This document shows positions 1-64,000 of a DNA stretch of 64,000 nt, piece after piece. The stretch is taken from positions 1-64,000 of IMG/VR virus record IMGVR_UViG_3300021962_000025; one strand, 5' to 3'. The notes under the pieces are model-generated. The model was not told the origin of the DNA. It did no database searches and saw nothing but the letters and a program-made list of their open reading frames with translations. Numbering within the stretch: position 1 is the first letter of the stretch; every line of letters begins with the position of its first letter. Source of the stretch: a virus. The position numbers and the translations under genes are program-made.

Positions 1-2
1 AG

Positions 3-1010
3 GGAGTCAACGGTTTAATTGAGTATTCCGATCAAGGTAGGATTACCGCCGTAGTTCAAGGTGGTTTATCCAATCAATCCTTCCAAAGAGAGGATTTCTT
101 CGACCAACCTACATTACCAATTTCTGAGACAAAGAACATTGGTGGAGGATACTTAAAGGGAGGTGCTAACTATAACATTAATGATAAGTCGAACTTATTC
201 TTTAATGCGGGTTATATTTCTCGTCAACCACAATTTGATGCGGTATTCCCCAATTATGCAAACATTGTAAATGATGATTTACAAAACGAGGAAATTCGAT
301 CAGTAGAGTTAGGTTATGGTTTTATTACTAATAATCTGACCCTTAATGTAAACGCTTACTCAACCACATGGGGAAATAGATTTATTTCTCGTTCTTTATT
401 TAACGCTCAAGGTGATCAGGGTTACGCACAATTTAGAAATATTGACGTAGTTCATAATGGTATTGAGGTTGAGGGAACCTACAGAGTTGGTGATAATTTA
501 AAATTGTCGGGAATGGTTTCTATTGGTGATTGGAGATACACCAAGGATTTTGAAGCGGAGATTTTTGATGCAGATCAACAATCAATTGGTACGGGTACTC
601 TCTACCTAAAAGACGCTAAAGTTGGTGATGCCGCTCAGTTCACAACCTTCTTATCTGCCGATTATCGTTTAGGTAAAAGAACAAACTTAGACTTCGGTTA
701 TAGATTTGTTGATGGGTTATATGCGGACTATTCACCCGCTGACGCCATCTTTACTCAACCAGATAACGATGGGGCTTTAAAGTTACCTTCATTTGGTTTG
801 GCGGATTTAGGGGTTTCCCGAAGATTCGGTAAGTCATGGTCTTTAAGAGTAAATATAAATAACCTTTTTGATAAGGTTTATATTTCAGAATCTGAGACAA
901 ACATTCACGCCGATGAAAATTCAGTTACATGGAACGGTGTTGATGTTAGAAACTCCGTATGGTTCGGTTTCGGACGTACATGGAACACATCTTTAAAGTA
1001 TTCGTTCTAA
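3..1010 (+). CDS. TonB-dependent outer-membrane receptor, C-terminal beta-barrel part (5' truncated by window edge)
   Basis: Frame is open from position 3 (GVNGLIEYSDQGRITAVVQGG...) into listed ORF 504-1010. Alternating beta-strand pattern, 'LRVNINNLFDKVY' and 'GFGRTWNTSLKYSF' with terminal Phe are typical of Bacteroidota TBDRs. Confidence 0.85.
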   Translation, partial: GVNGLIEYSDQGRITAVVQGGLSNQSFQREDFFDQPTLPISETKNIGGGYLKGGANYNINDKSNLFFNAGYISRQPQFDAVFPNYANIVNDDLQNEEIRSVELGYGFITNNLTLNVNAYSTTWGNRFISRSLFNAQGDQGYAQFRNIDVVHNGIEVEGTYRVGDNLKLSGMVSIGDWRYTKDFEAEIFDADQQSIGTGTLYLKDAKVGDAAQFTTFLSADYRLGKRTNLDFGYRFVDGLYADYSPADAIFTQPDNDGALKLPSFGLADLGVSRRFGKSWSLRVNINNLFDKVYISESETNIHADENSVTWNGVDVRNSVWFGFGRTWNTSLKYSF

Positions 1011-1029
1011 ACGTAATAATTTTAAATCT

Positions 1030-1054
1030 AAAGGGGACTTCGGTCCCCTTTTTT
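1030..1054 (+). terminator. Rho-independent terminator
   Basis: AAGGGGAC-TTCG-GTCCCCTT followed by T-tract. Confidence 0.85.
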
Positions 1055-1055
1055 A

Positions 1056-1086
1056 TTGACTAATGGTTTGATTTTGTGTATATTTT
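1056..1086 (+). promoter_or_regulatory. Bacteroidota primary-sigma-type promoter (TTG-N20-TATATTTT)
   Basis: TTG 1056-1058, 20-nt spacer, TATATTTT 1079-1086; same architecture recurs at several other gene starts. Confidence 0.65.
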
Positions 1087-1104
1087 TATACCGACAGTAT
1101 TAAT

Positions 1105-1650
1105 ATGAGTAAGATAATAAACCTTTTTGGTGGTCCCGGTGTGGGTAAATCATCTATCGCATCAGGAATTACATACAAACTTAAAAAGAAACACATTACA
1201 TGTGATAATCCGTATGAGTTTCCTAAGTTGTTGGCGTGGGATGAGAACCACTCGGCCATAAGGGATCAGTTGTTTGTATTGGCAAATCAACACAGAGGGA
1301 TTGTTAAGTCATATGGTAAGGTAGACTACATCATTCTTGATTCACCTATTTTATTGTCACTAACCTATAAGAGTTATTACAAATCAAATCAATACCCCGC
1401 AACATTGTATGGGGACACGTTTGATAAAATGGTTTTAGATATTTATAACCAATATGAGAATATCAACATAATGTTGGTAAGGGGGGATGGTAACCATAAT
1501 GATAAAGAGAGATATCAAAATTTAGAAGAATCCAAAGAGTTGGATTGTGAGATTGAGAAATCACTTACCGATAACGGAGTTTTATATCATAAGGTTAAGG
1601 TCAATAGTCATACCGTTAAAAACATTCTAAAAATAATATTGGAAAAATAA
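1105..1650 (+). CDS. P-loop NTPase/kinase, NadR/AAA_28-like
   Basis: Walker A GGPGVGKS, 'YEFPK', 'IILDSP' as in phage NadR-like kinases. Confidence 0.7.
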   Translation: MSKIINLFGGPGVGKSSIASGITYKLKKKHITCDNPYEFPKLLAWDENHSAIRDQLFVLANQHRGIVKSYGKVDYIILDSPILLSLTYKSYYKSNQYPATLYGDTFDKMVLDIYNQYENINIMLVRGDGNHNDKERYQNLEESKELDCEIEKSLTDNGVLYHKVKVNSHTVKNILKIILEK

Positions 1651-2291
1651 TGAAAATGAGAATTACTAACTATTTCATTGGTATATTTTTACTACTTGGG
1701 TGTACTAATGACCCATTATCAGCACAGTCTTGTGACAGAGAAAGTGTAATCATAAAAAATAATGTTTTTGGGGTAAATTACTCCGAGGTATATGAACAAC
1801 CTTTGTGGGTTATATACACATCCACAAATAGACCCGCAAACGTGAATAGGGGGTCCATGGACTTCCATACTGAGAGTGGTATTTGTACCTCAGATAAGGA
1901 TGATTATTACAGAAACATATGGGACAAAGGACATATGGCACCCGCAGCAACTTACTCTGATACATACGAAAATCTTTATACCACATTTTCATATTTAAAT
2001 TGTTCATTACAGGACCAATATCTAAACAGGGGAGAATGGAGATTATTGGAGGCTCAAGAGAGGGTATGGGATGACCATGAAGATTTAATTATAAAAGTCA
2101 TACCGGTCTATAATAATGATGACATGCCACTTCCTTCGGGGGCACTAATCCCGATAGCCTACCATAAACATATCAAATTTGTAAAACAGGGTAAAATAAG
2201 ATGTTTTTATTTTCTAAACTCTAAACCAACCACGGGTTGGGAGGATCATGAGAAAACAAATTGTGATCAAATAGAGGACTTTACATTTTAA
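1650..2291 (+). CDS. DNA/RNA non-specific endonuclease (NucA/His-Me finger family), predicted lipoprotein
   Basis: DKGHMAP (DRGH-type) motif, 'Q...LNRGEWRLLE'; N-terminal lipobox LLLGC. Confidence 0.85.
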   Translation: MKMRITNYFIGIFLLLGCTNDPLSAQSCDRESVIIKNNVFGVNYSEVYEQPLWVIYTSTNRPANVNRGSMDFHTESGICTSDKDDYYRNIWDKGHMAPAATYSDTYENLYTTFSYLNCSLQDQYLNRGEWRLLEAQERVWDDHEDLIIKVIPVYNNDDMPLPSGALIPIAYHKHIKFVKQGKIRCFYFLNSKPTTGWEDHEKTNCDQIEDFTF

Positions 2292-2497
2292 TGAGATACC
2301 CAAGATACAAAAGACCCATACAAGAAATAAACGGAAATCTATATCTGATAAGTGCGGAATACCCATCAGACAAGATTAAAAACATAAATCTTGTAAAGGA
2401 GTGGTTGGGAGTGGATAATGCGTTCAGGTCCCACAGATCCAACACAATTCTTTTCTGTGATTTAATTCAAGAGGTGACTTGGGTAGATATCACTTAA
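2291..2497 (+). CDS. hypothetical protein
   Basis: ORF translationally coupled to nuclease gene. Confidence 0.55.
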   Translation: MRYPRYKRPIQEINGNLYLISAEYPSDKIKNINLVKEWLGVDNAFRSHRSNTILFCDLIQEVTWVDIT

Positions 2498-2837
2498 TAG
2501 TGATTTTTCTGGTTTGTCTAACGGGTTTTACAGAACTATATATTTTATCAAAGTTCTCCATAATATATTTGTAGACAGCTGCCATTTCGTAGTTTTCGGA
2601 TTCCTCGTTCCTTTTCCAAAGAACCGCAACCAAACTAAGAAGTTCTTTATCACCCAACTTTAACTTACCAATGAGTGAGTTCATAATTAACTTTAGGGTT
2701 AAGTATGCGACACCTCTTCTCTTATCTTCCGTAAGAGTGAAGTACTTACCAGTGTCGATCCCGCTTAATACAGTTCCGTTTAATTTATCAATTAACTGTA
2801 AAAATGATGGGTGATTAAGATCTGTGTTAGTTGCCAT
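2490..2837 (-). CDS. hypothetical protein (UVR-like 'ENYEMAA' helix)
   Basis: ORF with upstream TATTTAT motif at 2853-2859. Confidence 0.6.
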   Translation of the reverse strand: MATNTDLNHPSFLQLIDKLNGTVLSGIDTGKYFTLTEDKRRGVAYLTLKLIMNSLIGKLKLGDKELLSLVAVLWKRNEESENYEMAAVYKYIMENFDKIYSSVKPVRQTRKITIK

Positions 2838-2882
2838 AATTCTCGTTTTATTATAAATATTCAGTAACGGGGTAATTGGGAC

Positions 2883-3236
2883 TTATTTTCCCCATTTTCC
2901 TGCCGCAACGATCTGACAAATTATCCCATATACGGATAAATCTTGGTAAGTGTCTTTAACTGACTCACCTACGTTGTCTTTGTTACCTAATAAAACGAGT
3001 TGTTTTAATCTTTGTATTTTATCATTCATTCTAAACCAAAGACCCATTTGAGACATTTTACGATCCTCCTCTTTCTCGAGTGAGGTACCTAATGAAATGT
3101 TGTCAGGTCCATAATTAGATTGTTTTAAACAGAACAGTTCGTATTCTTCCCTTAAGATTGCTTTAAACATCTTTGTTGTTTCAGGGTAATTTTCTTCAAC
3201 TTCCCGTACAACGTCTTTTCTATCGGTATTTTCCAT
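2883..3236 (-). CDS. DUF1599 / nucleotide-modification-associated domain protein
   Basis: 'KQSNYG..NI', 'RMNDKIQRL', 'ESVKDTYQDLSVYGII' pattern. Confidence 0.7.
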   Translation of the reverse strand: MENTDRKDVVREVEENYPETTKMFKAILREEYELFCLKQSNYGPDNISLGTSLEKEEDRKMSQMGLWFRMNDKIQRLKQLVLLGNKDNVGESVKDTYQDLSVYGIICQIVAAGKWGK

Positions 3237-3307
3237 GTATTTATAATTTATAATAAGATAAGAAAAAAAAGTGACAATAACAAATATTTATATACTAAAC
3301 CACAGTT

Positions 3308-3550
3308 ATGGCATCTAAAAAATCAAAAGAAGAAAAATCAAAGAAACCAGAGGGTTCGGACAAACCTAAGAATCAACAATTAATTCAAATGTTGTCATTT
3401 AGAATCGTACCCGCATACTTTAAAGAAATTGAAAAAGTTGCCGATAAGAAGAATATGACAGTATCTAAATTAATTAGATCTTACATCAAAGACGGTATGA
3501 AGAGAGATAAAGACTTCACCGCGGATGATAAAGGTTTTAATATCGGTTAA
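3308..3550 (+). CDS. small ribbon-helix-helix-like DNA-binding protein
   Basis: 'MLSFRIVPAYFKEIEKVADKKNMTVSKLIRSYI' fits beta-strand plus two helices of CopG/Arc fold. Confidence 0.55.
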   Translation: MASKKSKEEKSKKPEGSDKPKNQQLIQMLSFRIVPAYFKEIEKVADKKNMTVSKLIRSYIKDGMKRDKDFTADDKGFNIG

Positions 3551-4609
3551 TTACTTATTAAATCGATTAAACGAATTCTCACTAATCAAATTAGTTGTAA
3601 CTCCTCCAATAAAATGGGGGAGTTCTTTTTTATCCGTATAACTCATCGCTGACTTTAGGTACGAAGTAAAGTTATCCACCCAACCTTGAAGGGTATATTC
3701 TACTTTATGTTTTCTGACAACACCCTCAGAAGTCTTTAATTCCTCTTTACCCCACGATTTTTGGACTTCTTTGGTACTCATACCTCTGAATACTTTATAG
3801 AGTGGGATATCCACGTTAAAACGATCCAATGCGTCTTGTGAGTACTGATCAATTGTATCACCATTCTCTATTGTTGTTTCCCCACAACTCTCTAATGATT
3901 TATTAAAGATGGAACCCAACATAACATAGTCCGCGCCCAATGCAAGTGCCTTAACAACATCCGCATATTTCTTAAACCCACCATCGGCAACGATCTTGGT
4001 TTTAATGTGACTATTTCTCTTCTTTAGTTTGTTACATTCATAAATCAAAGATGCCATTGGGTAACCGACTCCCGTCTGAACTGTTGTCAAACAACCACCA
4101 CCATTACCAATCCCGATACGGACATAATCAACATCAGTTAATGCATATTGATAGAAGGTTTCAGGATTAGCAATATTACCAACCATCAATACTAATGATT
4201 GTCCGTATTTATGTTTTGCCTCTTTAGTTGATCTTAGTAAATCCCCCATGTGTCCATTAGCAATATCGATAAGTGCGTGGACTTGATAACCTTTAGGTAT
4301 GTTAATGGTGTCCTCTAAGAACAAACGATCAAAATCTGTAAGACTATACGATAGGAAATGATCATAATTAACGTGAGAACTATCGGGTTGGTTAATGCGG
4401 GGTAAAACCACCATTATCCCCAAATTTGTAAAGTAATGATGGTTTTTCCCATCAACAACCGTATCCATTGGTGCGGTCATTAAAGGTAACCAATCCCTAT
4501 AAACGCCCTGTTCAATAAATTCTTTGTAATAGGGATTAACCTGTTTGCGTGAACGAATGGATGTGATTGACGCAGGTTCGATCAAAAGATCGTCAAAATC
4601 ATATAACAT
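3551..4609 (-). CDS. guaC: GMP reductase / IMPDH-family enzyme (no CBS domains)
   Basis: TAPMDTV, IDIANGH, GIGNGGGCLT (catalytic Cys), ADGG, GADYVMLG, FRGMS, SEG; SEG and ANG favour GMPR. Confidence 0.75.
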   Translation of the reverse strand: MLYDFDDLLIEPASITSIRSRKQVNPYYKEFIEQGVYRDWLPLMTAPMDTVVDGKNHHYFTNLGIMVVLPRINQPDSSHVNYDHFLSYSLTDFDRLFLEDTINIPKGYQVHALIDIANGHMGDLLRSTKEAKHKYGQSLVLMVGNIANPETFYQYALTDVDYVRIGIGNGGGCLTTVQTGVGYPMASLIYECNKLKKRNSHIKTKIVADGGFKKYADVVKALALGADYVMLGSIFNKSLESCGETTIENGDTIDQYSQDALDRFNVDIPLYKVFRGMSTKEVQKSWGKEELKTSEGVVRKHKVEYTLQGWVDNFTSYLKSAMSYTDKKELPHFIGGVTTNLISENSFNRFNK

Positions 4610-4611
4610 AG

Positions 4612-4956
4612 TTATTTTTTTAGTGTTTTTGAATATTCTTTACCTTTTTCCGTTAAGAAAAAAGTTTCATCGGTGGTCTCATCCTCGTAGGAGTCCATCA
4701 ATCCATCCTCTTTTAATTGATACATTATCGATCCCGTGATTACTTTTTGTAATATTATCTCAAATTCGTCCTCACTCCAAAAATAATCTTCAACGTCCAT
4801 AGACGGGTCTGAGACATAAATTTCCATTAAAAGTTCTGTAAATACTTTAATCGAGTACTCCTCAGTAATATCATAATCGGTAAAGAAGTGAGACTCCCTC
4901 AACCCATGAATGATGTCCTCAACATGTTCCTTTACAATTTCCGGTATCCTATTCAT
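4612..4956 (-). CDS. acidic hypothetical protein (winged-helix-like C-terminus 'FFLTEKGKEY')
   Basis: ORF downstream of TTG-N20-TATCTTTT promoter. Confidence 0.55.
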   Translation of the reverse strand: MNRIPEIVKEHVEDIIHGLRESHFFTDYDITEEYSIKVFTELLMEIYVSDPSMDVEDYFWSEDEFEIILQKVITGSIMYQLKEDGLMDSYEDETTDETFFLTEKGKEYSKTLKK

Positions 4957-4974
4957 TTTTTAACTCTATTTAAT

Positions 4975-5005
4975 AAAAGATAAGGAAAATATTTTTTTGA
5001 GTCAA
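4975..5005 (-). promoter_or_regulatory. Bacteroidota-type promoter TTG-N20-TATCTTTT
   Basis: Reverse complement of 4975-5005. Confidence 0.6.
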
Positions 5006-5067
5006 CCACCCATAAGACTTTAATATGAATGTTAATTTCTTTATATTATACCAAGTAAAACTATTAT

Positions 5068-6324
5068 ATGGAAGAAAACGGAAAAATCTTTATACAGATA
5101 GCGTCTTACCGTGATCCCGAGCTAAACAACACTTTGAACGATTGTATCGAAAAGTCTAAGTACCCTGAAAATTTAGTTTTTGGGATTTGTTGGCAACACT
5201 CATCAGAAGATGAATGGGATAATTTGGATAAGTTTAAAGACGATGAGAGATTTAGGATTGTGGATGTTAATTACACCGAATCCAAAGGTGCGTGTTGGGC
5301 GCGAAACCAACTACAACAACAATATAAAGGTGAGCAATACACCCTACAACTTGATTCACATCATAGGTTTATTGAGAATTGGGATGAGGAACTCATAAAC
5401 ATGTTAAAGTTCCTACAGGATAAGGGACATAAGAAACCATTACTTACTTCGTACATTTCATCATATGATCCTCAGAATGATCCTGATGGGAGAGTACAGG
5501 TGCCATGGTTGATGAATTTTGATAGGTTTATTCCTGAAGGTGCGGTTTTTTTCTTGCCCGCAACTATCCCAAATTGGGAAACATTAACAGAACCCATTCC
5601 CGCGAGGTTTTATTCAGCTCACTTTGCGTTCTCGGTTGGGTCATTTGTTGAGGAGGTTCCGCACGATCCTAATTATTATTTCCATGGTGAGGAGATTAGT
5701 ATTGCGGTGAGGGCTTACACACACGGTTATGACTTATTCCACCCACACAAAATCATTGCGTGGCATGAATATACCCGTAAAGGTAGAACTAAACAATGGG
5801 ATGATGATAAAACATGGGGTAATAAGAATAGTGAATCACACCTAAGAAATAGAAAACTGTTTGAAATGGATGGTCTCGTAAAAGACATTGACTTCGGCAT
5901 TTACGACTTTGGTACTGATAGGACGTTGGAGGATTACGAAAGGTATTCTGGATTATCATTTAAAAAGAGAGCGGTACAGAAGTATACGTTGGATAATAAT
6001 ATCGCACCAAATCCCCCATTGTACGGTGAAGATTTAGAGAACTCGTTTTTAAAAATATTCAAACACTGTATTGATGTACACAAGTCAAGTTTTGACAAAG
6101 AAAAGGATTATAGTTTTTGGGCAGTGATATTCGAGGATGAGAATGGTGTGTCTTTAAATAGGAAAGACTTAAGTGAGTCTGAAATAAGGGGGTATCTAAC
6201 CACTAACGATGATTGGGTTAAGATATGGAGAGAATTCAATGTTGAGTCTAAACCCGCCAAATGGATAGTTTGGCCACATTCACATAGTGAGGGTTGGTTA
6301 AATAAAATTGAAGGTAGATTATGA
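5068..6324 (+). CDS. GlcNAc transferase, GT60/PF11397-like (Skp1-/mucin-type polypeptide GlcNAc-T)
   Basis: 'IFIQIASYRDPEL', 'GACWAR', 'LQLDSHHRF..NWD', 'FYSAHFAFS', 'FHGEEISIAVRAYTHGYD'. Confidence 0.85.
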   Translation: MEENGKIFIQIASYRDPELNNTLNDCIEKSKYPENLVFGICWQHSSEDEWDNLDKFKDDERFRIVDVNYTESKGACWARNQLQQQYKGEQYTLQLDSHHRFIENWDEELINMLKFLQDKGHKKPLLTSYISSYDPQNDPDGRVQVPWLMNFDRFIPEGAVFFLPATIPNWETLTEPIPARFYSAHFAFSVGSFVEEVPHDPNYYFHGEEISIAVRAYTHGYDLFHPHKIIAWHEYTRKGRTKQWDDDKTWGNKNSESHLRNRKLFEMDGLVKDIDFGIYDFGTDRTLEDYERYSGLSFKKRAVQKYTLDNNIAPNPPLYGEDLENSFLKIFKHCIDVHKSSFDKEKDYSFWAVIFEDENGVSLNRKDLSESEIRGYLTTNDDWVKIWREFNVESKPAKWIVWPHSHSEGWLNKIEGRL

Positions 6325-7160
6325 AAAAAGGATTACTAGGTGTTGCGAACAATCTTAGAAGTAACATACAGAAAGTAAAATTATGGTCCAAAAGTTTCAA
6401 ACAGGTAAGTGATGGTGAGGTAATACTTCTACTAGCTAACGGAACTGAGGACGACATTAAAGTATGTGAGGAATTAGGTATCATATCTAATTTAGTTGTA
6501 ATTGAGGATGAGTGGTTCTTCAACCATAAAAGACTTGAACATACTTTAGAATTCCTAAAGAGTACAGACATCGATCTATTTGTCATAACGGATGTCTTTG
6601 ATGTTGTCTTTCAAGGAGACCCCTTTGAATTAATGGATTTAACCACATTTGATGTTTTTGCTGGTGGTGAGGGTGTTGACATAAATCAGGAACCATGGAA
6701 TATGGATAATATTGGTAAAATTTTTCCTCAGTATAGGGATTATTGTATTGGTAAGGAAATTGCCAACTCCGGTGTAATTGGGGGTAAGAGAGATTCTTTA
6801 GTAAACTTATATGAAAGAATGTTTACGTTATGTGAGGAAGGTTCCAATGATCACAATATTAAAGATCAGGCAGCGTTTAATGTGATGATTTCTATGGGTG
6901 AAGTACCTAATTTTAAATTATTCACATTAGATGAGGGTTGGGTACAACACAGTGCTGTTTCAGGTCCTACAGAATTTTTTGATAAGTGGGGATTTAGAAA
7001 TAACCTAAAATACGGAGTACCTCAGTTGGTTAATGGTACGGTTTGTACCTCAACAGGAACACCATTTAGAATTGCTCACCAGTTTAATAGGGTACCTGAG
7101 TGGCACCACTCGATAAACGCAAAATACGATATAGAATTCGAAAAAGATGTCCATAGATAG
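6321..7160 (+). CDS. GT-A-like glycosyltransferase
   Basis: 'TDVFDVVFQGDPF', 'NSGVIGG', 'DQAAFN', 'HQFNR' motifs. Confidence 0.7.
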   Translation: MKKGLLGVANNLRSNIQKVKLWSKSFKQVSDGEVILLLANGTEDDIKVCEELGIISNLVVIEDEWFFNHKRLEHTLEFLKSTDIDLFVITDVFDVVFQGDPFELMDLTTFDVFAGGEGVDINQEPWNMDNIGKIFPQYRDYCIGKEIANSGVIGGKRDSLVNLYERMFTLCEEGSNDHNIKDQAAFNVMISMGEVPNFKLFTLDEGWVQHSAVSGPTEFFDKWGFRNNLKYGVPQLVNGTVCTSTGTPFRIAHQFNRVPEWHHSINAKYDIEFEKDVHR

Positions 7161-7944
7161 TTTAAACAGTACCGCGGTAGTGATTTGTTCTTATCATCGA
7201 ACTTTTGAGGGTGATGGTAATAAGACAATTAGAAGTTTTCACCATGAGAACTTTCCTAACTTTTATTTATTATTTGATGATCACCATGGATATAGTGAGG
7301 ATTACGTATCCGAAAAGTATGGTGGACCAAATGTATGTATCTACAATGATAAGGACTTTGAAGATAATGGTTTCAACAAAGAGATTAGTACATACCATTT
7401 TTGGGGGTCACATCAAAACCCCAAATACTTTTACGCACATTTTAGAATGTTAACCTTCTATTTGAAAAACCCACAATTTGATTATTATTGGTTTTTTGAT
7501 GATGATGTACAATTTGATGGTAGTTTAAGGGAACTATTATCCAATTACTCAGATAATGACGATGATTTTATGGTCATACAAGCATTCAAAAAAGAGGACT
7601 ATGAAGAGTATCCAAACATCTCTGTCATTAATAGAAGAATGGGAGGGTCTAAGGGTCATTGGTTAGGTCATTGTCCTGGACCTGGCGATAACTTTAAATC
7701 AAACGAAGTACACATCGGTTCCTTCTTTCCAATTGTAAGATTTTCAAAAGCGGCAATGGAACATTTAATGGATTTACATAGAGAAGGTTATTATGGTTAC
7801 TCAGAAGGGTTTGTACCAACATCGTTAGCATGTGACGGATATAAAGTATCATCAATGATGGACGAATTCAACAATTTCTTTAAAGAAAATAATGTTTGTA
7901 CCCTTTATCATAAGGGTTCTAAATTTACATGGGAATGGCTATAA
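7147..7944 (+). CDS. putative glycosyltransferase (DUF3405-like GT-A)
   Basis: 'FDYYWFFDDDVQFDG' DxD motif, 'FFPIVRFS', 'SEGFVPT'. Confidence 0.6.
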   Translation: MSIDSLNSTAVVICSYHRTFEGDGNKTIRSFHHENFPNFYLLFDDHHGYSEDYVSEKYGGPNVCIYNDKDFEDNGFNKEISTYHFWGSHQNPKYFYAHFRMLTFYLKNPQFDYYWFFDDDVQFDGSLRELLSNYSDNDDDFMVIQAFKKEDYEEYPNISVINRRMGGSKGHWLGHCPGPGDNFKSNEVHIGSFFPIVRFSKAAMEHLMDLHREGYYGYSEGFVPTSLACDGYKVSSMMDEFNNFFKENNVCTLYHKGSKFTWEWL

Positions 7945-8735
7945 TAAAAAAACCAGTAATCGTAATGGCCCTATACGATATCGGTAGAGATAATTGGGAC
8001 CACTTTAATTTATCCTACAACACCTATCTATGGTGGATGAAAAACACCTTATCCTTAGATGCTAAGTTTGTAATCTTTACTGAAGAAAAGTTTTTATCAA
8101 CGATTACAGATTATAGAAGGGAGTTTGACCCATCTTTTGATAATACAATAATAGTAAACGAACCCTTAGAAAATTTAGATTCATATAAAAGATATAATGA
8201 TCGATTAACTTCTTTAATGGGGTCTGAGGAGTTCAAACAAAAGGTTCATCATGGTCATGTTCCCGAAATGACAAAACCACTTTATAATATAATAATGTTT
8301 AATAAGATGGACTTTATGAAAAAAACGAAAGACCTTTCGTTTTTTGACTGTGACTATGTCATATGGGCCGATGCGGGTGGACTAAGAGAGGATATCTCGA
8401 ACTATCAAGGAAAAAAATGGCCCGATATCGATAAGTTAAACGGATTAGACGTATCTAAGGTTACCTTCTTTAGTCATTCCGCGGATTTTTCTATCGACAA
8501 TGCGGAGTTTCATGCGATGTCCCAAATAAGATACATACAGGGCACTGCATTCGGGGCCCCGAAAGATTCAATTGATAATCTTCACACAGAATTCCATAAA
8601 ACCGTTGATGAATGTATTTCAAATGGTTTTATTGGTAGTGATGAAAAAATATTCGACCTTACATATGTTAAGGATAAAAGTAAGTACCAATTAATAAAAT
8701 GTACTTGGAGAGAATACTTTAACATTTTAGAGTAA
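7929..8735 (+). CDS. HtrL/YibB-family protein
   Basis: 'VMALYDIGR', 'YNIIMFNK', 'WADAG', 'GTAFG', 'GSDEKIF'. Confidence 0.7.
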   Translation: MGMAIIKKPVIVMALYDIGRDNWDHFNLSYNTYLWWMKNTLSLDAKFVIFTEEKFLSTITDYRREFDPSFDNTIIVNEPLENLDSYKRYNDRLTSLMGSEEFKQKVHHGHVPEMTKPLYNIIMFNKMDFMKKTKDLSFFDCDYVIWADAGGLREDISNYQGKKWPDIDKLNGLDVSKVTFFSHSADFSIDNAEFHAMSQIRYIQGTAFGAPKDSIDNLHTEFHKTVDECISNGFIGSDEKIFDLTYVKDKSKYQLIKCTWREYFNILE

Positions 8736-10189
8736 TGAATATAAAAATAGTAACAGTTACGTGGTCACATCAAGAAACTTATGATATAAAAAAGACCACC
8801 CTGTACAAATCGTTTAAGAAATTTAACCCATTTAAGGAGGTATTCCATCATCACTTTAATAGGGGTCACTATTGGCAGGAAGAATCACTTTTCGCAAATA
8901 AGTATGGTAGGGAGAGTGAATACTTACTCTATAAAATATTCTTGTGGAGAGACATTGTCAGGGACATAGAGGCCGATTATATCATTTTCTGTGATGCGAA
9001 TGATGTTGTTTGTTTAACTCATGTTGACGACTTAGTAAATCAATACGATTTAGATAAAAACATTATTGTTGGTCATGAGAAGAACCAATGGCCAACATTA
9101 GAAGCTAAGCAGACTTGGCCCGATTATAAAGATTACAACATTTACGATACCGAAAACAGGAAGTTTCTAAATTCTGGAATGATTATCGCGAAAAAAGAAA
9201 AGTACGTTGAGATGTTGGATAGTATGGTTGAGAATGTGATGTCTAAAGACATAAAAACTTTTAATAATGATCAGGGTGTTTTCACGTATTATTATAACAT
9301 GGGGGTAGAACCAAAGATTAAATTAGATTATACCAATAATTTTGTTGTTAACACCTTTTCTAGATCTCATGATGAATATGTTTTAGAAAATGGTAGATTA
9401 ATCTCTAAGAAGAATCAAACATCCCCTGTTTTCGTACATGATAATGGTTGGAACCACGGTAGTCCTAAATTCCTTAATCATTTTGAATTGAAGAGATTTT
9501 TCATCGATTCTTATCCAAGACTTAAGGATATCTCAAAAGATAGACCAATTGCCCAAACACACCAAGATTACCTTATACGTATAAGAGACGAATACGGATT
9601 CCAACCATCTGTAATTTATGATGTGGGTGCGTGTGTGAATCATTGGAACACGATCGCAAAGGAGGTTTGGCCACAAGCCCAATACTTCTTGTTTGAGGCA
9701 ATGGAAGAATCTGAAGACATTTTTATGGAAGGTACTCATCAGTATGAGATTGGTGTGTTTAGTGATGTCGATGATAAAGAGGTGACATTTTTTAAAAACG
9801 TAACATATCCCGGTGGTAATTCTTATTATATGGAAAACCCTGAACATAGCAGTATGGCCAATGTGTTATTCAATAATCCTTCTAATCAATTCAAAAGAAA
9901 AACAAAGACGTTGGATAGTGTTTTAAAGAGAAGGAACTTTCCCTACCCAGATCTATTAAAAATTGATGTTCAGGGTTGTGAAATAGACATCTTAAAAGGA
10001 TCTACTGACATACTTAAGTATGTGAAGCATCTAATCGTAGAACTACAACACGTTGAGTACAATATAGGGGCTAACCTATCTCATGAGTCAATCCCATTGA
10101 TTGAATCCATGGGATTTGAATTAGTCACCCCTAAGTTCTCATTGTCGAGTCACGCAGATGCTGATTATCATTTTATAAAGAAAAATTAA
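8735..10189 (+). CDS. fusion: PLOD-like GT-A glycosyltransferase + FkbM-family methyltransferase
   Basis: N-half 'IIFCDANDV','EKNQWP','FLNSGMI','NNDQG','VHDNG'; C-half 'IYDVGAC','LLKIDVQGCEIDILKG'. Confidence 0.8.
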   Translation: MNIKIVTVTWSHQETYDIKKTTLYKSFKKFNPFKEVFHHHFNRGHYWQEESLFANKYGRESEYLLYKIFLWRDIVRDIEADYIIFCDANDVVCLTHVDDLVNQYDLDKNIIVGHEKNQWPTLEAKQTWPDYKDYNIYDTENRKFLNSGMIIAKKEKYVEMLDSMVENVMSKDIKTFNNDQGVFTYYYNMGVEPKIKLDYTNNFVVNTFSRSHDEYVLENGRLISKKNQTSPVFVHDNGWNHGSPKFLNHFELKRFFIDSYPRLKDISKDRPIAQTHQDYLIRIRDEYGFQPSVIYDVGACVNHWNTIAKEVWPQAQYFLFEAMEESEDIFMEGTHQYEIGVFSDVDDKEVTFFKNVTYPGGNSYYMENPEHSSMANVLFNNPSNQFKRKTKTLDSVLKRRNFPYPDLLKIDVQGCEIDILKGSTDILKYVKHLIVELQHVEYNIGANLSHESIPLIESMGFELVTPKFSLSSHADADYHFIKKN

Positions 10190-11745
10190 TGGGTTTACCA
10201 AACATAGCATTACATAGTCATCATAACGCATCGGTAGCGGTAGAGTTAGATGGGGATATAGTAACAGTAATAGAATTAGAGAGATTTATAAATTTAAAAA
10301 ACGCAAGTCATTGTTTTTTTAAACCTATTCACGTTCAGGATGTTATTTTAGGTGAAGTTTATGAGTACCTAAGACTCACACATGGATTTACCAAATATGA
10401 TAAATTTATTATTAGTCAGGGGTTTGCGGAGGTTCCGCAAGAGTGGAGAGATCAAATACCGGCCAATGAGTATTTGGTTGATGACCGACATCACCCCGCA
10501 CACGCGGCATCTAGTTTCTACCAATCACCACATCACGAATCACTAATTATTTCATTTGATGGGGGATCCAATGATGGGTGGTTTAATCTTTACCATGGTA
10601 TAAAAGGTGAAGAATTAAAAACAGTTACGAGTTTCGGTATCGATTTAGGGAGTCATTACCACGTTATTGGGTCCGTTTGTGAGGATATTAAGAATTATGA
10701 TGAACTAACGGCCGCGGGTAAAGTATTAGGTCTACAATCTTATGGTAATATTAGATATGAATGGGTCGATTATATAACTGAATTGTTTAAACATGTTCCT
10801 TATTGGCACGACTTAGAATCAAGACTCTTAAAATTGTCTAACCAAATGGGTGTGACATTCTCAAAAGAGAATAAATTGTCAGGACAAATACAATATGATT
10901 TAGCTAGAACCGCACAACACGTATTTGAAACAATATTTTTTGATTCTGTGGATACGTGGGTAAAACAATATAACCTACCTATAGTTTTGACGGGTGGGTG
11001 TGCATTAAACATCACACTTAATACGAGGGTTAAGGAGAGATACCCACATTTAGACGTTTTCGTGGCACCTAATTCAAGTGACTGTGGATTGACCGTTGGT
11101 ACATTATGTAATTTAGTTAAACCCACGAAAACCATTGATATTACATACAAAGGTGTGGGGGTTTTAGATCGATCACTCTTAATGGAGTATGTTAACACTT
11201 ACAATGCTAGAAAGGTAAATGTTGATGCGATTGTACAGGACTTAATTAATCAAAGGATATTGGGACTTATACAGGGTAATTCAGAGCATGGTCCGAGGGC
11301 TTTAGGTAATAGGAGTATACTTTGTTCACCGATACCTTTAGACATGAAAGATACTTTAAACCATAAAGTAAAACATAGGGAGTGGTTTAGACCTTTTGCC
11401 CCGATTGTTAGGGTGGAGGATGTGTCAGAATATTTTGAGTGGGAAGGTGAGAGTAGGTGGATGAATTTCTGTCCTATGGTGAAGAGTGAGTGGAGGGATC
11501 GTCTACCCGCAATTACTCACGTAGATGGAACTGCAAGAGTACAAACAGTGACTAAAGATCAGAATCCACTTATATATGAAATACTAACTCAATTTAAAGA
11601 GAAGACGGGAGTTGGTGTATTGGTTAACACCTCATTTAATGTTGATCGTAAACCAATTTTATCATCATATAAAGACGCATTAAAGGTCTTTCATGAAACC
11701 CAATTAGATAGATTGTATTTAGACGGTTATTACTTCGTTAAATAA
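10189..11745 (+). CDS. O-carbamoyltransferase (NodU/CmcH/TobZ family)
   Basis: 'HNASVA','HHPAHAASSF','FDGG','AGKVLGL','LTGGCALN','EHGPRALGNRSIL','KHREWFRPFAP','HVDGTARVQTV','NTSFN'. Confidence 0.95.
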   Translation: MGLPNIALHSHHNASVAVELDGDIVTVIELERFINLKNASHCFFKPIHVQDVILGEVYEYLRLTHGFTKYDKFIISQGFAEVPQEWRDQIPANEYLVDDRHHPAHAASSFYQSPHHESLIISFDGGSNDGWFNLYHGIKGEELKTVTSFGIDLGSHYHVIGSVCEDIKNYDELTAAGKVLGLQSYGNIRYEWVDYITELFKHVPYWHDLESRLLKLSNQMGVTFSKENKLSGQIQYDLARTAQHVFETIFFDSVDTWVKQYNLPIVLTGGCALNITLNTRVKERYPHLDVFVAPNSSDCGLTVGTLCNLVKPTKTIDITYKGVGVLDRSLLMEYVNTYNARKVNVDAIVQDLINQRILGLIQGNSEHGPRALGNRSILCSPIPLDMKDTLNHKVKHREWFRPFAPIVRVEDVSEYFEWEGESRWMNFCPMVKSEWRDRLPAITHVDGTARVQTVTKDQNPLIYEILTQFKEKTGVGVLVNTSFNVDRKPILSSYKDALKVFHETQLDRLYLDGYYFVK

Positions 11746-11746
11746 A

Positions 11747-11781
11747 AAAAACCCTCTTACTTGGAGGGTTTTCCTTTTTTT
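11747..11781 (+). terminator. probable terminator after glycan operon
   Basis: AAAACCCTC...GAGGGTTTT plus T-rich tail. Confidence 0.55.
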
Positions 11782-11897
11782 GGGGATTGGAGACCTTTTT
11801 TTGTTTCCCCTACTTTTACATAATGGGTTTTGGTTGCTTCCTTATGTTTCTCAAGAATTTTCTTCTTTTCTTCGTCGGACATTCCAAATACTGACAT
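11757..11897 (-). CDS. small basic protein not in ORF track (MSVFGMSDEEKKILEKHKEATK..., 46 aa)
   Basis: Hand-translated; directly follows ORF 11901-12185 on the same strand. Confidence 0.5.
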   Translation of the reverse strand: MSVFGMSDEEKKKILEKHKEATKTHYVKVGETKKGLQSPKKGKPSK

Positions 11898-11900
11898 AAT

Positions 11901-12185
11901 TTATCTATTTAAAATTTTTATTGATTGTTGTTTTTTATCTATAAGTAAAGAACAATTTTCATATTGTTCTCTTTCTTCATATATCTTAATCAATTCATCA
12001 ACTATCTCAACATACAACTCTAAATCAGAACCATATGTAAGAATTGTCTTTGATTCATTATAATAATTTAAAATGACATTGTCAACGCTTGTTATGAAAT
12101 TATAGATCATCTCTAACTCATCTTCGTCGTAATTACCTATATTTAATATTCTTGTTGTTTGTAAAAGAAAATTAATTTTTAACAC
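11901..12185 (-). CDS. hypothetical protein with UVR-like C-terminal helix
   Basis: 'YEEREQYENCSLL'. Confidence 0.55.
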   Translation of the reverse strand: MLKINFLLQTTRILNIGNYDEDELEMIYNFITSVDNVILNYYNESKTILTYGSDLELYVEIVDELIKIYEEREQYENCSLLIDKKQQSIKILNR

Positions 12186-12516
12186 CGTCTTTTAGTTCTA
12201 TAGTCATTTGGTTATTTAAGACTCTAAAACATTCCATAAAACCGTCTAATTCGATCTCCTCCCTACTATTTCTTGACGATTGTTGTGGACATATAACCCT
12301 CCCATCACCTAATGTGATAATGTAAAGCCATTGATTAGGTCCGAACCTCTCTACTGTCAAATATACCTTTTCTTTATCGAAGAAATAGTAAAGTTTCTTC
12401 GACTCAAACAGATATAGTGTGGAAAGTCCAATCACACCCACATATGGAAACATTACCTCAACAAACCTTTGGTATGCTTGAGGGTAAACGATTTTTATTT
12501 TCTTCCAGTTTATCAT
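12172..12516 (-). CDS. hypothetical protein
   Basis: ORF in operon context. Confidence 0.55.
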   Translation of the reverse strand: MINWKKIKIVYPQAYQRFVEVMFPYVGVIGLSTLYLFESKKLYYFFDKEKVYLTVERFGPNQWLYIITLGDGRVICPQQSSRNSREEIELDGFMECFRVLNNQMTIELKDGVKN

Positions 12517-12559
12517 ACTATAATATACAAATTTATGTTTTGATTGTATATTTATTAAT

Positions 12560-13198
12560 ATGAAAATTAAACTGACAGAGTCTCAATTAATAAATATCAT
12601 CAAGGAAGAGGATATTTCATCTGTCGACGCATTTGGTAAACTATTAGATAAGATCGCATTTTTATCTACAGACGCCGATGCCCCTATGTCCGATGAAGAC
12701 AAAGAAACATTTCTTGATCTTCTCGATAATGGTCAGATAAACCCAAACTTCGACCCTGAGTCCGCATCTCCCGAGAGTTTTAAACAAATAGACATGCTTC
12801 CTTTAGTTGATACTAAAGTGAATAGTCCTTATGGTCCGAGGAGTATCGGTGGGGGTGCTAGTAAGAATCATGGTGGTGTAGATTTAAGTGCTAAATCAGG
12901 AACTGAAGTTTATAGTGTTGCTAATGGGACTGTGGAGGCCGCTAAAGATACAACACCGAATGGGTGTGGGGGATTTGTCAAAATAAACCACGGGGAATAC
13001 CAAACAAAATACTGTCACCTTAAAAAATGGTCGGTAAAAGAGGGGGATTCGGTGGTTAAAGGTCAGCTTATTGGTTGGTCGGGTGGTGCATCAAATGACC
13101 CATTTAAAGGTAATTCTATGGGGGCTCACTTACACTATGAAGTTTTGCGAAACGGTAAAAACATTAACCCCGCAAACGTTCACGACGAATTGGCATAA
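12560..13198 (+). CDS. M23-family metallopeptidase (peptidoglycan endopeptidase), probably virion-associated
   Basis: HGGVD (HxxxD), 'TKYCHL', 'V.KGQLIG', 'GAHLHYEV' (HxH); N-terminal MKIKLTESQL. Confidence 0.92.
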   Translation: MKIKLTESQLINIIKEEDISSVDAFGKLLDKIAFLSTDADAPMSDEDKETFLDLLDNGQINPNFDPESASPESFKQIDMLPLVDTKVNSPYGPRSIGGGASKNHGGVDLSAKSGTEVYSVANGTVEAAKDTTPNGCGGFVKINHGEYQTKYCHLKKWSVKEGDSVVKGQLIGWSGGASNDPFKGNSMGAHLHYEVLRNGKNINPANVHDELA

Positions 13199-13245
13199 AC
13201 TTTTGTATAAATTCCTATAATTATAGTTGTTCACACTATAATATT

Positions 13246-13482
13246 ATGGAAATAATTGATTTTTATTATGACGAAGACGAACAAAAATTAGATGTTCGTT
13301 TCACCACCGATCCCGAAAGTGATTTTTATAGAACAGTTTCTCTAACCTTAGAAGATATACTTTACTATACCCCAATAATAATAGATGAAGAAGATCTGTT
13401 AGATTTAGAAGAAGATTTTATTATTGAATTGTTGGTAGAATACTATAGGGAAAACGATTTACCCGAAGAGGAACTATTCTAA
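13246..13482 (+). CDS. small highly acidic hypothetical protein
   Basis: ORF; about one third D/E. Confidence 0.55.
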   Translation: MEIIDFYYDEDEQKLDVRFTTDPESDFYRTVSLTLEDILYYTPIIIDEEDLLDLEEDFIIELLVEYYRENDLPEEELF

Positions 13483-13483
13483 C

Positions 13484-14074
13484 TTACTCTCCCTTAGTTG
13501 CGTACTTGACACCCATTATTGTGCCGATAATACTAAATGAGTTGGTTAATAAGATACCAAACAAGTTGGACCACGTTGATTCCACAATTGCGGATTCCTT
13601 ACCAGTAATCAGGGTGTACCAAAATAAACATGTGGTTAATAGTCCAACCCCTATAATAACATAAAGGGCGACTTTAACTATTTTACCCATTAATTCAAAT
13701 TGGGTTCGTTTTTGTAAGCTGTCTAAATCTTCTAACGCTCCGTCTCTTAGTTTTTCAGCCTCATCCCTTAAGATTTCCGCATTTTTTCTGGCTAATTCAG
13801 TTGTGTGTAACGATTCTTTTAATTCTTCATTGATTCTCTTATTCTCTTTATTTAAGATAACCAATTCGTTATTTTGACTTTGTACTTGTTTAGTGATTTC
13901 TAATCTCTTTCTGCGAGATTCGTTATCACGTTTTTTACATTGGTCTATGTATTCTTTAAAATCGGCATCGTCATCATCGGGGACAATTAATTTTATAATA
14001 TTACCTTCTAGAAATACTTTCTTTTCTTTAGATAATTTAATAAGTGAATCCCTATCTGATTTGGATAATTTCAT
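13484..14074 (-). CDS. coiled-coil protein with two C-terminal TM helices
   Basis: Heptad-rich centre; hydrophobic 'VALYVIIGVGLLTTCLFWY' and 'LFGILLTNSFSIIGTIMGV'. Confidence 0.75.
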   Translation of the reverse strand: MKLSKSDRDSLIKLSKEKKVFLEGNIIKLIVPDDDDADFKEYIDQCKKRDNESRRKRLEITKQVQSQNNELVILNKENKRINEELKESLHTTELARKNAEILRDEAEKLRDGALEDLDSLQKRTQFELMGKIVKVALYVIIGVGLLTTCLFWYTLITGKESAIVESTWSNLFGILLTNSFSIIGTIMGVKYATKGE

Positions 14075-14081
14075 TAGTTAA

Positions 14082-14519
14082 TTATTTGTAGATCTTGAAT
14101 GGTGCGGTTTTGTTTTTGTACCCATCATAATCTTTTTTAAATTCTTCTAAACGAGGTTCGATATCGTCTGATTTTATAATCCAAAATTGAGCACCTACCT
14201 CTTTAGCTTTAACAATTTCTAATTCATCTTGTGAAGAAGATATGATTCCAATAACACAACCATTACCATACTCGGTGTTTATTTTTCGTATCATCTCAAT
14301 ACCGTCGAAGGTAGAGCCAATGATGTTTAAGTCAACAAATACACATTCGGGACGCTCGTGGTTCGGGTCGTCTGGAAACCACTTTTTAAATAATTTATCG
14401 GCCTCATCAGAGGAATCGATTGCCTCAATTGATAATGCCATGTCCAATAAAGAACATGCATCTTCAAATACTAAATGAAATAGATTCTCATCATCAATTA
14501 ACATTAGTGTATCTATCAT
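14082..14519 (-). CDS. single-domain response regulator (CheY-like receiver)
   Basis: LMLIDD acidic pocket, VFVDLN phospho-Asp, ISSS, IIKS Lys; no output domain. Confidence 0.88.
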   Translation of the reverse strand: MIDTLMLIDDENLFHLVFEDACSLLDMALSIEAIDSSDEADKLFKKWFPDDPNHERPECVFVDLNIIGSTFDGIEMIRKINTEYGNGCVIGIISSSQDELEIVKAKEVGAQFWIIKSDDIEPRLEEFKKDYDGYKNKTAPFKIYK

Positions 14520-14527
14520 GGTTTTTT

Positions 14528-15796
14528 TTAATTTATTTTTATTTTTATTTTAGTTCCATTTTCAGTTTTTTCCGCCTCAACACTAAAACCATGTTCCTTC
14601 AAGATTTCGATACAGATATTTAAACCTAATCCCGTACCCTCCTCTTTTTGGTTTTGTCTTCTAGTATATGGTTTGGATAGATAGATGAACTCTTCATTGG
14701 TGAGTCCCCTACCATTATCTTCTATAATTATCTCTTTATTCCCTTCTTCACTAACAACTAAATAAATTTTTACCCACTTTGTTGATGAATCGTTATACTT
14801 AAGTCCATTTCTAATTAAATTATCAATGGCGGTACAAAAAAGGGCTTCGTTCACCTCTATAGATTCAGGTAAATTATTATCTAAATGTACTTGATTAGAG
14901 TATGCGGTTAATTTCAAATATTCAGAAAGTATGTTCTTTACATTACAATTAGATTTTGACATTTGGGCATTCTGTTTTACTAAATTTGTAAACTCGTACA
15001 CCCCCGCATAAACCTTTCTTGCGTGTGACAATCCATCTTCTATTAGTTTTAATGGGGACCCAATCTTTAAAGATAAAATCTGTTCTTCGGTTAATCTTCT
15101 TTTTAGTGAAGTTATACCTCTAGGTATGTATGTGTTGATTCCTGAGTGCATGTCATGCCGAATGATCTTCGACGCGTGTTCTAAATAAACCGATTTTTGT
15201 TGGACTTTCATCTCAGCCTCGTGTTGTTGTGTAACATCTGTGGCTATTTTTAAAACTGCGTCATAAACTCCTTCTTTGTTTTTTATAGGAGTATAATTAC
15301 CAAACAACCAAACACTTTTTCCGTCCTTACCTACTCTTTCAAATTCACCACTTACGTTAATACCACTTTTTAATTGATCCCAAAATTCAATATACTCTAT
15401 ACTATTTTTATATTTTTCACTAACTAATTTACTATGGTGTTGCCCAATTAATTCGGACTCAAGATAACCAATAGAATTACAAAAGTTTTTATTCGCAGAT
15501 ATAAGTTTACCTGACATATCTAGTTTAACCACTAAGTTTGCCGTGTCTATCGCATCTAATTGGATATTAATATTTTCTTCTTTTTGTTTTGTTATCTTTA
15601 AGAAGTCTTTTACAACATAAAAAAATGGGGGCATAAAGGCAATTACCGATAACCATTCAAAGTAGTGAGTAAATGTTGAGTGGTGGATGTATCTAAAAAC
15701 AACTAAAGTTTTAAATACAAAAAAGGTAATCATGATGGTCGCAGCAACTATTAAACACATTCCCGCGGCTTTTGATATGCTTAATGACCTAACCAT
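14528..15796 (-). CDS. membrane-anchored PAS/PAC sensor histidine kinase
   Basis: 2 TM; PAS 'ISANKNFCNSIGY..SELIGQHH', PAC 'KDGKSVWL..NYTPI...KIATDVT'; H-box 'RHDMHS', N-box 'NLIRNGLKYN', G1 'EDNGRG', G2 'GTGLGL'. Confidence 0.93.
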   Translation of the reverse strand: MVRSLSISKAAGMCLIVAATIMITFFVFKTLVVFRYIHHSTFTHYFEWLSVIAFMPPFFYVVKDFLKITKQKEENINIQLDAIDTANLVVKLDMSGKLISANKNFCNSIGYLESELIGQHHSKLVSEKYKNSIEYIEFWDQLKSGINVSGEFERVGKDGKSVWLFGNYTPIKNKEGVYDAVLKIATDVTQQHEAEMKVQQKSVYLEHASKIIRHDMHSGINTYIPRGITSLKRRLTEEQILSLKIGSPLKLIEDGLSHARKVYAGVYEFTNLVKQNAQMSKSNCNVKNILSEYLKLTAYSNQVHLDNNLPESIEVNEALFCTAIDNLIRNGLKYNDSSTKWVKIYLVVSEEGNKEIIIEDNGRGLTNEEFIYLSKPYTRRQNQKEEGTGLGLNICIEILKEHGFSVEAEKTENGTKIKIKIN

Positions 15797-15984
15797 TACA
15801 GTTCTGATTTACCTAAACCTAATTTTTCGAATACCCATTTTGATGGGCAGAACTTAGTCCACACCCCGATATTCAACATAACAATAACGAATACTACGAT
15901 CCACCATTCATTTAATAATAATCCTGTGAGCAATACCAATGACATTAAGAGGTATACCGCTCGTATTGAAGTCCATTTTTTCAT
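15796..15984 (-). CDS. small membrane protein, DUF2892/YgaP-like
   Basis: Two hydrophobic helices and 'WTKFCP...LG' motif. Confidence 0.65.
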   Translation of the reverse strand: MKKWTSIRAVYLLMSLVLLTGLLLNEWWIVVFVIVMLNIGVWTKFCPSKWVFEKLGLGKSEL

Positions 15985-15996
15985 AGTTTTTTTTTA

Positions 15997-16125
15997 TTAG
16001 ATCATTGAAATTGTTTGAAAAAAGGCAACGACTAATCTTATCCAAAACCTACGATACCATTTTAATTCTTTAAACTTAGGGTCGTTAAACATATCTTCGG
16101 GGGTGTCGTATACTTTATATTCCAT
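15997..16125 (-). CDS. 42-aa protein not in ORF track (MEYKVYDTPEDMFNDPKFKELKWYRRFWIRLVVAFFQTISMI)
   Basis: Hand-translated; first gene downstream of TATTTAT at 16143-16149, leading the kinase operon. Confidence 0.55.
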   Translation of the reverse strand: MEYKVYDTPEDMFNDPKFKELKWYRRFWIRLVVAFFQTISMI

Positions 16126-16207
16126 AACATATTAATTTATATATAAATATTGGGTCATATAGTAAATGGGGTCGCAACAATTATCCTTTTGTGGGATATT
16201 TATGTGT

Positions 16208-16579
16208 ATGAGTTTTTTAGATAAGAATAAACAGAGTAAAATTGTGGAGTTCGTTAAGTTCGTAAAGAACGAATTGGGACTTAAAAAAACCCCCACCATT
16301 AAACTATTAAATGGTAGGGGCGATCTTAAGACAACGGCACATTACAACTACTCAAACCCTGAAAAAATCATCAAGGTGAATGCAAAAAATCGTCACATAG
16401 TTGATGTGATGAGAAGTATTGCCCATGAAATGGTTCACCACAAACAATGGGAAGACGGAAAATTGGATGGACCCAAGCCACCGGACATTGGTGGTGAAAT
16501 AGAAGACGAGGCGAATGCTAAAGCGGGTCAGTTCATTAAATTGTTTTCCAAGGAGGATTCAACAATTTATGACGAGTGA
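16208..16579 (+). CDS. HExxH zinc-metalloprotease-like protein
   Basis: 'SIAHEMVHHKQ' and downstream 'EDEANAKAG'; start reassigned to ATG 4 nt after TATTTAT. Confidence 0.7.
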   Translation: MSFLDKNKQSKIVEFVKFVKNELGLKKTPTIKLLNGRGDLKTTAHYNYSNPEKIIKVNAKNRHIVDVMRSIAHEMVHHKQWEDGKLDGPKPPDIGGEIEDEANAKAGQFIKLFSKEDSTIYDE

Positions 16580-16950
16580 TTTTTATTAATCACTCTATTA
16601 ATCTCATCGTAAATCCTTAGAGTTAGTTCTTCGTACCCCCGATCAAATTTAAACTTATCCTGATGAACTTTACACGAATGTATTATCGTGGCGTGGTCTC
16701 TGTCTAATATACTTCCTGTTTGGGAGTATGTATACCCAAATTTGTATCTCATTATATAAGAGAATATTTGTCTCGAATCTACAATTCGACTAAATCGTTG
16801 TTTAGAGGTAATCTCATTTATAGTAACGTCAGATTCTTCACAAACAATCCTTAAAATATCTAATGGAGATATGGGTAGTTTTTTGGACATTCTACTGCGT
16901 ATTCTTAAGTTCGGATCAATACCGGGATAAATGTAGGGACTTAGTTTCAT
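16567..16950 (-). CDS. stand-alone DnaA C-terminal (domain IV) DNA-binding domain protein
   Basis: 'ITSKQRFSRIVDSRQIFSYIMR...SQTGSILDRDHATIIHSCK' matches DnaA domain IV signature (RQIAMYL...IG..F.RDHTTV.HA). Confidence 0.82.
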   Translation of the reverse strand: MKLSPYIYPGIDPNLRIRSRMSKKLPISPLDILRIVCEESDVTINEITSKQRFSRIVDSRQIFSYIMRYKFGYTYSQTGSILDRDHATIIHSCKVHQDKFKFDRGYEELTLRIYDEINRVINKNHSS

Positions 16951-16951
16951 G

Positions 16952-17527
16952 TTAAAATCGATGTAGTTTAATCTCTAAATGGGACTCTATGGCTTTATCG
17001 TATTGGTTACCTCCCACCATAATGTTCGTGTAAAACACTTGGGAGGTTAGTGTAAGAACGTTAGAAGGCATTGCCCCATAGGTATCCAAACTAAACGTGT
17101 ATCTTGTCTTAGAACCTTCGTAATCGGTTTCTATGACAGTCGACTCTGTACAATATATACAAGGAAACCAAACATACATCTGTTCATTAGAAAGATCATC
17201 GGTAATTAGTAACATGTTATAGTCGAATTCCCACTTAGTTGTGGTGATATCGAATCTCCTATTAATCACAGTATTCTCAAAATCTTGGGAAAGAATGAGT
17301 TCATTGTTAGGGGTAACCCCTGTAACAATGAAATTACTAACCGCAGCTCTATCGTGGTCAAGTACCACAACATCACTATCGTAATTAACCTTATCTATCA
17401 CCACATTAATGTCAACGACATCCCACCTACCATTAAGATTTAATTGGGGGTTACTGGGTTGTTCATATACTTCACAACTAAAAAGAGAGTGAAGAAGTAT
17501 AAGTAAAACAAAAAGTGACTTTTTCAT
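16952..17527 (-). CDS. lipoprotein, lipocalin-like
   Basis: Lipobox LFSC; 'LNGRWDV' lipocalin-like GxW motif. Confidence 0.65.
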   Translation of the reverse strand: MKKSLFVLLILLHSLFSCEVYEQPSNPQLNLNGRWDVVDINVVIDKVNYDSDVVVLDHDRAAVSNFIVTGVTPNNELILSQDFENTVINRRFDITTTKWEFDYNMLLITDDLSNEQMYVWFPCIYCTESTVIETDYEGSKTRYTFSLDTYGAMPSNVLTLTSQVFYTNIMVGGNQYDKAIESHLEIKLHRF

Positions 17528-17670
17528 ATTCTAAAGTTTAAAGGTTTGCTCACATATGAAATCATTCATTTTTAACATTTGATTTCTAATGTGTAGTTTT
17601 TTCCTACAGTTCGGTCCACACGTTTTTTTATTTGAGTAACCTTCTATTGGTTTACTACAGATAACGCATT

Positions 17671-17892
17671 TCATCTTTTATTCTTTTTACGTTTCTTTTT
17701 TTTCTTGGGTTCCCCGTAGTATGGGTTATTTGGTCCGTATTTGTTTTGTTTTGTGTTCTTATAGTAAGGTACTGCGACAGACTTAGGTATACCAACTCTG
17801 TTCTTGTATACTCTGGGACAGTGATAACACGCACAAGAGGTAAACACGAAACTAACAAGAATGATTAAAATTCCACTAATATTCCTTTTCAT
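17671..17892 (-). CDS. small basic lipoprotein
   Basis: MKRNISGILIILVSFVFTSC lipobox; start reassigned downstream of promoter 17897-17928. Confidence 0.55.
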   Translation of the reverse strand: MKRNISGILIILVSFVFTSCACYHCPRVYKNRVGIPKSVAVPYYKNTKQNKYGPNNPYYGEPKKKKKRKKNKR

Positions 17893-17896
17893 AATA

Positions 17897-17928
17897 CAAA
17901 TATAGGTATTTTTTTGATATCCATACAA
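17897..17928 (-). promoter_or_regulatory. Bacteroidota promoter TTG-N21-TATATTTG
   Basis: Full TAnnTTTG -7 consensus. Confidence 0.65.
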
Positions 17929-17960
17929 AATTCAAAAATTATTTTGGATATTTATATATT

Positions 17961-18191
17961 ATGAAAATAATGGTATCCGAAAAACAGTTAATATCCGTAC
18001 TTAGAAGACAATCGGAAATGAGGGAACAAGAATCAGGTGGGGATACCCCAACTGACACCGGAATCCCCAAAATGTCTGATAGGGTTGGTCGTGATGGACC
18101 GGCAAACCAAATAGGTTTGACTAAATGGGAAACTATCGTAGGATCTAAGGTTAGTAGGGGTCCCGCTAATCCCTTATGGAAAAAATCGTAA
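17961..18191 (+). CDS. late hypothetical protein (MKIMVSEKQL leader)
   Basis: TATTTAT 5 nt upstream of ATG. Confidence 0.65.
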   Translation: MKIMVSEKQLISVLRRQSEMREQESGGDTPTDTGIPKMSDRVGRDGPANQIGLTKWETIVGSKVSRGPANPLWKKS

Positions 18192-19486
18192 AAATGGTAG
18201 TACAAAGAAGTTTAATACTAGAGAGACATAATCAATTAGTTAATTACAATGGTTATGCAACGGGTATGATACCCAAAATCGTTAATCAACCAAAGAGAAA
18301 CTATGTATTTGAGTGTCATTTAACTGTTGATGAGAGATATTTTGTTTTACATGACGAAGTCTTTGATATAAAAGAACAAACTACCTTAGGTAATATTTGG
18401 GACTCGATTGATAATTTTAAAACAATTTTTAAAAACGTCAATATTGATAATTCCGATTATAAACAAATACAAGAAGGTTGGGAATCATTACCTATTTTAG
18501 AGGGTGTTGGAAATTTACACGCAATTAGAGATTATCTGATTGAAGCGGATTTTTTCGGTAGTGTGTGGAACGGAATTAAAGATGTTGGGGGATGGGTCGC
18601 GGATAAAGTTGTTGATGCAGGTAAAGGAATTGCCCAATTCGCCAAAGATTCATGGGAAGGAGTTAAAAAAATTGGTATCGCAATATCTAAAGGTGATTGG
18701 TCTGAAATACTTAGTTTATTGGGTAAGGGTGTACTTTGGATACTTAGAAAACTTAAGAGTGCAGCATATAGTACGTTAGGTATTATTGTGGATGCAATCT
18801 TGGTTGCTACGGGTATCGGTAAAACCGCTCAAATAGTGGTGTGGGGGTTAATCACCGCATTGGATGTTTATCAGTTAATCAATAATGACTATCCGGCCGA
18901 GGATGCGAATAATCCTATGTGGTATAAAATATTAGAACTTGGTTTTGATATTTTAGGTTTGGTGAGTGCCGGTGTCGCTGCTAAGGGGGCAAGAGCATTC
19001 TTCAGTCCGTTTAAAGCTTTAAAACCAACTCAAATGGCAGCCAAAGTGGCTAAAAGTCCACGAATGAAGAGTTTTATAAAAAAGATATATGAAGCATCCA
19101 AAAGTGGTGCATCTAAAATGAAATCTATCCAAAAAACTGTTTCTTCTAAGTGGGGTGCCGGTGGAAGATTCATAGGTAATATTATGGGTGGTTTAGGAAA
19201 GTTCATTGGAAAACTACAAGAGTGGTGTGGTAAAGTTTTAGGTAGATCCAACCTAAAAGGAGTACAGAATGCGAAAGTTGCTAAGGGTGGTGTACAAACA
19301 GTTAAAACCGCTGGTGAATTTGCTAAGAGAGGAGGAAAGGCGGCGGCACTTGCCACTACCGTAACTTACGGTGCCGAAAAATTATTTGGTGGGGGCGAAA
19401 CCTCGGCCGATGATGCTAATGTTAACAACTTAGATGTTAGCGGTGTTGATTTCAGTAACGCCGAAATCGATCAAAATGAATTTTAA
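18176..19486 (+). CDS. hypothetical, probably virion-associated protein with Gly/Ala-rich amphipathic segments (start may be 18194)
   Basis: Long ORF in late operon. Confidence 0.7.
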   Translation: MEKIVKMVVQRSLILERHNQLVNYNGYATGMIPKIVNQPKRNYVFECHLTVDERYFVLHDEVFDIKEQTTLGNIWDSIDNFKTIFKNVNIDNSDYKQIQEGWESLPILEGVGNLHAIRDYLIEADFFGSVWNGIKDVGGWVADKVVDAGKGIAQFAKDSWEGVKKIGIAISKGDWSEILSLLGKGVLWILRKLKSAAYSTLGIIVDAILVATGIGKTAQIVVWGLITALDVYQLINNDYPAEDANNPMWYKILELGFDILGLVSAGVAAKGARAFFSPFKALKPTQMAAKVAKSPRMKSFIKKIYEASKSGASKMKSIQKTVSSKWGAGGRFIGNIMGGLGKFIGKLQEWCGKVLGRSNLKGVQNAKVAKGGVQTVKTAGEFAKRGGKAAALATTVTYGAEKLFGGGETSADDANVNNLDVSGVDFSNAEIDQNEF

Positions 19487-19517
19487 TAGGAATAAAATAT
19501 TTATATAAAAAAAGACA

Positions 19518-21791
19518 ATGAAATTATTAGATATCATATTGGAGAATAAAGTACCATCAGATCAGATGGAACAGGCCAGTCTCCTAAAAAACTTATTTAA
19601 AAACTCTACGAAGAATTTATCGGTTTTAACCCATGACGGATTAAAGGCGGTCGATTCTGTTTTAGCGAAAGACATTAAAGCCGTTTTTAAATCAAGAACC
19701 ATAACTGGAGTGAAGAATCTTGATGATTTAGTTGTACAGATGTCTAAAGGAACACTTTCAGCGAAAGGTGCTGGGGATTTAGCCGTTGGTTTACTAAAAA
19801 CAAAAGGAGTTAGTTCCATACAAATTAGACAAGTTGCCACTCAGTGGGTAGAACAACCCGGATTCATAAAAGCATGGGCCTCTAGAGGAAAAAATCCAAC
19901 AGTTAAGGAGTTGATGGCATCGGGTAAAGGTTATACTGAGGACGCGGCGAAGGAGATTGTTGCGGCATGTAAAAAGAGTAATAAATTCCAAAACAGCATT
20001 AAAAACGTAACAGGTACGACGGGTAAAACAGGTGCATCTACAGGTAAAACAGGCGCATCTTCAGGTAAAGGTGGGACACCAAAACCTGGAGGAGCAGGAT
20101 CGGTACCTCCGATATCAACATGGCAAAGAATTAAAAACGCGGCAAAATCACCAGGAAAGACCTTAATTAAAGGTGCGACCAAGGTGGTTAATGTTGCTAG
20201 AAAAGGTTATAGAAGTTATGGTTTTATAAAATTAATGACTTGGTTGGCGGTATTTGGTATTGGCGGAATTATGTTATACGATTTATGGAAAAAATTAATT
20301 GGGGGGTCTGACACAATTCCAACCGACGACGAATTAAGAAAAATGGACGATTGGGTAAATTGTATTTTAAAACCTTTACAGGATGATGATGGCGCTGAGA
20401 TTGTTGAGGCAGGTGATGAAGTAGGTTTGAAATACAGTATCGCCGAATTAGGTGGTGTGGAAACTGGTGGACACGTTATTTTCTATTCAGACCATACTAT
20501 TAAATCCGCTAACGGTAATACAGGAACGTGGTCATGTAATCAAGATGGATTACTAAGCGAACAGCAGTCAGAGGGTGGTGGAGAATTATCCGCAGCTCAG
20601 TTGAGTGCAGTAATTGACGAATTAGACGATCAACTTAGTGGTGATTTCTTTGAGTCTGACAGTACCGATATGATGGATGCTCTTAATGCGTTAAGAGGGG
20701 TTGTTGGTAAAACCTATAAAGGAAGAGATGCTATCGAGATCCTTAAGATAAACTACCCCAAAGTAGTTGGTATGTCCTTAGAACAACATGTTAATGAATT
20801 GACCAATTTAGACTTCGAGGCAATTGAGGCGAAAGAAGATTTCTTAAATATTTTGAGATCATCAAACTCAGGTGGGGGTCAACAACAATCGGGCGATTCT
20901 GATAATGCAGATACTTCACAGGGAGACGGAAATCCAAACACAGGACTTTCACATCTTACCATCACATGGGATTCCGCGGATAATGGTGGTGGAGGCGGAG
21001 GAGGAGCCATTATAGATAATTCAAACATCAAATTCAAACCATGTGGAGATTTCCCATTTGATTTGGGTTGTATTAGTGACAAAATTAAAGAATTACAGAC
21101 ATGTTTAAATAAAACAGGATCAGTCCTCAAAGTAGATGGTTACTACGGTAAAAAGACACACAAAGATCTTTTAGATATGGAAATGTTCGCTGATGGGGAC
21201 TCTAACGATACTATCATCACTAAAGTAATGTTTGACAACTTCATGAAGAGGTGTGATGATAATAATACTATTGTGACAACTGGAGATACAACCACAACTT
21301 CAGGAACGACCACAGGTGATACAGCTACCGTTTCGGGGTCAACTACTGATGACACCACTCAAACAGTTGAGGTACCTGTATTGGATACAAGGGCAATGAT
21401 TGATAAGTTCGGTGCTGAAAGATTGGAAAACATCAAAAAGATGACAGTCGACGGTAAAGTAATCAACGATATAATGGAAGACTATTTAGACTTTAGAAGT
21501 GGTAAATACGTTCTTAAAGGTGAAGTTGAGTTAACCGAGAATCAGTTATATGCAATTAATAGAGTAATGTCAGGTAGAGGTTATGTTTTCTTAAAAGATA
21601 AGGAAAAGGCCAATGACCAAGGTGAAGTAGTATTCTCAAAATATGTATGGGTGGCTGATAGAACATTAGATAATAAATCCAGAAGAGAGATTAGACGTAC
21701 CGCACGTTCTAACGAAAGAGCGGGTAGAAGAATCGATAGAGCTCAAGACAGATTAGATAATTTAAAAGCACAAACTTATGATGGTCAATAA
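19518..21791 (+). CDS. large virion-associated protein, one TM, possible PG-binding-like segment, Gly/Thr low-complexity linkers
   Basis: 'IKELQTCLN...LKVDGYYGKKT' resembles PG_binding_1; TM 'LMTWLAVFGIGGIMLY'. Confidence 0.7.
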   Translation: MKLLDIILENKVPSDQMEQASLLKNLFKNSTKNLSVLTHDGLKAVDSVLAKDIKAVFKSRTITGVKNLDDLVVQMSKGTLSAKGAGDLAVGLLKTKGVSSIQIRQVATQWVEQPGFIKAWASRGKNPTVKELMASGKGYTEDAAKEIVAACKKSNKFQNSIKNVTGTTGKTGASTGKTGASSGKGGTPKPGGAGSVPPISTWQRIKNAAKSPGKTLIKGATKVVNVARKGYRSYGFIKLMTWLAVFGIGGIMLYDLWKKLIGGSDTIPTDDELRKMDDWVNCILKPLQDDDGAEIVEAGDEVGLKYSIAELGGVETGGHVIFYSDHTIKSANGNTGTWSCNQDGLLSEQQSEGGGELSAAQLSAVIDELDDQLSGDFFESDSTDMMDALNALRGVVGKTYKGRDAIEILKINYPKVVGMSLEQHVNELTNLDFEAIEAKEDFLNILRSSNSGGGQQQSGDSDNADTSQGDGNPNTGLSHLTITWDSADNGGGGGGGAIIDNSNIKFKPCGDFPFDLGCISDKIKELQTCLNKTGSVLKVDGYYGKKTHKDLLDMEMFADGDSNDTIITKVMFDNFMKRCDDNNTIVTTGDTTTTSGTTTGDTATVSGSTTDDTTQTVEVPVLDTRAMIDKFGAERLENIKKMTVDGKVINDIMEDYLDFRSGKYVLKGEVELTENQLYAINRVMSGRGYVFLKDKEKANDQGEVVFSKYVWVADRTLDNKSRREIRRTARSNERAGRRIDRAQDRLDNLKAQTYDGQ

Positions 21792-22437
21792 TATTGAAAG
21801 TATAGTTAAAAAGACATTAAATGAGAGATATGAAATAAACAGATCTCTACGTCTTATCATTGAAAATGAAGAAACTTCTGATGATGAAAAATTAGATGGT
21901 GTACTTGATGCACTCATGGCATTATCAGATGAGGGTAAATCTGAAGAGGAGATAGAAGGGTCATTGGACGAGAGCATTACTGGTTGGTTAACAAAAACAT
22001 TTGGACTGGGTAATGACAAATCTTCGGATGGGGGAGGTGACACCTCTCTTTCTTTGGGTAACTTGGGTTCTAAAGCAGGATCTGGAGTGTTTTCACAAAT
22101 GAGAGAGTGGTTTATCAGAAAAGGTTTAGGATTTTTAGGTTTTGAGGGAGCCCTGGCCGACGCTATGGCGGCGATGTTTGCTGATTTAGATATAAGAGCA
22201 ATAATCGCATTGTTCAGAGGTGGTAATGCTTGTCAACAGTACGGTGATCAAATTGCCGATGCGATCCTCGAAGGTATTGGTACCTATGTTATGGGTGGTG
22301 CCGAAAATAACAGTATGGCACAAAACTTACTTAGAAATATGGTATTTGAATTTGAAAAATCATCTCAAATCGGTGAGATTATTGCTAGTAAAGTGTGTAG
22401 TTTCAATGTGAGGGGAGCACTGACAAATTCAATTTAA
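21778..22437 (+). CDS. hypothetical late protein
   Basis: ORF in late operon, followed by terminator. Confidence 0.7.
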   Translation: MMVNNIESIVKKTLNERYEINRSLRLIIENEETSDDEKLDGVLDALMALSDEGKSEEEIEGSLDESITGWLTKTFGLGNDKSSDGGGDTSLSLGNLGSKAGSGVFSQMREWFIRKGLGFLGFEGALADAMAAMFADLDIRAIIALFRGGNACQQYGDQIADAILEGIGTYVMGGAENNSMAQNLLRNMVFEFEKSSQIGEIIASKVCSFNVRGALTNSI

Positions 22438-22457
22438 AAATTTTAAAAATATATGTT

Positions 22458-22487
22458 AAATGACCCTCCAAGTGAGGGTCATTTTTT
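22458..22487 (+). terminator. Rho-independent terminator
   Basis: AAATGACCCTC-caagt-GAGGGTCATTT plus T-tract. Confidence 0.85.
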
Positions 22488-22508
22488 GTTTATGAGATAT
22501 TTATTAGT

Positions 22509-22605
22509 ATGAGATCAGTACTTTGGTCGGTACTCGGTTGATAAACGAAAATAACGAAAAGGAGGTGTTACTTATCTCGGCAAAGGGGTCATTGACCTCT
22601 TTGTT
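22509..22605 (+). ncRNA. putative late small RNA carrying a 12-nt extended Shine-Dalgarno (AAAGGAGGTGTT) without downstream ATG
   Basis: Flanked by TATTTAT (22498-22504) and hairpin+U tract (about 22583-22603); only a 10-codon ORF at its 5' end; shares motifs with 28695-28762. Confidence 0.5.
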
Positions 22606-22873
22606 CGTTTACGACTTTTTGAAGTTCTTTAATCGCCTTATCCTTCAAACTTTCCTCCACTAATGACTCTTCTATTTTATATTTTTTCTTATATCGTTCT
22701 TCAAAAGAGGATCCCACTCCGATTTCTAAAATTTCCGCATCGTTTGGTATTAGAGGTTTCCTCTTCCCCATATCAATGACATCATCGACTAAGATGTCGT
22801 GAAAAACTTTCAGGTTTAGTTTTTCCTTCTTTCGATATATTGTTTTATAAACTACAACTACAGGTGGTTTCAT
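22589..22873 (-). CDS. hypothetical protein
   Basis: TATTTAT 5 nt upstream of ATG. Confidence 0.65.
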   Translation of the reverse strand: MKPPVVVVYKTIYRKKEKLNLKVFHDILVDDVIDMGKRKPLIPNDAEILEIGVGSSFEERYKKKYKIEESLVEESLKDKAIKELQKVVNEQRGQ

Positions 22874-22886
22874 ATCATATAAATAG

Positions 22887-22912
22887 AAAAAAGGGATCCG
22901 AAGATCCCTTTT
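22887..22912 (-). terminator. terminator after tmRNA (bidirectional-capable)
   Basis: AAAAGGGATC-cgaa-GATCCCTTTT. Confidence 0.8.
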
Positions 22913-23324
22913 GGTGGAGGTGGCGGGGTTCGAACCCGCGTCTTGTTCGTCCCAACCATAAAGGACTACACGTTTAGGTTAAGGTTTTTCATACCTTCCA
23001 AAATATTTGGTTCCTATTTTGACATTGTTACCAACAACTGTGTCGAGTTCACTTTTAATAAGGTAGTACTCTGAACGAGACCTTTGACACTCCAAGTGGT
23101 ATCACACTATAAGACTTCTGTTCCAAGGTACATGTCCACCGACCCGTCGTAGGAATAACCTTAGGCTACTGCTACTTTAGAATCAACAGATACGAGACCC
23201 ATTAATTCCATTTGTGAATAAACGTTGCCGTCTAAAAAAACGTCACCATAGATTAAAGTGATAGGAAACATCTCACTACGTGCCCCGTATGACTGACTAC
23301 GCCAATCAATGCCATGTCACCCCC
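22912..23324 (-). ncRNA. ssrA: tmRNA, one-piece; tag (A)GNVYSQMELMGLVSVDSKVAVA*
   Basis: 5' GGGGGUG pairs with 3' CACCUCC-A-CCA including the G3.U alanine determinant; T-arm GCGGG-UUCGAAC-CCCGC; resume context UUAGAC-GGC; tag frame 23229-23161. Confidence 0.93.
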
Positions 23325-23331
23325 GTACTAA

Positions 23332-23592
23332 TTACTTAGTGTTATAAGGTTGTCTTCCATTACCTGAAGAACCACCTTGTTTTGGTTTGTTATTGTAGTA
23401 TCTCTTCTTCTTTGGTTTTGGAGATTCTGACAATTCAATATCAGATTTAATTTCCGCACTTTTGGGTAACCCTGTACCTGATGGTTTTGGGGTTCTGTTT
23501 GCGGGCTTAGGTCTTGAAACAGGTGCCGGTTTAACAGCGACGGTTTCCTTTACTCCAAAGAGTCTTTTAAAAAATGAAATAATTTTGTTCAT
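23332..23592 (-). CDS. small basic Pro/Lys-rich protein
   Basis: ORF between promoter 23611-23641 and ssrA. Confidence 0.6.
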   Translation of the reverse strand: MNKIISFFKRLFGVKETVAVKPAPVSRPKPANRTPKPSGTGLPKSAEIKSDIELSESPKPKKKRYYNNKPKQGGSSGNGRQPYNTK

Positions 23593-23610
23593 AATAAAAT
23601 GTTTTATATA

Positions 23611-23641
23611 TAAATATACGAAAAATTATGGTTTTTGTCAA
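23611..23641 (-). promoter_or_regulatory. Bacteroidota-type promoter TTG-N20-TATATTTA (likely drives small ORF + tmRNA)
   Basis: Exact 20-nt spacer. Confidence 0.65.
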
Positions 23642-24303
23642 ACCTTTATGGGTAGGTGTTTTTCGTACAACGCCTCAAAGAATAATTTACTCTTTGCCCA
23701 TTTTTTATCCACTTCACCTATTGATTTATGGTAAAGTTTTATTTTAGTTGTGATACCCACTTTAACTCCCTCTAAGTGATTTAATAAACATATGGGTAAG
23801 TCGTAGAAGTGAAATCCGTCAAATTGGGTATCAAAGTTTTTCTTTATTCTCTTTTTATGGATCATCATAAACAAACCGTCGATTACTACAACCTCCTTAA
23901 TTTTATCTTCGAAGGAATTAGAGTACTTAGAGATATATTTTTTACCATCGTGAATATGACCAACTTGCCCCTGCATAGAGTCCCTATCTTGCCACCATTG
24001 TCCTGAAATTAAATTATCCGTACCGGCCAAACCTATAATCCCATATTCGGGATTTTTATCAAATAATTTAATGATTTTAGGGGTAAGGTTTTTAGTTTCT
24101 AATTCCAGGTCGTCGTGGATAAAAACAACAATATCATTATCGGATTGATCTAATCCCTCATTATAAACCTGAGTGAGGGACTTAGTCCCATCATTCTCAA
24201 TAAAAATGTATTGATTCTTGGGATGAGAAAAAAATTTCTTAATATGATTAACGTATGTGTCGTCAATTTTTCGAGTAGAACATACAACGGTAATTGTATT
24301 CAT
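23638..24303 (-). CDS. GT2-like glycosyltransferase (Glyco_tranf_2_5 type)
   Basis: 'SLTQVYNEG','VFIHDD','GIIGLAG','VVIDGLFM','FDGFHFYD'. Confidence 0.85.
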   Translation of the reverse strand: MNTITVVCSTRKIDDTYVNHIKKFFSHPKNQYIFIENDGTKSLTQVYNEGLDQSDNDIVVFIHDDLELETKNLTPKIIKLFDKNPEYGIIGLAGTDNLISGQWWQDRDSMQGQVGHIHDGKKYISKYSNSFEDKIKEVVVIDGLFMMIHKKRIKKNFDTQFDGFHFYDLPICLLNHLEGVKVGITTKIKLYHKSIGEVDKKWAKSKLFFEALYEKHLPIKV

Positions 24304-24333
24304 AAATTAAGGGATATACCCTTAATGATAAAA

Positions 24334-24531
24334 CTATTGGGTGGATTTGTCAAGACTTTTTTTAATATGTTTAAATGCCTCCTCATAAACAGGTAACATA
24401 TCATAAGCGGTGGGACGAGGTTTGATTTCACTTTTGGAAACCATATCCCTTAATTGGTCAGCAACACCCAAAGAATGTGCTTCATACATCAACTCCTCTA
24501 ATAAGTCACTACTTGTTAAACCCATCACCAA
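24334..24531 (-). CDS. hypothetical protein
   Basis: ORF in operon context. Confidence 0.5.
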   Translation of the reverse strand: MVMGLTSSDLLEELMYEAHSLGVADQLRDMVSKSEIKPRPTAYDMLPVYEEAFKHIKKSLDKSTQ

Positions 24532-24646
24532 TATTGTCTAACTCTTGTTGTAATTTTTGTATTTGTCGTTTTATTTCTTGAGTTTGTTTTTCAAACTTAA
24601 GTTTTAAAATTTTATCTATTATCAATTTTTTATCTAATAGTGACAT
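24509..24646 (-). CDS. 45-aa coiled-coil protein not in ORF track (MSLLDKKLIIDKILKLKFEKQTQEIKRQIQKLQQELDNIGDGFNK)
   Basis: Hand-translated; TATTTAT 4 nt upstream of ATG. Confidence 0.55.
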   Translation of the reverse strand: MSLLDKKLIIDKILKLKFEKQTQEIKRQIQKLQQELDNIGDGFNK

Positions 24647-24685
24647 ATTAATAAATATGTAACAATTTAGTATGTTAAAAAATAA

Positions 24686-25138
24686 TTATCGACATTGGTA
24701 GTCCGCCGCCCTACTAGCAATTTGTTCGTTAGGTTTCACATTAACCTTAAAACCTAACGAATTAGCCCAACCTTTCGCCATAGGGATAAGTTTATTGGAA
24801 TAATACTTATCATTAGAATTATAATCTAAGTCAATTTGTATTTCCACCTTTATTTTTTCTGATATCCATTGAGCAATTTCTATTGAATATTCAGATTCTT
24901 TTAATAGTCGTGTAAATTTATCATTTATCCTATCTACACTAAAATTTTTATATATGTAATGGACGCCTCTACTTCCATACCTATATGCGATAACAATAGA
25001 ATATTTTGTGATCAAAGCCGAGTTTTGGGAGTCACAACCAACGTGAATTACAGTGTATGGACACAATTCTAAAACCTCTAAAGTGTGTTTTACTATCTCT
25101 ACTTTAGTTCCATCTATTTTTTGAAAGACTTTGACCAT
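24686..25138 (-). CDS. RNase H-like protein, YkuK/DUF458 family
   Basis: 'VIHVGCDSQ','YGSRGVHYI','ESEYSIEIA','IDLDYN','ASRAAD'. Confidence 0.8.
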   Translation of the reverse strand: MVKVFQKIDGTKVEIVKHTLEVLELCPYTVIHVGCDSQNSALITKYSIVIAYRYGSRGVHYIYKNFSVDRINDKFTRLLKESEYSIEIAQWISEKIKVEIQIDLDYNSNDKYYSNKLIPMAKGWANSLGFKVNVKPNEQIASRAADYQCR

Positions 25139-25165
25139 TCATATTTTTATTATTTTAAATTATTG

Positions 25166-25239
25166 TGGACCTAGAGGGACTCGAACCCCCGACCAATTGA
25201 TTATGAGTCAACTGCTCTAACCGACTGAGCTATAAGTCC
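25166..25239 (-). tRNA. tRNA with CAT anticodon, most likely Ile2 (lysidine); elongator Met not excluded
   Basis: Cloverleaf GGACTTA...TAGGTCC-A; loop CT-CAT-AA; G1-C72 and no triple GC anticodon stem, so not initiator. Confidence 0.85.
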
Positions 25240-25344
25240 AATAAAAAAACGGCGGGGGTTTGCGACCCCCATTTCTACTTCTGAATATGCTGATTAAGTC
25301 GACCTCACAGCAGGAATTTCATTTTCGTCTAATTACCGTCTTCG

Positions 25345-25418
25345 CTCTCCATCGAGGACTTGAACCTCGGACCTATTGATTAACAGTCAACCGCTCTAAC
25401 CGACTGAGCTAATGGAGA
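25345..25418 (-). tRNA. tRNA-Asn(GTT)
   Basis: TCTCCAT/ATGGAGA-G; loop CT-GTT-AA. Confidence 0.93.
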
Positions 25419-25427
25419 ATTGATATG

Positions 25428-25504
25428 TTGGGATGACGGGACTTGAACCCATATGTAACCACTTACTCTTTCTACAAGGTATAAGCTTGAGGAGATACAT
25501 CCCA
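25428..25504 (-). ncRNA. non-canonical tRNA-like RNA (no D-arm before anticodon arm; possible UAU anticodon)
   Basis: Acceptor TGGGATG/CATCCCA, T-arm ATGGG-TTCAAGT-CCCGT, hairpin CAAG-CTTATAC-CTTG, then hairpin GTAA-GTGG-TTAC. Confidence 0.65.
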
Positions 25505-25509
25505 ATCTG

Positions 25510-25582
<73 letters not shown>

Positions 25583-25585
25583 ATT

Positions 25586-25661
25586 AGGTTGAGGTAGGAA
25601 TCGAACCTATCACGTCACGTCCCGTGTTTGCGGGATTGCTCTACCACTGAGCTACTCAACC
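25586..25661 (-). ncRNA. tRNA-like RNA with aberrant 6-nt anticodon loop (CAAACA)
   Basis: Canonical acceptor GGTTGAG/CTCAACC and D-arm GCTC-AGTGGTA-GAGC, T-loop TTCGATT; anticodon arm TCCCG-CAAACA-CGGGA lacks U33. Confidence 0.7.
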
Positions 25662-25668
25662 CGTTTGA

Positions 25669-25827
25669 TTATTCCGCCACGGAATCCGTCGATACCGAAT
25701 CAACAACCACTTCTTCAACAGATACGGAATCAACAACCACTTCTTCAGAAGTTTGATCTTGATTGTTACTGTTGTTACAAGCGATTAAAGTAGCGGTAGC
25801 GAATAACAGAAAAAATAATTTTTTCAT
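25669..25827 (-). CDS. 52-aa Bacteroidota-type lipoprotein with EEVVVDSVS repeat
   Basis: MKKLFFLLFATATLIAC lipobox; start reassigned from the ORF that overlaps tRNA-Asp. Confidence 0.75.
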   Translation of the reverse strand: MKKLFFLLFATATLIACNNSNNQDQTSEEVVVDSVSVEEVVVDSVSTDSVAE

Positions 25828-25888
25828 TTCACTATTTTGTTTAATCAATTTATCATGGATTCTTTTGATGGTGACCATTATCCATTTG

Positions 25889-25962
25889 CGGTATGGACGG
25901 GACTCGAACCCGCGACCACTTGAGTGACAGTCAAGTATTCTAACCAGCTGAACTACCACACC
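25889..25962 (-). tRNA. tRNA-Asp(GTC)
   Basis: GGTGTGG/CCATACC-G; loop CT-GTC-AC. Confidence 0.93.
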
Positions 25963-25968
25963 GAATCA

Positions 25969-26099
25969 GCAATCAGGGTGGGATTCGAACCCACATCCAC
26001 TTTCGGTCGGACTGGCTTGTCATTTTGACTTCCCACGTTGTACACCGTGTTGTCCTGTGGAGTACCGATACCTACACATACCAATGTGCGACCTGATTG
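25969..26099 (-). ncRNA. 131-nt tRNA-like RNA with a large structured insert in place of the anticodon loop
   Basis: Acceptor CAATCAGG/CCTGATTG, D-like GCACAT-TGGT-ATGTGT, T-arm GTGGG-TTCGAAT-CCCAC. Confidence 0.65.
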
Positions 26100-26150
26100 T
26101 TTGCCACATTAGCTCCACTTTGTTTTTCCCAAAGAACAAAGAAACTTTTG

Positions 26151-26235
26151 CGGAGAGTGAGAGATTCGAACTCCCGGAACCTTTCAGTTCAATAGTTTTC
26201 AAGACTACCGCAATCGACCACTCTGCCAACTCTCC
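26151..26235 (-). tRNA. tRNA-Ser(TGA)
   Basis: GGAGAGT/ACTCTCC-G, type II variable arm, loop CT-TGA-AA. Confidence 0.93.
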
Positions 26236-26259
26236 AAACGACTTACATGGCATGCTAAG

Positions 26260-26332
26260 TGACCCTGGAACGACTCGAACGTTCGACCGACTGCTTAGAA
26301 GGCAGTTGCTCTATCCACTGAGCTACAGGGCC
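26260..26332 (-). tRNA. tRNA-Arg(TCT)
   Basis: GGCCCTG/CAGGGTC-A; loop CT-TCT-AA. Confidence 0.93.
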
Positions 26333-26412
26333 ATAAAAAAGAGACCCGGGCCCAACAAGCCGCCCGTTGTGAAACGAAATTAGACGGAAGGGCCCTTTTG
26401 AAGGTCTCTCAG

Positions 26413-26498
26413 TACCACCTGCCGGAATCGAACCGGCACGGACATCACTGCCCAAGGGATTTTAAGTCCCTCGTGTCTACCTATTTCACCAAGGTGGC
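26413..26498 (-). tRNA. tRNA-Leu(TAA)
   Basis: GCCACCT/AGGTGGT-A, type II, loop CT-TAA-AA. Confidence 0.93.
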
Positions 26499-26512
26499 AA
26501 TACTTTTCCCAT

Positions 26513-26524
26513 ATGTCAAAGAAC
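26513..26524 (-). promoter_or_regulatory. boxA-like antitermination element GTTCTTTGACAT
   Basis: Immediately downstream of promoter 26529-26559; identical copy at 27024-27035; resembles boxA TGCTCTTTAACA. Confidence 0.55.
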
Positions 26525-26528
26525 ACTT

Positions 26529-26559
26529 CAAATATACAGGCAATATTCTTTAAAATCAA
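26529..26559 (-). promoter_or_regulatory. strong consensus Bacteroidota promoter TTG-N20-TATATTTG for tRNA operon
   Basis: Exact -33 TTG / -7 TAnnTTTG. Confidence 0.8.
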
Positions 26560-26566
26560 TAGGGAT

Positions 26567-26600
26567 AAAAAAAATCCCCCACATTTCTGAGGGGGATTAT
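26567..26600 (-). terminator. terminator inside tRNA region
   Basis: AATCCCCC...GGGGGATT plus T-tract on minus strand. Confidence 0.7.
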
Positions 26601-26622
26601 ACTATCGTTCTGTAACTACTTA

Positions 26623-27000
26623 TTAATCAGTTAATAATTGTTTAGATTTTTTTACGGGTTCACACCCATCTTTATCGATTTTCACCAATCGATTCTCAAA
26701 TTTATCAAACCTACTGTCAATATAACGGTATATGTCGTTCATGTTGTCTTCATGATTCTTATACATTTGATCCGTATATCTCATAGTTTCATTATGTAGG
26801 CCATCTGTTCTACTTATTTCACCATCTATACGTAGGTGAAGTTCTCTTTGGTTTTCATCCAAATTTCTGAATATTCCATTGATAGCTTCCTCGAAACCAT
26901 CGGAACGTTGCTTAACCTTAAACACACCCATAACAGCATACCCCAATCCGAGTAAACCGATCATACTGAGCGCACCTAAAATAAATTCTAAATTTTCCAT
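26623..27000 (-). CDS. membrane-anchored coiled-coil protein
   Basis: N-terminal TM 'FILGALSMIGLLGLGYAVMGVF'. Confidence 0.7.
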   Translation of the reverse strand: MENLEFILGALSMIGLLGLGYAVMGVFKVKQRSDGFEEAINGIFRNLDENQRELHLRIDGEISRTDGLHNETMRYTDQMYKNHEDNMNDIYRYIDSRFDKFENRLVKIDKDGCEPVKKSKQLLTD

Positions 27001-27023
27001 GTTTTTAATTTTTAGTTTTAATT

Positions 27024-27035
27024 ATGTCAAAGAAC
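27024..27035 (-). promoter_or_regulatory. boxA-like element GTTCTTTGACAT (second copy)
   Basis: Identical 12-mer to 26513-26524. Confidence 0.5.
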
Positions 27036-27054
27036 GATAGTAATATCTTTCACG

Positions 27055-27197
27055 CTGTAGTGGAGGGATTCGAACCACTCACGAGGTCTTTAGCCATAGG
27101 ACATTGTACATATTGTGGTCAACCCATTATCCTACGTTTGTCAGATGTTCCTCACCCCCGAGACAGGAGGGTATGTCTGCCGTTTCATCACACTACA
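27055..27197 (-). ncRNA. 143-nt type-II-like tRNA with GTC anticodon and 74-nt variable arm
   Basis: TGTAGTG/CACTACA-G; Leu/Ser-like D-arm ATG-AAACGGCAGA-CAT; CCCTC-CTGTCTC-GGGGG; T-loop TTCGAAT. Confidence 0.72.
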
Positions 27198-27208
27198 AAC
27201 TGTGTTTG

Positions 27209-27282
27209 AGCCTCAGGAGGGATTCGAACCCCCGACAGGCTGATTACAAATCAGCTACTCTGGCCAACTGAGTTACTGAGGC
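27209..27282 (-). tRNA. tRNA-Thr(TGT)
   Basis: GCCTCAG/CTGAGGC-T; loop TT-TGT-AA. Confidence 0.92.
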
Positions 27283-27486
27283 TTACAATATGTTCCATAG
27301 TCTCGGTTTTTTAATTCGAAACCATATCGGTATAGTTTTAATTATTAAGAACCACTTAATTCTTTTCACCATACTATATAAATAATACAAAAAAAATTTA
27401 GATTAATCAACAGAGTTTATCTTGATTTTAAGAACTATTTATAGTTAAGACCTTAAAAAGTCTAATAAAAAGTAAAAAAGAGAGAC

Positions 27487-27726
27487 ATGGCATTTAAAGA
27501 CATTTTTAAAGACAAGAATGATTACAATGAAAAATCTATTGTGGGTTTTGCATCATTCGCAGTAATGGTATTATTCGCAGTTGCGGATTTGACCACAGGT
27601 TATTTTGGTAAAGACCTCGTTATTAACGAGTTTATTTACAATTCATTTGTGGTAATAACACTTGGATCTTTTGGTATTGCTGAAGTAGGTAAAGTTTTCG
27701 GTAAGAAGGATTCAACAGAAGAATAA
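27487..27726 (+). CDS. holin-like two-TM membrane protein
   Basis: Two TM helices, directly upstream of endolysin. Confidence 0.55.
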   Translation: MAFKDIFKDKNDYNEKSIVGFASFAVMVLFAVADLTTGYFGKDLVINEFIYNSFVVITLGSFGIAEVGKVFGKKDSTEE

Positions 27727-27737
27727 AGAAAAAAATC

Positions 27738-28661
27738 ATGTTATTAAAAGTAGGATCAAAAGGAGAACTCGTAAAAGATGTTCAGGAAGTTGTTGGGGTT
27801 ACCGCAGATGGTGTCTTTGGACCTGGTACAGAAGCGGCAGTAAAAAAATGGCAATCAGCAAACGGATTAACTGCCGATGGAATTGTTGGTAATGCAACAT
27901 TAGGGAAGATGGGATTGTTAGACACGGATAGATCTATTAGTGAATCTATTCCTGAAGCTTCTTCAGGTTTGTACACTAAAAAAACATACACATCCCCTAA
28001 TGGTATTGAAGTGATTGAGTATTTCATGCCAAAAGACGAGTATTTGAAGGGTCCAATTAAACCCGAATGGTTATTCTTACATCACACCGCGGGTTGGCAT
28101 AACCCGTATAACACAATTAAATCGTGGGATGCGGATAAAAGTGGTCAAATTGCCACAGAATTTGTTTTAGGTGGACAATCTGTAAAGGGTAACGATGATC
28201 AGTATGATGGTATATTAGTACAAGCATTTCCTAAAGGAAACTATGCGTGGCATTTAGGTAAGAACGGATCACAGACGATGCATAAAAACTCTGTAGGTAT
28301 CGAAGTTTGTAATTTTGGATACGTTGTTAACGGAAAGACCTACGCGGGATCAACCGTAGATGAATCCCAAATTGTTAAATTGTCAAAACCATTTAGAGGT
28401 CATACTGATTGGCACAGATATTCTGATAAACAGATTGAGGTTTTACATAAGTGGATTCTTTGGATTGCGGAAAGAGACGGTATCGATGTAAGAGCTGGGT
28501 TACCCGCATTAGTTAAGAAAAACGGGGCGGACGCTTTCGAGTTTAATGACGACGCTTATTATGGTAAAGTTAAAGGTCTTTGGACCCATACTAATACAAG
28601 AAAAGATAAGGTTGACATGTTCCCTCAACAAGAGTTGATGGATATGTTAGTGAGTCTATAA
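27738..28661 (+). CDS. endolysin: PG-binding domain + N-acetylmuramoyl-L-alanine amidase (Amidase_2-like)
   Basis: 'ADGVFGPGTEAAVKKWQSANGLTADGIVG..T'; 'LHHTAG', 'SVGIEVCN', 'WTH...RKDK.D'. Confidence 0.9.
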   Translation: MLLKVGSKGELVKDVQEVVGVTADGVFGPGTEAAVKKWQSANGLTADGIVGNATLGKMGLLDTDRSISESIPEASSGLYTKKTYTSPNGIEVIEYFMPKDEYLKGPIKPEWLFLHHTAGWHNPYNTIKSWDADKSGQIATEFVLGGQSVKGNDDQYDGILVQAFPKGNYAWHLGKNGSQTMHKNSVGIEVCNFGYVVNGKTYAGSTVDESQIVKLSKPFRGHTDWHRYSDKQIEVLHKWILWIAERDGIDVRAGLPALVKKNGADAFEFNDDAYYGKVKGLWTHTNTRKDKVDMFPQQELMDMLVSL

Positions 28662-28667
28662 AAAATA

Positions 28668-28694
28668 AACCCCAACAAGGATGCTGGGGTTTTA
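28668..28694. terminator. hairpin usable as a terminator on either strand
   Basis: AAACCCCA...TGGGGTTT. Confidence 0.6.
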
Positions 28695-28762
28695 GGTCTA
28701 CATTGGGTTCAACCCCAATGCTTTAACGAGAAAAAACGAAAAGGTAATCGGCAAAGAGAACC
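28695..28762. ncRNA. putative structured RNA paralogous to 22509-22605
   Basis: Shares AACGA..AACGAAAAGG and CGGCAAAG blocks; hairpin CATTGGG/CCCAATG; no ORF. Confidence 0.4.
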
Positions 28763-28808
28763 TTCGATGTATAAATATATATTTTTTTTAAAAAAGTTCA
28801 GATTTTAG

Positions 28809-30824
28809 TTAAATGAGGGGAAGATTTTTGGAAATTTCCAAATTCCCCTCTTTTATTTTTAACAAGATCTCCACATTTTCTACAATATTACCCATCAAAA
28901 TTTCATCACTTATAAAATCTTCACATAGATTTTGAATAATTCTTTTGATTGGTCGGGCACCATACTCTTCCTCAGAATTAAGTTTCAAAATTTCGTCATA
29001 AACGGTTTTGTCAAAAGTTATTTTATAAGAATTCTCGTTTAACCTATTAATTAAAGACTGTAGTTCAATCTGTACGATTTTTCTTAGAGATTTATCATCT
29101 AACTTGTTGAAGACGATTATATCATCTACCCTATTTAAGAATTCTGGTGAGAATTGTTGCTTCAAAGACTTCTTTATAATTGAATCTCTTACTTTTTCTT
29201 GGTTATTATCGTTTGTGAACCCGACACCACCACCAAAATCAGATACTTTCTTAGCACCAATATTTGATGTCATAATAATCAGAGTGTTTGTGAAATTAAC
29301 TTTCCTACCAAAAGAATCGGTTAAGTGACCTTCATCCAAAATCTGTAGTAGAATGTTAAAGACATCCTTATGTGCCTTTTCAATTTCATCAAATAAAACA
29401 ACGGAGAATGGATTGTTTTTTATCTTCTCCGTCAATTGACCACCTTCGTCGTATCCAACGTACCCGGGAGGAGACCCAATCAAACGAGAAACATTATGTT
29501 TTTCCATAAACTCACTCATATCGACCCTAATAATTTTTTCAGGATCCCCAAAAAGTGTTTTAGCTAATGTTTTGGCTAAGTGTGTTTTACCAACACCGGT
29601 AGATCCTAAAAACATGAATGACCCAATGGGTTTATTTGCGTTTTTAACACCGACTCTGTTTCTTCTTATTGATTTTGAGATTTTAGAAACCGCATCGTCT
29701 TGACCAATAACATTTTTAGAGATGGTTTTTTCTAACGATAATAAAGATTTACTTTCTTTGGTGTCCAATTTTGAGATTGGTACTCCCGTCATGGAGGTAA
29801 TGAGATTATAAACATCCTCAACACTAATCTCTTTTCTGTTTACTTGTTGTTCGTCGTTCCATTTTTTCTTTTCTGACTCCAACTTTTTGAGGACCTTCTT
29901 TTCTTCATCTCTGAGTTGTGCCGCCTGTTCATAGTCTTGACTTTTTACGACCTCTAATTTTCTTGTTTTGATTTTCTCCGATTCCTTTTTTAACTTCTCA
30001 ATAGAGTCGGGAATCTTCACATTTATTTTTTTCTCAGAACCTAATTCATCCAAAACGTCAATCGCCTTATCGGGAAACTGTTTATCAGTAATATATCTTT
30101 TACTAAGGGATACGATAGTTTCGATAACATTAGAATTATAAGAAACCCTGTGAAACTCCTCATATGAAGGTTTTAAGTTGTAAAGAATATCAATTGTTTC
30201 ATCCACAGTGGGTTCGTTAAGTATAATTTTTTGAAATCTCCTTACCAACGCACCATCTTTTTCAATGTTCTTTTTGAATTCATCAAATGTTGTGGCACCA
30301 ATACATTGAATTTCTCCTCGAGCCAATGCGGGTTTTAAAATATTCGCAGCATCCATAGACCCCGACGCATTACCCGCACCAACCATAGTGTGAATTTCGT
30401 CTATAAAGACAATTACGTTTGGGGCTTCCTGTAGTTCATTTAAGATAGCTTTAATTCTCTCTTCAAACTGTCCCCTATACTTTGTACCTGCAACTAAAGA
30501 TGTGAGGTCTAAGGACATTATTCGTTTATCCAGTAGATTGGTGGGACAGTTACCGTTTGTAATTAGTAGGGCTAACTTTTCTACTAACGCAGATTTACCC
30601 ACACCCGCGTCACCAACGATGACAACGTTATTTTTCTTTTTCCTTGATAGTATTTGGGCTATTCTCATAACCTCCTTACCCCTACCTATGATAGGATCTA
30701 TCAACCCCTCACTCGCCAATCGAGTGAGATCCCTTGAGAAGTTATCGAGTACTGGTGTATTAGACCCTCTCTTACTTTTTCTCTGTTGTGATGGTGACCC
30801 ACCTTCAAAAAAATCCACGGACAT
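28809..30824 (-). CDS. clpC: ClpC-like AAA+ unfoldase lacking the N-terminal Clp-repeat domain
   Basis: Two AAA modules (GDAGVGKS, FIDEIH; GSTGVGKT, LFDEIEKAH), UVR middle domain 'VKSQDYEQAAQLRD', ClpP-docking-type 'VGF' loop. Confidence 0.9.
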   Translation of the reverse strand: MSVDFFEGGSPSQQRKSKRGSNTPVLDNFSRDLTRLASEGLIDPIIGRGKEVMRIAQILSRKKKNNVVIVGDAGVGKSALVEKLALLITNGNCPTNLLDKRIMSLDLTSLVAGTKYRGQFEERIKAILNELQEAPNVIVFIDEIHTMVGAGNASGSMDAANILKPALARGEIQCIGATTFDEFKKNIEKDGALVRRFQKIILNEPTVDETIDILYNLKPSYEEFHRVSYNSNVIETIVSLSKRYITDKQFPDKAIDVLDELGSEKKINVKIPDSIEKLKKESEKIKTRKLEVVKSQDYEQAAQLRDEEKKVLKKLESEKKKWNDEQQVNRKEISVEDVYNLITSMTGVPISKLDTKESKSLLSLEKTISKNVIGQDDAVSKISKSIRRNRVGVKNANKPIGSFMFLGSTGVGKTHLAKTLAKTLFGDPEKIIRVDMSEFMEKHNVSRLIGSPPGYVGYDEGGQLTEKIKNNPFSVVLFDEIEKAHKDVFNILLQILDEGHLTDSFGRKVNFTNTLIIMTSNIGAKKVSDFGGGVGFTNDNNQEKVRDSIIKKSLKQQFSPEFLNRVDDIIVFNKLDDKSLRKIVQIELQSLINRLNENSYKITFDKTVYDEILKLNSEEEYGARPIKRIIQNLCEDFISDEILMGNIVENVEILLKIKEGNLEISKNLPLI

Positions 30825-30846
30825 ATGTATCTTGTTTTAACTTTTA

Positions 30847-30877
30847 TAAAGATAACAAAAATTGAACTAAGAGTCAA
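30847..30877 (-). promoter_or_regulatory. Bacteroidota-type promoter TTG-N20-TATCTTTA for clpC
   Basis: Exact spacer. Confidence 0.65.
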
Positions 30878-30880
30878 TAG

Positions 30881-30973
30881 ATGTCAAAATGTCATAATAT
30901 TATTTTTTATTTTAACTAATATATGAAAAAATGTCATAATATTCTAATTTTTTTTCATTGGCACCTGATTTGA
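30881..30973 (+). promoter_or_regulatory. sigma54-like promoter TGGCAC-N5-TTGA (30959-30973) with upstream AAAATGTCATAATAT direct repeats
   Basis: Repeats at 30886-30900 and 30928-30942; located upstream of hsp20. Confidence 0.5.
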
Positions 30974-31013
30974 AATAGGTGGTTTATAATAATAAATCTT
31001 AAAAAAAAATAAT

Positions 31014-31394
31014 ATGATTACTTTACTTAAAAACGATCCGTTTTTTACTAACTTATTAGATTTGGTTTTCGATGCTGAAGATGAAAATTTATGGAAAGGT
31101 CATGTACACGTACATAAGTCTGTTAATGATGAGGGTATTACCTTAGAGTTTATTGTTCCAGGTTTAACAAAGGAGGATGTTTCAATTCTTGCTGAGGACA
31201 GAGTGTTGAGGATTGAGTATTCGCCCGATGAAGGGAAGAAGAATAAATTTGTGGGGTCGTTCCGAAGATCATACACTATGGGTGACGATTTAGATAATAA
31301 AAAGGTCGAAGCCAAACTTGAGAATGGGATACTGACAATTAATATTCCAAAACTAAAAAAGAAAAATACTCAAAGAAGTATTTCAATCAACTAA
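31014..31394 (+). CDS. small heat-shock protein Hsp20/IbpA family
   Basis: 'VPGLTKEDV','F.RSY','AKLENGILTINIPK'. Confidence 0.92.
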   Translation: MITLLKNDPFFTNLLDLVFDAEDENLWKGHVHVHKSVNDEGITLEFIVPGLTKEDVSILAEDRVLRIEYSPDEGKKNKFVGSFRRSYTMGDDLDNKKVEAKLENGILTINIPKLKKKNTQRSISIN

Positions 31395-31397
31395 TCC

Positions 31398-31427
31398 AAT
31401 TCCCCCAATCGGGGGAATTGTTTTTTA
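31398..31427 (+). terminator. terminator after hsp20
   Basis: AATTCCCC-caatc-GGGGAATT plus T-tract. Confidence 0.75.
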
Positions 31428-31457
31428 CGGGATATTTATTAGTTACATCAGACTGAC

Positions 31458-31488
31458 TTGATTTTGTCGATGAAATTTATTATATTTT
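31458..31488 (+). promoter_or_regulatory. promoter TTG-N20-TATATTTT
   Basis: Exact spacer; TATTTAT also at 31433-31439. Confidence 0.6.
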
Positions 31489-31505
31489 AATTAAAATTAA
31501 AAAAT

Positions 31506-31751
31506 ATGGCAGTTACATCAGAAAAAATCAACGGTAAGGAGATACTTGTCGAGATTCAATCATCGAATTTGAAGTCTGCGTCTTATAATACTGAAGACGA
31601 AACATTACAGGTCACTTTTAATAGTGGGGGTGTTTATGAGTATTATAAGGTTCCGTGGGAAAAGTTCACAAAACTTAGGATGGCGGAATCCCAAGGAAGG
31701 TTTTTCAATTTACAAATTGCGAAAACCCACGAGTACAAAAAACTGAAATGA
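31506..31751 (+). CDS. KTSC-domain protein
   Basis: 'SSNLKSASYN...LQVTFNSGGVYEYYKVP....L..AESQGRFFN..I'. Confidence 0.9.
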   Translation: MAVTSEKINGKEILVEIQSSNLKSASYNTEDETLQVTFNSGGVYEYYKVPWEKFTKLRMAESQGRFFNLQIAKTHEYKKLK

Positions 31752-32533
31752 GAAATAGTCAGATTGTTGATGAACTAATCGAGGAAATAGGTAATAACCA
31801 AGAGATTGTTAAATCTTTTGAAACTAAAGATTCACTATGCTCCGACATATTTGTTGAGGAGGGTGGTGAATTTTCTATGCATAAAGAGATCAGAGATAGA
31901 CTTTTAGAAATAACTGAGGAATTTATGGATTTCGTCGACGTTGACTTCTTTATTCATGATATCATATTAACAGGATCTTTAGCCAATTATAATTGGTCAA
32001 ATTATTCAGATGTTGATTTACATATTATGGTTGACTTTGATGAAATAGGTAATAAAACATCGGTTGGTTTAGAAACTATCATAAAAAACTTCTTCGATTC
32101 AAAGAGAAGTTTGTGGAATAAACAACATGAGATAAAAATAAAGGGTTTTGATTGTGAGATTTACGTTCAAGACGTAGATGAAAAGCACCTCGCATCAGGC
32201 ATATATTCTATATTAAACGATAAGTGGATAATAACCCCTGAAAAAACTAACCCATCAATTGATAAAGAACTTATAATTAAAAAAGCAGATAAATTTGAAC
32301 AATTGATAGACGACGTTCAGGATAAATTTAAGAGCGGGGATGACGTTGAGAAAGATATTTTAAATATAAAACAGTCCTTAAAGAAATTTAGACAGTGTGG
32401 TTTAGACACCGGTGGGGAGTATTCCTATGAGAATTTGGCGTTTAAACTTCTTAGACGTAACGGTTACATTGCCACCTTAATGGATATCCAAAGTAAAAAT
32501 AAGGATAAGAAATTATCCATAGCACAACAGTAA
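31748..32533 (+). CDS. nucleotidyltransferase, Pol-beta superfamily
   Basis: 'LTGSLANYNWSNYSDVDLHI' (GS...DxD), 'CEIYVQD'. Confidence 0.8.
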   Translation: MRNSQIVDELIEEIGNNQEIVKSFETKDSLCSDIFVEEGGEFSMHKEIRDRLLEITEEFMDFVDVDFFIHDIILTGSLANYNWSNYSDVDLHIMVDFDEIGNKTSVGLETIIKNFFDSKRSLWNKQHEIKIKGFDCEIYVQDVDEKHLASGIYSILNDKWIITPEKTNPSIDKELIIKKADKFEQLIDDVQDKFKSGDDVEKDILNIKQSLKKFRQCGLDTGGEYSYENLAFKLLRRNGYIATLMDIQSKNKDKKLSIAQQ

Positions 32534-32601
32534 ACGAAATATTTTTCTTGATATTGTTGTATTTATAGAGTAAGAATAAGTTATTAACAAATAATTGTAA
32601 T

Positions 32602-33618
32602 ATGTCAGATCTTAAACCATTAGGTAGTGAGAAACTACAAGGTGATGATAAACTAAAAAGAATAATGGAGATTGCCAACTATGGTAGATCACCTAAAAAA
32701 GTCATCACTGAAACTGTATCAACTGCCAACGTTGAATTCATTAAAGAGTCTACTAACGGTACATATGGTATTGTTAGAGAAAAAGACGGATACTATGTAA
32801 AAAAGGGACTTAATGAAAGTTCATTAGATTATATTGGTGGAATCTTCATGAAAAATAAAAATAAGTTTTCATCTTATGCTGAAGCATTAAAAAGATTGGA
32901 ACTTATTAGTGGAGAGGAGAACTCTTTAAATGAGGCCAAAAAATATATTTTAAAAAAATCTTCAGCTTCTACGGAGCCTGTTGAGAATGTTCCCGCAGCA
33001 CCAGTTGCGGCGGAACCCGCACCGGCACCTGCACCTGAGGCTCCTGTAGGTGATTTACCCCCTGCTGATGGTGGTATTTCAGACATTCCTTCGGACGTAG
33101 AAGATATGGGTGGAGAAGAAAATGGTGGTGAGGAAAATGGGAAGAGATCTGATTACATGGATGAGGTACAAAAATTCTCGGGTAAATTAGGACAAGCACT
33201 TAGAGATGTTAAGGAAAAAATGATGAGTGATGACATAAAATATGTTATTAACATGGTTCTTTCCGCAGTTGACTTAGATGCTTTAGACGATGAGGATAAA
33301 GAAGAGATAGCAGAAAGATTTGAACCTGAGGAGGACGATTTTGTAGAACCATCATATGATGATGTACCCGCAGAAGAACCAGAATCAAGTGAGGAAATCG
33401 ATGAAATAATGGCTAAACTAGAAAGTTTTGTTGACACACCTGTTGAAGAGGAGGGTCAGGTCGAAGAAAAAATCGATTTAGACCAATTTAACGACTTAGG
33501 TATTGAAGAAGATATTTCTGAGGAATCTGATGACGAGGAGGTTGAAATAGACTTAGAGGATCTCAAAAGTGAAATCAACAAACATGTTGAGTCAACTTTG
33601 AGTAAATACTTTAAGTAA
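32602..33618 (+). CDS. acidic head-assembly/internal protein
   Basis: Late motif upstream; many (L/I)xE sites; AP-rich linker. Confidence 0.65.
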   Translation: MSDLKPLGSEKLQGDDKLKRIMEIANYGRSPKKVITETVSTANVEFIKESTNGTYGIVREKDGYYVKKGLNESSLDYIGGIFMKNKNKFSSYAEALKRLELISGEENSLNEAKKYILKKSSASTEPVENVPAAPVAAEPAPAPAPEAPVGDLPPADGGISDIPSDVEDMGGEENGGEENGKRSDYMDEVQKFSGKLGQALRDVKEKMMSDDIKYVINMVLSAVDLDALDDEDKEEIAERFEPEEDDFVEPSYDDVPAEEPESSEEIDEIMAKLESFVDTPVEEEGQVEEKIDLDQFNDLGIEEDISEESDDEEVEIDLEDLKSEINKHVESTLSKYFK

Positions 33619-33619
33619 T

Positions 33620-34024
33620 ATGAGACTTATCTATATCAATGAGATTGGGTCTGATTATAAGGGTCAGAAACAATATGAGTTCATTTTCAGTGATCAAACA
33701 GAATTTGATATAGAGGAATGGTATCACATACCCGCATCGACATATCCCGAGTCACTTTCTCCCGATTTAGAGTACATTTCATATGTGGGGGTATTAAAAA
33801 ATTCCGATATAGATTTAGACTTGGTTCAAAAGTCTGACTATTTTGGAATTATTGATGCTGTCGATGGTGTCATCTCATTAGGGTGGGAGAAATACGATAT
33901 AGAAAGTGAGTTCGAAAGACTTACTTTTTCTTTTGGGGATAAGATTGAAAGTGTGAAGAAAAAAATAGAATCTAGAGGATTCCATCTAATAAAAGAGGAA
34001 TTAAATTTTAATACGGGGTTATGA
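33620..34024 (+). CDS. hypothetical protein
   Basis: ORF in head operon. Confidence 0.65.
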   Translation: MRLIYINEIGSDYKGQKQYEFIFSDQTEFDIEEWYHIPASTYPESLSPDLEYISYVGVLKNSDIDLDLVQKSDYFGIIDAVDGVISLGWEKYDIESEFERLTFSFGDKIESVKKKIESRGFHLIKEELNFNTGL

Positions 34025-34629
34025 GAAGAAAACAAATTATACAAAATCTTTTAAAGGAAGGTTTAAGTGAAAAATTTTTATCAAAATTAACTGATAAACA
34101 AATTATCGATTTGTCTCATAGATTATTGTCTGAAGCCACCTTTGAGGTTTCTGCAGAAAAAGTAGATACAATAAAAGATAAGGTTGGTCCTGACGATATA
34201 GTTAAGGTTTCAGAGGAAGAAGAGACTAACGAGGCATCTTCTCCCCAACAACAGGCGGCAATTGCTATCTCTAAAAAGAAAAAGAAAGAAAACAAGGAGA
34301 TTAATGAATGGGTGGATAATTTGGTTACTTCTAACTATCACCCCGAAATCACCACTAAAAAAGATATCTATGAAATGATAGGGTCATTATCAGACAGTGT
34401 TGATAATCTTTCAGCGGCAAAAAATATGTTTGCCGTTGATGAACAACAACCATCACCATCTAAACCCGATACTGATGCCCCTGTGAGAGAAAAACCAACA
34501 ACAAGACCTGGTAAACCCTCAAGAGAAAACCCTTTTCAACCAAAACACACACCTAAACCTAAAGCTGAACTTCCAAAAGAACTTACGTTTAGTGCTTTAG
34601 GACTTGACTTAAAACAGGTGGCAGAATGA
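34021..34629 (+). CDS. hypothetical virion protein
   Basis: ORF in head operon. Confidence 0.65.
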   Translation: MRRKQIIQNLLKEGLSEKFLSKLTDKQIIDLSHRLLSEATFEVSAEKVDTIKDKVGPDDIVKVSEEEETNEASSPQQQAAIAISKKKKKENKEINEWVDNLVTSNYHPEITTKKDIYEMIGSLSDSVDNLSAAKNMFAVDEQQPSPSKPDTDAPVREKPTTRPGKPSRENPFQPKHTPKPKAELPKELTFSALGLDLKQVAE

Positions 34630-35954
34630 TCAGTAAGAAAGAACTTTTAGAAACTATTAAGGGTTTAAAAGAAATGCCGATGGATTATGGGGATAACCCT
34701 GAAAGAATTAGTCCTGATATTGAGGATAAATTGGCAAACAAAGAAACCCCTTTTAAAGATAACCCCGCATTTCCTGAGGAGGAACCTGACGGACTACCCT
34801 CTAATTGGGAAGAACTATTGGCATCTAAAAGATTTCAGGATGTTATTGCCAAAGTAAAAAGGTACACAGGACAAGAAGGTAACGTAACTAACCAAAACAC
34901 ATTCATGCAATTAATTGGGACAATGCAAAGAATGTTATCAAATGTGTTTCAATTTGAATCACAGAACAAAGAATATTTGGAGAACCTTGCCGTTGAATTG
35001 GTCAAAAAAGAGATGGCATTACCCGAAGGGGCGCTACAATTTGATGCAAAATTAGTGGGTATGGGTGGAATTGATCCTGAGGGTTTCCAACAACAGTCCC
35101 AAGACCCTAGTGAAGAAGAAATTGAACAACAATTTGGGGTTAATTCTGAAGAGGCTCAGGAGGACTTGGAAGATTTTATCGACGCCTTTGAAAAGTTCGA
35201 TCAAGAAACTGCGAAAAGAAGATTTATAAACGCATTAATACAAGGAGCATCTAAGAAAGGACATTACATGTTTGAATTGGTTGCTAACGAGTTGAATGAG
35301 AGAAATCCAAATATCGTAACTCAATATGGTATTTTAATGTCTGTTAATGATTTAATGTATTGGGTTTTACCTGAGGGTACAATTCAACAAGGAATGGAAG
35401 GTGGAAGTTTTGCCGGTAAAGAGGAGGTGGATACTGAAACAGACCCACCAACGATTAGAGCAAGGGCAATTTTCTTTCCTGCGTTAATACATGAGATTAT
35501 TAAAGGTGTAATGGAAGTTATGGGAACTCAAGGGTTACCTGACGACCCTAAATCAGCTGAGATGGTTATGGGTAAAGCCGATACACTTCCTGCTGAGATA
35601 TGGGATTTAAGATTAGGTCCTGTTATTTGGGAGAAGTTCAGATCATCATATCCTGACAAATTAGAGGATGACGATCTAAAACACATACAGAATTACTTAT
35701 TCTCACGTTTTTCGGCGTTAGACACTGAAGAGTTTTTTAAAGTTTCAAAAGAAATATTAAAAGGATCTGAATTAGGAAAGAATATCATAAACAGAATGGT
35801 TAATCAAATTATCGAAGACCTTAAAACCGAAGACTATGAAGAAGATCAATACAATCGGGAGTTTGGGGATGAGGACGATGGTTTGAGTGGGTTCCTTGGT
35901 TCATTGGGAATCGGACTCTCACCTGATGATGACGATGACGGACCAACCGTATAA
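34626..35954 (+). CDS. acidic hypothetical virion protein
   Basis: Long ORF; 'FPALIHEIIKG'. Confidence 0.7.
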   Translation: MISKKELLETIKGLKEMPMDYGDNPERISPDIEDKLANKETPFKDNPAFPEEEPDGLPSNWEELLASKRFQDVIAKVKRYTGQEGNVTNQNTFMQLIGTMQRMLSNVFQFESQNKEYLENLAVELVKKEMALPEGALQFDAKLVGMGGIDPEGFQQQSQDPSEEEIEQQFGVNSEEAQEDLEDFIDAFEKFDQETAKRRFINALIQGASKKGHYMFELVANELNERNPNIVTQYGILMSVNDLMYWVLPEGTIQQGMEGGSFAGKEEVDTETDPPTIRARAIFFPALIHEIIKGVMEVMGTQGLPDDPKSAEMVMGKADTLPAEIWDLRLGPVIWEKFRSSYPDKLEDDDLKHIQNYLFSRFSALDTEEFFKVSKEILKGSELGKNIINRMVNQIIEDLKTEDYEEDQYNREFGDEDDGLSGFLGSLGIGLSPDDDDDGPTV

Positions 35955-35959
35955 AATCT

Positions 35960-35988
35960 AAAGTGGTCATAATCGACCACTTTTTTTG
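35960..35988 (+). terminator. terminator before terminase
   Basis: AAAGTGGTC-ataatc-GACCACTTT plus T-tract. Confidence 0.8.
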
Positions 35989-36000
35989 TATTTATAGGAT

Positions 36001-37782
36001 ATGGATAAGAACAAATTAATACAACTTAAGGAATATGCGAAGATCATGAAGGATACTCCATACGCCTTAAAGACATATCTTCAAACATACGATAACACCC
36101 AAAAGAAGTATGTACCGTTAGAGTTATTCCCTGACCAAGAACAACTAATTCTTGATTATGATAACTATAATGAAAACATTACCCGTAAGTACAGACAGGC
36201 GGGTGTGTCAACAGTAACTGCGGCTTGGTTATCCAAGAAAATACAAACCGCAAGTCCAACAGAACCTGAAAGGATTCTAATCATTGCGAACAAAAGAGAT
36301 ACCGCTATTGAAATGGCAAATAAGATTCGTCATTTTTTGGACCAATGGCCCGAATGGATGAATGTTGGTTTTTCCCCCGATAAGAACTCGGAGAGTAGGT
36401 TTAGAATGAATAATGGGTCCGAAGTAAAGGCGGTGGCAACATCGGCAGACGCACTTCGTGGTTTTACGCCAACAGTACTCGTATTTGACGAAGCCGCATA
36501 CATTGAAGCGGGAGAAGATTTTTGGGCTGCGTGTATGGCATCCTTATCTACGGGTGGTAAGGTTATTTTGATCTCTACCCCGAACGGTTATGACCCAATT
36601 TATTATGGTGTTTATGATCAGGCTTTAAGAGGGATGAATGATTTTAAAGTAACTGATTTAAGATGGTTTAAAGACCCTCGTTACGCATCTGATTTAAAAT
36701 GGTTAAAGGTTGAAGATATCATTCATTATATGTTGAATAGAGAGATGTATAATGACGATGAGATCACATTAAACGAAGGTTGGGAACGTTACACAGAGTT
36801 ACTCGAACAGGGATATAAACCATACTCTCATTGGTTTGAGAATATGGCTAAGAAATTTAAATATGATAAGAGGAAAATCGCACAAGAATTAGAATGTGAT
36901 TTCCTTGGATCAGGAGATGGGGTGATTCCCAATTCAATACAAGAGAGAATAAGTAAGAATGAGATTAAAGAACCGATTGAAAAATACATGCAAGGTACTT
37001 TCTGGTTATGGAAAGAACCTGTTGAGGGTCATAGATATATTATGGGTGTTGATGTTTCCAGAGGCGATAGTGCCGATGCCTCATCAATATGTGTTATTGA
37101 TTTTGATGAAAACGAACAGGTCGCTGAATACATTGGTAAGATACCCCCAGACGACTTGGCGGGTGTTGTATACAAGTGGGCGACACTTTATAAAGCGTTC
37201 GTAGTAATTGATATAACTGGTGGTATGGGTATTGCCACATCGAGGAAACTACAAGAAATGGGATATAAAGACCTTTATATTGATGGGGTTAATTCTATGA
37301 ATATATGGGACTATAACAAGAAAGGACAAGATAAAATACCAGGTATTAATTTTAATAATAAGAGAGCCCAAATTGTTGCAGCATTTGAGGAACGTTTGAG
37401 ACATGGTTTTGGTGTTAGGTCTTCTCGTTTATTGAACGAATTAAATACGTTTGTTTATGTAAATGGTAGACCCGATCATATGAAGGGGGCTCACGATGAC
37501 GCCATTATGGCCATGGCTATTGCTATGTATGTTGCAGATATTTCCTTCACACAATTACAAAGAAGTGACAGTACCAATAAGGCGATGTTAGATTCATGGT
37601 TATTGTCCGAAAGGACTTATGAGACTAGTAAATCATTTTATTCCCACGGGACCGCTTTCGATGCAATTGGGTCAATGGCAACTGATAATCGTCATTACCC
37701 ACCCCAAATGGGTAATGCAATACCAAAAGAGGCGTACCAAGAACATTCGTGGTTATTTGGTAAAAGGACTAAACAGTTTTAA
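36001..37782 (+). CDS. terminase large subunit (T4 gp17-like)
   Basis: 'KYRQAGVST', Walker B 'LVFDEAAY', 'LISTPNG', 'QELECDF', nuclease 'MGVDVSRG', 'HDDAIMA'. Confidence 0.95.
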   Translation: MDKNKLIQLKEYAKIMKDTPYALKTYLQTYDNTQKKYVPLELFPDQEQLILDYDNYNENITRKYRQAGVSTVTAAWLSKKIQTASPTEPERILIIANKRDTAIEMANKIRHFLDQWPEWMNVGFSPDKNSESRFRMNNGSEVKAVATSADALRGFTPTVLVFDEAAYIEAGEDFWAACMASLSTGGKVILISTPNGYDPIYYGVYDQALRGMNDFKVTDLRWFKDPRYASDLKWLKVEDIIHYMLNREMYNDDEITLNEGWERYTELLEQGYKPYSHWFENMAKKFKYDKRKIAQELECDFLGSGDGVIPNSIQERISKNEIKEPIEKYMQGTFWLWKEPVEGHRYIMGVDVSRGDSADASSICVIDFDENEQVAEYIGKIPPDDLAGVVYKWATLYKAFVVIDITGGMGIATSRKLQEMGYKDLYIDGVNSMNIWDYNKKGQDKIPGINFNNKRAQIVAAFEERLRHGFGVRSSRLLNELNTFVYVNGRPDHMKGAHDDAIMAMAIAMYVADISFTQLQRSDSTNKAMLDSWLLSERTYETSKSFYSHGTAFDAIGSMATDNRHYPPQMGNAIPKEAYQEHSWLFGKRTKQF

Positions 37783-37827
37783 ATGTCAAAAAAAATTCGT
37801 ATATTATAAAGTTTAATATTTATTAGT

Positions 37828-39651
37828 ATGGCAAAACAAAATCTAACAGTATATCAAAGATTAACGAAGGTGTTCGGTTATCAAACTGATCAACCATCTA
37901 CACCTCCGCAGTATAAATTTGATAGAGATAAACTGTTAAAGACAGATAGTAAGGAAGATTACGAGAAAGAATTACTACAAAGACAACAATCACAATACAT
38001 TGCCGATAAGTGGACAAAATTAGATCAATCACTTTATAACCAATCTGTTTATTATGAACCAAATAGGTTGGCCGCATACTATGATTATGAATCTATGGAG
38101 TTTACTCCCGAAATATCAGCGTCTTTAGATATCTATTCAGAAGAGTCAACAACACTCTCAGAAAAAGGTCAGATTTTGACAATATACTCCGAATCAAAAA
38201 GAGTGAAAAACATATTAGAAGATCTATTCTATAATGTATTGGATATTAACACCAATCTTCAGATGTGGTGTAGAGGTTTGGCTAAGTATGGTGATGACTT
38301 TGTCTATTTAAAAATAGACCCTAGTAAGGGTGTTATTGGGTGTCAACAATTACCTAACATAGAGATCGAAAGACATGAAGGTGCCGCATCTCAGGTACAT
38401 AAATCGGAACCCGCAGCAGGTGTGAAAATGCCAAGTAGGGAGTTAAGATTTACGTGGAAGAATAAAGACATGGAATTCCAAGCATGGGAGGTCGCCCACT
38501 TTAGATTATTGGGTGATGATAGAAAACTTCCTTATGGTACGTCTATGTTAGATAAAGTAAGACGTATTTGGAAACAATTACTTCTTGCGGAAGATGCGAT
38601 GTTAATCTACAGAACTTCGAGAGCACCTGAAAGAAGGGTGTTTAAAGTATTCGTGGGTAACATGGATGACAAGGACATCGAAGCGTACGTACAACGTGTG
38701 GCAAACAAGTTTAAGAGAGATCAGATCGTAGATCAAAGGAATGGACAAGTAGATATGAGATACAACCAAATGGCGGTAGATCAAGATTACTTTATTCCTG
38801 TAAGGGACCCATCTCAAACTAGTCCGATCGAAACATTACCAGGAGCACAGAACTTAGGTGAAATTGCAGATATTGAGTACATTCAAAAGAAATTATTGGC
38901 AGCACTTAGAATTCCTAAGGCGTTCTTAGGTTTTGAAGAAATTGTGGGTGAAGGTAAGAGTTTGGCATTAATGGATATTCGTTTTGCGAGAACTATTAAT
39001 AGAATCCAAAAATCCCTTATCCAAGAATTAAATAAAATAGCATTAGTTCACTTATATCTTTTAGGTTTAGAAGATGAACTAAATAACTTCACATTATCTC
39101 TTACTAATCCATCGGCACAATCTGACCTACTTAGAATTGAACAGTGGAAAGAAAAGATTACTTTATACAAAGACGCAACATCAGATCAATCACAAATCGG
39201 TATTCAACCCGTTTCACATACATGGGCTAAAAAGAATATTCTTGGTATGAGTGATAACGATGTAATCCTTGACCTACAACAACAAAGACTTGAGAGGGCT
39301 CTTGGTGCTGAATTAGGTATCACACAGAACATTATTAAGAGGACTGGTGTATTTGATGAGGTTGATAAGAAGTACGGTATCCCCGAAGAGGAGAGACGTG
39401 CGGTCGATGCTGGTGGATCACCTGACGGTGGTGCCGGTGGTATGGACATAGGTGGAGGAGGAGCACCCCCACCGATACCTGGAGATTCAGGAGGGGGTGG
39501 TGAGGAACCTCTAAGTGAATCAAAGAAAAATAAAATATTAGGTATGTTGGGTGAGGATTCTGAAGATTTTGACGATCTTTTTGATGTCCATAAGGCACAA
39601 CAGAATATTTATGAAATAGAAAATAAACTCAAAGACATTATACAAGAGTAA
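37828..39651 (+). CDS. portal protein (T4 gp20-like)
   Basis: 'YRTSRAPERRVFKVFVGNM','QDYFIPVR','IETLPGAQNLGEIADIEY...L..AL.IP'. Confidence 0.95.
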   Translation: MAKQNLTVYQRLTKVFGYQTDQPSTPPQYKFDRDKLLKTDSKEDYEKELLQRQQSQYIADKWTKLDQSLYNQSVYYEPNRLAAYYDYESMEFTPEISASLDIYSEESTTLSEKGQILTIYSESKRVKNILEDLFYNVLDINTNLQMWCRGLAKYGDDFVYLKIDPSKGVIGCQQLPNIEIERHEGAASQVHKSEPAAGVKMPSRELRFTWKNKDMEFQAWEVAHFRLLGDDRKLPYGTSMLDKVRRIWKQLLLAEDAMLIYRTSRAPERRVFKVFVGNMDDKDIEAYVQRVANKFKRDQIVDQRNGQVDMRYNQMAVDQDYFIPVRDPSQTSPIETLPGAQNLGEIADIEYIQKKLLAALRIPKAFLGFEEIVGEGKSLALMDIRFARTINRIQKSLIQELNKIALVHLYLLGLEDELNNFTLSLTNPSAQSDLLRIEQWKEKITLYKDATSDQSQIGIQPVSHTWAKKNILGMSDNDVILDLQQQRLERALGAELGITQNIIKRTGVFDEVDKKYGIPEEERRAVDAGGSPDGGAGGMDIGGGGAPPPIPGDSGGGGEEPLSESKKNKILGMLGEDSEDFDDLFDVHKAQQNIYEIENKLKDIIQE

Positions 39652-39653
39652 TT

Positions 39654-40385
39654 ATGGCAACTTTCGGACACGTAAAAAATAAAATATTGGTTAAGTTGAC
39701 AGAGTCTTATGGTAAAAAAGATTTTAAAGACTCACTTAACAAATATTTCAAACCAATCATGAAAAATGGTACATTAAAGGAAATGTATTCATTATATGAG
39801 GATTTAGAAACAATGACTTTTGATGATAAGGAAACCGCACAATTATATGTGGAGGAATTGTCTAAAGTATTAAAGGATAGATACAATGAAGTGGGTTCAT
39901 CTCTTTTTGAGCTGAACGAGTCACTAAAGGATGTACAAAAGAGTGATAACCAACTATACGAATGGTTAGACGTTCTTTCTTGTCCTGACAGATTAGGTAA
40001 TATTTCTGCGAAGGTCGTCGCCAAGAAAAACTTAGTAGAACACCTAATAACTTTTAAATCAACGGATGAATTAAGAGTTGATCAAGGAGTTAATGAAAGT
40101 TTACTTAATTCGGTTTTAGTAAATAACTTTAACGTTAGTTTTGACAAAACATTAAGTGAGGAAGAAAAATCTAAACTTAAACACATTTTGTCTTTAAGTC
40201 ATGATGAGATTGAAAAGGAGACATCCACTCTGCACGAATCTATTGAAACTAAACTTACAGAATTAATATCCGAGGACTCATCTTTTAAGGATAAGGCCGA
40301 TGGTGTGAAAAAAGAAATAAGTAAGATGGAGGTAAACAAGTATAACTTGTTCCGATTACAGGACCTTTTGGAAGGTCTATCATAA
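39654..40385 (+). CDS. hypothetical head-module protein
   Basis: ORF coupled to portal. Confidence 0.75.
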   Translation: MATFGHVKNKILVKLTESYGKKDFKDSLNKYFKPIMKNGTLKEMYSLYEDLETMTFDDKETAQLYVEELSKVLKDRYNEVGSSLFELNESLKDVQKSDNQLYEWLDVLSCPDRLGNISAKVVAKKNLVEHLITFKSTDELRVDQGVNESLLNSVLVNNFNVSFDKTLSEEEKSKLKHILSLSHDEIEKETSTLHESIETKLTELISEDSSFKDKADGVKKEISKMEVNKYNLFRLQDLLEGLS

Positions 40386-40389
40386 AAAA

Positions 40390-40418
40390 CGAAAGGTGTC
40401 ATTAGACACCTTTTTTTA
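40390..40418. terminator. bidirectional terminator between head gene and rpsU
   Basis: AAAGGTGTC-atta-GACACCTTT with T-tract. Confidence 0.75.
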
Positions 40419-40607
40419 TTTCTGTTCTTGGTCTTTTAATTGTTGAATGTACTGAGCCTTCTTTTTTTGAAGTCTACGGGAAACTGACGGTTTAGTGAAT
40501 TCTTGACGATCTCTAAGGAATTGGACTTGTTTCGTATTCCTAACTTTAGTTTTTAATTTTTTAAGGGCTTGATCGATGTTCCCGTTGAAGACTTTTACTA
40601 TTAGCAT
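40416..40607 (-). CDS. rpsU: 30S ribosomal protein bS21
   Basis: MLIVKVFNGNIDQALKKLKTKV...LRDRQEFTKPSVSRR...KAQYIQ; start reassigned to 40607; TATTTAT at 40630-40636, no SD. Confidence 0.9.
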   Translation of the reverse strand: MLIVKVFNGNIDQALKKLKTKVRNTKQVQFLRDRQEFTKPSVSRRLQKKKAQYIQQLKDQEQK

Positions 40608-40648
40608 ATTTGTTTTTAGTGTTATATACATAAATATATCAAAAAAAT

Positions 40649-40679
40649 TTGATTTAGAAAATATTTTTAGTTATCTTTT
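40649..40679 (+). promoter_or_regulatory. promoter TTG-N20-TATCTTTT
   Basis: Exact spacer. Confidence 0.6.
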
Positions 40680-40714
40680 ATAGACACCATAAAAGTTAAT
40701 AAGAATGAAAATAA

Positions 40715-41140
40715 ATGAAATTAGGTCGTTTTATCCCATTAGAGGATTACAAAAACGTAAAGATCGGATACGGAACAATAGATCATAAGAATTTAAAGAC
40801 AATTTATTTGTCTTTTAACTCATGGTTAGAACCAGAAAATGATTGTGATAGTTTTGATACAATAATAAAATCATCAAGAAATTGTATTAAAAAATTAATC
40901 TACAACTTAGGGTCAGATCTTTTTAGACCCGAATCTATCGTCGATTTAGATGTAAGGACAAACGGAATTAAGATAGAGAAAAGATCCTTTATGAATTTAG
41001 AGATAACGTTATATGTGAATAACCAAATCAATATAAAGGACAAAAATCTTAAAATGGACATTAACAACATGATGAAAATGGTGGTTGATGATTGTCTAAA
41101 TGACGAAAGACTCTTTAATTTTAACAAAAAGAAAAAATAA
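40715..41140 (+). CDS. hypothetical protein
   Basis: ORF with own host-type promoter. Confidence 0.7.
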   Translation: MKLGRFIPLEDYKNVKIGYGTIDHKNLKTIYLSFNSWLEPENDCDSFDTIIKSSRNCIKKLIYNLGSDLFRPESIVDLDVRTNGIKIEKRSFMNLEITLYVNNQINIKDKNLKMDINNMMKMVVDDCLNDERLFNFNKKKK

Positions 41141-41183
41141 CTTCGTTTACGATGTATTTATAGTAATAAAACTATAGGTACAC

Positions 41184-41870
41184 ATGAAGGTATTAGGTCC
41201 TAAAGAGACGGGTAAAGGAATTCTCATCGAGTACGATGCGGGTTTTATCTCTCCTGACGAAAACAAAAAAGTAATTTCAGAAATGAAAGGTATTGACTTC
41301 TCTGAAGACATTATCCTTTATGCGGTTTTACAGAAATACGATACTCCAAATAAAAACGGTAGAATTTATCCCGAATCCATACTTAAAAGAGAAATGGATA
41401 AATACCAAACCGTTATCAATAAGGGTTCTGCTCTAAATGAGTTAAACCACCCCTCATCATCTCTTATCGATTTAGATAGAGTTTCCCACACAATTACTGA
41501 AACTTGGTGGGATGGTAAGATGTTAATGGGAAAAATTAAACTACTCACTTCACCAGGTTGGAAAAAGATGGGGATTGTTTCCACAAAGGGAGACCAAGCC
41601 GCAATGTTATTAATGAACGGTGTGACTTTAGGAATATCTTCCAGAGGTGTGGGATCACTTAAATCCGAAAAAGGTCAGAATATTGTACAAGATGATTTTG
41701 AGTTGGTATGTTTTGACTTAGTGTCCTCACCATCAACACCTGGTGCTTATGTATTCTCAGATCCATCAGACAGACAGAAATATGATGAGTCAATAGAAGA
41801 ACAAGAACCAATACTTGACAATAGGATGAAAAAACTAATGGGAACTTTAGATAAGTTTCTTTATAGATAA
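41184..41870 (+). CDS. prohead core protease (T4 gp21-like)
   Basis: 'NKNGRIYP','ELNHP','LGISSRGVGS','FDLVSSPS'. Confidence 0.95.
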   Translation: MKVLGPKETGKGILIEYDAGFISPDENKKVISEMKGIDFSEDIILYAVLQKYDTPNKNGRIYPESILKREMDKYQTVINKGSALNELNHPSSSLIDLDRVSHTITETWWDGKMLMGKIKLLTSPGWKKMGIVSTKGDQAAMLLMNGVTLGISSRGVGSLKSEKGQNIVQDDFELVCFDLVSSPSTPGAYVFSDPSDRQKYDESIEEQEPILDNRMKKLMGTLDKFLYR

Positions 41871-41949
41871 AGAATTTTTCTGTGATTAGTATATCATAAT
41901 CTTAATTTTTCTGAAATAATAGATATTTATAATAAAACCAAATAAAAAA

Positions 41950-43179
41950 ATGAGCAAAAAATCCATTTTAGAACAAGCATTGCTTCAGGTACAAGATCTT
42001 GAAGAGGCAGTAAAAGCAAACGCAAAAGGTATACTTGCTTCAACTATGAAGGAAGAACTAAACGAAGTGCTAAAAGAATCGATGGAAGAAGAGGATGTAA
42101 ATCCTACAACAGAAGACGAACATGATATGCCAGTCTCCGAACAGTTTGACGACGAGGAGGAAGGAAATGACGATGAAGCTTCAATAAACGACGAGCCAGC
42201 GGACGATGTCGATCCTGATTTAGAAGGAGGTGACGAAGAATTAGACGCTACTGATGATGAATCTGCAGATGATGCGGATTTTGACTTTGGTGGTGAAGAT
42301 TCAGATCTACCTTCTGACGAAGATGACGACGAAGTTCTAGATATGACAGACGCTTCTGACGAAGAAGTTCTTAAGGTATTTAAATCTATGAAACCTGAGG
42401 ACGGAATTGTTGTGAAGAAGGATGGAAATAACGTTGAGCTTGAAGACGGTGACGACGAATACATTATCAAGTTAGATGACGAAGAAAGTGAAATTGCCGA
42501 AGGTGACTACAACGAAGAAGAGGACTGCCAAGAATGTGGCGACTCTATGGAAGAAGAAGTTACAGAAGGTGATGAAACTATCTACGAAATCGACTTAGGT
42601 GATGACGACGAATCTGAAGAAGTTTCTGAGGAGGTATCAGAGGAGGAATCCGAAGAAGTCTCTGAAGAGGATGCTTCTCATGAGGAGGAAGTAGATGAAG
42701 CGGCAAGAACAAAATCTAACGTACACGGAAACAAAGGTGGTGCTGACAGAGCGGGTATTGATTCTAAGAAGAAATACGCGGCTGGTGCTATTAACGAAGA
42801 AGTTGAAACTTTAAAGAAACAAAACGCAGAATACAAGAAAGCGTTAGTATTATTTAAAGACAAACTTAACGAAGTAGCAGTATTCAACGCTAACTTGGCT
42901 TACGCTACAAGATTGTTCACTGAACACACTACGACTCGTCAAGAGAAGTTAAACATTTTGAAGAGATTTGACGCAGTTACGTCATTAACAGAATCTAAGA
43001 GTACATACAAAACCATTAGTGGTGAGTTAAACACTAAGACTACTGTTACTGAGTCTGTAGTTGATAGAATTTCTTCAACCCCGACTACATCTTCATCTAA
43101 AGAGGTACTTTCTGAAACAAAAGCGTATGAAAGCCCTCAGTTCAAGAGAATGAAAGATTTAATGTCAAAATTAAAATAA
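41950..43179 (+). CDS. prohead core scaffold protein (gp22-like), extremely acidic
   Basis: Between protease and MCP; D/E-rich N-part, coiled-coil C-part. Confidence 0.85.
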   Translation: MSKKSILEQALLQVQDLEEAVKANAKGILASTMKEELNEVLKESMEEEDVNPTTEDEHDMPVSEQFDDEEEGNDDEASINDEPADDVDPDLEGGDEELDATDDESADDADFDFGGEDSDLPSDEDDDEVLDMTDASDEEVLKVFKSMKPEDGIVVKKDGNNVELEDGDDEYIIKLDDEESEIAEGDYNEEEDCQECGDSMEEEVTEGDETIYEIDLGDDDESEEVSEEVSEEESEEVSEEDASHEEEVDEAARTKSNVHGNKGGADRAGIDSKKKYAAGAINEEVETLKKQNAEYKKALVLFKDKLNEVAVFNANLAYATRLFTEHTTTRQEKLNILKRFDAVTSLTESKSTYKTISGELNTKTTVTESVVDRISSTPTTSSSKEVLSETKAYESPQFKRMKDLMSKLK

Positions 43180-43212
43180 TAATAAAATAAAAAAAATTAA
43201 TACCTAATTAAA

Positions 43213-44913
43213 ATGGGAGCATTATTAGAAAGTGGTATGGTTGGTAACATCGGTCTTAAGCACCTTAGAGTTATCAAAGAAGATACCATCAACAAGTGGG
43301 ATAACCTCGGGTTCTTAGAAGGACTTGAAGGTCATCAAAAAGACAATATCGCACAATTATATGAGAACCAAGCTTCTTATTTGATCAACGAGGCAGCAGT
43401 TTCTGATTCATCAGGATCTTTCGAAACAGTTGTTTTCCCAATCATCAGAAGAGTATTCTCTAAATTGTTAGCGAATGACATCGTATCTGTACAAGCAATG
43501 AACTTACCTATCGGTAAATTGTTCTACTTTGTACCTAAAATTCAGGACAGAAACGCTAACGGAACACACAACTCACCTTACGGAATGCCATCAAACACTG
43601 ACTTGGCTGACAAAGGTTACTCTGGTAGAAACTTATATGACAGATTCTATGAGGAGGGTGATGCGGCATCTGACGGTTTATTCGATTACTCTAAAGGAGA
43701 CTCTACTGAAGTATCCTTAGTGGGTGATTCGTTTGTAACCTTCGATAACGGAGCTATCACAACTTCAACTGCAGCTTTAACATCTGACGTTGCATCTGTT
43801 ATCTTAAAGGCCACAGGTTTCTCTAAACTTGGTCAAGGTAAAATCGTTGGTCCTAATGGTAACGAAATGGACTCAGAAGAGTTCTTGGCTTCTTTAGAAG
43901 TTAATCAAGGTTCAACATCTTTACCTTTCAACATCGTAACTCAGAAGTACGGTAAAGGTATCGTTGAGTACGGTAGTAAAGCAACAGGTCTTACTGGTAA
44001 ATTCCAAGACATCTGTGATGAAGAAGGTTCTATCTATTTAAATGTAGATTTACAAACCTATTCTGCATCTTCAGGTTTCTCTGATGGTGGTAATGGTTTA
44101 GCACCTTCAGGTCTTACTTTAACCTACAGACAGTACGCTTCACTTGAGTTTGAAGATGCTATCGGTGAAGTTTCTTTCGAGTTAGAGTCAGTAACTGTTT
44201 CTGTAACTGAAAGAAAATTAAGAGCTAGCTGGTCTCCTGAATTGGCTCAAGACGTATCTGCATTCCACAACATCGATGCTGAAGCTGAGTTAACTGCATT
44301 GTTATCTGAGCAAATCGCTGCTGAGGTTGACAGAGAGATCTTAAGAGACTTAAGAAAAGGTGCCGCTTGGAACTTGAAGTGGGATTACAATGAGTGGAAG
44401 TACGGTGGAACCGCTGGTGCTACTTTACAAGGTTATACTCAAAAGGATTGGAACCAAACGTTGATCACTAAGATTAACCAATTATCGGCTCAAATCCATA
44501 AAACTACACTTAGAGGTGGTGCTAACTGGATCGTTGTTTCTTCAGAAGTTTCTGCAGTATTCGATGACTTAGAGTACTTCCACGTATCTAACGCAGGTGC
44601 TGAGCAAGATCAATACAACATGGGTATTGAGAAAGTTGGTACTTTAGCTGGTAGATATCAAGTGTATAGAGATCCTTACTTCCCTGCAGGTAAGATCTTA
44701 GTAGGTCACAAAGGTAAATCTTTATTGGACGCTGGTTACATCTACGCTCCATATGTACCTTTACAGTTGACTCCTACTATGTATAACCCATTCAACTTTA
44801 CACCAATCAAAGGTATCATGACCAGATACGCTAAGAAGATGGTCAACAACAGATACTTCGGTGTAATCAACGTAAGTGGTTTACAAACATTCAGCTTGGA
44901 TACTTTAAGATAA
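43213..44913 (+). CDS. major capsid protein (T4 gp23-like)
   Basis: 'FPIIRRVF','RKLRASWSPELAQD..AFH.IDAEAELT','EIDREI'-like 'EVDREIL','YAPYVPL','TRYA'. Confidence 0.97.
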   Translation: MGALLESGMVGNIGLKHLRVIKEDTINKWDNLGFLEGLEGHQKDNIAQLYENQASYLINEAAVSDSSGSFETVVFPIIRRVFSKLLANDIVSVQAMNLPIGKLFYFVPKIQDRNANGTHNSPYGMPSNTDLADKGYSGRNLYDRFYEEGDAASDGLFDYSKGDSTEVSLVGDSFVTFDNGAITTSTAALTSDVASVILKATGFSKLGQGKIVGPNGNEMDSEEFLASLEVNQGSTSLPFNIVTQKYGKGIVEYGSKATGLTGKFQDICDEEGSIYLNVDLQTYSASSGFSDGGNGLAPSGLTLTYRQYASLEFEDAIGEVSFELESVTVSVTERKLRASWSPELAQDVSAFHNIDAEAELTALLSEQIAAEVDREILRDLRKGAAWNLKWDYNEWKYGGTAGATLQGYTQKDWNQTLITKINQLSAQIHKTTLRGGANWIVVSSEVSAVFDDLEYFHVSNAGAEQDQYNMGIEKVGTLAGRYQVYRDPYFPAGKILVGHKGKSLLDAGYIYAPYVPLQLTPTMYNPFNFTPIKGIMTRYAKKMVNNRYFGVINVSGLQTFSLDTLR

Positions 44914-44938
44914 TCTTAAAAGATTCATTTTACACAAC

Positions 44939-44967
44939 TAAAGGGGGACATTGTCCCCCTTTTTTTA
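44939..44967 (+). terminator. terminator after MCP
   Basis: AAGGGGGAC-att-GTCCCCCTT plus T-tract. Confidence 0.85.
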
Positions 44968-44994
44968 TTCCTATTTTTTACGTATATTTTAGAT

Positions 44995-45435
44995 ATGAAT
45001 TGGACAGAATATTTTATTAGAATAGCCGAACAAGTAAAAGAGAAATCGAAAGATATTAATACACAGATAGGTGCGGTGATCGTTGGAAAAGACAAAGAAA
45101 TATTGACCACAGGATATAATTCATTTCCTAGAGGTTTAAATGACGAATTACCTGAAAGACAAGAAAGACCCGAGAAATACTTTTGGTTTGAACATGCGGA
45201 AAGAAATGCAATTTACAATGCCGCACGTATTGGGGTATCGTTAAAAGAATCCACAGTTTATTTAACTTCGGGTTTACCATGTATGGATTGTGCTCGTGGA
45301 TTGATACAAGCGGGCATAAAAAAAGTGGTATGTAAACAAAACTGTACCACTAAGAATAAAGATAAATGGTTAGAACAACAAGAGAGATCTCTTATTTTGT
45401 TTTCTGAGTGTGGGGTAGAAGTCGAGTTTTATTAA
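44995..45435 (+). CDS. dCMP deaminase (ComEB-like)
   Basis: 'GYNSFPRG','HAERNAI','PCMDCA'. Confidence 0.92.
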   Translation: MNWTEYFIRIAEQVKEKSKDINTQIGAVIVGKDKEILTTGYNSFPRGLNDELPERQERPEKYFWFEHAERNAIYNAARIGVSLKESTVYLTSGLPCMDCARGLIQAGIKKVVCKQNCTTKNKDKWLEQQERSLILFSECGVEVEFY

Positions 45436-45703
45436 GTTTTCTAACTTTAACTTTTAATTCTCCCGTACCTTTTAAGATTCTATGATATTCTCCTTCAGGT
45501 ATAAAGATGGTTAGGCCCTCGTGTATATCAATAGGGAGGGAATTGTCCATTTGAAATTTCCAATCGGTGTCATGAAGAAATGTGATCTCCCTATCTTCAT
45601 TATCGAAATGCCACTTTAATTCACTTTCTTTTAAATCTGAGGAAAATACCCTAACACTGTGTGTGGAGTTCAAAATTTCTCTAAAGGGTAATTCGTCTTT
45701 CAT
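45392..45703 (-). CDS. small cupin-like protein
   Basis: 'WHFDNEDREI','IFIPEGEYHRILKG'. Confidence 0.6.
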   Translation of the reverse strand: MKDELPFREILNSTHSVRVFSSDLKESELKWHFDNEDREITFLHDTDWKFQMDNSLPIDIHEGLTIFIPEGEYHRILKGTGELKVKVRKLNKTRLLPHTQKTK

Positions 45704-46206
45704 TTTTTCGGTGACATAATCATATTCATTATTGCCCTGTGACCGTCCTTATCGTATTCCGATAACTCTTTTAACGATTTCCTATTTAACAGTAAGATTT
45801 TATCACCATTTTCATATTCATCAAAACTATCAGTTATGTTACCCTCTTTAAACATTATTGTGGCAAAAACTTCGTAACTGTCTGAGGTTAATTCTGCATT
45901 ATCCTCATCAAATTCATCATAACTATAGTGACCATCTTCATCCTCATCAGAATATGAATAATAATCTGATTGGTAGTATTCATCTGGCACCATATCTTTA
46001 TGGAAAACATATCCCTTGTTTGTGTTGGGGTCCATAACTAATATATAATCTGACCCCTCCTTGGATTTGTAATCGTACTTATCGTACGCAATAAATTTCA
46101 TGGTAGGTTTTACCCCATCTAAAGAATCATCTCTAAAACCACCTCTAGATGGTTCATCGTATTCAGGGGGGTCGTTCCAACCCTCTAAAAGGTCTAATAG
46201 TTTCAT
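45700..46206 (-). CDS. acidic hypothetical protein
   Basis: ORF in late operon. Confidence 0.6.
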   Translation of the reverse strand: MKLLDLLEGWNDPPEYDEPSRGGFRDDSLDGVKPTMKFIAYDKYDYKSKEGSDYILVMDPNTNKGYVFHKDMVPDEYYQSDYYSYSDEDEDGHYSYDEFDEDNAELTSDSYEVFATIMFKEGNITDSFDEYENGDKILLLNRKSLKELSEYDKDGHRAIMNMIMSPKK

Positions 46207-46207
46207 A

Positions 46208-47194
46208 TTACCAAGGATTCGAAGATTTGATACCCAACGCCTTTCTGTATCTTGAAATGTTACAACTCCAATATCCTGCCTTGGTACGGTCTTTTTTATC
46301 TTTACAATTGTGTCTCGCCCTAAACGATTTGGCCGCGGCTTTATTGTTATTTCTTACTCTTAGGTTGGGATCACCAAAAGTCACTTTCTTGATATTACCA
46401 CTTGGGGACTTTACATAGACCGCAAATTTCTTAGGTCCACCCGGTGTTCTAAACGGTTTATTTAATTTGACATTTCTACCTCTATGTTTAGCTTCAACTA
46501 AATATTCTTCTTCACCCTCCACAAAAGGTATATCTAAATAAACTTCGACACCTTCATACATACCTGTAACACCTAAATCAGTTTGGATTAGATCTAAGTC
46601 CACTCCGGTGACTTCTAAGACGTTTTCTTCATGTAATCGACGTACTTCATTATATAAGTTAAAAAACTCCTCAGAATAGATCCTATAGACGTTCTCAACG
46701 ATAGGAAGTTTCTTATTTAGGTGGTATTGTATACCCTCACTTAGAGTGATTGAGGATTCAGTAATATTTTTAAGTGTTGGATATCCTTTTGGTAGGGATT
46801 GAACGTCTAAATTGTTCAATACTAAATTTATAACTCTACCTTCATCAAATCTTGTAAATGTTGGGGTATTTCCTTTACCCGTTTTTGGATCTTTTTTCTC
46901 CGCTCGTCTTTTCTGCGATGTCATTGATTTTTTTTCTTTTTTATCATATGAAGACGCAACTTTAGGGGTTTTCTTAGATACTTTTTTGGATGGTCTACAT
47001 TTTGGATAACCTTTTCTTGATCCATCTCCGTCTGCATCCTTTCTACCACATGGAGGGTGTTTGCCATCTATTTTTCTAGATACATCAACCCATTTCTCTT
47101 TGAACCAACGGCCAAGATCTTCTTGGAGAACCTCACCATTGGCAAGACACTCCTCAATGTATTTCTTATCTTCTTCGTTGATTATTATTTTCAT
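46208..47194 (-). CDS. phage protein with basic Cys-containing modules (DUF6321-like C-terminus)
   Basis: 'DLGRWFKEKWVDV','YPKCRP','KKFAVYVK...KKVTFGDP','SFRARHNC','YWSC'. Confidence 0.65.
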   Translation of the reverse strand: MKIIINEEDKKYIEECLANGEVLQEDLGRWFKEKWVDVSRKIDGKHPPCGRKDADGDGSRKGYPKCRPSKKVSKKTPKVASSYDKKEKKSMTSQKRRAEKKDPKTGKGNTPTFTRFDEGRVINLVLNNLDVQSLPKGYPTLKNITESSITLSEGIQYHLNKKLPIVENVYRIYSEEFFNLYNEVRRLHEENVLEVTGVDLDLIQTDLGVTGMYEGVEVYLDIPFVEGEEEYLVEAKHRGRNVKLNKPFRTPGGPKKFAVYVKSPSGNIKKVTFGDPNLRVRNNNKAAAKSFRARHNCKDKKDRTKAGYWSCNISRYRKALGIKSSNPW

Positions 47195-47625
47195 TACTTT
47201 TTCTTTTTACAATAAGAACCTGAACATCTCTTCTTACCATCTAAACCAGGCATGGTTCCTTTACAAACTTGGACCGCATACCCATTGGCATATGCGGATG
47301 GGTAAACGTCAAACTTAGATTTTGCTGCGGATATGCCACGAGAACATAATTTGTTCTTATTTTTCTTTTCTTCGTTGATTGCTTCTTTGGTTTCATTCAT
47401 GAAGAAATCTAATACTTGATCAATGTTTTCTTTCGCCACCGTTACGTGATCGTCCGCCCAATCATGACCATTTTGTAAAATTTCTTCTATGATCATTGGG
47501 TCTAACTCTAATAACATTTCACACTGCCTCTTTATTTGTTGTAAATTACTAAAGAACATGTAATTTTCTGTTCTTTCTTCCTTTAAAGAGGATAAATGTT
47601 TTTTTATAATTTCCTTCAAGTCCAT
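47194..47625 (-). CDS. hypothetical protein with C-terminal 'YPSAYANGYAVQVCKG' module
   Basis: Start reassigned to MDLKE (TACTTAT variant 4 nt upstream). Confidence 0.6.
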   Translation of the reverse strand: MDLKEIIKKHLSSLKEERTENYMFFSNLQQIKRQCEMLLELDPMIIEEILQNGHDWADDHVTVAKENIDQVLDFFMNETKEAINEEKKNKNKLCSRGISAAKSKFDVYPSAYANGYAVQVCKGTMPGLDGKKRCSGSYCKKKK

Positions 47626-47638
47626 ATCTATAAGTATT

Positions 47639-49009
47639 TTATTTTTCCGAGACAATCTCAAATTTTATGACGTTTGGATAATCAAACTCTTCGTTGTGTT
47701 TGATACCCTTTATTTCGATAAAATATTCTCTTGGTATAAGGATAGACGTATCTAACATGAAACTATTTTCATTTGTTACATCTAAGTATGTCCAATCGAA
47801 TACGTTTACATTTGTGTGACCTTCTTTAATATAAATCCTGTAGAATACCTCATCAAATATTTCATTTGTTGACTTAGAAATTGTCCTAAAAATTGCGGTT
47901 ATCTTTCTTGTCTCTCCTGATTTAATTTTTTCGTTTTGTTTTATACCCGAGAATTGGACCACATATTTATTAGTCTCCTTCTGATTCTCACCTATTGTAA
48001 ATTTTGAAGAGTAAGGTTTAGGGACAAATTTTTGTGTAATATCGGGGAATGTCGTACCCTCCACGTTTATACCTTTCCACACATCATAGAAAAATCTTTT
48101 TCCGTCACACACCAAACCGTTAATACCAAAAGTTACTCTATACACCCCTTTTCTCACCTTTTCCACTGATAGGTCAGTTAAACCACTAATTGGAGTTTGA
48201 GTGGAATCTAAGATGTCCACTGTTGGTAAGTCATCTAAATCAAAGAAGTTGGTGTCCTTGTTGACATATAAGAATAAGTTCTGATTGGTTTTTTCGATAA
48301 AATTTTCCCTGTCGTCAACTATCCTATCATTAAATATTGTTTCTAAAAATGGTTCGAAAAAAGTTTGGGTGTACTTACTGAAGAAAGCAACCGACTGATC
48401 AACTTCTGAAGTTAGATCTTGATAAAGTGGGTCAAATGCAACACCAATACCATAATCAGTTTCTCCATTCAAGATACTGTTAATGTAGGATGTTATATCA
48501 ACTTCCAAATCCTCATTACCATTATCGAAATTTTGTGTCCCAATTATAATTGGATTATTTGAATATACCCCTTCTGCGGTCCATGAATCTAATGTGGTTC
48601 TCATAAACCAGTTCGAAGGTCTCACATCAAATGTGTTATTTCCGGTTGTATAATCGTAACCCGAATCTTCGTAATCGAAACCAACACCTTCATCCCAATA
48701 TTGTGGAATTTTAAAAACAACTAATTTGAATGATGTTGTTCTTTCTCTACCACTACCCCTTTTTGCTCCTAAGAATATTTCATCCCCAAAAATGGTGTTA
48801 GTCATGTGAAGGACGTGTTTTGTATCTGAATTTAAAACATAAGTACCGTTTTCAATACTTGATTTTAAATCAGTTAAATCTATCTTACAAAGAAATTTGG
48901 AAAAACCCGAACCATAGAAGATCTCGGTCGAGGGGTTTTTTGCGGTATTAACCTTCAACCCCTTGATTATCGTGTTGTTTTTCTCGAAATATGAACGAAA
49001 ATATGACAT
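47639..49009 (-). CDS. probable structural (tail/baseplate) beta-rich protein
   Basis: Beta-rich sequence, late motif upstream. Confidence 0.55.
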   Translation of the reverse strand: MSYFRSYFEKNNTIIKGLKVNTAKNPSTEIFYGSGFSKFLCKIDLTDLKSSIENGTYVLNSDTKHVLHMTNTIFGDEIFLGAKRGSGRERTTSFKLVVFKIPQYWDEGVGFDYEDSGYDYTTGNNTFDVRPSNWFMRTTLDSWTAEGVYSNNPIIIGTQNFDNGNEDLEVDITSYINSILNGETDYGIGVAFDPLYQDLTSEVDQSVAFFSKYTQTFFEPFLETIFNDRIVDDRENFIEKTNQNLFLYVNKDTNFFDLDDLPTVDILDSTQTPISGLTDLSVEKVRKGVYRVTFGINGLVCDGKRFFYDVWKGINVEGTTFPDITQKFVPKPYSSKFTIGENQKETNKYVVQFSGIKQNEKIKSGETRKITAIFRTISKSTNEIFDEVFYRIYIKEGHTNVNVFDWTYLDVTNENSFMLDTSILIPREYFIEIKGIKHNEEFDYPNVIKFEIVSEK

Positions 49010-49040
49010 CTTAACTTATCTTTCTTTAATAAATATCTGA

Positions 49041-50513
49041 TTAGTTTATTCTAATCGATTTATTTAGAAGATCGTTCTCGATTGTTTTAAAAACTTCCTG
49101 TAATTCGGAGAGGTTTGGTGTCCCATCAGGCATTGGTTCACCTGGATTGTGTGCGTGTGACCTTATAACTCTATATAGAAGTATTAATGCTTTAACTAAA
49201 TTTTCACCCCTTACAGTTGAGTAAGTATTGGGTTCTATTAAAGTAAGTAGTTCTTCCTGAGTATATTCGTATTTGTTTAACTTATTAAAGGGTACCGATT
49301 TTCCGGCAACTTGATTAGTATCACTAGATAAAAAGTAAATCTTGTCAGATGTTAGGGACCCAAAAGTCTGTTCCATATTCGAAGCAACTGTTACCAATTG
49401 ATTTTCTATTATTTCTTTAGTCACAGGTTTGGGATAATTTTCCGTAGGACTGTAATAAAGTCCTGAACCATTGTTAGACCCTGGATTTGTTGTGGGTTTT
49501 ACTTCTTTTAAAAACGACTTATCAGTTAGTGTACTTACGGGTCTAAAATAAAAAGGGTGTAAGAGAGGACGAGGTAATCTTCTATTTAAAACTTTTAAAC
49601 CTTTTCTATTTATTTTATCTATGGTTGTTCTAATTGTAGTATATGCGTCCTTAAAATTTCTAACAGATTCAGTATGTGTTGGGGTTACATTAGTGCCATC
49701 TAAATTTATTAATTTGATTGAATTTGAATATGATAGTAAATCTTGGGCAGTGGTGGAGGTAAACACTCTGGTATTAAACGTATCCCCATAAACATTTTTT
49801 ACCTCATATACATACCAAAAAAGTATTGAAGGATCGGTCACGTCATCGACATCATACTCTATGATATAATTTAATTTTTTACTTGGTATTGTAGTTACTG
49901 GGGTTTTAAACTCCACATTTTCTTTTTTGGTGCTGAATTTTTTTAGGGAAAGTATTGCCCTTTTTTCGGACATTATTGGAAATGACTGTATATCGTCTTT
50001 TTTTAATGTGTCTTTAACTAAAAACTTACCTCCTCTTAAATTTATTCCATTTTCCGTAAATAAGATGTCGGACCCATATGGTCCGTAGATTGCATAATCT
50101 TTAAATTCTGCGATAGAACCCACAGACTCCTTTTTCTTGTATTGTCCATCACTAAAAATATCGGGAGAAGATTTGACCAGAACCCCATAGGAAGTATTCT
50201 CCACTTGTTGTGAGTTGGTTTGGGAATTAAAGTCATGAATAGTTGTGAATGGTCCTGCAATGTACTCTCTATTAAGGAGATCATTATCGGGATCGTAGTA
50301 TATGATCTTTACTGTCTGACCAACCTCGGGAACAAAATTTATATTAGTTGGTAGGAATGGTAATGCCACAAAAGGATCGTTGTTGTCCCATTTATTATAT
50401 TTAATAGCATTTTCCCTAGTGCTACTAGATTCGCCCATGACTTTGAACCTCACTCTACCAATACCCTTCGGGTCTTGATTTTCGTCAACTATGGCTAGTT
50501 TAATATAACTCAT
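49041..50513 (-). CDS. baseplate hub/spike protein with gp5/VgrG-type OB-fold N-terminus
   Basis: 'VDENQDPKGIGRVRF...FVPEVGQTV.I'; C-terminal 'VRGENL...HAH' spike-tip-like. Confidence 0.65.
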   Translation of the reverse strand: MSYIKLAIVDENQDPKGIGRVRFKVMGESSSTRENAIKYNKWDNNDPFVALPFLPTNINFVPEVGQTVKIIYYDPDNDLLNREYIAGPFTTIHDFNSQTNSQQVENTSYGVLVKSSPDIFSDGQYKKKESVGSIAEFKDYAIYGPYGSDILFTENGINLRGGKFLVKDTLKKDDIQSFPIMSEKRAILSLKKFSTKKENVEFKTPVTTIPSKKLNYIIEYDVDDVTDPSILFWYVYEVKNVYGDTFNTRVFTSTTAQDLLSYSNSIKLINLDGTNVTPTHTESVRNFKDAYTTIRTTIDKINRKGLKVLNRRLPRPLLHPFYFRPVSTLTDKSFLKEVKPTTNPGSNNGSGLYYSPTENYPKPVTKEIIENQLVTVASNMEQTFGSLTSDKIYFLSSDTNQVAGKSVPFNKLNKYEYTQEELLTLIEPNTYSTVRGENLVKALILLYRVIRSHAHNPGEPMPDGTPNLSELQEVFKTIENDLLNKSIRIN

Positions 50514-50713
50514 TTCTTACCGTACCTATTACCTAACTCTTTGTTAATTTTATTATATGATGTCTCCACCGCGTCCAAATATTTAGTCAATTCTAAAATA
50601 CTTGATTTAGTTTTCTCAAACTCGGTAGTTAGAAATTCCATACACTCAGTCAAGTCTTTGTTATTTTTAACTTCGGGATTGTTTACTATGTCTAAAATTT
50701 TATTTGGTTCCAT
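50510..50713 (-). CDS. small coiled-coil protein
   Basis: ORF coupled to neighbours. Confidence 0.6.
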   Translation of the reverse strand: MEPNKILDIVNNPEVKNNKDLTECMEFLTTEFEKTKSSILELTKYLDAVETSYNKINKELGNRYGKK

Positions 50714-50714
50714 C

Positions 50715-52610
50715 TTAGAATACTTTACCCGAACTGTTTAAAATTCCTGGAGGAATAGTTAATGGTCCCGCAGGTGTCGGAATGGTTATTTTTTTATTAC
50801 TAACTTTTACAAATGAGTTTGTATCGCTCTCTTCGGAAATACCCTCAATTACTGACTTCATCATCAACAAATATTTGTTAGGTTCTCCGTATATGGTACC
50901 CGTATTAAGTCCTAATTGGGATGCCCTTTCTGCTGAATTCATGTATGCCCTATCCGCACTATAACCAGGTAATATATCGGCAAAACCTAATATAAAACCA
51001 GGTACATTGATTTTACCACCCGGTAAATTCAGAGCACCTTTAATTGCTCCTATAATTGCTAAAAATATTTCTAAACAACTTTTAAAACCAACGGTCAGTA
51101 ATTTTCTAAGTAAGTCAATTATTGCGGTTAAAATTCTTACAAAATGTTTATACTTATTTTTTAATATTTTCATTCCCACGTTGGCAACAAAATCGAGAAG
51201 ATCTTTCTTAATAAATTTCCAAAATTCAGTCAAGAATTTCCAAAAAACTTCTTTGATAATTGTATGAACCAGTTTATAAAGTTTCTTCATTAATTCCTTT
51301 ATGTCAAGTATAACACCTTTTAGTTGTTTATATGCAACCACTAAAGGATAGAAAACCTTAGGAGATAAAACCGACGAAACCAAAGCTTTAGGAACGTTTA
51401 AAATAAACATATTTAGTAATTCTAAATTTATGTTATCAAACATGTTTTGGTTGTCACTTTGTATTGCGGCATTTAATGCGACCGAGTCCAAAGTATCATC
51501 AACTAAATTTGATAAGTTACCATCTGAGAGAAAAACAAAGTCTTCAAATGAAGTTTGGGGAGAGGGAATTTCAAAATTACCACAGTCCTTGAATCTTAGA
51601 ACTTTTCTATATCTATCATCTTCATCATCTATGTCGATCCCTTCCACATCATCAAAATCAAAGTACGATTGAATGTCGGAATCATTCTCGGAAAATTGTT
51701 GACTGGTGGTTTGTATTAAACCACTATCTTCCATTGGGGATCCGCAAAGTTTAAAAAGTTTGGAACATAGTCTGTTTAAGTATGCCATTGCTTTATCAAA
51801 GGATTCAGGATTCTCACCATCCCCTTGTAACGTCATTAACATGGCGGTTTTAATAATATATTCTATTTTGGGAGTCTCAATACTATCGTAGTAGTCCTCC
51901 ATAAATTCACCAACCTTTACTGCCGCAATACCTTGTTTTAATCCACTCACTTGGTATTCTTGGTTTCCACTATCCCACGATAGTGAAAATAGGTTTTTAC
52001 CTGATTTACTACTAAATGTGTAGTTATTAGAGAAAGCATTATAGAGTTCTCTATTCATTTTAATATCTCCAGATGAGGGACTCTCCTCCTCATACATTAT
52101 CATACCGATAGATGATGAAGGGTCATTTTGTAAAACGTTTAAGAAGTCAAATTCTTTTGGAGAGATAGTCATACTATCTTGTGGCATCTCAGTATCTACA
52201 CCACAAATACTTGAATCTGAATCAACGAATAAGACTTTTTTTACACTTTCTTTTACAATGTTTTTAGAATCTTTTACAGTTATCGATGCCGACTCTAAAG
52301 CGTATTTTTTTAATTTTCTACCCGATAATAATTTTTCATTATCGTTTAATTGTATCTTATTTGATCTAGTGGTTAAAAAATCGTTAGCGATATCAATTAT
52401 GGAACCAAAAATATCTTCCTTATTATCTTTTTTTCTTTTGAGTTTACTCTTTAACCCCTCTATAGAATCTGATATTTTCTTATCTATCTCAGCGTCTTTA
52501 AGGTATAGGTCATAGAGGTTGTCAGAAGCCTTTGACGGATCGTCATTAATCTTCTTAACAATTTCAAGTTTTGACTTGATCTCACCTCTTAACTTTTTAA
52601 CCTTACTCAT
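50715..52610 (-). CDS. large hypothetical (possible baseplate/tail) protein
   Basis: 631-aa ORF in late operon; C-terminal 'IPTPAGP'. Confidence 0.65.
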   Translation of the reverse strand: MSKVKKLRGEIKSKLEIVKKINDDPSKASDNLYDLYLKDAEIDKKISDSIEGLKSKLKRKKDNKEDIFGSIIDIANDFLTTRSNKIQLNDNEKLLSGRKLKKYALESASITVKDSKNIVKESVKKVLFVDSDSSICGVDTEMPQDSMTISPKEFDFLNVLQNDPSSSIGMIMYEEESPSSGDIKMNRELYNAFSNNYTFSSKSGKNLFSLSWDSGNQEYQVSGLKQGIAAVKVGEFMEDYYDSIETPKIEYIIKTAMLMTLQGDGENPESFDKAMAYLNRLCSKLFKLCGSPMEDSGLIQTTSQQFSENDSDIQSYFDFDDVEGIDIDDEDDRYRKVLRFKDCGNFEIPSPQTSFEDFVFLSDGNLSNLVDDTLDSVALNAAIQSDNQNMFDNINLELLNMFILNVPKALVSSVLSPKVFYPLVVAYKQLKGVILDIKELMKKLYKLVHTIIKEVFWKFLTEFWKFIKKDLLDFVANVGMKILKNKYKHFVRILTAIIDLLRKLLTVGFKSCLEIFLAIIGAIKGALNLPGGKINVPGFILGFADILPGYSADRAYMNSAERASQLGLNTGTIYGEPNKYLLMMKSVIEGISEESDTNSFVKVSNKKITIPTPAGPLTIPPGILNSSGKVF

Positions 52611-52990
52611 TACATTTGATATTTTTGGGATCCACTTCCTTGTGGTTCATCATCTTCCTTCATAAGTTTCTCCAATAACTGTCTGTCTTCTTCAGTTAGA
52701 TCTAATTTTCCTCCGTTTTGGATTTGTCCACCTCCACTTTGTTTTAATAATACACTTTGTAGTTTTACTAAGGAGATTTTCTTTTCGGTACAATCATTAA
52801 GAATTTTTTGTTGTTCTTTAATCACGGGACCAATAACACTCATGTCTTCGGCCTCCTTCATAAAACTCAACATCTTCTTGGTTATTAAATTGGCGGTTTG
52901 CTTCTGCTCCACAATATCATTGTAGATTTCCTGCATTAAAGAGAGTGCAGAATCAGTATCTAATGATAATAAATTTGTCTTTCTTCTCAT
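52610..52990 (-). CDS. helical hypothetical protein
   Basis: TATTTAT 4 nt upstream of ATG. Confidence 0.65.
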   Translation of the reverse strand: MRRKTNLLSLDTDSALSLMQEIYNDIVEQKQTANLITKKMLSFMKEAEDMSVIGPVIKEQQKILNDCTEKKISLVKLQSVLLKQSGGGQIQNGGKLDLTEEDRQLLEKLMKEDDEPQGSGSQKYQM

Positions 52991-53009
52991 ACCTATAAAT
53001 AGATTGTTT

Positions 53010-53711
53010 CTAATTATTTATGAAATCCAACTTTAACAACTCATAAAGTTTTTTATACTTTTTCATCGCTACACGGATCTCTTTAGTACTTAAAGAAGTC
53101 ATCTCTCTAAGAGATAATAGTATTAAATTCTTATTGAATTTATTACCGTCACCTTGTTGGAAAATCTTATCGAAGTTTGAAAAGACCTCGATAAGGGCGT
53201 ATCCCAATTTTTTTTCATTATCATTAAGATCTTCATTTTCCACAAAATTTTCTAACTCTGTGGTGAGTTTAATAACAATGTTTTTATAGTCTAACTCCTC
53301 TTCATCTATAACATATGAGAGGTCGGCACGATCCTCCAATCGTGTTGAGATGTCTTCATATGAAACGGATCTATTTGTTTCTTTTACATCTTTTTGTATG
53401 GTACCCATAAGATAGTTCTTACAGATTGTACCAAAATAGGAGTATGCTTTATAGTTTTTCGTAGTATCAAACTTACTGATCTTAGTCATCAAGAATGACA
53501 TAGTATCAGTGTGAATTTCTTCAAACTCGTAATCTTTCCTATAAAGTTTATAACGGCGGATTATACTTTCCACCATTATTGTGAGAGGTTCTTCTAAATA
53601 TTCTCTGAATATCTTATTCTTTTCGTCTTCGTTTTCGGATTCTAAGTATCGTACTACCGCTTGTTCTTGCTCCTCCCCAAAATACATTTTTTGGGTGCGT
53701 TTTCTCGGCAT
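53010..53711 (-). CDS. phage late-transcription sigma factor (gp55-like, sigma70 region 2)
   Basis: 'MYFGEEQEQAVVRYL','KFDTTKNYKAYSYFGTICKNYL' resembles gp55 region 2 (NPFAYFTQI..NAF). Confidence 0.75.
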   Translation of the reverse strand: MPRKRTQKMYFGEEQEQAVVRYLESENEDEKNKIFREYLEEPLTIMVESIIRRYKLYRKDYEFEEIHTDTMSFLMTKISKFDTTKNYKAYSYFGTICKNYLMGTIQKDVKETNRSVSYEDISTRLEDRADLSYVIDEEELDYKNIVIKLTTELENFVENEDLNDNEKKLGYALIEVFSNFDKIFQQGDGNKFNKNLILLSLREMTSLSTKEIRVAMKKYKKLYELLKLDFINN

Positions 53712-54496
53712 TAACTTTCAGCGTATTCAATATCTCGTTTAGTCTTAAAGAAGAATTCTTTTTTGGCTGTTTCTAACCAAAATTTAGGTTCTTCAGAAGA
53801 TAGTTTTAAATTTTCATCGTTTTTATATGACCAAAACAACGAACCTTCTCTAAAGTTGACGTGTCTGTACCCAACTTGTGGGATAACGGCAACCTTGACA
53901 CCATTGTGAGTTAACCTTAATAAAAACTCATAACTAAATGTCAGTTTAATGTTTTCTTTAAAAGACCCATTCTCTTTGATCACATCTGTTTTATAGAGAC
54001 CTCCACTAGTTTGGTAGTTTTGGTAATCTAATAAAACCTCATTATCTATAATACCTTGTTTTTCACTAAACCCGTAAGCCCACACAGACTCGTTAGTGAA
54101 ACTAGTCATTTTACCCTCAACGTTAACATCCTTAACAATTGGTAAGAATACGTCTGCGTCCTCAAACATTTCTCTATAGTTTGTAAATGATTTTAACCAA
54201 TTTGATGTATACTCATCATCTACTTCTAAAATTGAAAACCATTCGGTTTTACAACTATTGATTCCAAGATTTACTTGAGAACAAAAATCGGTAGGACCGG
54301 TGTTAATTGTGAATTCAATGTCTAACTTATCTGTAAGACCTCCTCTGGTGAGATCCCCGATTGCGTTTGATGGACCAACTATTTGGAGTATCACGTCATC
54401 GTGGAACTGTTCCACAGAAGAAATTGCTCTATTTAACATCTCCTGATATTCTCCTTCAAGAGTATGTATTGGTAATATTATTGTTATATTTTTCAT
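53711..54496 (-). CDS. glycosyltransferase family 2
   Basis: 'ITIILPIH','QVNLGINSCKTEWFSILEVDD' DxD. Confidence 0.8.
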   Translation of the reverse strand: MKNITIILPIHTLEGEYQEMLNRAISSVEQFHDDVILQIVGPSNAIGDLTRGGLTDKLDIEFTINTGPTDFCSQVNLGINSCKTEWFSILEVDDEYTSNWLKSFTNYREMFEDADVFLPIVKDVNVEGKMTSFTNESVWAYGFSEKQGIIDNEVLLDYQNYQTSGGLYKTDVIKENGSFKENIKLTFSYEFLLRLTHNGVKVAVIPQVGYRHVNFREGSLFWSYKNDENLKLSSEEPKFWLETAKKEFFFKTKRDIEYAES

Positions 54497-55563
54497 ACGT
54501 TTACTTCCTCTTTTAATTTATTCAAAACATTCTCAATTGATGTTACTCTACTATTTCTAAAAGAGTTGAAAATTGAGATTATATTTTGATCTATTACATC
54601 TTCGGCATAAGGAATAAGAGTTTCTTTCATTTTTTCCTTAACCTCGTCGTTAATGGTGATTCCTTCTAACCAAGCTAAAACATATGTTCCCATGAATTCG
54701 ACAATTTTACTTAAATCATAGGACCATAAACCATTTTCATTAACCCAGTCTGGTTCCGTATTAGGGACCTTACCAATGACAGGTACTTCACATTTCATCG
54801 ATTCTAAAGGAAACGTACCAAACGTAGACTCCTCATCCAACCAAACAGAACAAATACATTCTTTTAGTTGGTCGGCAAATTCCGTGTAAGGCATCTGTAC
54901 CATATCTTTAAAAGTAATCCACCTTAATTGTGGGTACTTTAAATAAAATTCAGATATAACTCTTCTGTGTTGTCCCCTATCTCTAGCACTAATGGCTATA
55001 AATGGTTTTGTTGGTGTTTCTGACGGCTTAAAGATATCCCCTATTTTGGGTGGATTGACAAAGATGAAAGATTCGGGGAATACTGATTTAATATATTCTT
55101 TGGATCTCTCTGTAGTCGTGATAACCTTATCAAAACCATAATCACTCCATCTACTACCAACAGGTAACGTTTCAAAAATATACTCTGTTTGTTGTACTAA
55201 CATGATCTTAGTACATTTTATATTAGATAGTTGTTCTAAAACATTAGAATAATACTCAGGTACAACAATAACATCGTCAATACCCATCTCAAGTTTATCC
55301 TCTTTTATAGTAACAACAGGAATATCATTATATGTATCACCCATCCAAGCTCTTACACCTGAATAGTTCTTATCCTCAACAAGGATTTTCGCATCTATAC
55401 CATACTCTCTTAGGGTTTTCACAGAGTCATATATGTATTTGATTGCGGCCCTGGCATTTCCTTTCGTATCATATGTTAGGAAATAAATTTTGTATTCATT
55501 ACTGTTTAATCTAGAGAGGGCATTCTCTAATTTTGTAATGTTTTCTTGTGTTTTATCACTCAT
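54493..55563 (-). CDS. GT-B (GT4-like) glycosyltransferase
   Basis: 'DVIVVPE','ESTFGTFPLESMKCEVPVIG' E-x7-E-like motif. Confidence 0.8.
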   Translation of the reverse strand: MSDKTQENITKLENALSRLNSNEYKIYFLTYDTKGNARAAIKYIYDSVKTLREYGIDAKILVEDKNYSGVRAWMGDTYNDIPVVTIKEDKLEMGIDDVIVVPEYYSNVLEQLSNIKCTKIMLVQQTEYIFETLPVGSRWSDYGFDKVITTTERSKEYIKSVFPESFIFVNPPKIGDIFKPSETPTKPFIAISARDRGQHRRVISEFYLKYPQLRWITFKDMVQMPYTEFADQLKECICSVWLDEESTFGTFPLESMKCEVPVIGKVPNTEPDWVNENGLWSYDLSKIVEFMGTYVLAWLEGITINDEVKEKMKETLIPYAEDVIDQNIISIFNSFRNSRVTSIENVLNKLKEEVNV

Positions 55564-55846
55564 CGTATTTTCTTAAAATTCCGTATTTTATTAGCGTGTT
55601 AAATGAAAACTTAAACGGGATTGATAACTCGTTCGTTAACAACCCCAATCCATTATCATCTTGAGCACCTTCAGTTAATAATGTGTCTAAACATTGTTTA
55701 ATGGTGTCATATTTAAACACATTTATTGATTGTTCCACTTGTTGTGGTTTTTCATCATCATTTGCTATCGGTTCGACAGTCATTTCACAACTTTCAGTAA
55801 TCTTGTCAATGTCGATATAATAATATTCTCCGAAGATTTCAACCAT
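55556..55846 (-). CDS. hypothetical protein
   Basis: ORF in operon. Confidence 0.6.
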   Translation of the reverse strand: MVEIFGEYYYIDIDKITESCEMTVEPIANDDEKPQQVEQSINVFKYDTIKQCLDTLLTEGAQDDNGLGLLTNELSIPFKFSFNTLIKYGILRKYDE

Positions 55847-56430
55847 GTCTCATCTATTTCTGTTAATTTATGTATTTCTAAGGGATTTGTAAAGTGTTGG
55901 TTATAATCTGTATTAAATTTGATAACCTTTTTGTTTTTTGGTTTCTGACTAATAATAGGCTCAGAATCTGTAACCCACAAATCACATTGTTTCCATAGAT
56001 TTGGTATTTCAGAACTTATTGAGAACCTCACATTGTTACCCATAAAACCATTTCTGGATAAAAAGAATAATGTTGATGGTTTTGCTTTCCCTAATTCATC
56101 CAATCCAATCAAAGTAAATCTGTGTTCCTTATTTTGATAAATTAAATTATTTAAATCCAAAAAAACGTTAGGATAACTCCCATTTGCGTGTCCAAAGATT
56201 TCTACCGAATAGTCTATGAAAGTGAAATTATCAAATTCGTCTTTTGATTGGAATCGATAACTTTCTAATAGATGGTTATTTCTAACAGGTTCGGTTACTG
56301 CGTAGTCAAATTGATTCTCCTCGTCCGTTTTTTCCTCGGGCTCCGAATCTAAGTAATAATCTTTGTAGTGATAATCAAACTTAGCAATTGTGTTCCTTAA
56401 TACACCATCTATACTGATAAAAATTTCCAT
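55780..56430 (-). CDS. HAD-like protein (5'-nucleotidase NT5C-like, motif I partly degenerate)
   Basis: 'ISIDGVLR','DLWVTD','VIKFNTDYN'. Confidence 0.6.
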   Translation of the reverse strand: MEIFISIDGVLRNTIAKFDYHYKDYYLDSEPEEKTDEENQFDYAVTEPVRNNHLLESYRFQSKDEFDNFTFIDYSVEIFGHANGSYPNVFLDLNNLIYQNKEHRFTLIGLDELGKAKPSTLFFLSRNGFMGNNVRFSISSEIPNLWKQCDLWVTDSEPIISQKPKNKKVIKFNTDYNQHFTNPLEIHKLTEIDETWLKSSENIIISTLTRLLKVVK

Positions 56431-56467
56431 AAACTTAATATAATAAATTTTTTATTATAAGTAAAGG

Positions 56468-57166
56468 TTAGTCATATCTTTTTAGGATTTGACTAATTAT
56501 GGGGTTTCTAACAATGTCGTTATCCCCGAATTCAAAGACGCCAATATTCTTAACTCCTGCCAATCTAACTTTAGCGTCATAAAGACCACTCTTAGTTTTG
56601 TCTTTAAACTTATCTGATTGTTCTAAGTCACCCGAAATAAAGAACTTAGTATTAAATCCAATACGGGTTAATAACAATTTCATTTGTGCGGGTGTTGCGT
56701 TTTGTGCCTCTTCAAAAATCAGAATTGTATTATCTACGTTCCATCCTCTCATATATGCCAATGCAGCAACCTCTATATATCCCTCATCTTTGAGTTTTTC
56801 TCTACACTCCTTACCGATTATTTTATTTAATAGATAATATGATGGGAAGATGTAGGGATCTAATTTTTCCTCTAATCCACCAGGTAATGACCCTAATTTT
56901 TCTTCTGCTTCGACGGCCGGTCTAACAATAATTATTTTTTCGTATTTGTTGTCATCGTCATGTAATAGATCTACCGCCTTTTTCATGGCGATATATGATT
57001 TACCCACACCCGCAGGACCGAAACACAAAGTAATTTCGTTATTATGTAAAATGTCCCAATATTCTCTTTGAGAATCTGTTAGGAATTTTTCTCTTGGTTT
57101 CTTAAAGATTTCTCTGATTTTCTCTTTATGTGTTAACCGTCTTTCAATAGGTCTTCTTTGAGCCAT
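56468..57166 (-). CDS. phoH: PhoH-family ATPase
   Basis: 'FGPAGVGKSY','VRPAVEAEEKLGSLPG','YMRG','EEAQN','LTRIG','GDLEQSD','IVRN'. Confidence 0.95.
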   Translation of the reverse strand: MAQRRPIERRLTHKEKIREIFKKPREKFLTDSQREYWDILHNNEITLCFGPAGVGKSYIAMKKAVDLLHDDDNKYEKIIIVRPAVEAEEKLGSLPGGLEEKLDPYIFPSYYLLNKIIGKECREKLKDEGYIEVAALAYMRGWNVDNTILIFEEAQNATPAQMKLLLTRIGFNTKFFISGDLEQSDKFKDKTKSGLYDAKVRLAGVKNIGVFEFGDNDIVRNPIISQILKRYD

Positions 57167-57190
57167 TAATATTATTTCGTATTATTTAAT

Positions 57191-57805
57191 TTATTTTCCA
57201 GTGGAACCAAACCCACCATTACCTCTTTCACTATCACTTAGTTCTTCCACTTCTGTGAAAACTACATTAGGATACGGTATTACCATTATTTGTACAATTC
57301 GATCACCCACATCGTATTTGATAGAGTCTAAACCGTTTGTTTTATTAAATGTCGCTTGGATCTCACCTCGATATCCACTATCTATTACACCAACGGAATT
57401 ACTTAACTCTAATTCCATTTTTCTTATTGATGATCTTGGGAACACCAACCCAACGTAACCTTTTGGTATTTCAACCGCAATACCCGTCCCATACGTAACT
57501 TGAGATGTAGTATTACCGATGATTTCTGTTGCGGTGATATCCATACCGGCATCTCCCTCTTTAGAATATGAAGGGATAACGGCGTTGGGGTGTAACTTCT
57601 TTATTTTACATGATAATTTGACTGAATCTAACAGTCTTTCACCATTTACAAACTCAGTAGCGTCATTAGACAATGAACCTAAGACGTTTTCAATTTCTTT
57701 GATATACTCGTCATCAACATCATCACTAGTGGATAGTGTTCTCTCGAAATCCTCTAATTTTTCTAAGTATTGTCTTATTAGTTTTTCATCCATGTTTTTG
57801 TTCAA
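57191..57805 (-). CDS. dut: trimeric dUTPase with N-terminal acidic extension
   Basis: 'AGMD','PRSS','GVIDSGYRGE','RIVQ','RGNGGFGSTG'. Confidence 0.95.
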   Translation of the reverse strand: MNKNMDEKLIRQYLEKLEDFERTLSTSDDVDDEYIKEIENVLGSLSNDATEFVNGERLLDSVKLSCKIKKLHPNAVIPSYSKEGDAGMDITATEIIGNTTSQVTYGTGIAVEIPKGYVGLVFPRSSIRKMELELSNSVGVIDSGYRGEIQATFNKTNGLDSIKYDVGDRIVQIMVIPYPNVVFTEVEELSDSERGNGGFGSTGK

Positions 57806-58346
57806 ATATTGCTAACTCAAACCCTTGTTTTACAACTTGGGCCAATGGTGTTGAGTGATACTTTGCTTGTAGATCATCGTCACCTTTATCAGAATTCACT
57901 ATTGTTTGATATTCTTCTTCAGTTAAACTAACCCCGTACTTAGAACAATAGTATGCCGATCTTTCACCCACTCTCATGGAAACTAATTGATCATTAAATT
58001 CATACATTTTACCTAAGTTCTTTCTGTGCCACTCACTCTCATTTGGTTTAAATAAGAATACTTTTCCTATCTGAGAAAGGATGGTACATTTTAAAATAGA
58101 TGACACATCTTGTTGTAGTTTCTCGGGTAAGAGACCGTTCACCTTAACCGCATATTTTGATGCGATGAAGATATGTTCTAATAACCCACCAGGGTATGCA
58201 CCGTACATATCAAGGGAAGTAGAAGCGGGTGCGACATAAAGGTCGTCACCCAAGAATTCTAACAAAGATTCCGTTAGAACACCATACTTCTCGGATGTCT
58301 CTAATAATTTAGATTTATTTTTTTCTATTTGTTCTTTATTCAACAT
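57786..58346 (-). CDS. HD-domain-like (YhaM-type) protein with degenerate HD motif
   Basis: 'AYPGGLLEH' followed by 'LSQIGK' where 'LHDIGK' is expected. Confidence 0.65.
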   Translation of the reverse strand: MLNKEQIEKNKSKLLETSEKYGVLTESLLEFLGDDLYVAPASTSLDMYGAYPGGLLEHIFIASKYAVKVNGLLPEKLQQDVSSILKCTILSQIGKVFLFKPNESEWHRKNLGKMYEFNDQLVSMRVGERSAYYCSKYGVSLTEEEYQTIVNSDKGDDDLQAKYHSTPLAQVVKQGFELAIFEQKHG

Positions 58347-58351
58347 AATAA

Positions 58352-58585
58352 TTAACCTTTGTAATACTCGGGAGTTATTTTAGAGTCAATGACACATTCA
58401 ATTTGCATCTTGGCAATTGAAATACTTTCACTTGATCTCATATCTTCTGACCGATACTTTGATAATACTAATGTCGCCTCTTCAACGGACTCCGCTTCAA
58501 CGACGTACTTAACTTTTTGGACTCTTGGGTTACCTGATCTGTCCAATTGTTCTAATTCATAACCTACTGTTGCTAAATAATACAT
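58352..58585 (-). CDS. DUF4494-like small protein
   Basis: 'KVKYVVEAESVEEA'. Confidence 0.55.
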   Translation of the reverse strand: MYYLATVGYELEQLDRSGNPRVQKVKYVVEAESVEEATLVLSKYRSEDMRSSESISIAKMQIECVIDSKITPEYYKG

Positions 58586-58594
58586 AATTTTAAT

Positions 58595-59821
58595 TTATTT
58601 AATTATTGATTTTAAGAATTCCACTCTGTTTTTAGAAACAGTGGAGAGGGAATATTTGTCTTTCACTGTTTCGTATAATCTATTACCAAGATCCTCAATC
58701 ATATTCGGATTGTCAACTAATTTTTTCATATGTTGGAACCACTGTTTGTGATTTTTGGATGATTGTACTAATAAACCATTACCCTTATCGGTAAATTTAC
58801 CGTCTTCCCACGCGTTTACAACATCAAGTAGATAAGGATTCTCGGCGGTCGCAATTATTGCTTTCTTATGAAATCCCGCCTCAATTACTTTTAGTTGTGA
58901 CTTCTGTTCGTTGAATTCGGTTTTAACCAACGGAGCCAAAGAAACATCAAAATAATTGTAATTGGTGGCGTACTTGTTTATGTCCATAGTCCATCTACGA
59001 ACATACGGCTGATCTAAATCATTGGGGTAAGGGGTTTGGGACCAACTATTCAGATAATTCGAATAGTCGGAATCTAAAGATTTATAATCGTTTGTGAAGA
59101 TTTTTTCATATTTAAACCATACAGTTTCTTCCGGTTTAATTGGTCTTTCTCTTACTTCACCTGTTAATTTATTAATCTCCCTCATGTTACCTCTCAGATC
59201 GAATCCACAAAGAACGAATTGGGTAGTACCCTTATATTGGTTTTGAATTTGACTTATTCCTCCTCGTAATAACTCTAAATCATGGAGATGTGAGGACCCA
59301 CCTAACCAACCAAACCTGACTTTATCCGATTTAATTGGGTTGGGTTTGAATTGTGGGTCAGTTTCATCAACCGCGTTAGGGAAAACAAACACATTTTTTT
59401 GTCCTAACAGTTTTTTTATTGTGTTCGCATAAACGGGAGTTGTTGTAGTCACATAATCCGCGGATCTGATAAATTCACCACGTTTTTTTGGTAGTTCTGC
59501 CTTTCTGAAAGATTCATAGTTTGGGTGTCTTTGATCGATTCTCCAAAAATCATCGGTATCCATAACAACTTTAATCCCTTTACTCTTCAACCATGAAATT
59601 CTTTTCATGTTTTCTTCATGACTTGACTTATGGATGAAACTATGAAAAACAACAATATCATAATTTTTAAAATAGTCGTCATCGTTAGGCACATCGAATA
59701 CAATATCCACATGTACCTCACTTGAGTGATTATCTCCGATAAAGGTAAAAGGATCTATGATTCTAAATTTCCCAACCCCATGTGAATCCGAGGGTATGGC
59801 TAATACTCTAACTTTTGACAT
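58595..59821 (-). CDS. GT-B (GT4-like) glycosyltransferase
   Basis: 'GVGKFRI..P','DTDDFW','VFPNAVD','GWLGG.SH..DL','SLAPL...FNEQKSQLK.IEAG'. Confidence 0.85.
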   Translation of the reverse strand: MSKVRVLAIPSDSHGVGKFRIIDPFTFIGDNHSSEVHVDIVFDVPNDDDYFKNYDIVVFHSFIHKSSHEENMKRISWLKSKGIKVVMDTDDFWRIDQRHPNYESFRKAELPKKRGEFIRSADYVTTTTPVYANTIKKLLGQKNVFVFPNAVDETDPQFKPNPIKSDKVRFGWLGGSSHLHDLELLRGGISQIQNQYKGTTQFVLCGFDLRGNMREINKLTGEVRERPIKPEETVWFKYEKIFTNDYKSLDSDYSNYLNSWSQTPYPNDLDQPYVRRWTMDINKYATNYNYFDVSLAPLVKTEFNEQKSQLKVIEAGFHKKAIIATAENPYLLDVVNAWEDGKFTDKGNGLLVQSSKNHKQWFQHMKKLVDNPNMIEDLGNRLYETVKDKYSLSTVSKNRVEFLKSIIK

Positions 59822-59839
59822 ATAATTTCGTTATATATC

Positions 59840-59870
59840 AAAATATAAGAAAAAAAAAGTAAGAAATCAA
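59840..59870 (-). promoter_or_regulatory. promoter TTG-N20-TATATTTT heading the 59821-53010 operon
   Basis: Exact spacer. Confidence 0.65.
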
Positions 59871-59873
59871 TCC

Positions 59874-60482
59874 TTACTTACTTTTATTTACTCCTGTGAT
59901 TTTACCTTTAAAGATGGAATCTCCTACTTTTAAGACCAAGTTTTCATTGATAGATGCGGTCTGTTGTGCTGTGAGTAGAAGAGTTAATTTACGATCGACG
60001 ATTTCCTCTAATGTATCTTTAATCGTTTCCTTTATAAGGGATTTGATCTCCTCGTTAAGTGAGGTGTTGGGTTGGGTGATTGTACCGACTGGTTGTTGAT
60101 TTGATAGTGGGGTTTTTTTAGTTGATAAACCTTCTCTCTCCATTAATTTTTTGGCACCCTCAACAAATTTTAAATCTAACCCATCCGATAATGAAATGTT
60201 ATCCATTGTTGGTATTGGGTTCTTTATCATCGCCTCCTTTATAGATTCGGGCAATTTTGAATTCCTAATTTTGTCTTCATTAACAATTGGTGATGAGACC
60301 GATTTAGGTTTTGATGGGTTCTGATTTGACATTAAGACTTCTGGAGATTCCAATAATGCTGATGGGTCTATATTACCCTTAGTGAACGTTCCTCCGTCCA
60401 CTACATTCATAACTTTTTTGGCATTAACGAGTTTCCTCATAAGATCATTCTCGTTTATAACTCCTGTTCCTTGTTGTGACAT
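59874..60482 (-). CDS. hypothetical protein
   Basis: ORF. Confidence 0.65.
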   Translation of the reverse strand: MSQQGTGVINENDLMRKLVNAKKVMNVVDGGTFTKGNIDPSALLESPEVLMSNQNPSKPKSVSSPIVNEDKIRNSKLPESIKEAMIKNPIPTMDNISLSDGLDLKFVEGAKKLMEREGLSTKKTPLSNQQPVGTITQPNTSLNEEIKSLIKETIKDTLEEIVDRKLTLLLTAQQTASINENLVLKVGDSIFKGKITGVNKSK

Positions 60483-60517
60483 ATTTTAAAACTTTATATA
60501 ATATAACAATTTTATTT

Positions 60518-61222
60518 TTAATTATAAAGTAATTCTTTGATTCTCTTTATATTCTCGTTCAAACCATCGTAGTTGTTGTCCTCCCCGTCTTGGTCGTTAT
60601 CTTGGTCGTCACCTTTAGGTGGTTCCATACTTGGGGTATTTTCGGGTTCGGGTTGAGGTAGTTCATTTGATTGTGGTTCAACGGATTGTTCGGGTTCTGT
60701 GGTGTCGACTCTTTGGGGATCCGTATCTTGAACTCTTGGTTCTTGTGGTTCTGATTGTTGTGTGGGTTCTGATTTCGGTTCTTCAGGTTTTTGAGGTTCA
60801 GGTGTTGAGGACCAATCAGACGTGACATAAGTAACTAACATTGAGTTATCATTCCCTTCTTTATAACCAGGTCTCTTAACGTCAAACGTCTCATCCTCAA
60901 AGATCTCTATTTGATTCATTCTAGAAACAATGAAAGTTCTCCAATTACCCTTTTCAAATCCTGTCTTAGATCTTGAAGGTGGTGCCACCCAAGCCCTAAC
61001 AATCATTTTGCCTGTTTTGGAAGATCCCATGGCAACCATTTCGGCTTTGATCCTTTTACCTGGTTGTACCTCACCTCGTGGTCCATTATAAAAGAATGTC
61101 ACGGGATGTCTTTTTTTAATTGCGTTGGCTAAAGACCCGGGTCTTCCGGTTTTCCTATTAAGGGTTGCAGGTACTTTCTGCTCCCCCAATAAAAAGTTAT
61201 ATATGTCTTTAATTAACTTCAT
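60518..61222 (-). CDS. WYL-like domain protein with P/E/Q-rich tail
   Basis: 'VTFFYNG','VRAW','WRTFIVSRMNQIEI'. Confidence 0.6.
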   Translation of the reverse strand: MKLIKDIYNFLLGEQKVPATLNRKTGRPGSLANAIKKRHPVTFFYNGPRGEVQPGKRIKAEMVAMGSSKTGKMIVRAWVAPPSRSKTGFEKGNWRTFIVSRMNQIEIFEDETFDVKRPGYKEGNDNSMLVTYVTSDWSSTPEPQKPEEPKSEPTQQSEPQEPRVQDTDPQRVDTTEPEQSVEPQSNELPQPEPENTPSMEPPKGDDQDNDQDGEDNNYDGLNENIKRIKELLYN

Positions 61223-62065
61223 TAGAAATCGGGGTAGCCGTTAGACTCACTAAAATTATTTCTTGCGATGTGTTGAACTCTTTCGTTAATGTCTGTTCGA
61301 GTTCCTACACTGTTGTTATTCTCTGCTCTACCCTTTTCGTCTCCGTCTGAAATTGCGTTAGGGTGGACTAATCCATAACCGTTATTTTCGTTATAAATAT
61401 TTCTAGCAACATTGTCTGTTCGTGTGTTAATGTCGGTCAATCCACCGACATTATTACTATTTAAACCCTTTCCTGGCTCATCTCCACTTGACAACGCATT
61501 TGGGTGATTAATACCATATCCATTATTAGGTCCGTAGATGTTTCTAGAGACAACGTCGTTACGTGTATTAATATCGGTTAAGGACCCAATCATCTCATTA
61601 TTTTCACCTTTACCTTTATCATCCCCATCAGATAGGGCGTTTTGATGTGTTACCCCATAACCATTATTTTGGTTATATGTGTTTCTCCCAATATTATCAA
61701 TTCTGGTGTTGATGTCAGTAGAACCTCCGATTTTACCGTTATTTTCACCTTTTCCCAATTCATCACCGTCTGAAATAGCGTTGGGGTGGTTGACACCATA
61801 ACCATTATTTTGATTGTAAGTGTTTCTACCTAAATGTTCCTGTCTTTGATTGATATCCGTAAACGTACCTATCTGACCGTTATTTTCACCCCTACCATAT
61901 TCATCACCATCGGATATGGCGTTGGGGTTTTGTAAACCATAACCAAATTCGGAGGAATAACGATTTCTTCCAATAGAATCTAACCTGTTATTTATGTCGA
62001 CAGAAGACCCAACATTACCATTATTCTCTCCTTTACCTCTTTCATCTCCACTTGAAATTGCATTA
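61222..62065 (-). repeat. degenerate 141-bp tandem repeat x6 (coding)
   Basis: 47-aa periodicity between successive NA(I/L)S motifs. Confidence 0.8.
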
Positions 62066-62163
62066 TTGTGGTTGGAGTCATAACCGCTGTCTGACTTATA
62101 AATGTTTTTAACTATCGCCTCTTGTCTAAACTTATCCGATATTAAATCTATTTGACTTGCCAT
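61222..62163 (-). CDS. Asn/Gly/Asp-rich tandem repeat protein (6 x 47 aa)
   Basis: Repeat NA(I/L)S(D/S)GDE.GKGENN..(V/I)G..TDIN.R....RN.Y...NGYG..HP. Confidence 0.85.
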   Translation of the reverse strand: MASQIDLISDKFRQEAIVKNIYKSDSGYDSNHNNAISSGDERGKGENNGNVGSSVDINNRLDSIGRNRYSSEFGYGLQNPNAISDGDEYGRGENNGQIGTFTDINQRQEHLGRNTYNQNNGYGVNHPNAISDGDELGKGENNGKIGGSTDINTRIDNIGRNTYNQNNGYGVTHQNALSDGDDKGKGENNEMIGSLTDINTRNDVVSRNIYGPNNGYGINHPNALSSGDEPGKGLNSNNVGGLTDINTRTDNVARNIYNENNGYGLVHPNAISDGDEKGRAENNNSVGTRTDINERVQHIARNNFSESNGYPDF

Positions 62164-62642
62164 TATAATAATTCTTTGATTCTTTTTATTTCCTCAAAAA
62201 CACCTAAGGATGATATTGGAGTGACTGATGTTTTATCTGAATTCGATTTTAACATATTTGTAGGGACACTGTAATTTGATTTCTTTTTATGTGTTTTTAG
62301 GAACGCGTTTTTTCTATCAATCTGACCAATGTTATTTGATCTTTGTTGTGATTTTTTGTTTTTCTCAATCAGGTCTCTTTCCCCGTCTAAAAATGTCCTA
62401 CCCCAATTTAACATCTCATCACCACCGGCTAAATTATATTGTATAAGTGGTAGTGATCCGCTTTCTAAATCATGTATAATTCTTTTTAGTTGGGCGTATG
62501 ATACGTTCTTTGTTCTAAGTAAGTTCTTAGCTCTTTGAGTGCCATCAACAGATTTATCCTCTAACGACGTGAATACCTTATGTATATAATTAAACACATT
62601 GTCAGGAATCTGAAAATTTCTATTCTTGAGCCTACTATTCAT
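62163..62642 (-). CDS. hypothetical protein
   Basis: ORF; C-terminal 'EEIKRIKELL'. Confidence 0.65.
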   Translation of the reverse strand: MNSRLKNRNFQIPDNVFNYIHKVFTSLEDKSVDGTQRAKNLLRTKNVSYAQLKRIIHDLESGSLPLIQYNLAGGDEMLNWGRTFLDGERDLIEKNKKSQQRSNNIGQIDRKNAFLKTHKKKSNYSVPTNMLKSNSDKTSVTPISSLGVFEEIKRIKELL

Positions 62643-63376
62643 TAAAATAAGTCTTTTATATCATTAATTGATAATCCGTTATTTTCTAAACTATTTTTTA
62701 AAGAGGAGACTTGTCTTTTAATTATTTGTGGAATTTCTTTACTCTCTTCTTTATCCAAAATGTCGTGGTTAAAATCTTTTTTACTTAAGACTGTTTCCAT
62801 ATAGTCTTTCATAAATTTTTTAGGGTTCTCCACTAATCTTACCTTATCCTCGGGTAGTTTTTCATCATACCCCATCGATTCAAGTCTCTCCATTGCATCG
62901 TCGTGGGTCAACCCTAATTCTTTTGTAAAATGATTGTACGCTTGTTCGAATGTATCATCTTCACCTAACGTATCATCATAACCTAACGACTTACTCATAT
63001 CCGACTCCGCCCAATATCTTAAAGATGTGTGGGTACCATGGACACCGTGTGTACCCATAGATCCGCCTGAGGTTTTCGCGACCTTGTCTGTCGTTGATTT
63101 AGATCCAACAGTTTTTGTTGCTAGGTTAGTGGGTTTAGAACCTCTTTTTATATTGCCCTTTGAGTCGACAATTTCATCAACCTCTTTTTCTTTCTCGGTC
63201 ACCTTCTCGGGTATTTTATCAAAGTCAGTATCGTTTGAAAACTCTTTAGCGTATTTTTCCCACTTCTTCTTCTCTTTCTTGCTCACCCCTTTTTCGTTGG
63301 CCTTAGCATAGAAGAATCTTTGTTGTGCTTTTGACGCGAATTTCTCTTCGATTACCTGTTTTACGAAATTATTCAT
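62642..63376 (-). CDS. hypothetical late protein ('FASKAQQRFFYA' motif)
   Basis: Start reassigned to MNNF; TATTTAT at 63393-63399. Confidence 0.65.
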   Translation of the reverse strand: MNNFVKQVIEEKFASKAQQRFFYAKANEKGVSKKEKKKWEKYAKEFSNDTDFDKIPEKVTEKEKEVDEIVDSKGNIKRGSKPTNLATKTVGSKSTTDKVAKTSGGSMGTHGVHGTHTSLRYWAESDMSKSLGYDDTLGEDDTFEQAYNHFTKELGLTHDDAMERLESMGYDEKLPEDKVRLVENPKKFMKDYMETVLSKKDFNHDILDKEESKEIPQIIKRQVSSLKNSLENNGLSINDIKDLF

Positions 63377-63429
63377 AGAAACTTGTTTTATTATAAATAT
63401 CAAATAGTAAGAAAGATATTTATTAGAAT

Positions 63430-64000
63430 ATGAATACACAGGATATTTTAAGAAATTTGGGGATCAGTTTTGATTTAGTGTTGGATAATTCGGAAACATA
63501 TGACTACGAATTATCTGGTTTTGATAGTGATTATGACAAAAACGTCATAAATTTCAATACCCCCCTGTCTCTTGATGTTAGTATTCTAAAAAATTTGGAT
63601 GGGGACCAGTTAGATAGATCGGTTATAACGGTGTGTGAAGTCGATAATACTATTAACAACCCTAACTATGTATACAGTGGTTTAACAGAAACGTTTACTT
63701 ATTTAGATTTTGTTAACCATTTTAATATTCCTGACCATGAGTACAAAAATTTTATTTTAAATAACGATGTTTACACGTATACAGGTATAACAAACGAAGT
63801 ACATTATTTTAAAATTTGTTACATAGGTCCTCCATTACCAACTAGTACTCCCGAGACGACACCCACAGAAACCCCAATACCAACATCCACGCCGGAACCA
63901 ACTAGTACTGAAATTCCAACACCTACACCGACATCCACGCCGGAACCAACTAGTACTGAAATTCCAACACCTACACCAACAGAGAGTAGTACTCCTGCAC
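63430..64000 (+). CDS. 3'-truncated probable virion protein with Pro/Thr/Ser/Glu mucin-like linker
   Basis: Hand-translated open frame MNTQDILRNLG...PTSTPETTPTETPIPTSTPEPTSTEIPTPTPTSTPEPTSTEIPTPTPTESSTPA; TATTTAT 6 nt upstream. Confidence 0.8.
   Translation, partial: MNTQDILRNLGISFDLVLDNSETYDYELSGFDSDYDKNVINFNTPLSLDVSILKNLDGDQLDRSVITVCEVDNTINNPNYVYSGLTETFTYLDFVNHFNIPDHEYKNFILNNDVYTYTGITNEVHYFKICYIGPPLPTSTPETTPTETPIPTSTPEPTSTEIPTPTPTSTPEPTSTEIPTPTPTESSTPA
63880..63975 (+). repeat. 48-bp tandem direct repeat x2 (PTSTPEPTSTEIPTPT)
   Basis: 63880-63927 and 63928-63975 differ at one base. Confidence 0.9.

Follow-up and report, generated by a model that had tools for sequence, protein, structure and literature searches.

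A conserved, giant-armed tRNA-like RNA with a GUC (Asp) anticodon in a phage genome, with homologues in Bacteroidota

Long-armed, non-canonical tRNAs have been described in both bacteria and phages. These allo-tRNAs, among which GUC is one of the predominant anticodons, have an acceptor/T branch of 8/4 or 9/3 (12 bp) and a serine identity; long-armed members with a GUC anticodon insert serine in E. coli, and roles as missense suppressors or regulatory RNAs have been discussed (Mukai et al. 2017, PMC5389517). The taxa concerned are Clostridia, Proteobacteria and Acidobacteria. Another special-purpose tRNA, tRNA-Sec, combines an 8/5 branch with a 6-bp D stem, a 4-nt loop and a UCA anticodon; by its long arm and unusual stems it attracts factors of its own and keeps EF-Tu away. 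In tmRNA and YrlA, a tRNA-like domain is found without an anticodon arm.

The Staphylococcus non-proteinogenic tRNA-Gly and the Asp-tRNA-Asn of transamidation are full tRNAs of normal size in which the anticodon is kept for the synthetase and whose partners are known (Fem transferases, GatCAB). Weak 49-65 and 51-63 pairs hold both off EF-Tu (PMC1904265). For Asp-tRNA, binding to EF-Tu needs G49-U65 and G51-C63, and it is blocked by G49-C65 together with A51-U63 (Roy et al. 2007, PMC1904265). The strong determinants of bacterial AspRS are G34, U35, C36, C38 and G73, minimal substrates of this enzyme being strictly dependent on G73 and the anticodon, and those of bacterial serine identity are G73, C72, G2-C71, R4-Y69, C11-G24 and G30-C40 (PMC9976931).

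The gene described here lies in the window, i.e., the whole 64,000-nt stretch of jumbo-phage DNA that was analyzed, taken from IMG/VR record IMGVR_UViG_3300021962_000025. Its parts are listed in Table 1, in which RNA position n corresponds to window position 27198-n. Direct reading gives a full cloverleaf, with a 7-bp acceptor stem, D, anticodon and T arms, U8, G18 G19 and a TTCRA T loop. An earlier note on this DNA had described an intact acceptor stem with a G discriminator, the GTC anticodon arm with its unusual pyrimidine at position 37, a 74-nt variable region closed by GAGG/CCTC around an inner TAGGA/TCCTA helix, a bulged T stem and a normal tRNA-Asp(GTC) elsewhere in the phage; each of these is present. 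The D arm, named Leu/Ser-type in that note, has the sequence given there and is of the Leu type, its loop agreeing with that of the phage tRNA-Leu and not with that of the phage tRNA-Ser. The base after G73 is a C and CCA is not encoded; the same C follows the discriminator in all eight canonical tRNA genes of the phage array. A search with the covariance model of the family, R1, delimits the gene exactly as in Table 1 (139.2 bits, E = 7e-35, model positions 1-147) and finds this single copy of the giant-armed gene in the 183.8-kb phage record.

Table 1. Features of the tRNA-shaped RNA gene and its surroundings, in window coordinates.
Feature	Position	Strand	Remarks
Whole tRNA-shaped RNA gene, 143 nt	27055-27197	-	sequence reading and R1 covariance-model match
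Acceptor stem, 5' strand, TGTAGTG (U1 G2 U3 A4 G5 U6 G7)	27191-27197	-	pairs with 27056-27062
Acceptor stem, 3' strand, CACTACA (27056-27062), and discriminator G73 (27055)	27055-27062	-	7 bp
D arm, ATG-AAACGGCAGA-CAT	27173-27188	-	3-bp stem, G18 G19 in loop; tRNA-Leu-type architecture
Anticodon arm, CCCTC-CTGTCTC-GGGGG	27155-27171	-	GTC 27162-27164, U37 27161, C38 27160
Variable arm, 74 nt	27081-27154	-	closed by GAGG/CCTC; inner helix includes TAGGA/TCCTA
Arm helix P1	27150-27153 with 27083-27086	-	100% paired
Arm helix P1b	27143-27145 with 27087-27089	-	double changes in 3/3 pairs
Arm internal loop	GACAAA (27137-27142) opposite GCTAA (27090-27094)	-	conserved motifs
Arm helix P2	27128-27136 with 27095-27103	-	double changes in 8/9 pairs
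Arm-tip motif, GGGTTGACCAC	27115-27125	-	sequence-conserved
Self-complementary hexamer TGTACA	27105-27110	-	just 3' of the tip motif; palindrome statistics
T arm, GAG-T-GG / TTCGAAT / CCCTC	27063-27080	-	single bulged U 27077; G49-C65, A50-U64, G51-C63
Canonical tRNA-Asp(GTC) of the phage	25889-25962	-	G1-C72, CTGTCAC (A37), T stem GCGGG/CCCGT; ARAGORN and Rfam, 68 bits
tRNA-Thr(TGT)	27209-27282	-	11 nt upstream; ARAGORN and Rfam, 66 bits
Promoter-like site	27410-27382	-	weak: site counts do not exceed shuffles
Orphan ORF, 125 aa, hydrophobic N-terminus	26623-27000	-	directly downstream; ORF list
Terminator-like hairpin	26593-26576		after the orphan ORF; terminator scan

Standard annotation passes over this gene. 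With default settings ARAGORN, one of the checks proposed in the earlier note, makes no call at 27055-27197, and in intron mode at an 80% threshold it gives only a poor model. No Rfam family matches this interval at E <= 1: the tRNA model RF00005 misses the gene, and tmRNA (RF00023), YrlA (RF02553) and tRNA-Sec are absent at that threshold, as are group I and group II introns at the gene. Blastn against the GenBank phages of the INPHARED collection returned no match at E <= 0.01, and no description of a giant-armed tRNA(GUC)-like family was found in the open-access literature. DNAVirus_1850 (PMC10690425), a candidate RNA of phage origin that overlaps a tRNA-Asp call, might belong to the same family. 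The folding energy of the window RNA is ordinary (MFE z = -0.25).

Distinct homologues number 264, of which 123 come from phage contigs and 141 from Bacteroidota genomes; a search for the anticodon-arm 19-mer gives 103 phage contigs of IMG/VR and at least 120 contigs of bacteria. Cultured carriers include Dyadobacter, Algoriphagus alkaliphilus, Spirosoma and Marivirga sericea. In an alignment of 87 sequences, 92.7% of the paired cells hold a base pair, vs. 76.1% in shuffles, and compensatory changes, with both sides altered, are seen in 30 of the 39 pairs. The covariation score reaches 0.497 compared to 0.176 in shuffled alignments, is attained by none of 500 shuffles and falls to 0.09-0.14 when the pairing partners are slid. 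All cells of the acceptor stem are paired in this alignment, with compensatory changes in six of its seven pairs, and the T stem is 99.5% paired, with double changes in four of five. The D stem covaries (ATG/CAT, ACG/CGT, TTG/CAA), and so does the anticodon stem when left free in the search. Even the bulge of the T stem recurs: 40 members have it, in phages and bacteria alike, with covariation of the bases on either side (GAG-T-GG/CCCTC, AAG-T-GG/CCCTT). In the 12 nearest phage relatives, pairing is retained in 60 of the 75 pairs that changed. The covariance alignment of homologues that the earlier note had called for hence speaks against the random decay of a pseudogene. The window gene is real, conserved and structurally constrained, and is neither a chance match nor a pseudogene; it belongs to an uncatalogued, large family common to Bacteroidota bacteria and their phages.

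Several positions are nearly fixed in this family: U1 (260/264), G2 (263/264), U3 (254/264) and G73 (263/264), with C38 and G73 each in at least 97% of the members. The full signature, U1-A72, G2-C71, U8 G9, a YUGUCYC loop, G73 and an arm starting with U44-G45, is found in the window copy, and its bases stand at 95-100% across the family. The GTC anticodon is invariant even if the search leaves the loop free. All members but one have a pyrimidine at position 37, and position 33 is C, G or A in ~3%, where U33 is apparently dispensable. Apart from GTC, the family shows a single anticodon, UUC (Glu), in one bacterium among 401 genomes and in a variant without most of the GluRS determinants; no UUC variant was found among the phages.

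All five strong aspartate determinants are present in the window copy and, across the family, in at least 97% of the members. Together with G2-C71, they are common to this RNA and tRNA-Asp(GUC), and the two anticodon loops, CUGUCUC and CUGUCAC, differ at position 37 only. Outside these bases the resemblance ends: every canonical tRNA-Asp of the phage and of five carrier bacteria has a class I body, G1-C72, G10, a purine at position 37 and G49-U65/G51-C63, whereas the window copy does not show this bacterial tRNA-Asp set and has instead a class II body, U1-A72, A10, U37 and G49-C65. The family stands apart from tRNA-Asp, with which it shares its genomes. Charging could be inefficient, given the lack of G10 and the presence of U1-A72 in place of G1-C72, a pair that in E. 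coli AspRS helps to position the acceptor end.

The body, on the other hand, is that of a tRNA-Leu, with a 7/5 acceptor/T configuration, a 3-bp D stem, a D loop (AAAYUGGCAGA in the family) recalling the GAAUUGGUAGA-type loop of tRNA-Leu, and an arm beginning after U44 and followed by two unpaired bases that end in U48. This geometry of one unpaired base, a stem and two unpaired bases (GU) is shared with the phage's own tRNA-Leu and not with its tRNA-Ser (1 + 1), and the next-best matches of R1 in Bacteroidota genomes are tRNA-Leu genes (50-63 bits). The differences lie in G73, where LeuRS requires A73, in the GUC anticodon within a tRNA-Asp-like loop in place of a Leu anticodon, in U1-A72, and in the arm, which is ~13-15 nt long in tRNA-Leu but spans 15 to 123 nt in the family, continuously, and has a conserved internal loop and tip motif. 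By these features, the family joins a class II body of the tRNA-Leu kind to the aspartate identity set and to a variable arm that is both oversized and structured. Allo-tRNAs differ from it in branch, body and identity, and no arm of this length figures in their descriptions (PMC5389517); with a 7-bp acceptor stem and a 5-bp, bulged T stem, the eighth acceptor position of the window copy would be a U-C mismatch. It also differs from tRNA-Sec, since its branch is 7/5, its 3-bp D stem closes a 10-nt loop and its anticodon is GUC, and from tmRNA and YrlA, since its anticodon arm is complete.

The T stem departs from that of tRNA-Asp as well. The commonest pairs in the family are G49-C65, present in 250 of the 264 members, and A51-U63, and 226 members (86%) fall in the weak EF-Tu-binding class. 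Only seven belong to the strong class, defined by a U in 49-65 and none in 51-63, where every canonical tRNA-Asp checked is found. G51-C63 with the bulge is present in 40 members, one of them the window copy, for which the EF-Tu argument is thus weaker than for the whole family. The weak T-stem signature is shared with the Staphylococcus tRNA-Gly and with Asp-tRNA-Asn, a functional analogy only and with the giant arm on one side; it could also be an inheritance from a tRNA-Leu ancestor instead of the product of selection.

The giant-armed gene does not stand in for the normal one. Canonical tRNA-Asp is kept in all five carrier bacteria examined and accompanies the giant-armed gene in seven of the nine largest phage arrays, one of which covers all 20 amino acids; the idea of a replacement of tRNA-Asp in phage arrays was hence rejected. 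No other tRNA lies within 1.5 kb at 52 of 122 phage loci, and tRNA-Asp does so at three of 122, with Phe, Asn, Lys and His likewise rare. The bacterial copies are chromosomal, often two or three in tandem, and lie outside defense islands in a housekeeping neighborhood next to lrp-sufBC. A divergent gene of the Lrp/AsnC family, heading lrp-sufB-sufC, is found at 66 of 114 bacterial loci, and an AMP-binding enzyme is sometimes encoded downstream. Clustering of the neighborhoods revealed no constant neighbor among the phages and no candidate partner protein. The orphan ORF that follows the window gene has no Pfam family, and no homologue of it lies beside any other family member.

The explanation that we prefer, and to which we give nearly an even chance, is that the window element is the phage copy of a working tRNA-type RNA gene whose product is matured like a tRNA, charged with aspartate, poorly used by the ribosome and equipped with the arm as a handle. 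Its function is probably something other than ordinary decoding. The RNA would be co-transcribed with tRNA-Thr from the phage tRNA operon, both probably on one precursor, and RNase P and the 3'-end/CCA machinery would excise it like the neighboring tRNAs, because its acceptor, D and T arms are intact and the same C follows the discriminator. The host aspartyl-tRNA synthetase would charge it with aspartate, given that the established identity rules fit. Delivery to the ribosome would be poor or nil because of the T-stem class, weak for aspartylated tRNA, the pyrimidine at position 37 and the dispensability of U33 in some members. The arm, in which internal loop and tip motif are conserved, would be the handle for a putative host partner, and the usefulness of the activity in infection, or a shortage of it, may be why phages keep a copy of their own. 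The earlier note's general interpretation, a class-II-bodied tRNA with an Asp anticodon acting as a special-purpose tRNA or mimic, survives in this explanation, in contrast to the serylation, decoy and intron or cargo that it had offered as specific roles. A fuller version, possible though rather doubtful, is a new non-translating aminoacyl carrier: a scaffold derived from tRNA-Leu, loaded by AspRS through a copied tRNA-Asp anticodon loop, barred from EF-Tu and the ribosome by a tRNA-Asn-like branch (U1-A72, G49-C65, A51-U63) and the pyrimidine 37, and able to dock a dedicated enzyme, or a regulator, through its giant arm. After capture by phages, the copies would have gained a self-complementary tip by which they pair with one another.

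The complete cloverleaf with its tertiary landmarks, the invariant GUC, the position in phage tRNA arrays, a 3' flank as in real tRNAs and the fact that ARAGORN calls short-armed members tRNA-Asp(gtc) fit a true decoder equally well. Such a second tRNA-Asp, reading GAC/GAU on the ribosome, might be a condition-specific isoacceptor or one resistant to an inactivator of the normal tRNA-Asp, with an arm that tunes recognition or stability, and the G51-C63 of the window copy is one of the two strong EF-Tu pairs. We regard it as rather unlikely, if a serious contender: canonical tRNA-Asp is always present in the bacteria tested and in most of the large phage arrays, position 37 and, in some members, position 33 depart from what a decoder would carry, and most of the family is in the T-stem class that excludes aspartylated tRNA from EF-Tu (Roy et al. 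2007, PMC1904265). In a narrower form of the preferred explanation, the RNA would be a dedicated substrate of GatCAB, loaded with aspartate by AspRS via GUC and then read at its tRNA-Asn-like acceptor branch, so that asparagine would be made off the ribosome. In its favor, U1-A72, found in 260 of the 264 members, is the amidotransferase determinant (PMC9976931), the commonest T-stem pairs are those that keep Asp-tRNA-Asn off EF-Tu, and the sole alternative anticodon is that of glutamate, the other amino acid amidated by GatCAB. GatB is also present in all ~15 carriers sampled, but it occurs in 126 of 151 sampled Bacteroidota genomes and is so widespread that its presence in carriers says little; it was rejected as a specific co-occurring gene. 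Moreover, the rare UUC variant is poorly equipped for GluRS, the apparent "AsnC" neighbor is an Lrp/AsnC-family gene at the head of the suf operon and is present at little more than half of the loci, and the need of a phage for such a substrate is hard to see. On balance, a GatCAB substrate is improbable.

The specific roles put forward in the earlier note fare less well. A tRNA charged by SerRS through its long arm and G73 would insert serine at aspartate codons, as shown for allo-tRNAs with GUC, and G73, G2-C71 and the R4-Y69 pair (A4-U69) are indeed present. This is nevertheless highly improbable, as arm geometry and D loop are those of tRNA-Leu, the branch is neither 8/4 nor 9/3, and A72, U30-G40 and, in the window copy, U11-A24 stand where C72, G30-C40 and C11-G24 are expected (PMC9976931), next to a complete set of strong Asp determinants; SerRS also ignores the anticodon, which would leave unexplained why GUC, C38 and the loop are so strictly conserved. 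As a decoy or sponge, the RNA would divert anticodon nucleases, or other tRNA-sensing defense or toxin systems that attack GUN tRNAs; such a role would agree with a loop that departs from tRNA-Asp at one position and with the many phages in which this is the sole tRNA-like gene. The bacterial copies are, however, chromosomal genes whose conserved surroundings are of the housekeeping kind; the loop, being the same in host and phage, is not a phage-specific escape variant; and the gene neighborhoods of the family show no linked nuclease or immunity gene. A decoy is quite improbable. A pseudogene in decay, or an ordinary tRNA-Asp whose variable region holds an intron, cargo or other insert, would be overlooked by default tRNA finders and modeled poorly in intron mode, as the gene is. 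Either is barely credible here: the arm forms a helix that covaries and holds conserved motifs, its lengths make up a continuous range, no splicing signal is evident, substitutions are compensatory and not random, and the body without its arm would be tRNA-Leu-like with U1-A72 and U37, not tRNA-Asp-like. We know of no bacterial splicing system for the variable-arm position.

If the preferred explanation is true, Cytophagales, Saprospiraceae and their relatives, together with more than 100 of their phages, share a seemingly abundant RNA of the tRNA type that neither Rfam nor standard tRNA annotation includes. Recognition by a synthetase would then be split from use in decoding, adding one more tRNA with a job outside translation, and the family would offer a natural example of the variable-arm size that the tRNA fold can tolerate. 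Phage "tRNA arrays" would include non-standard members under selection, and the many phages with this RNA as their only tRNA-like gene point to a host process that is important in infection.

The internal loop and the tip of the arm hold conserved sequence motifs. The loop motifs RAYAAA and CTAA are found in 198 and 216 of the 264 members, and the tip motif GACCAC/T in 101 of 123 phage members and 80 of 141 bacterial ones; covariation support for the short UGG/CCA pairing of the tip is weak. A k-turn was considered for the internal loop and rejected, because the pairs that it needs are taken by the covarying helix P1b. A perfect palindrome of at least 6 nt is present at the tip in 83% of 76 distinct phage tips vs. 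28% in shuffles, and one of at least 8 nt in 58% vs. 7.5%; bacterial copies have a tip palindrome in 17% of cases, and the 6-mer of the window copy is not significant taken alone. Homodimer prediction by RNAcofold was discarded as uninformative: phage and bacterial copies alike favor dimers (median -14.8 and -10.8 kcal/mol), which arise by trivial domain swapping and leave the palindrome of the window copy unused. The phage also encodes a tmRNA, at 22912-23324, away from the giant-armed gene.

The giant-armed RNA, a 143-nt tRNA-shaped gene with a GUC anticodon, is confirmed as a real, selected tRNA-type RNA gene, the phage copy of a host family. Single-sequence checks of the window copy were negative with ARAGORN at default settings and with Rfam at E<=1, and the folding-energy z-score was -0.25; hence, the case rests on the comparison with homologues. 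Exact matching of the T arm together with the 3' acceptor strand retrieved full-length homologues in four phage contigs. The anticodon-arm 19-mer is found in 103 phage contigs and at least 120 bacterial contigs, the latter almost all from Bacteroidota (Dyadobacter, Spirosoma, Algoriphagus, Cyclobacterium, Belliella, Echinicola, Marivirga, Arcicella, Saprospiraceae, and other Cytophagales and Chitinophagales), many with 2-3 tandem copies. In two extra searches, either the loop or the stem of the anticodon arm was left open. The full-length members parsed number 264 distinct sequences (123 phage, 141 bacterial), with lengths of 111-192 nt and variable arms of 15-123 nt. The family grades into ordinary-sized class II tRNAs, as ARAGORN labels its short-arm phage members tRNA-Asp.

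Covariation was assessed in an alignment of 87 sequences with arms similar to that of the window copy. Paired cells amount to 92.7% (76.1% in shuffles), and both sides change in 30 of the 39 pairs. The covariation score is 0.497 vs. 0.176 in shuffles, none of 500 reaching the observed value, and drops to 0.09-0.14 with the partners slid. Support extends to all helices, namely the acceptor, D, anticodon and T stems and the three helices of the arm. The window copy is closest to other phage copies, with which it shares 85-91% identity; with the best bacterial copy, the identity is 82%. Among the 12 nearest relatives, 60 of the 75 changed pairs stay paired, 35 of them by double changes; a chance match or random decay is thereby ruled out. 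With R1, the covariance model built for the family, about 15 of 151 Bacteroidota genomes from a phylum-wide sample carry it (62 to 145 bits), and the matches in the remaining genomes are tRNA-Leu genes only, at 50-63 bits. The family is not in Rfam, has no match in 50,697 GenBank phage records, and no description of it was found in the open-access literature searched. Nearest in print are the allo-tRNAs (Mukai et al. 2017, PMC5389517), whose defining 8/4 or 9/3 branch is missing from the giant-armed RNA.

Direct reading of 27197-27055 on the minus strand recovered every part listed in the earlier note, which had described a type II tRNA with an Asp anticodon. The acceptor stem spans 7 bp, with G as the discriminator, and U8 G9 are present. 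The D stem has 3 bp and a GG-containing loop of 10 nt, and the anticodon stem has 5 bp and the loop CUGUCUC. The variable region measures 74 nt; the T arm has the loop UUCGAAU and a single bulged U in its stem. Such a bulged T stem is present in 40 members, phage and bacterial, and the flanks of the bulge covary. Judged by its sequence, the body resembles that of tRNA-Leu. The family has a D loop of the tRNA-Leu type; U44 precedes the arm, and two unpaired bases follow it, the last an invariant U, the expected partner of A15. The phage's own tRNA-Leu has the same flanking geometry, and its tRNA-Ser has one unpaired base there. Near-invariant among the 264 members are U1-A72 (260), G2-C71 (263), U3-A70 (254), U8 G9 (263) and G73 (263). 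The anticodon stem covaries, the loop is CUGUCUC or UUGUCUC in 252 members, and G34, U35 and C36 are constant even with the loop left unspecified in the search. At position 37, U prevails, C is rare and A occurs in one member only; position 33 is C, G or A in about 3% of members.

The arm consists of a 4-bp basal helix, a bulge, a 3-bp helix, an asymmetric internal loop, a variable helix and the tip. The internal loop is conserved, its 5' strand reading RAYAAA and its 3' strand CUAA, with a variant, GAAAUAG / UGAAUC, in phage members only. The tip motif GGGUUGACCAC (the GACCAC motif) is present in 82% of the copies from phages and 57% of those from bacteria. Directly 3' of it, phage copies, in contrast to bacterial ones, carry perfect palindromes of 6-12 nt in at least 28 different sequences, such as GCUUGCAAGC, GCCGGCCGGC and GCGCGC (e.g., loci L003, L009, L014 and L022). 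Palindromes of at least 6 nt occur in 83% of 76 distinct phage tips vs. 28% of shuffles and in 17% of bacterial tips; for at least 8 nt, the values are 58% of the phage tips vs. 7.5% of shuffles. The simplest reading is a putative pairing between two RNA molecules, because a 6-mer is too short for a hairpin and the palindromic symmetry includes the centre. The UGUACA of the window copy (27105-27110) is weak evidence by itself.

Bacterial Asp identity depends on five strong determinants, G73, G34, U35, C36 and C38, and G73 and the anticodon are strictly required even by minimal AspRS substrates (PMC9976931). All five are retained in the family, and only position 37 distinguishes its loop from that of tRNA-Asp of the same phage. 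Both LeuRS and TyrRS need A73. Serylation, proposed in the earlier note, has lost ground: the bacterial Ser identity set includes C72, C11-G24 and G30-C40 (PMC9976931), all absent from the window copy, and the arm geometry is Leu-type. These features point to aspartylation as the most plausible charging, with the caveat of U1-A72 in place of G1-C72 and the lack of G10. A UUC (Glu) anticodon variant with the loop CUUUCUC, in which U37 and C38 are kept, occurs as two tandem copies in one of 401 Bacteroidota genomes sampled and in no phage contig.

As far as sequence can tell, the giant-armed RNA is not just another tRNA-Asp. All five carrier bacteria checked keep one to three genes for canonical tRNA-Asp, and the window phage has both RNAs. 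Canonical tRNA-Asp is present in seven of nine phage arrays with at least 14 tRNAs, and one array serving all 20 amino acids still has the giant-armed RNA. At 52 of 122 phage loci, no other tRNA lies within 1.5 kb. The giant-armed RNA and canonical tRNA-Asp differ at positions relevant to delivery to the ribosome. Aspartate is a weak EF-Tu ligand, and binding of Asp-tRNA needs G49-U65 and G51-C63; Asp-tRNA-Asn is held off EF-Tu by G49-C65 with A51-U63 (Roy et al. 2007, PMC1904265). Every canonical tRNA-Asp of the checked carriers and of the window phage has the two binding pairs, and 250 of the 264 family members have G49-C65. By T stem, 226 members belong to the weak class, defined by U in pair 51-63 but not in 49-65; the strong class has just seven. 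The window copy has G49-C65 with G51-C63 and a bulge beside the latter pair, so the EF-Tu prediction is less clear for it than for the family.

The weak T stem, the pyrimidine at position 37 and the tolerated non-U33 suggest an anticodon loop kept for synthetase recognition, not for codon reading. Tentatively, we favour an aspartate-charged RNA that decodes poorly or not at all and would use its arm to engage a partner. The weak T stem could be a legacy of a tRNA-Leu ancestor, and a specialised decoding tRNA-Asp is a serious rival, if a rather doubtful one. Unlikely are a serylated tRNA, a decoy and an intron in the arm, all raised in the earlier note, as well as a pseudogene, given the pairing kept among the closest relatives.

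The bacterial gene stands alone at 113 of 114 loci. At 66 of the 114, a divergent Lrp/AsnC-family gene is adjacent, followed on its own strand by sufB and sufC; hence, the name AsnC is no real link to asparagine. This gene apparently heads an Fe-S assembly operon (e.g., L157, L191 and L123; Cytophagales, Saprospiraceae). GatB is present in all carriers, yet also in 126 of the 151 sampled genomes. No constant protein neighbour was found for the phage copies.

The phage record (IMG/VR) measures 183.8 kb, of which the window is the first 64 kb, and CheckV puts its completeness at 59%; the phage thus probably belongs to the jumbo phages. The minus strand at 22.9-27.3 kb holds one tmRNA gene and eight genes for canonical tRNAs (Met, Asn, Pro, Asp, Ser, Arg, Leu, Thr), and the giant-armed RNA follows tRNA-Thr after 11 nt on the downstream side. 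In the giant-armed RNA and all eight canonical genes, the discriminator is followed by C and the full CCA is not encoded, which suggests a common 3'-end pathway.

Coordinates of the giant-armed RNA, of neighbouring features in the window and of the UUC variant locus
Feature	Position	Strand	Remarks
Promoter-like site	27410-27382	minus	precedes tRNA-Thr, giant-armed RNA and orphan 125-aa ORF; consensus match only
Giant-armed RNA	27055-27197	minus	exactly one R1 copy in the phage record, 139 bits
Terminator-like hairpin	26593-26576	minus	after orphan 125-aa ORF; consensus match only
Second oversized tRNA-shaped RNA, ~130 nt	25970-26098	minus	acceptor AATCAGG/CCTGATT, good T arm; multi-hairpin domain in place of anticodon loop; R1 only 23 bits
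YrlA (tRNA-like Y RNA) match	25909-26023		Rfam, sub-threshold, 33 bits; at the ~130-nt RNA
tRNA-like gene	25586-25661	minus	acceptor, D and T arms perfect, anticodon region abnormal; ARAGORN tRNA-???; Rfam 38.8 bits; A after discriminator vs. C in all other array tRNA genes
tRNA-like element	25428-25504	minus	between tRNA-Pro and tRNA-Asn; acceptor and T arms, inner arms rearranged; sole match tmRNA model, very weak, 11.9 bits
YkuK/DUF458 RNase H-like gene (PF04308)	24686-25138	minus	closes the tRNA operon of the window
tmRNA, phage-encoded	22912-23324	minus	Rfam 79.9 bits; tag peptide VDSKVAVA (ARAGORN reading)
Peptidoglycan-binding amidase (likely endolysin)	27738-28661	plus	flanks tRNA region
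ClpB/ClpC-type double AAA+ ATPase	28809-30824	minus	flanks tRNA region
UUC variant locus (L334)	G140:C1:3851969-3852499		bacterial genome; copies 3852069-3852178 and 3852291-3852399

Twelve other phage contigs (L003, L004, L013, L045, L048, L063, L066, L072, L079, L098, L275 and L315) also have a PF04308 gene no more than 4 kb from the giant-armed RNA, and this YkuK-type gene may be linked to phage tRNA arrays.
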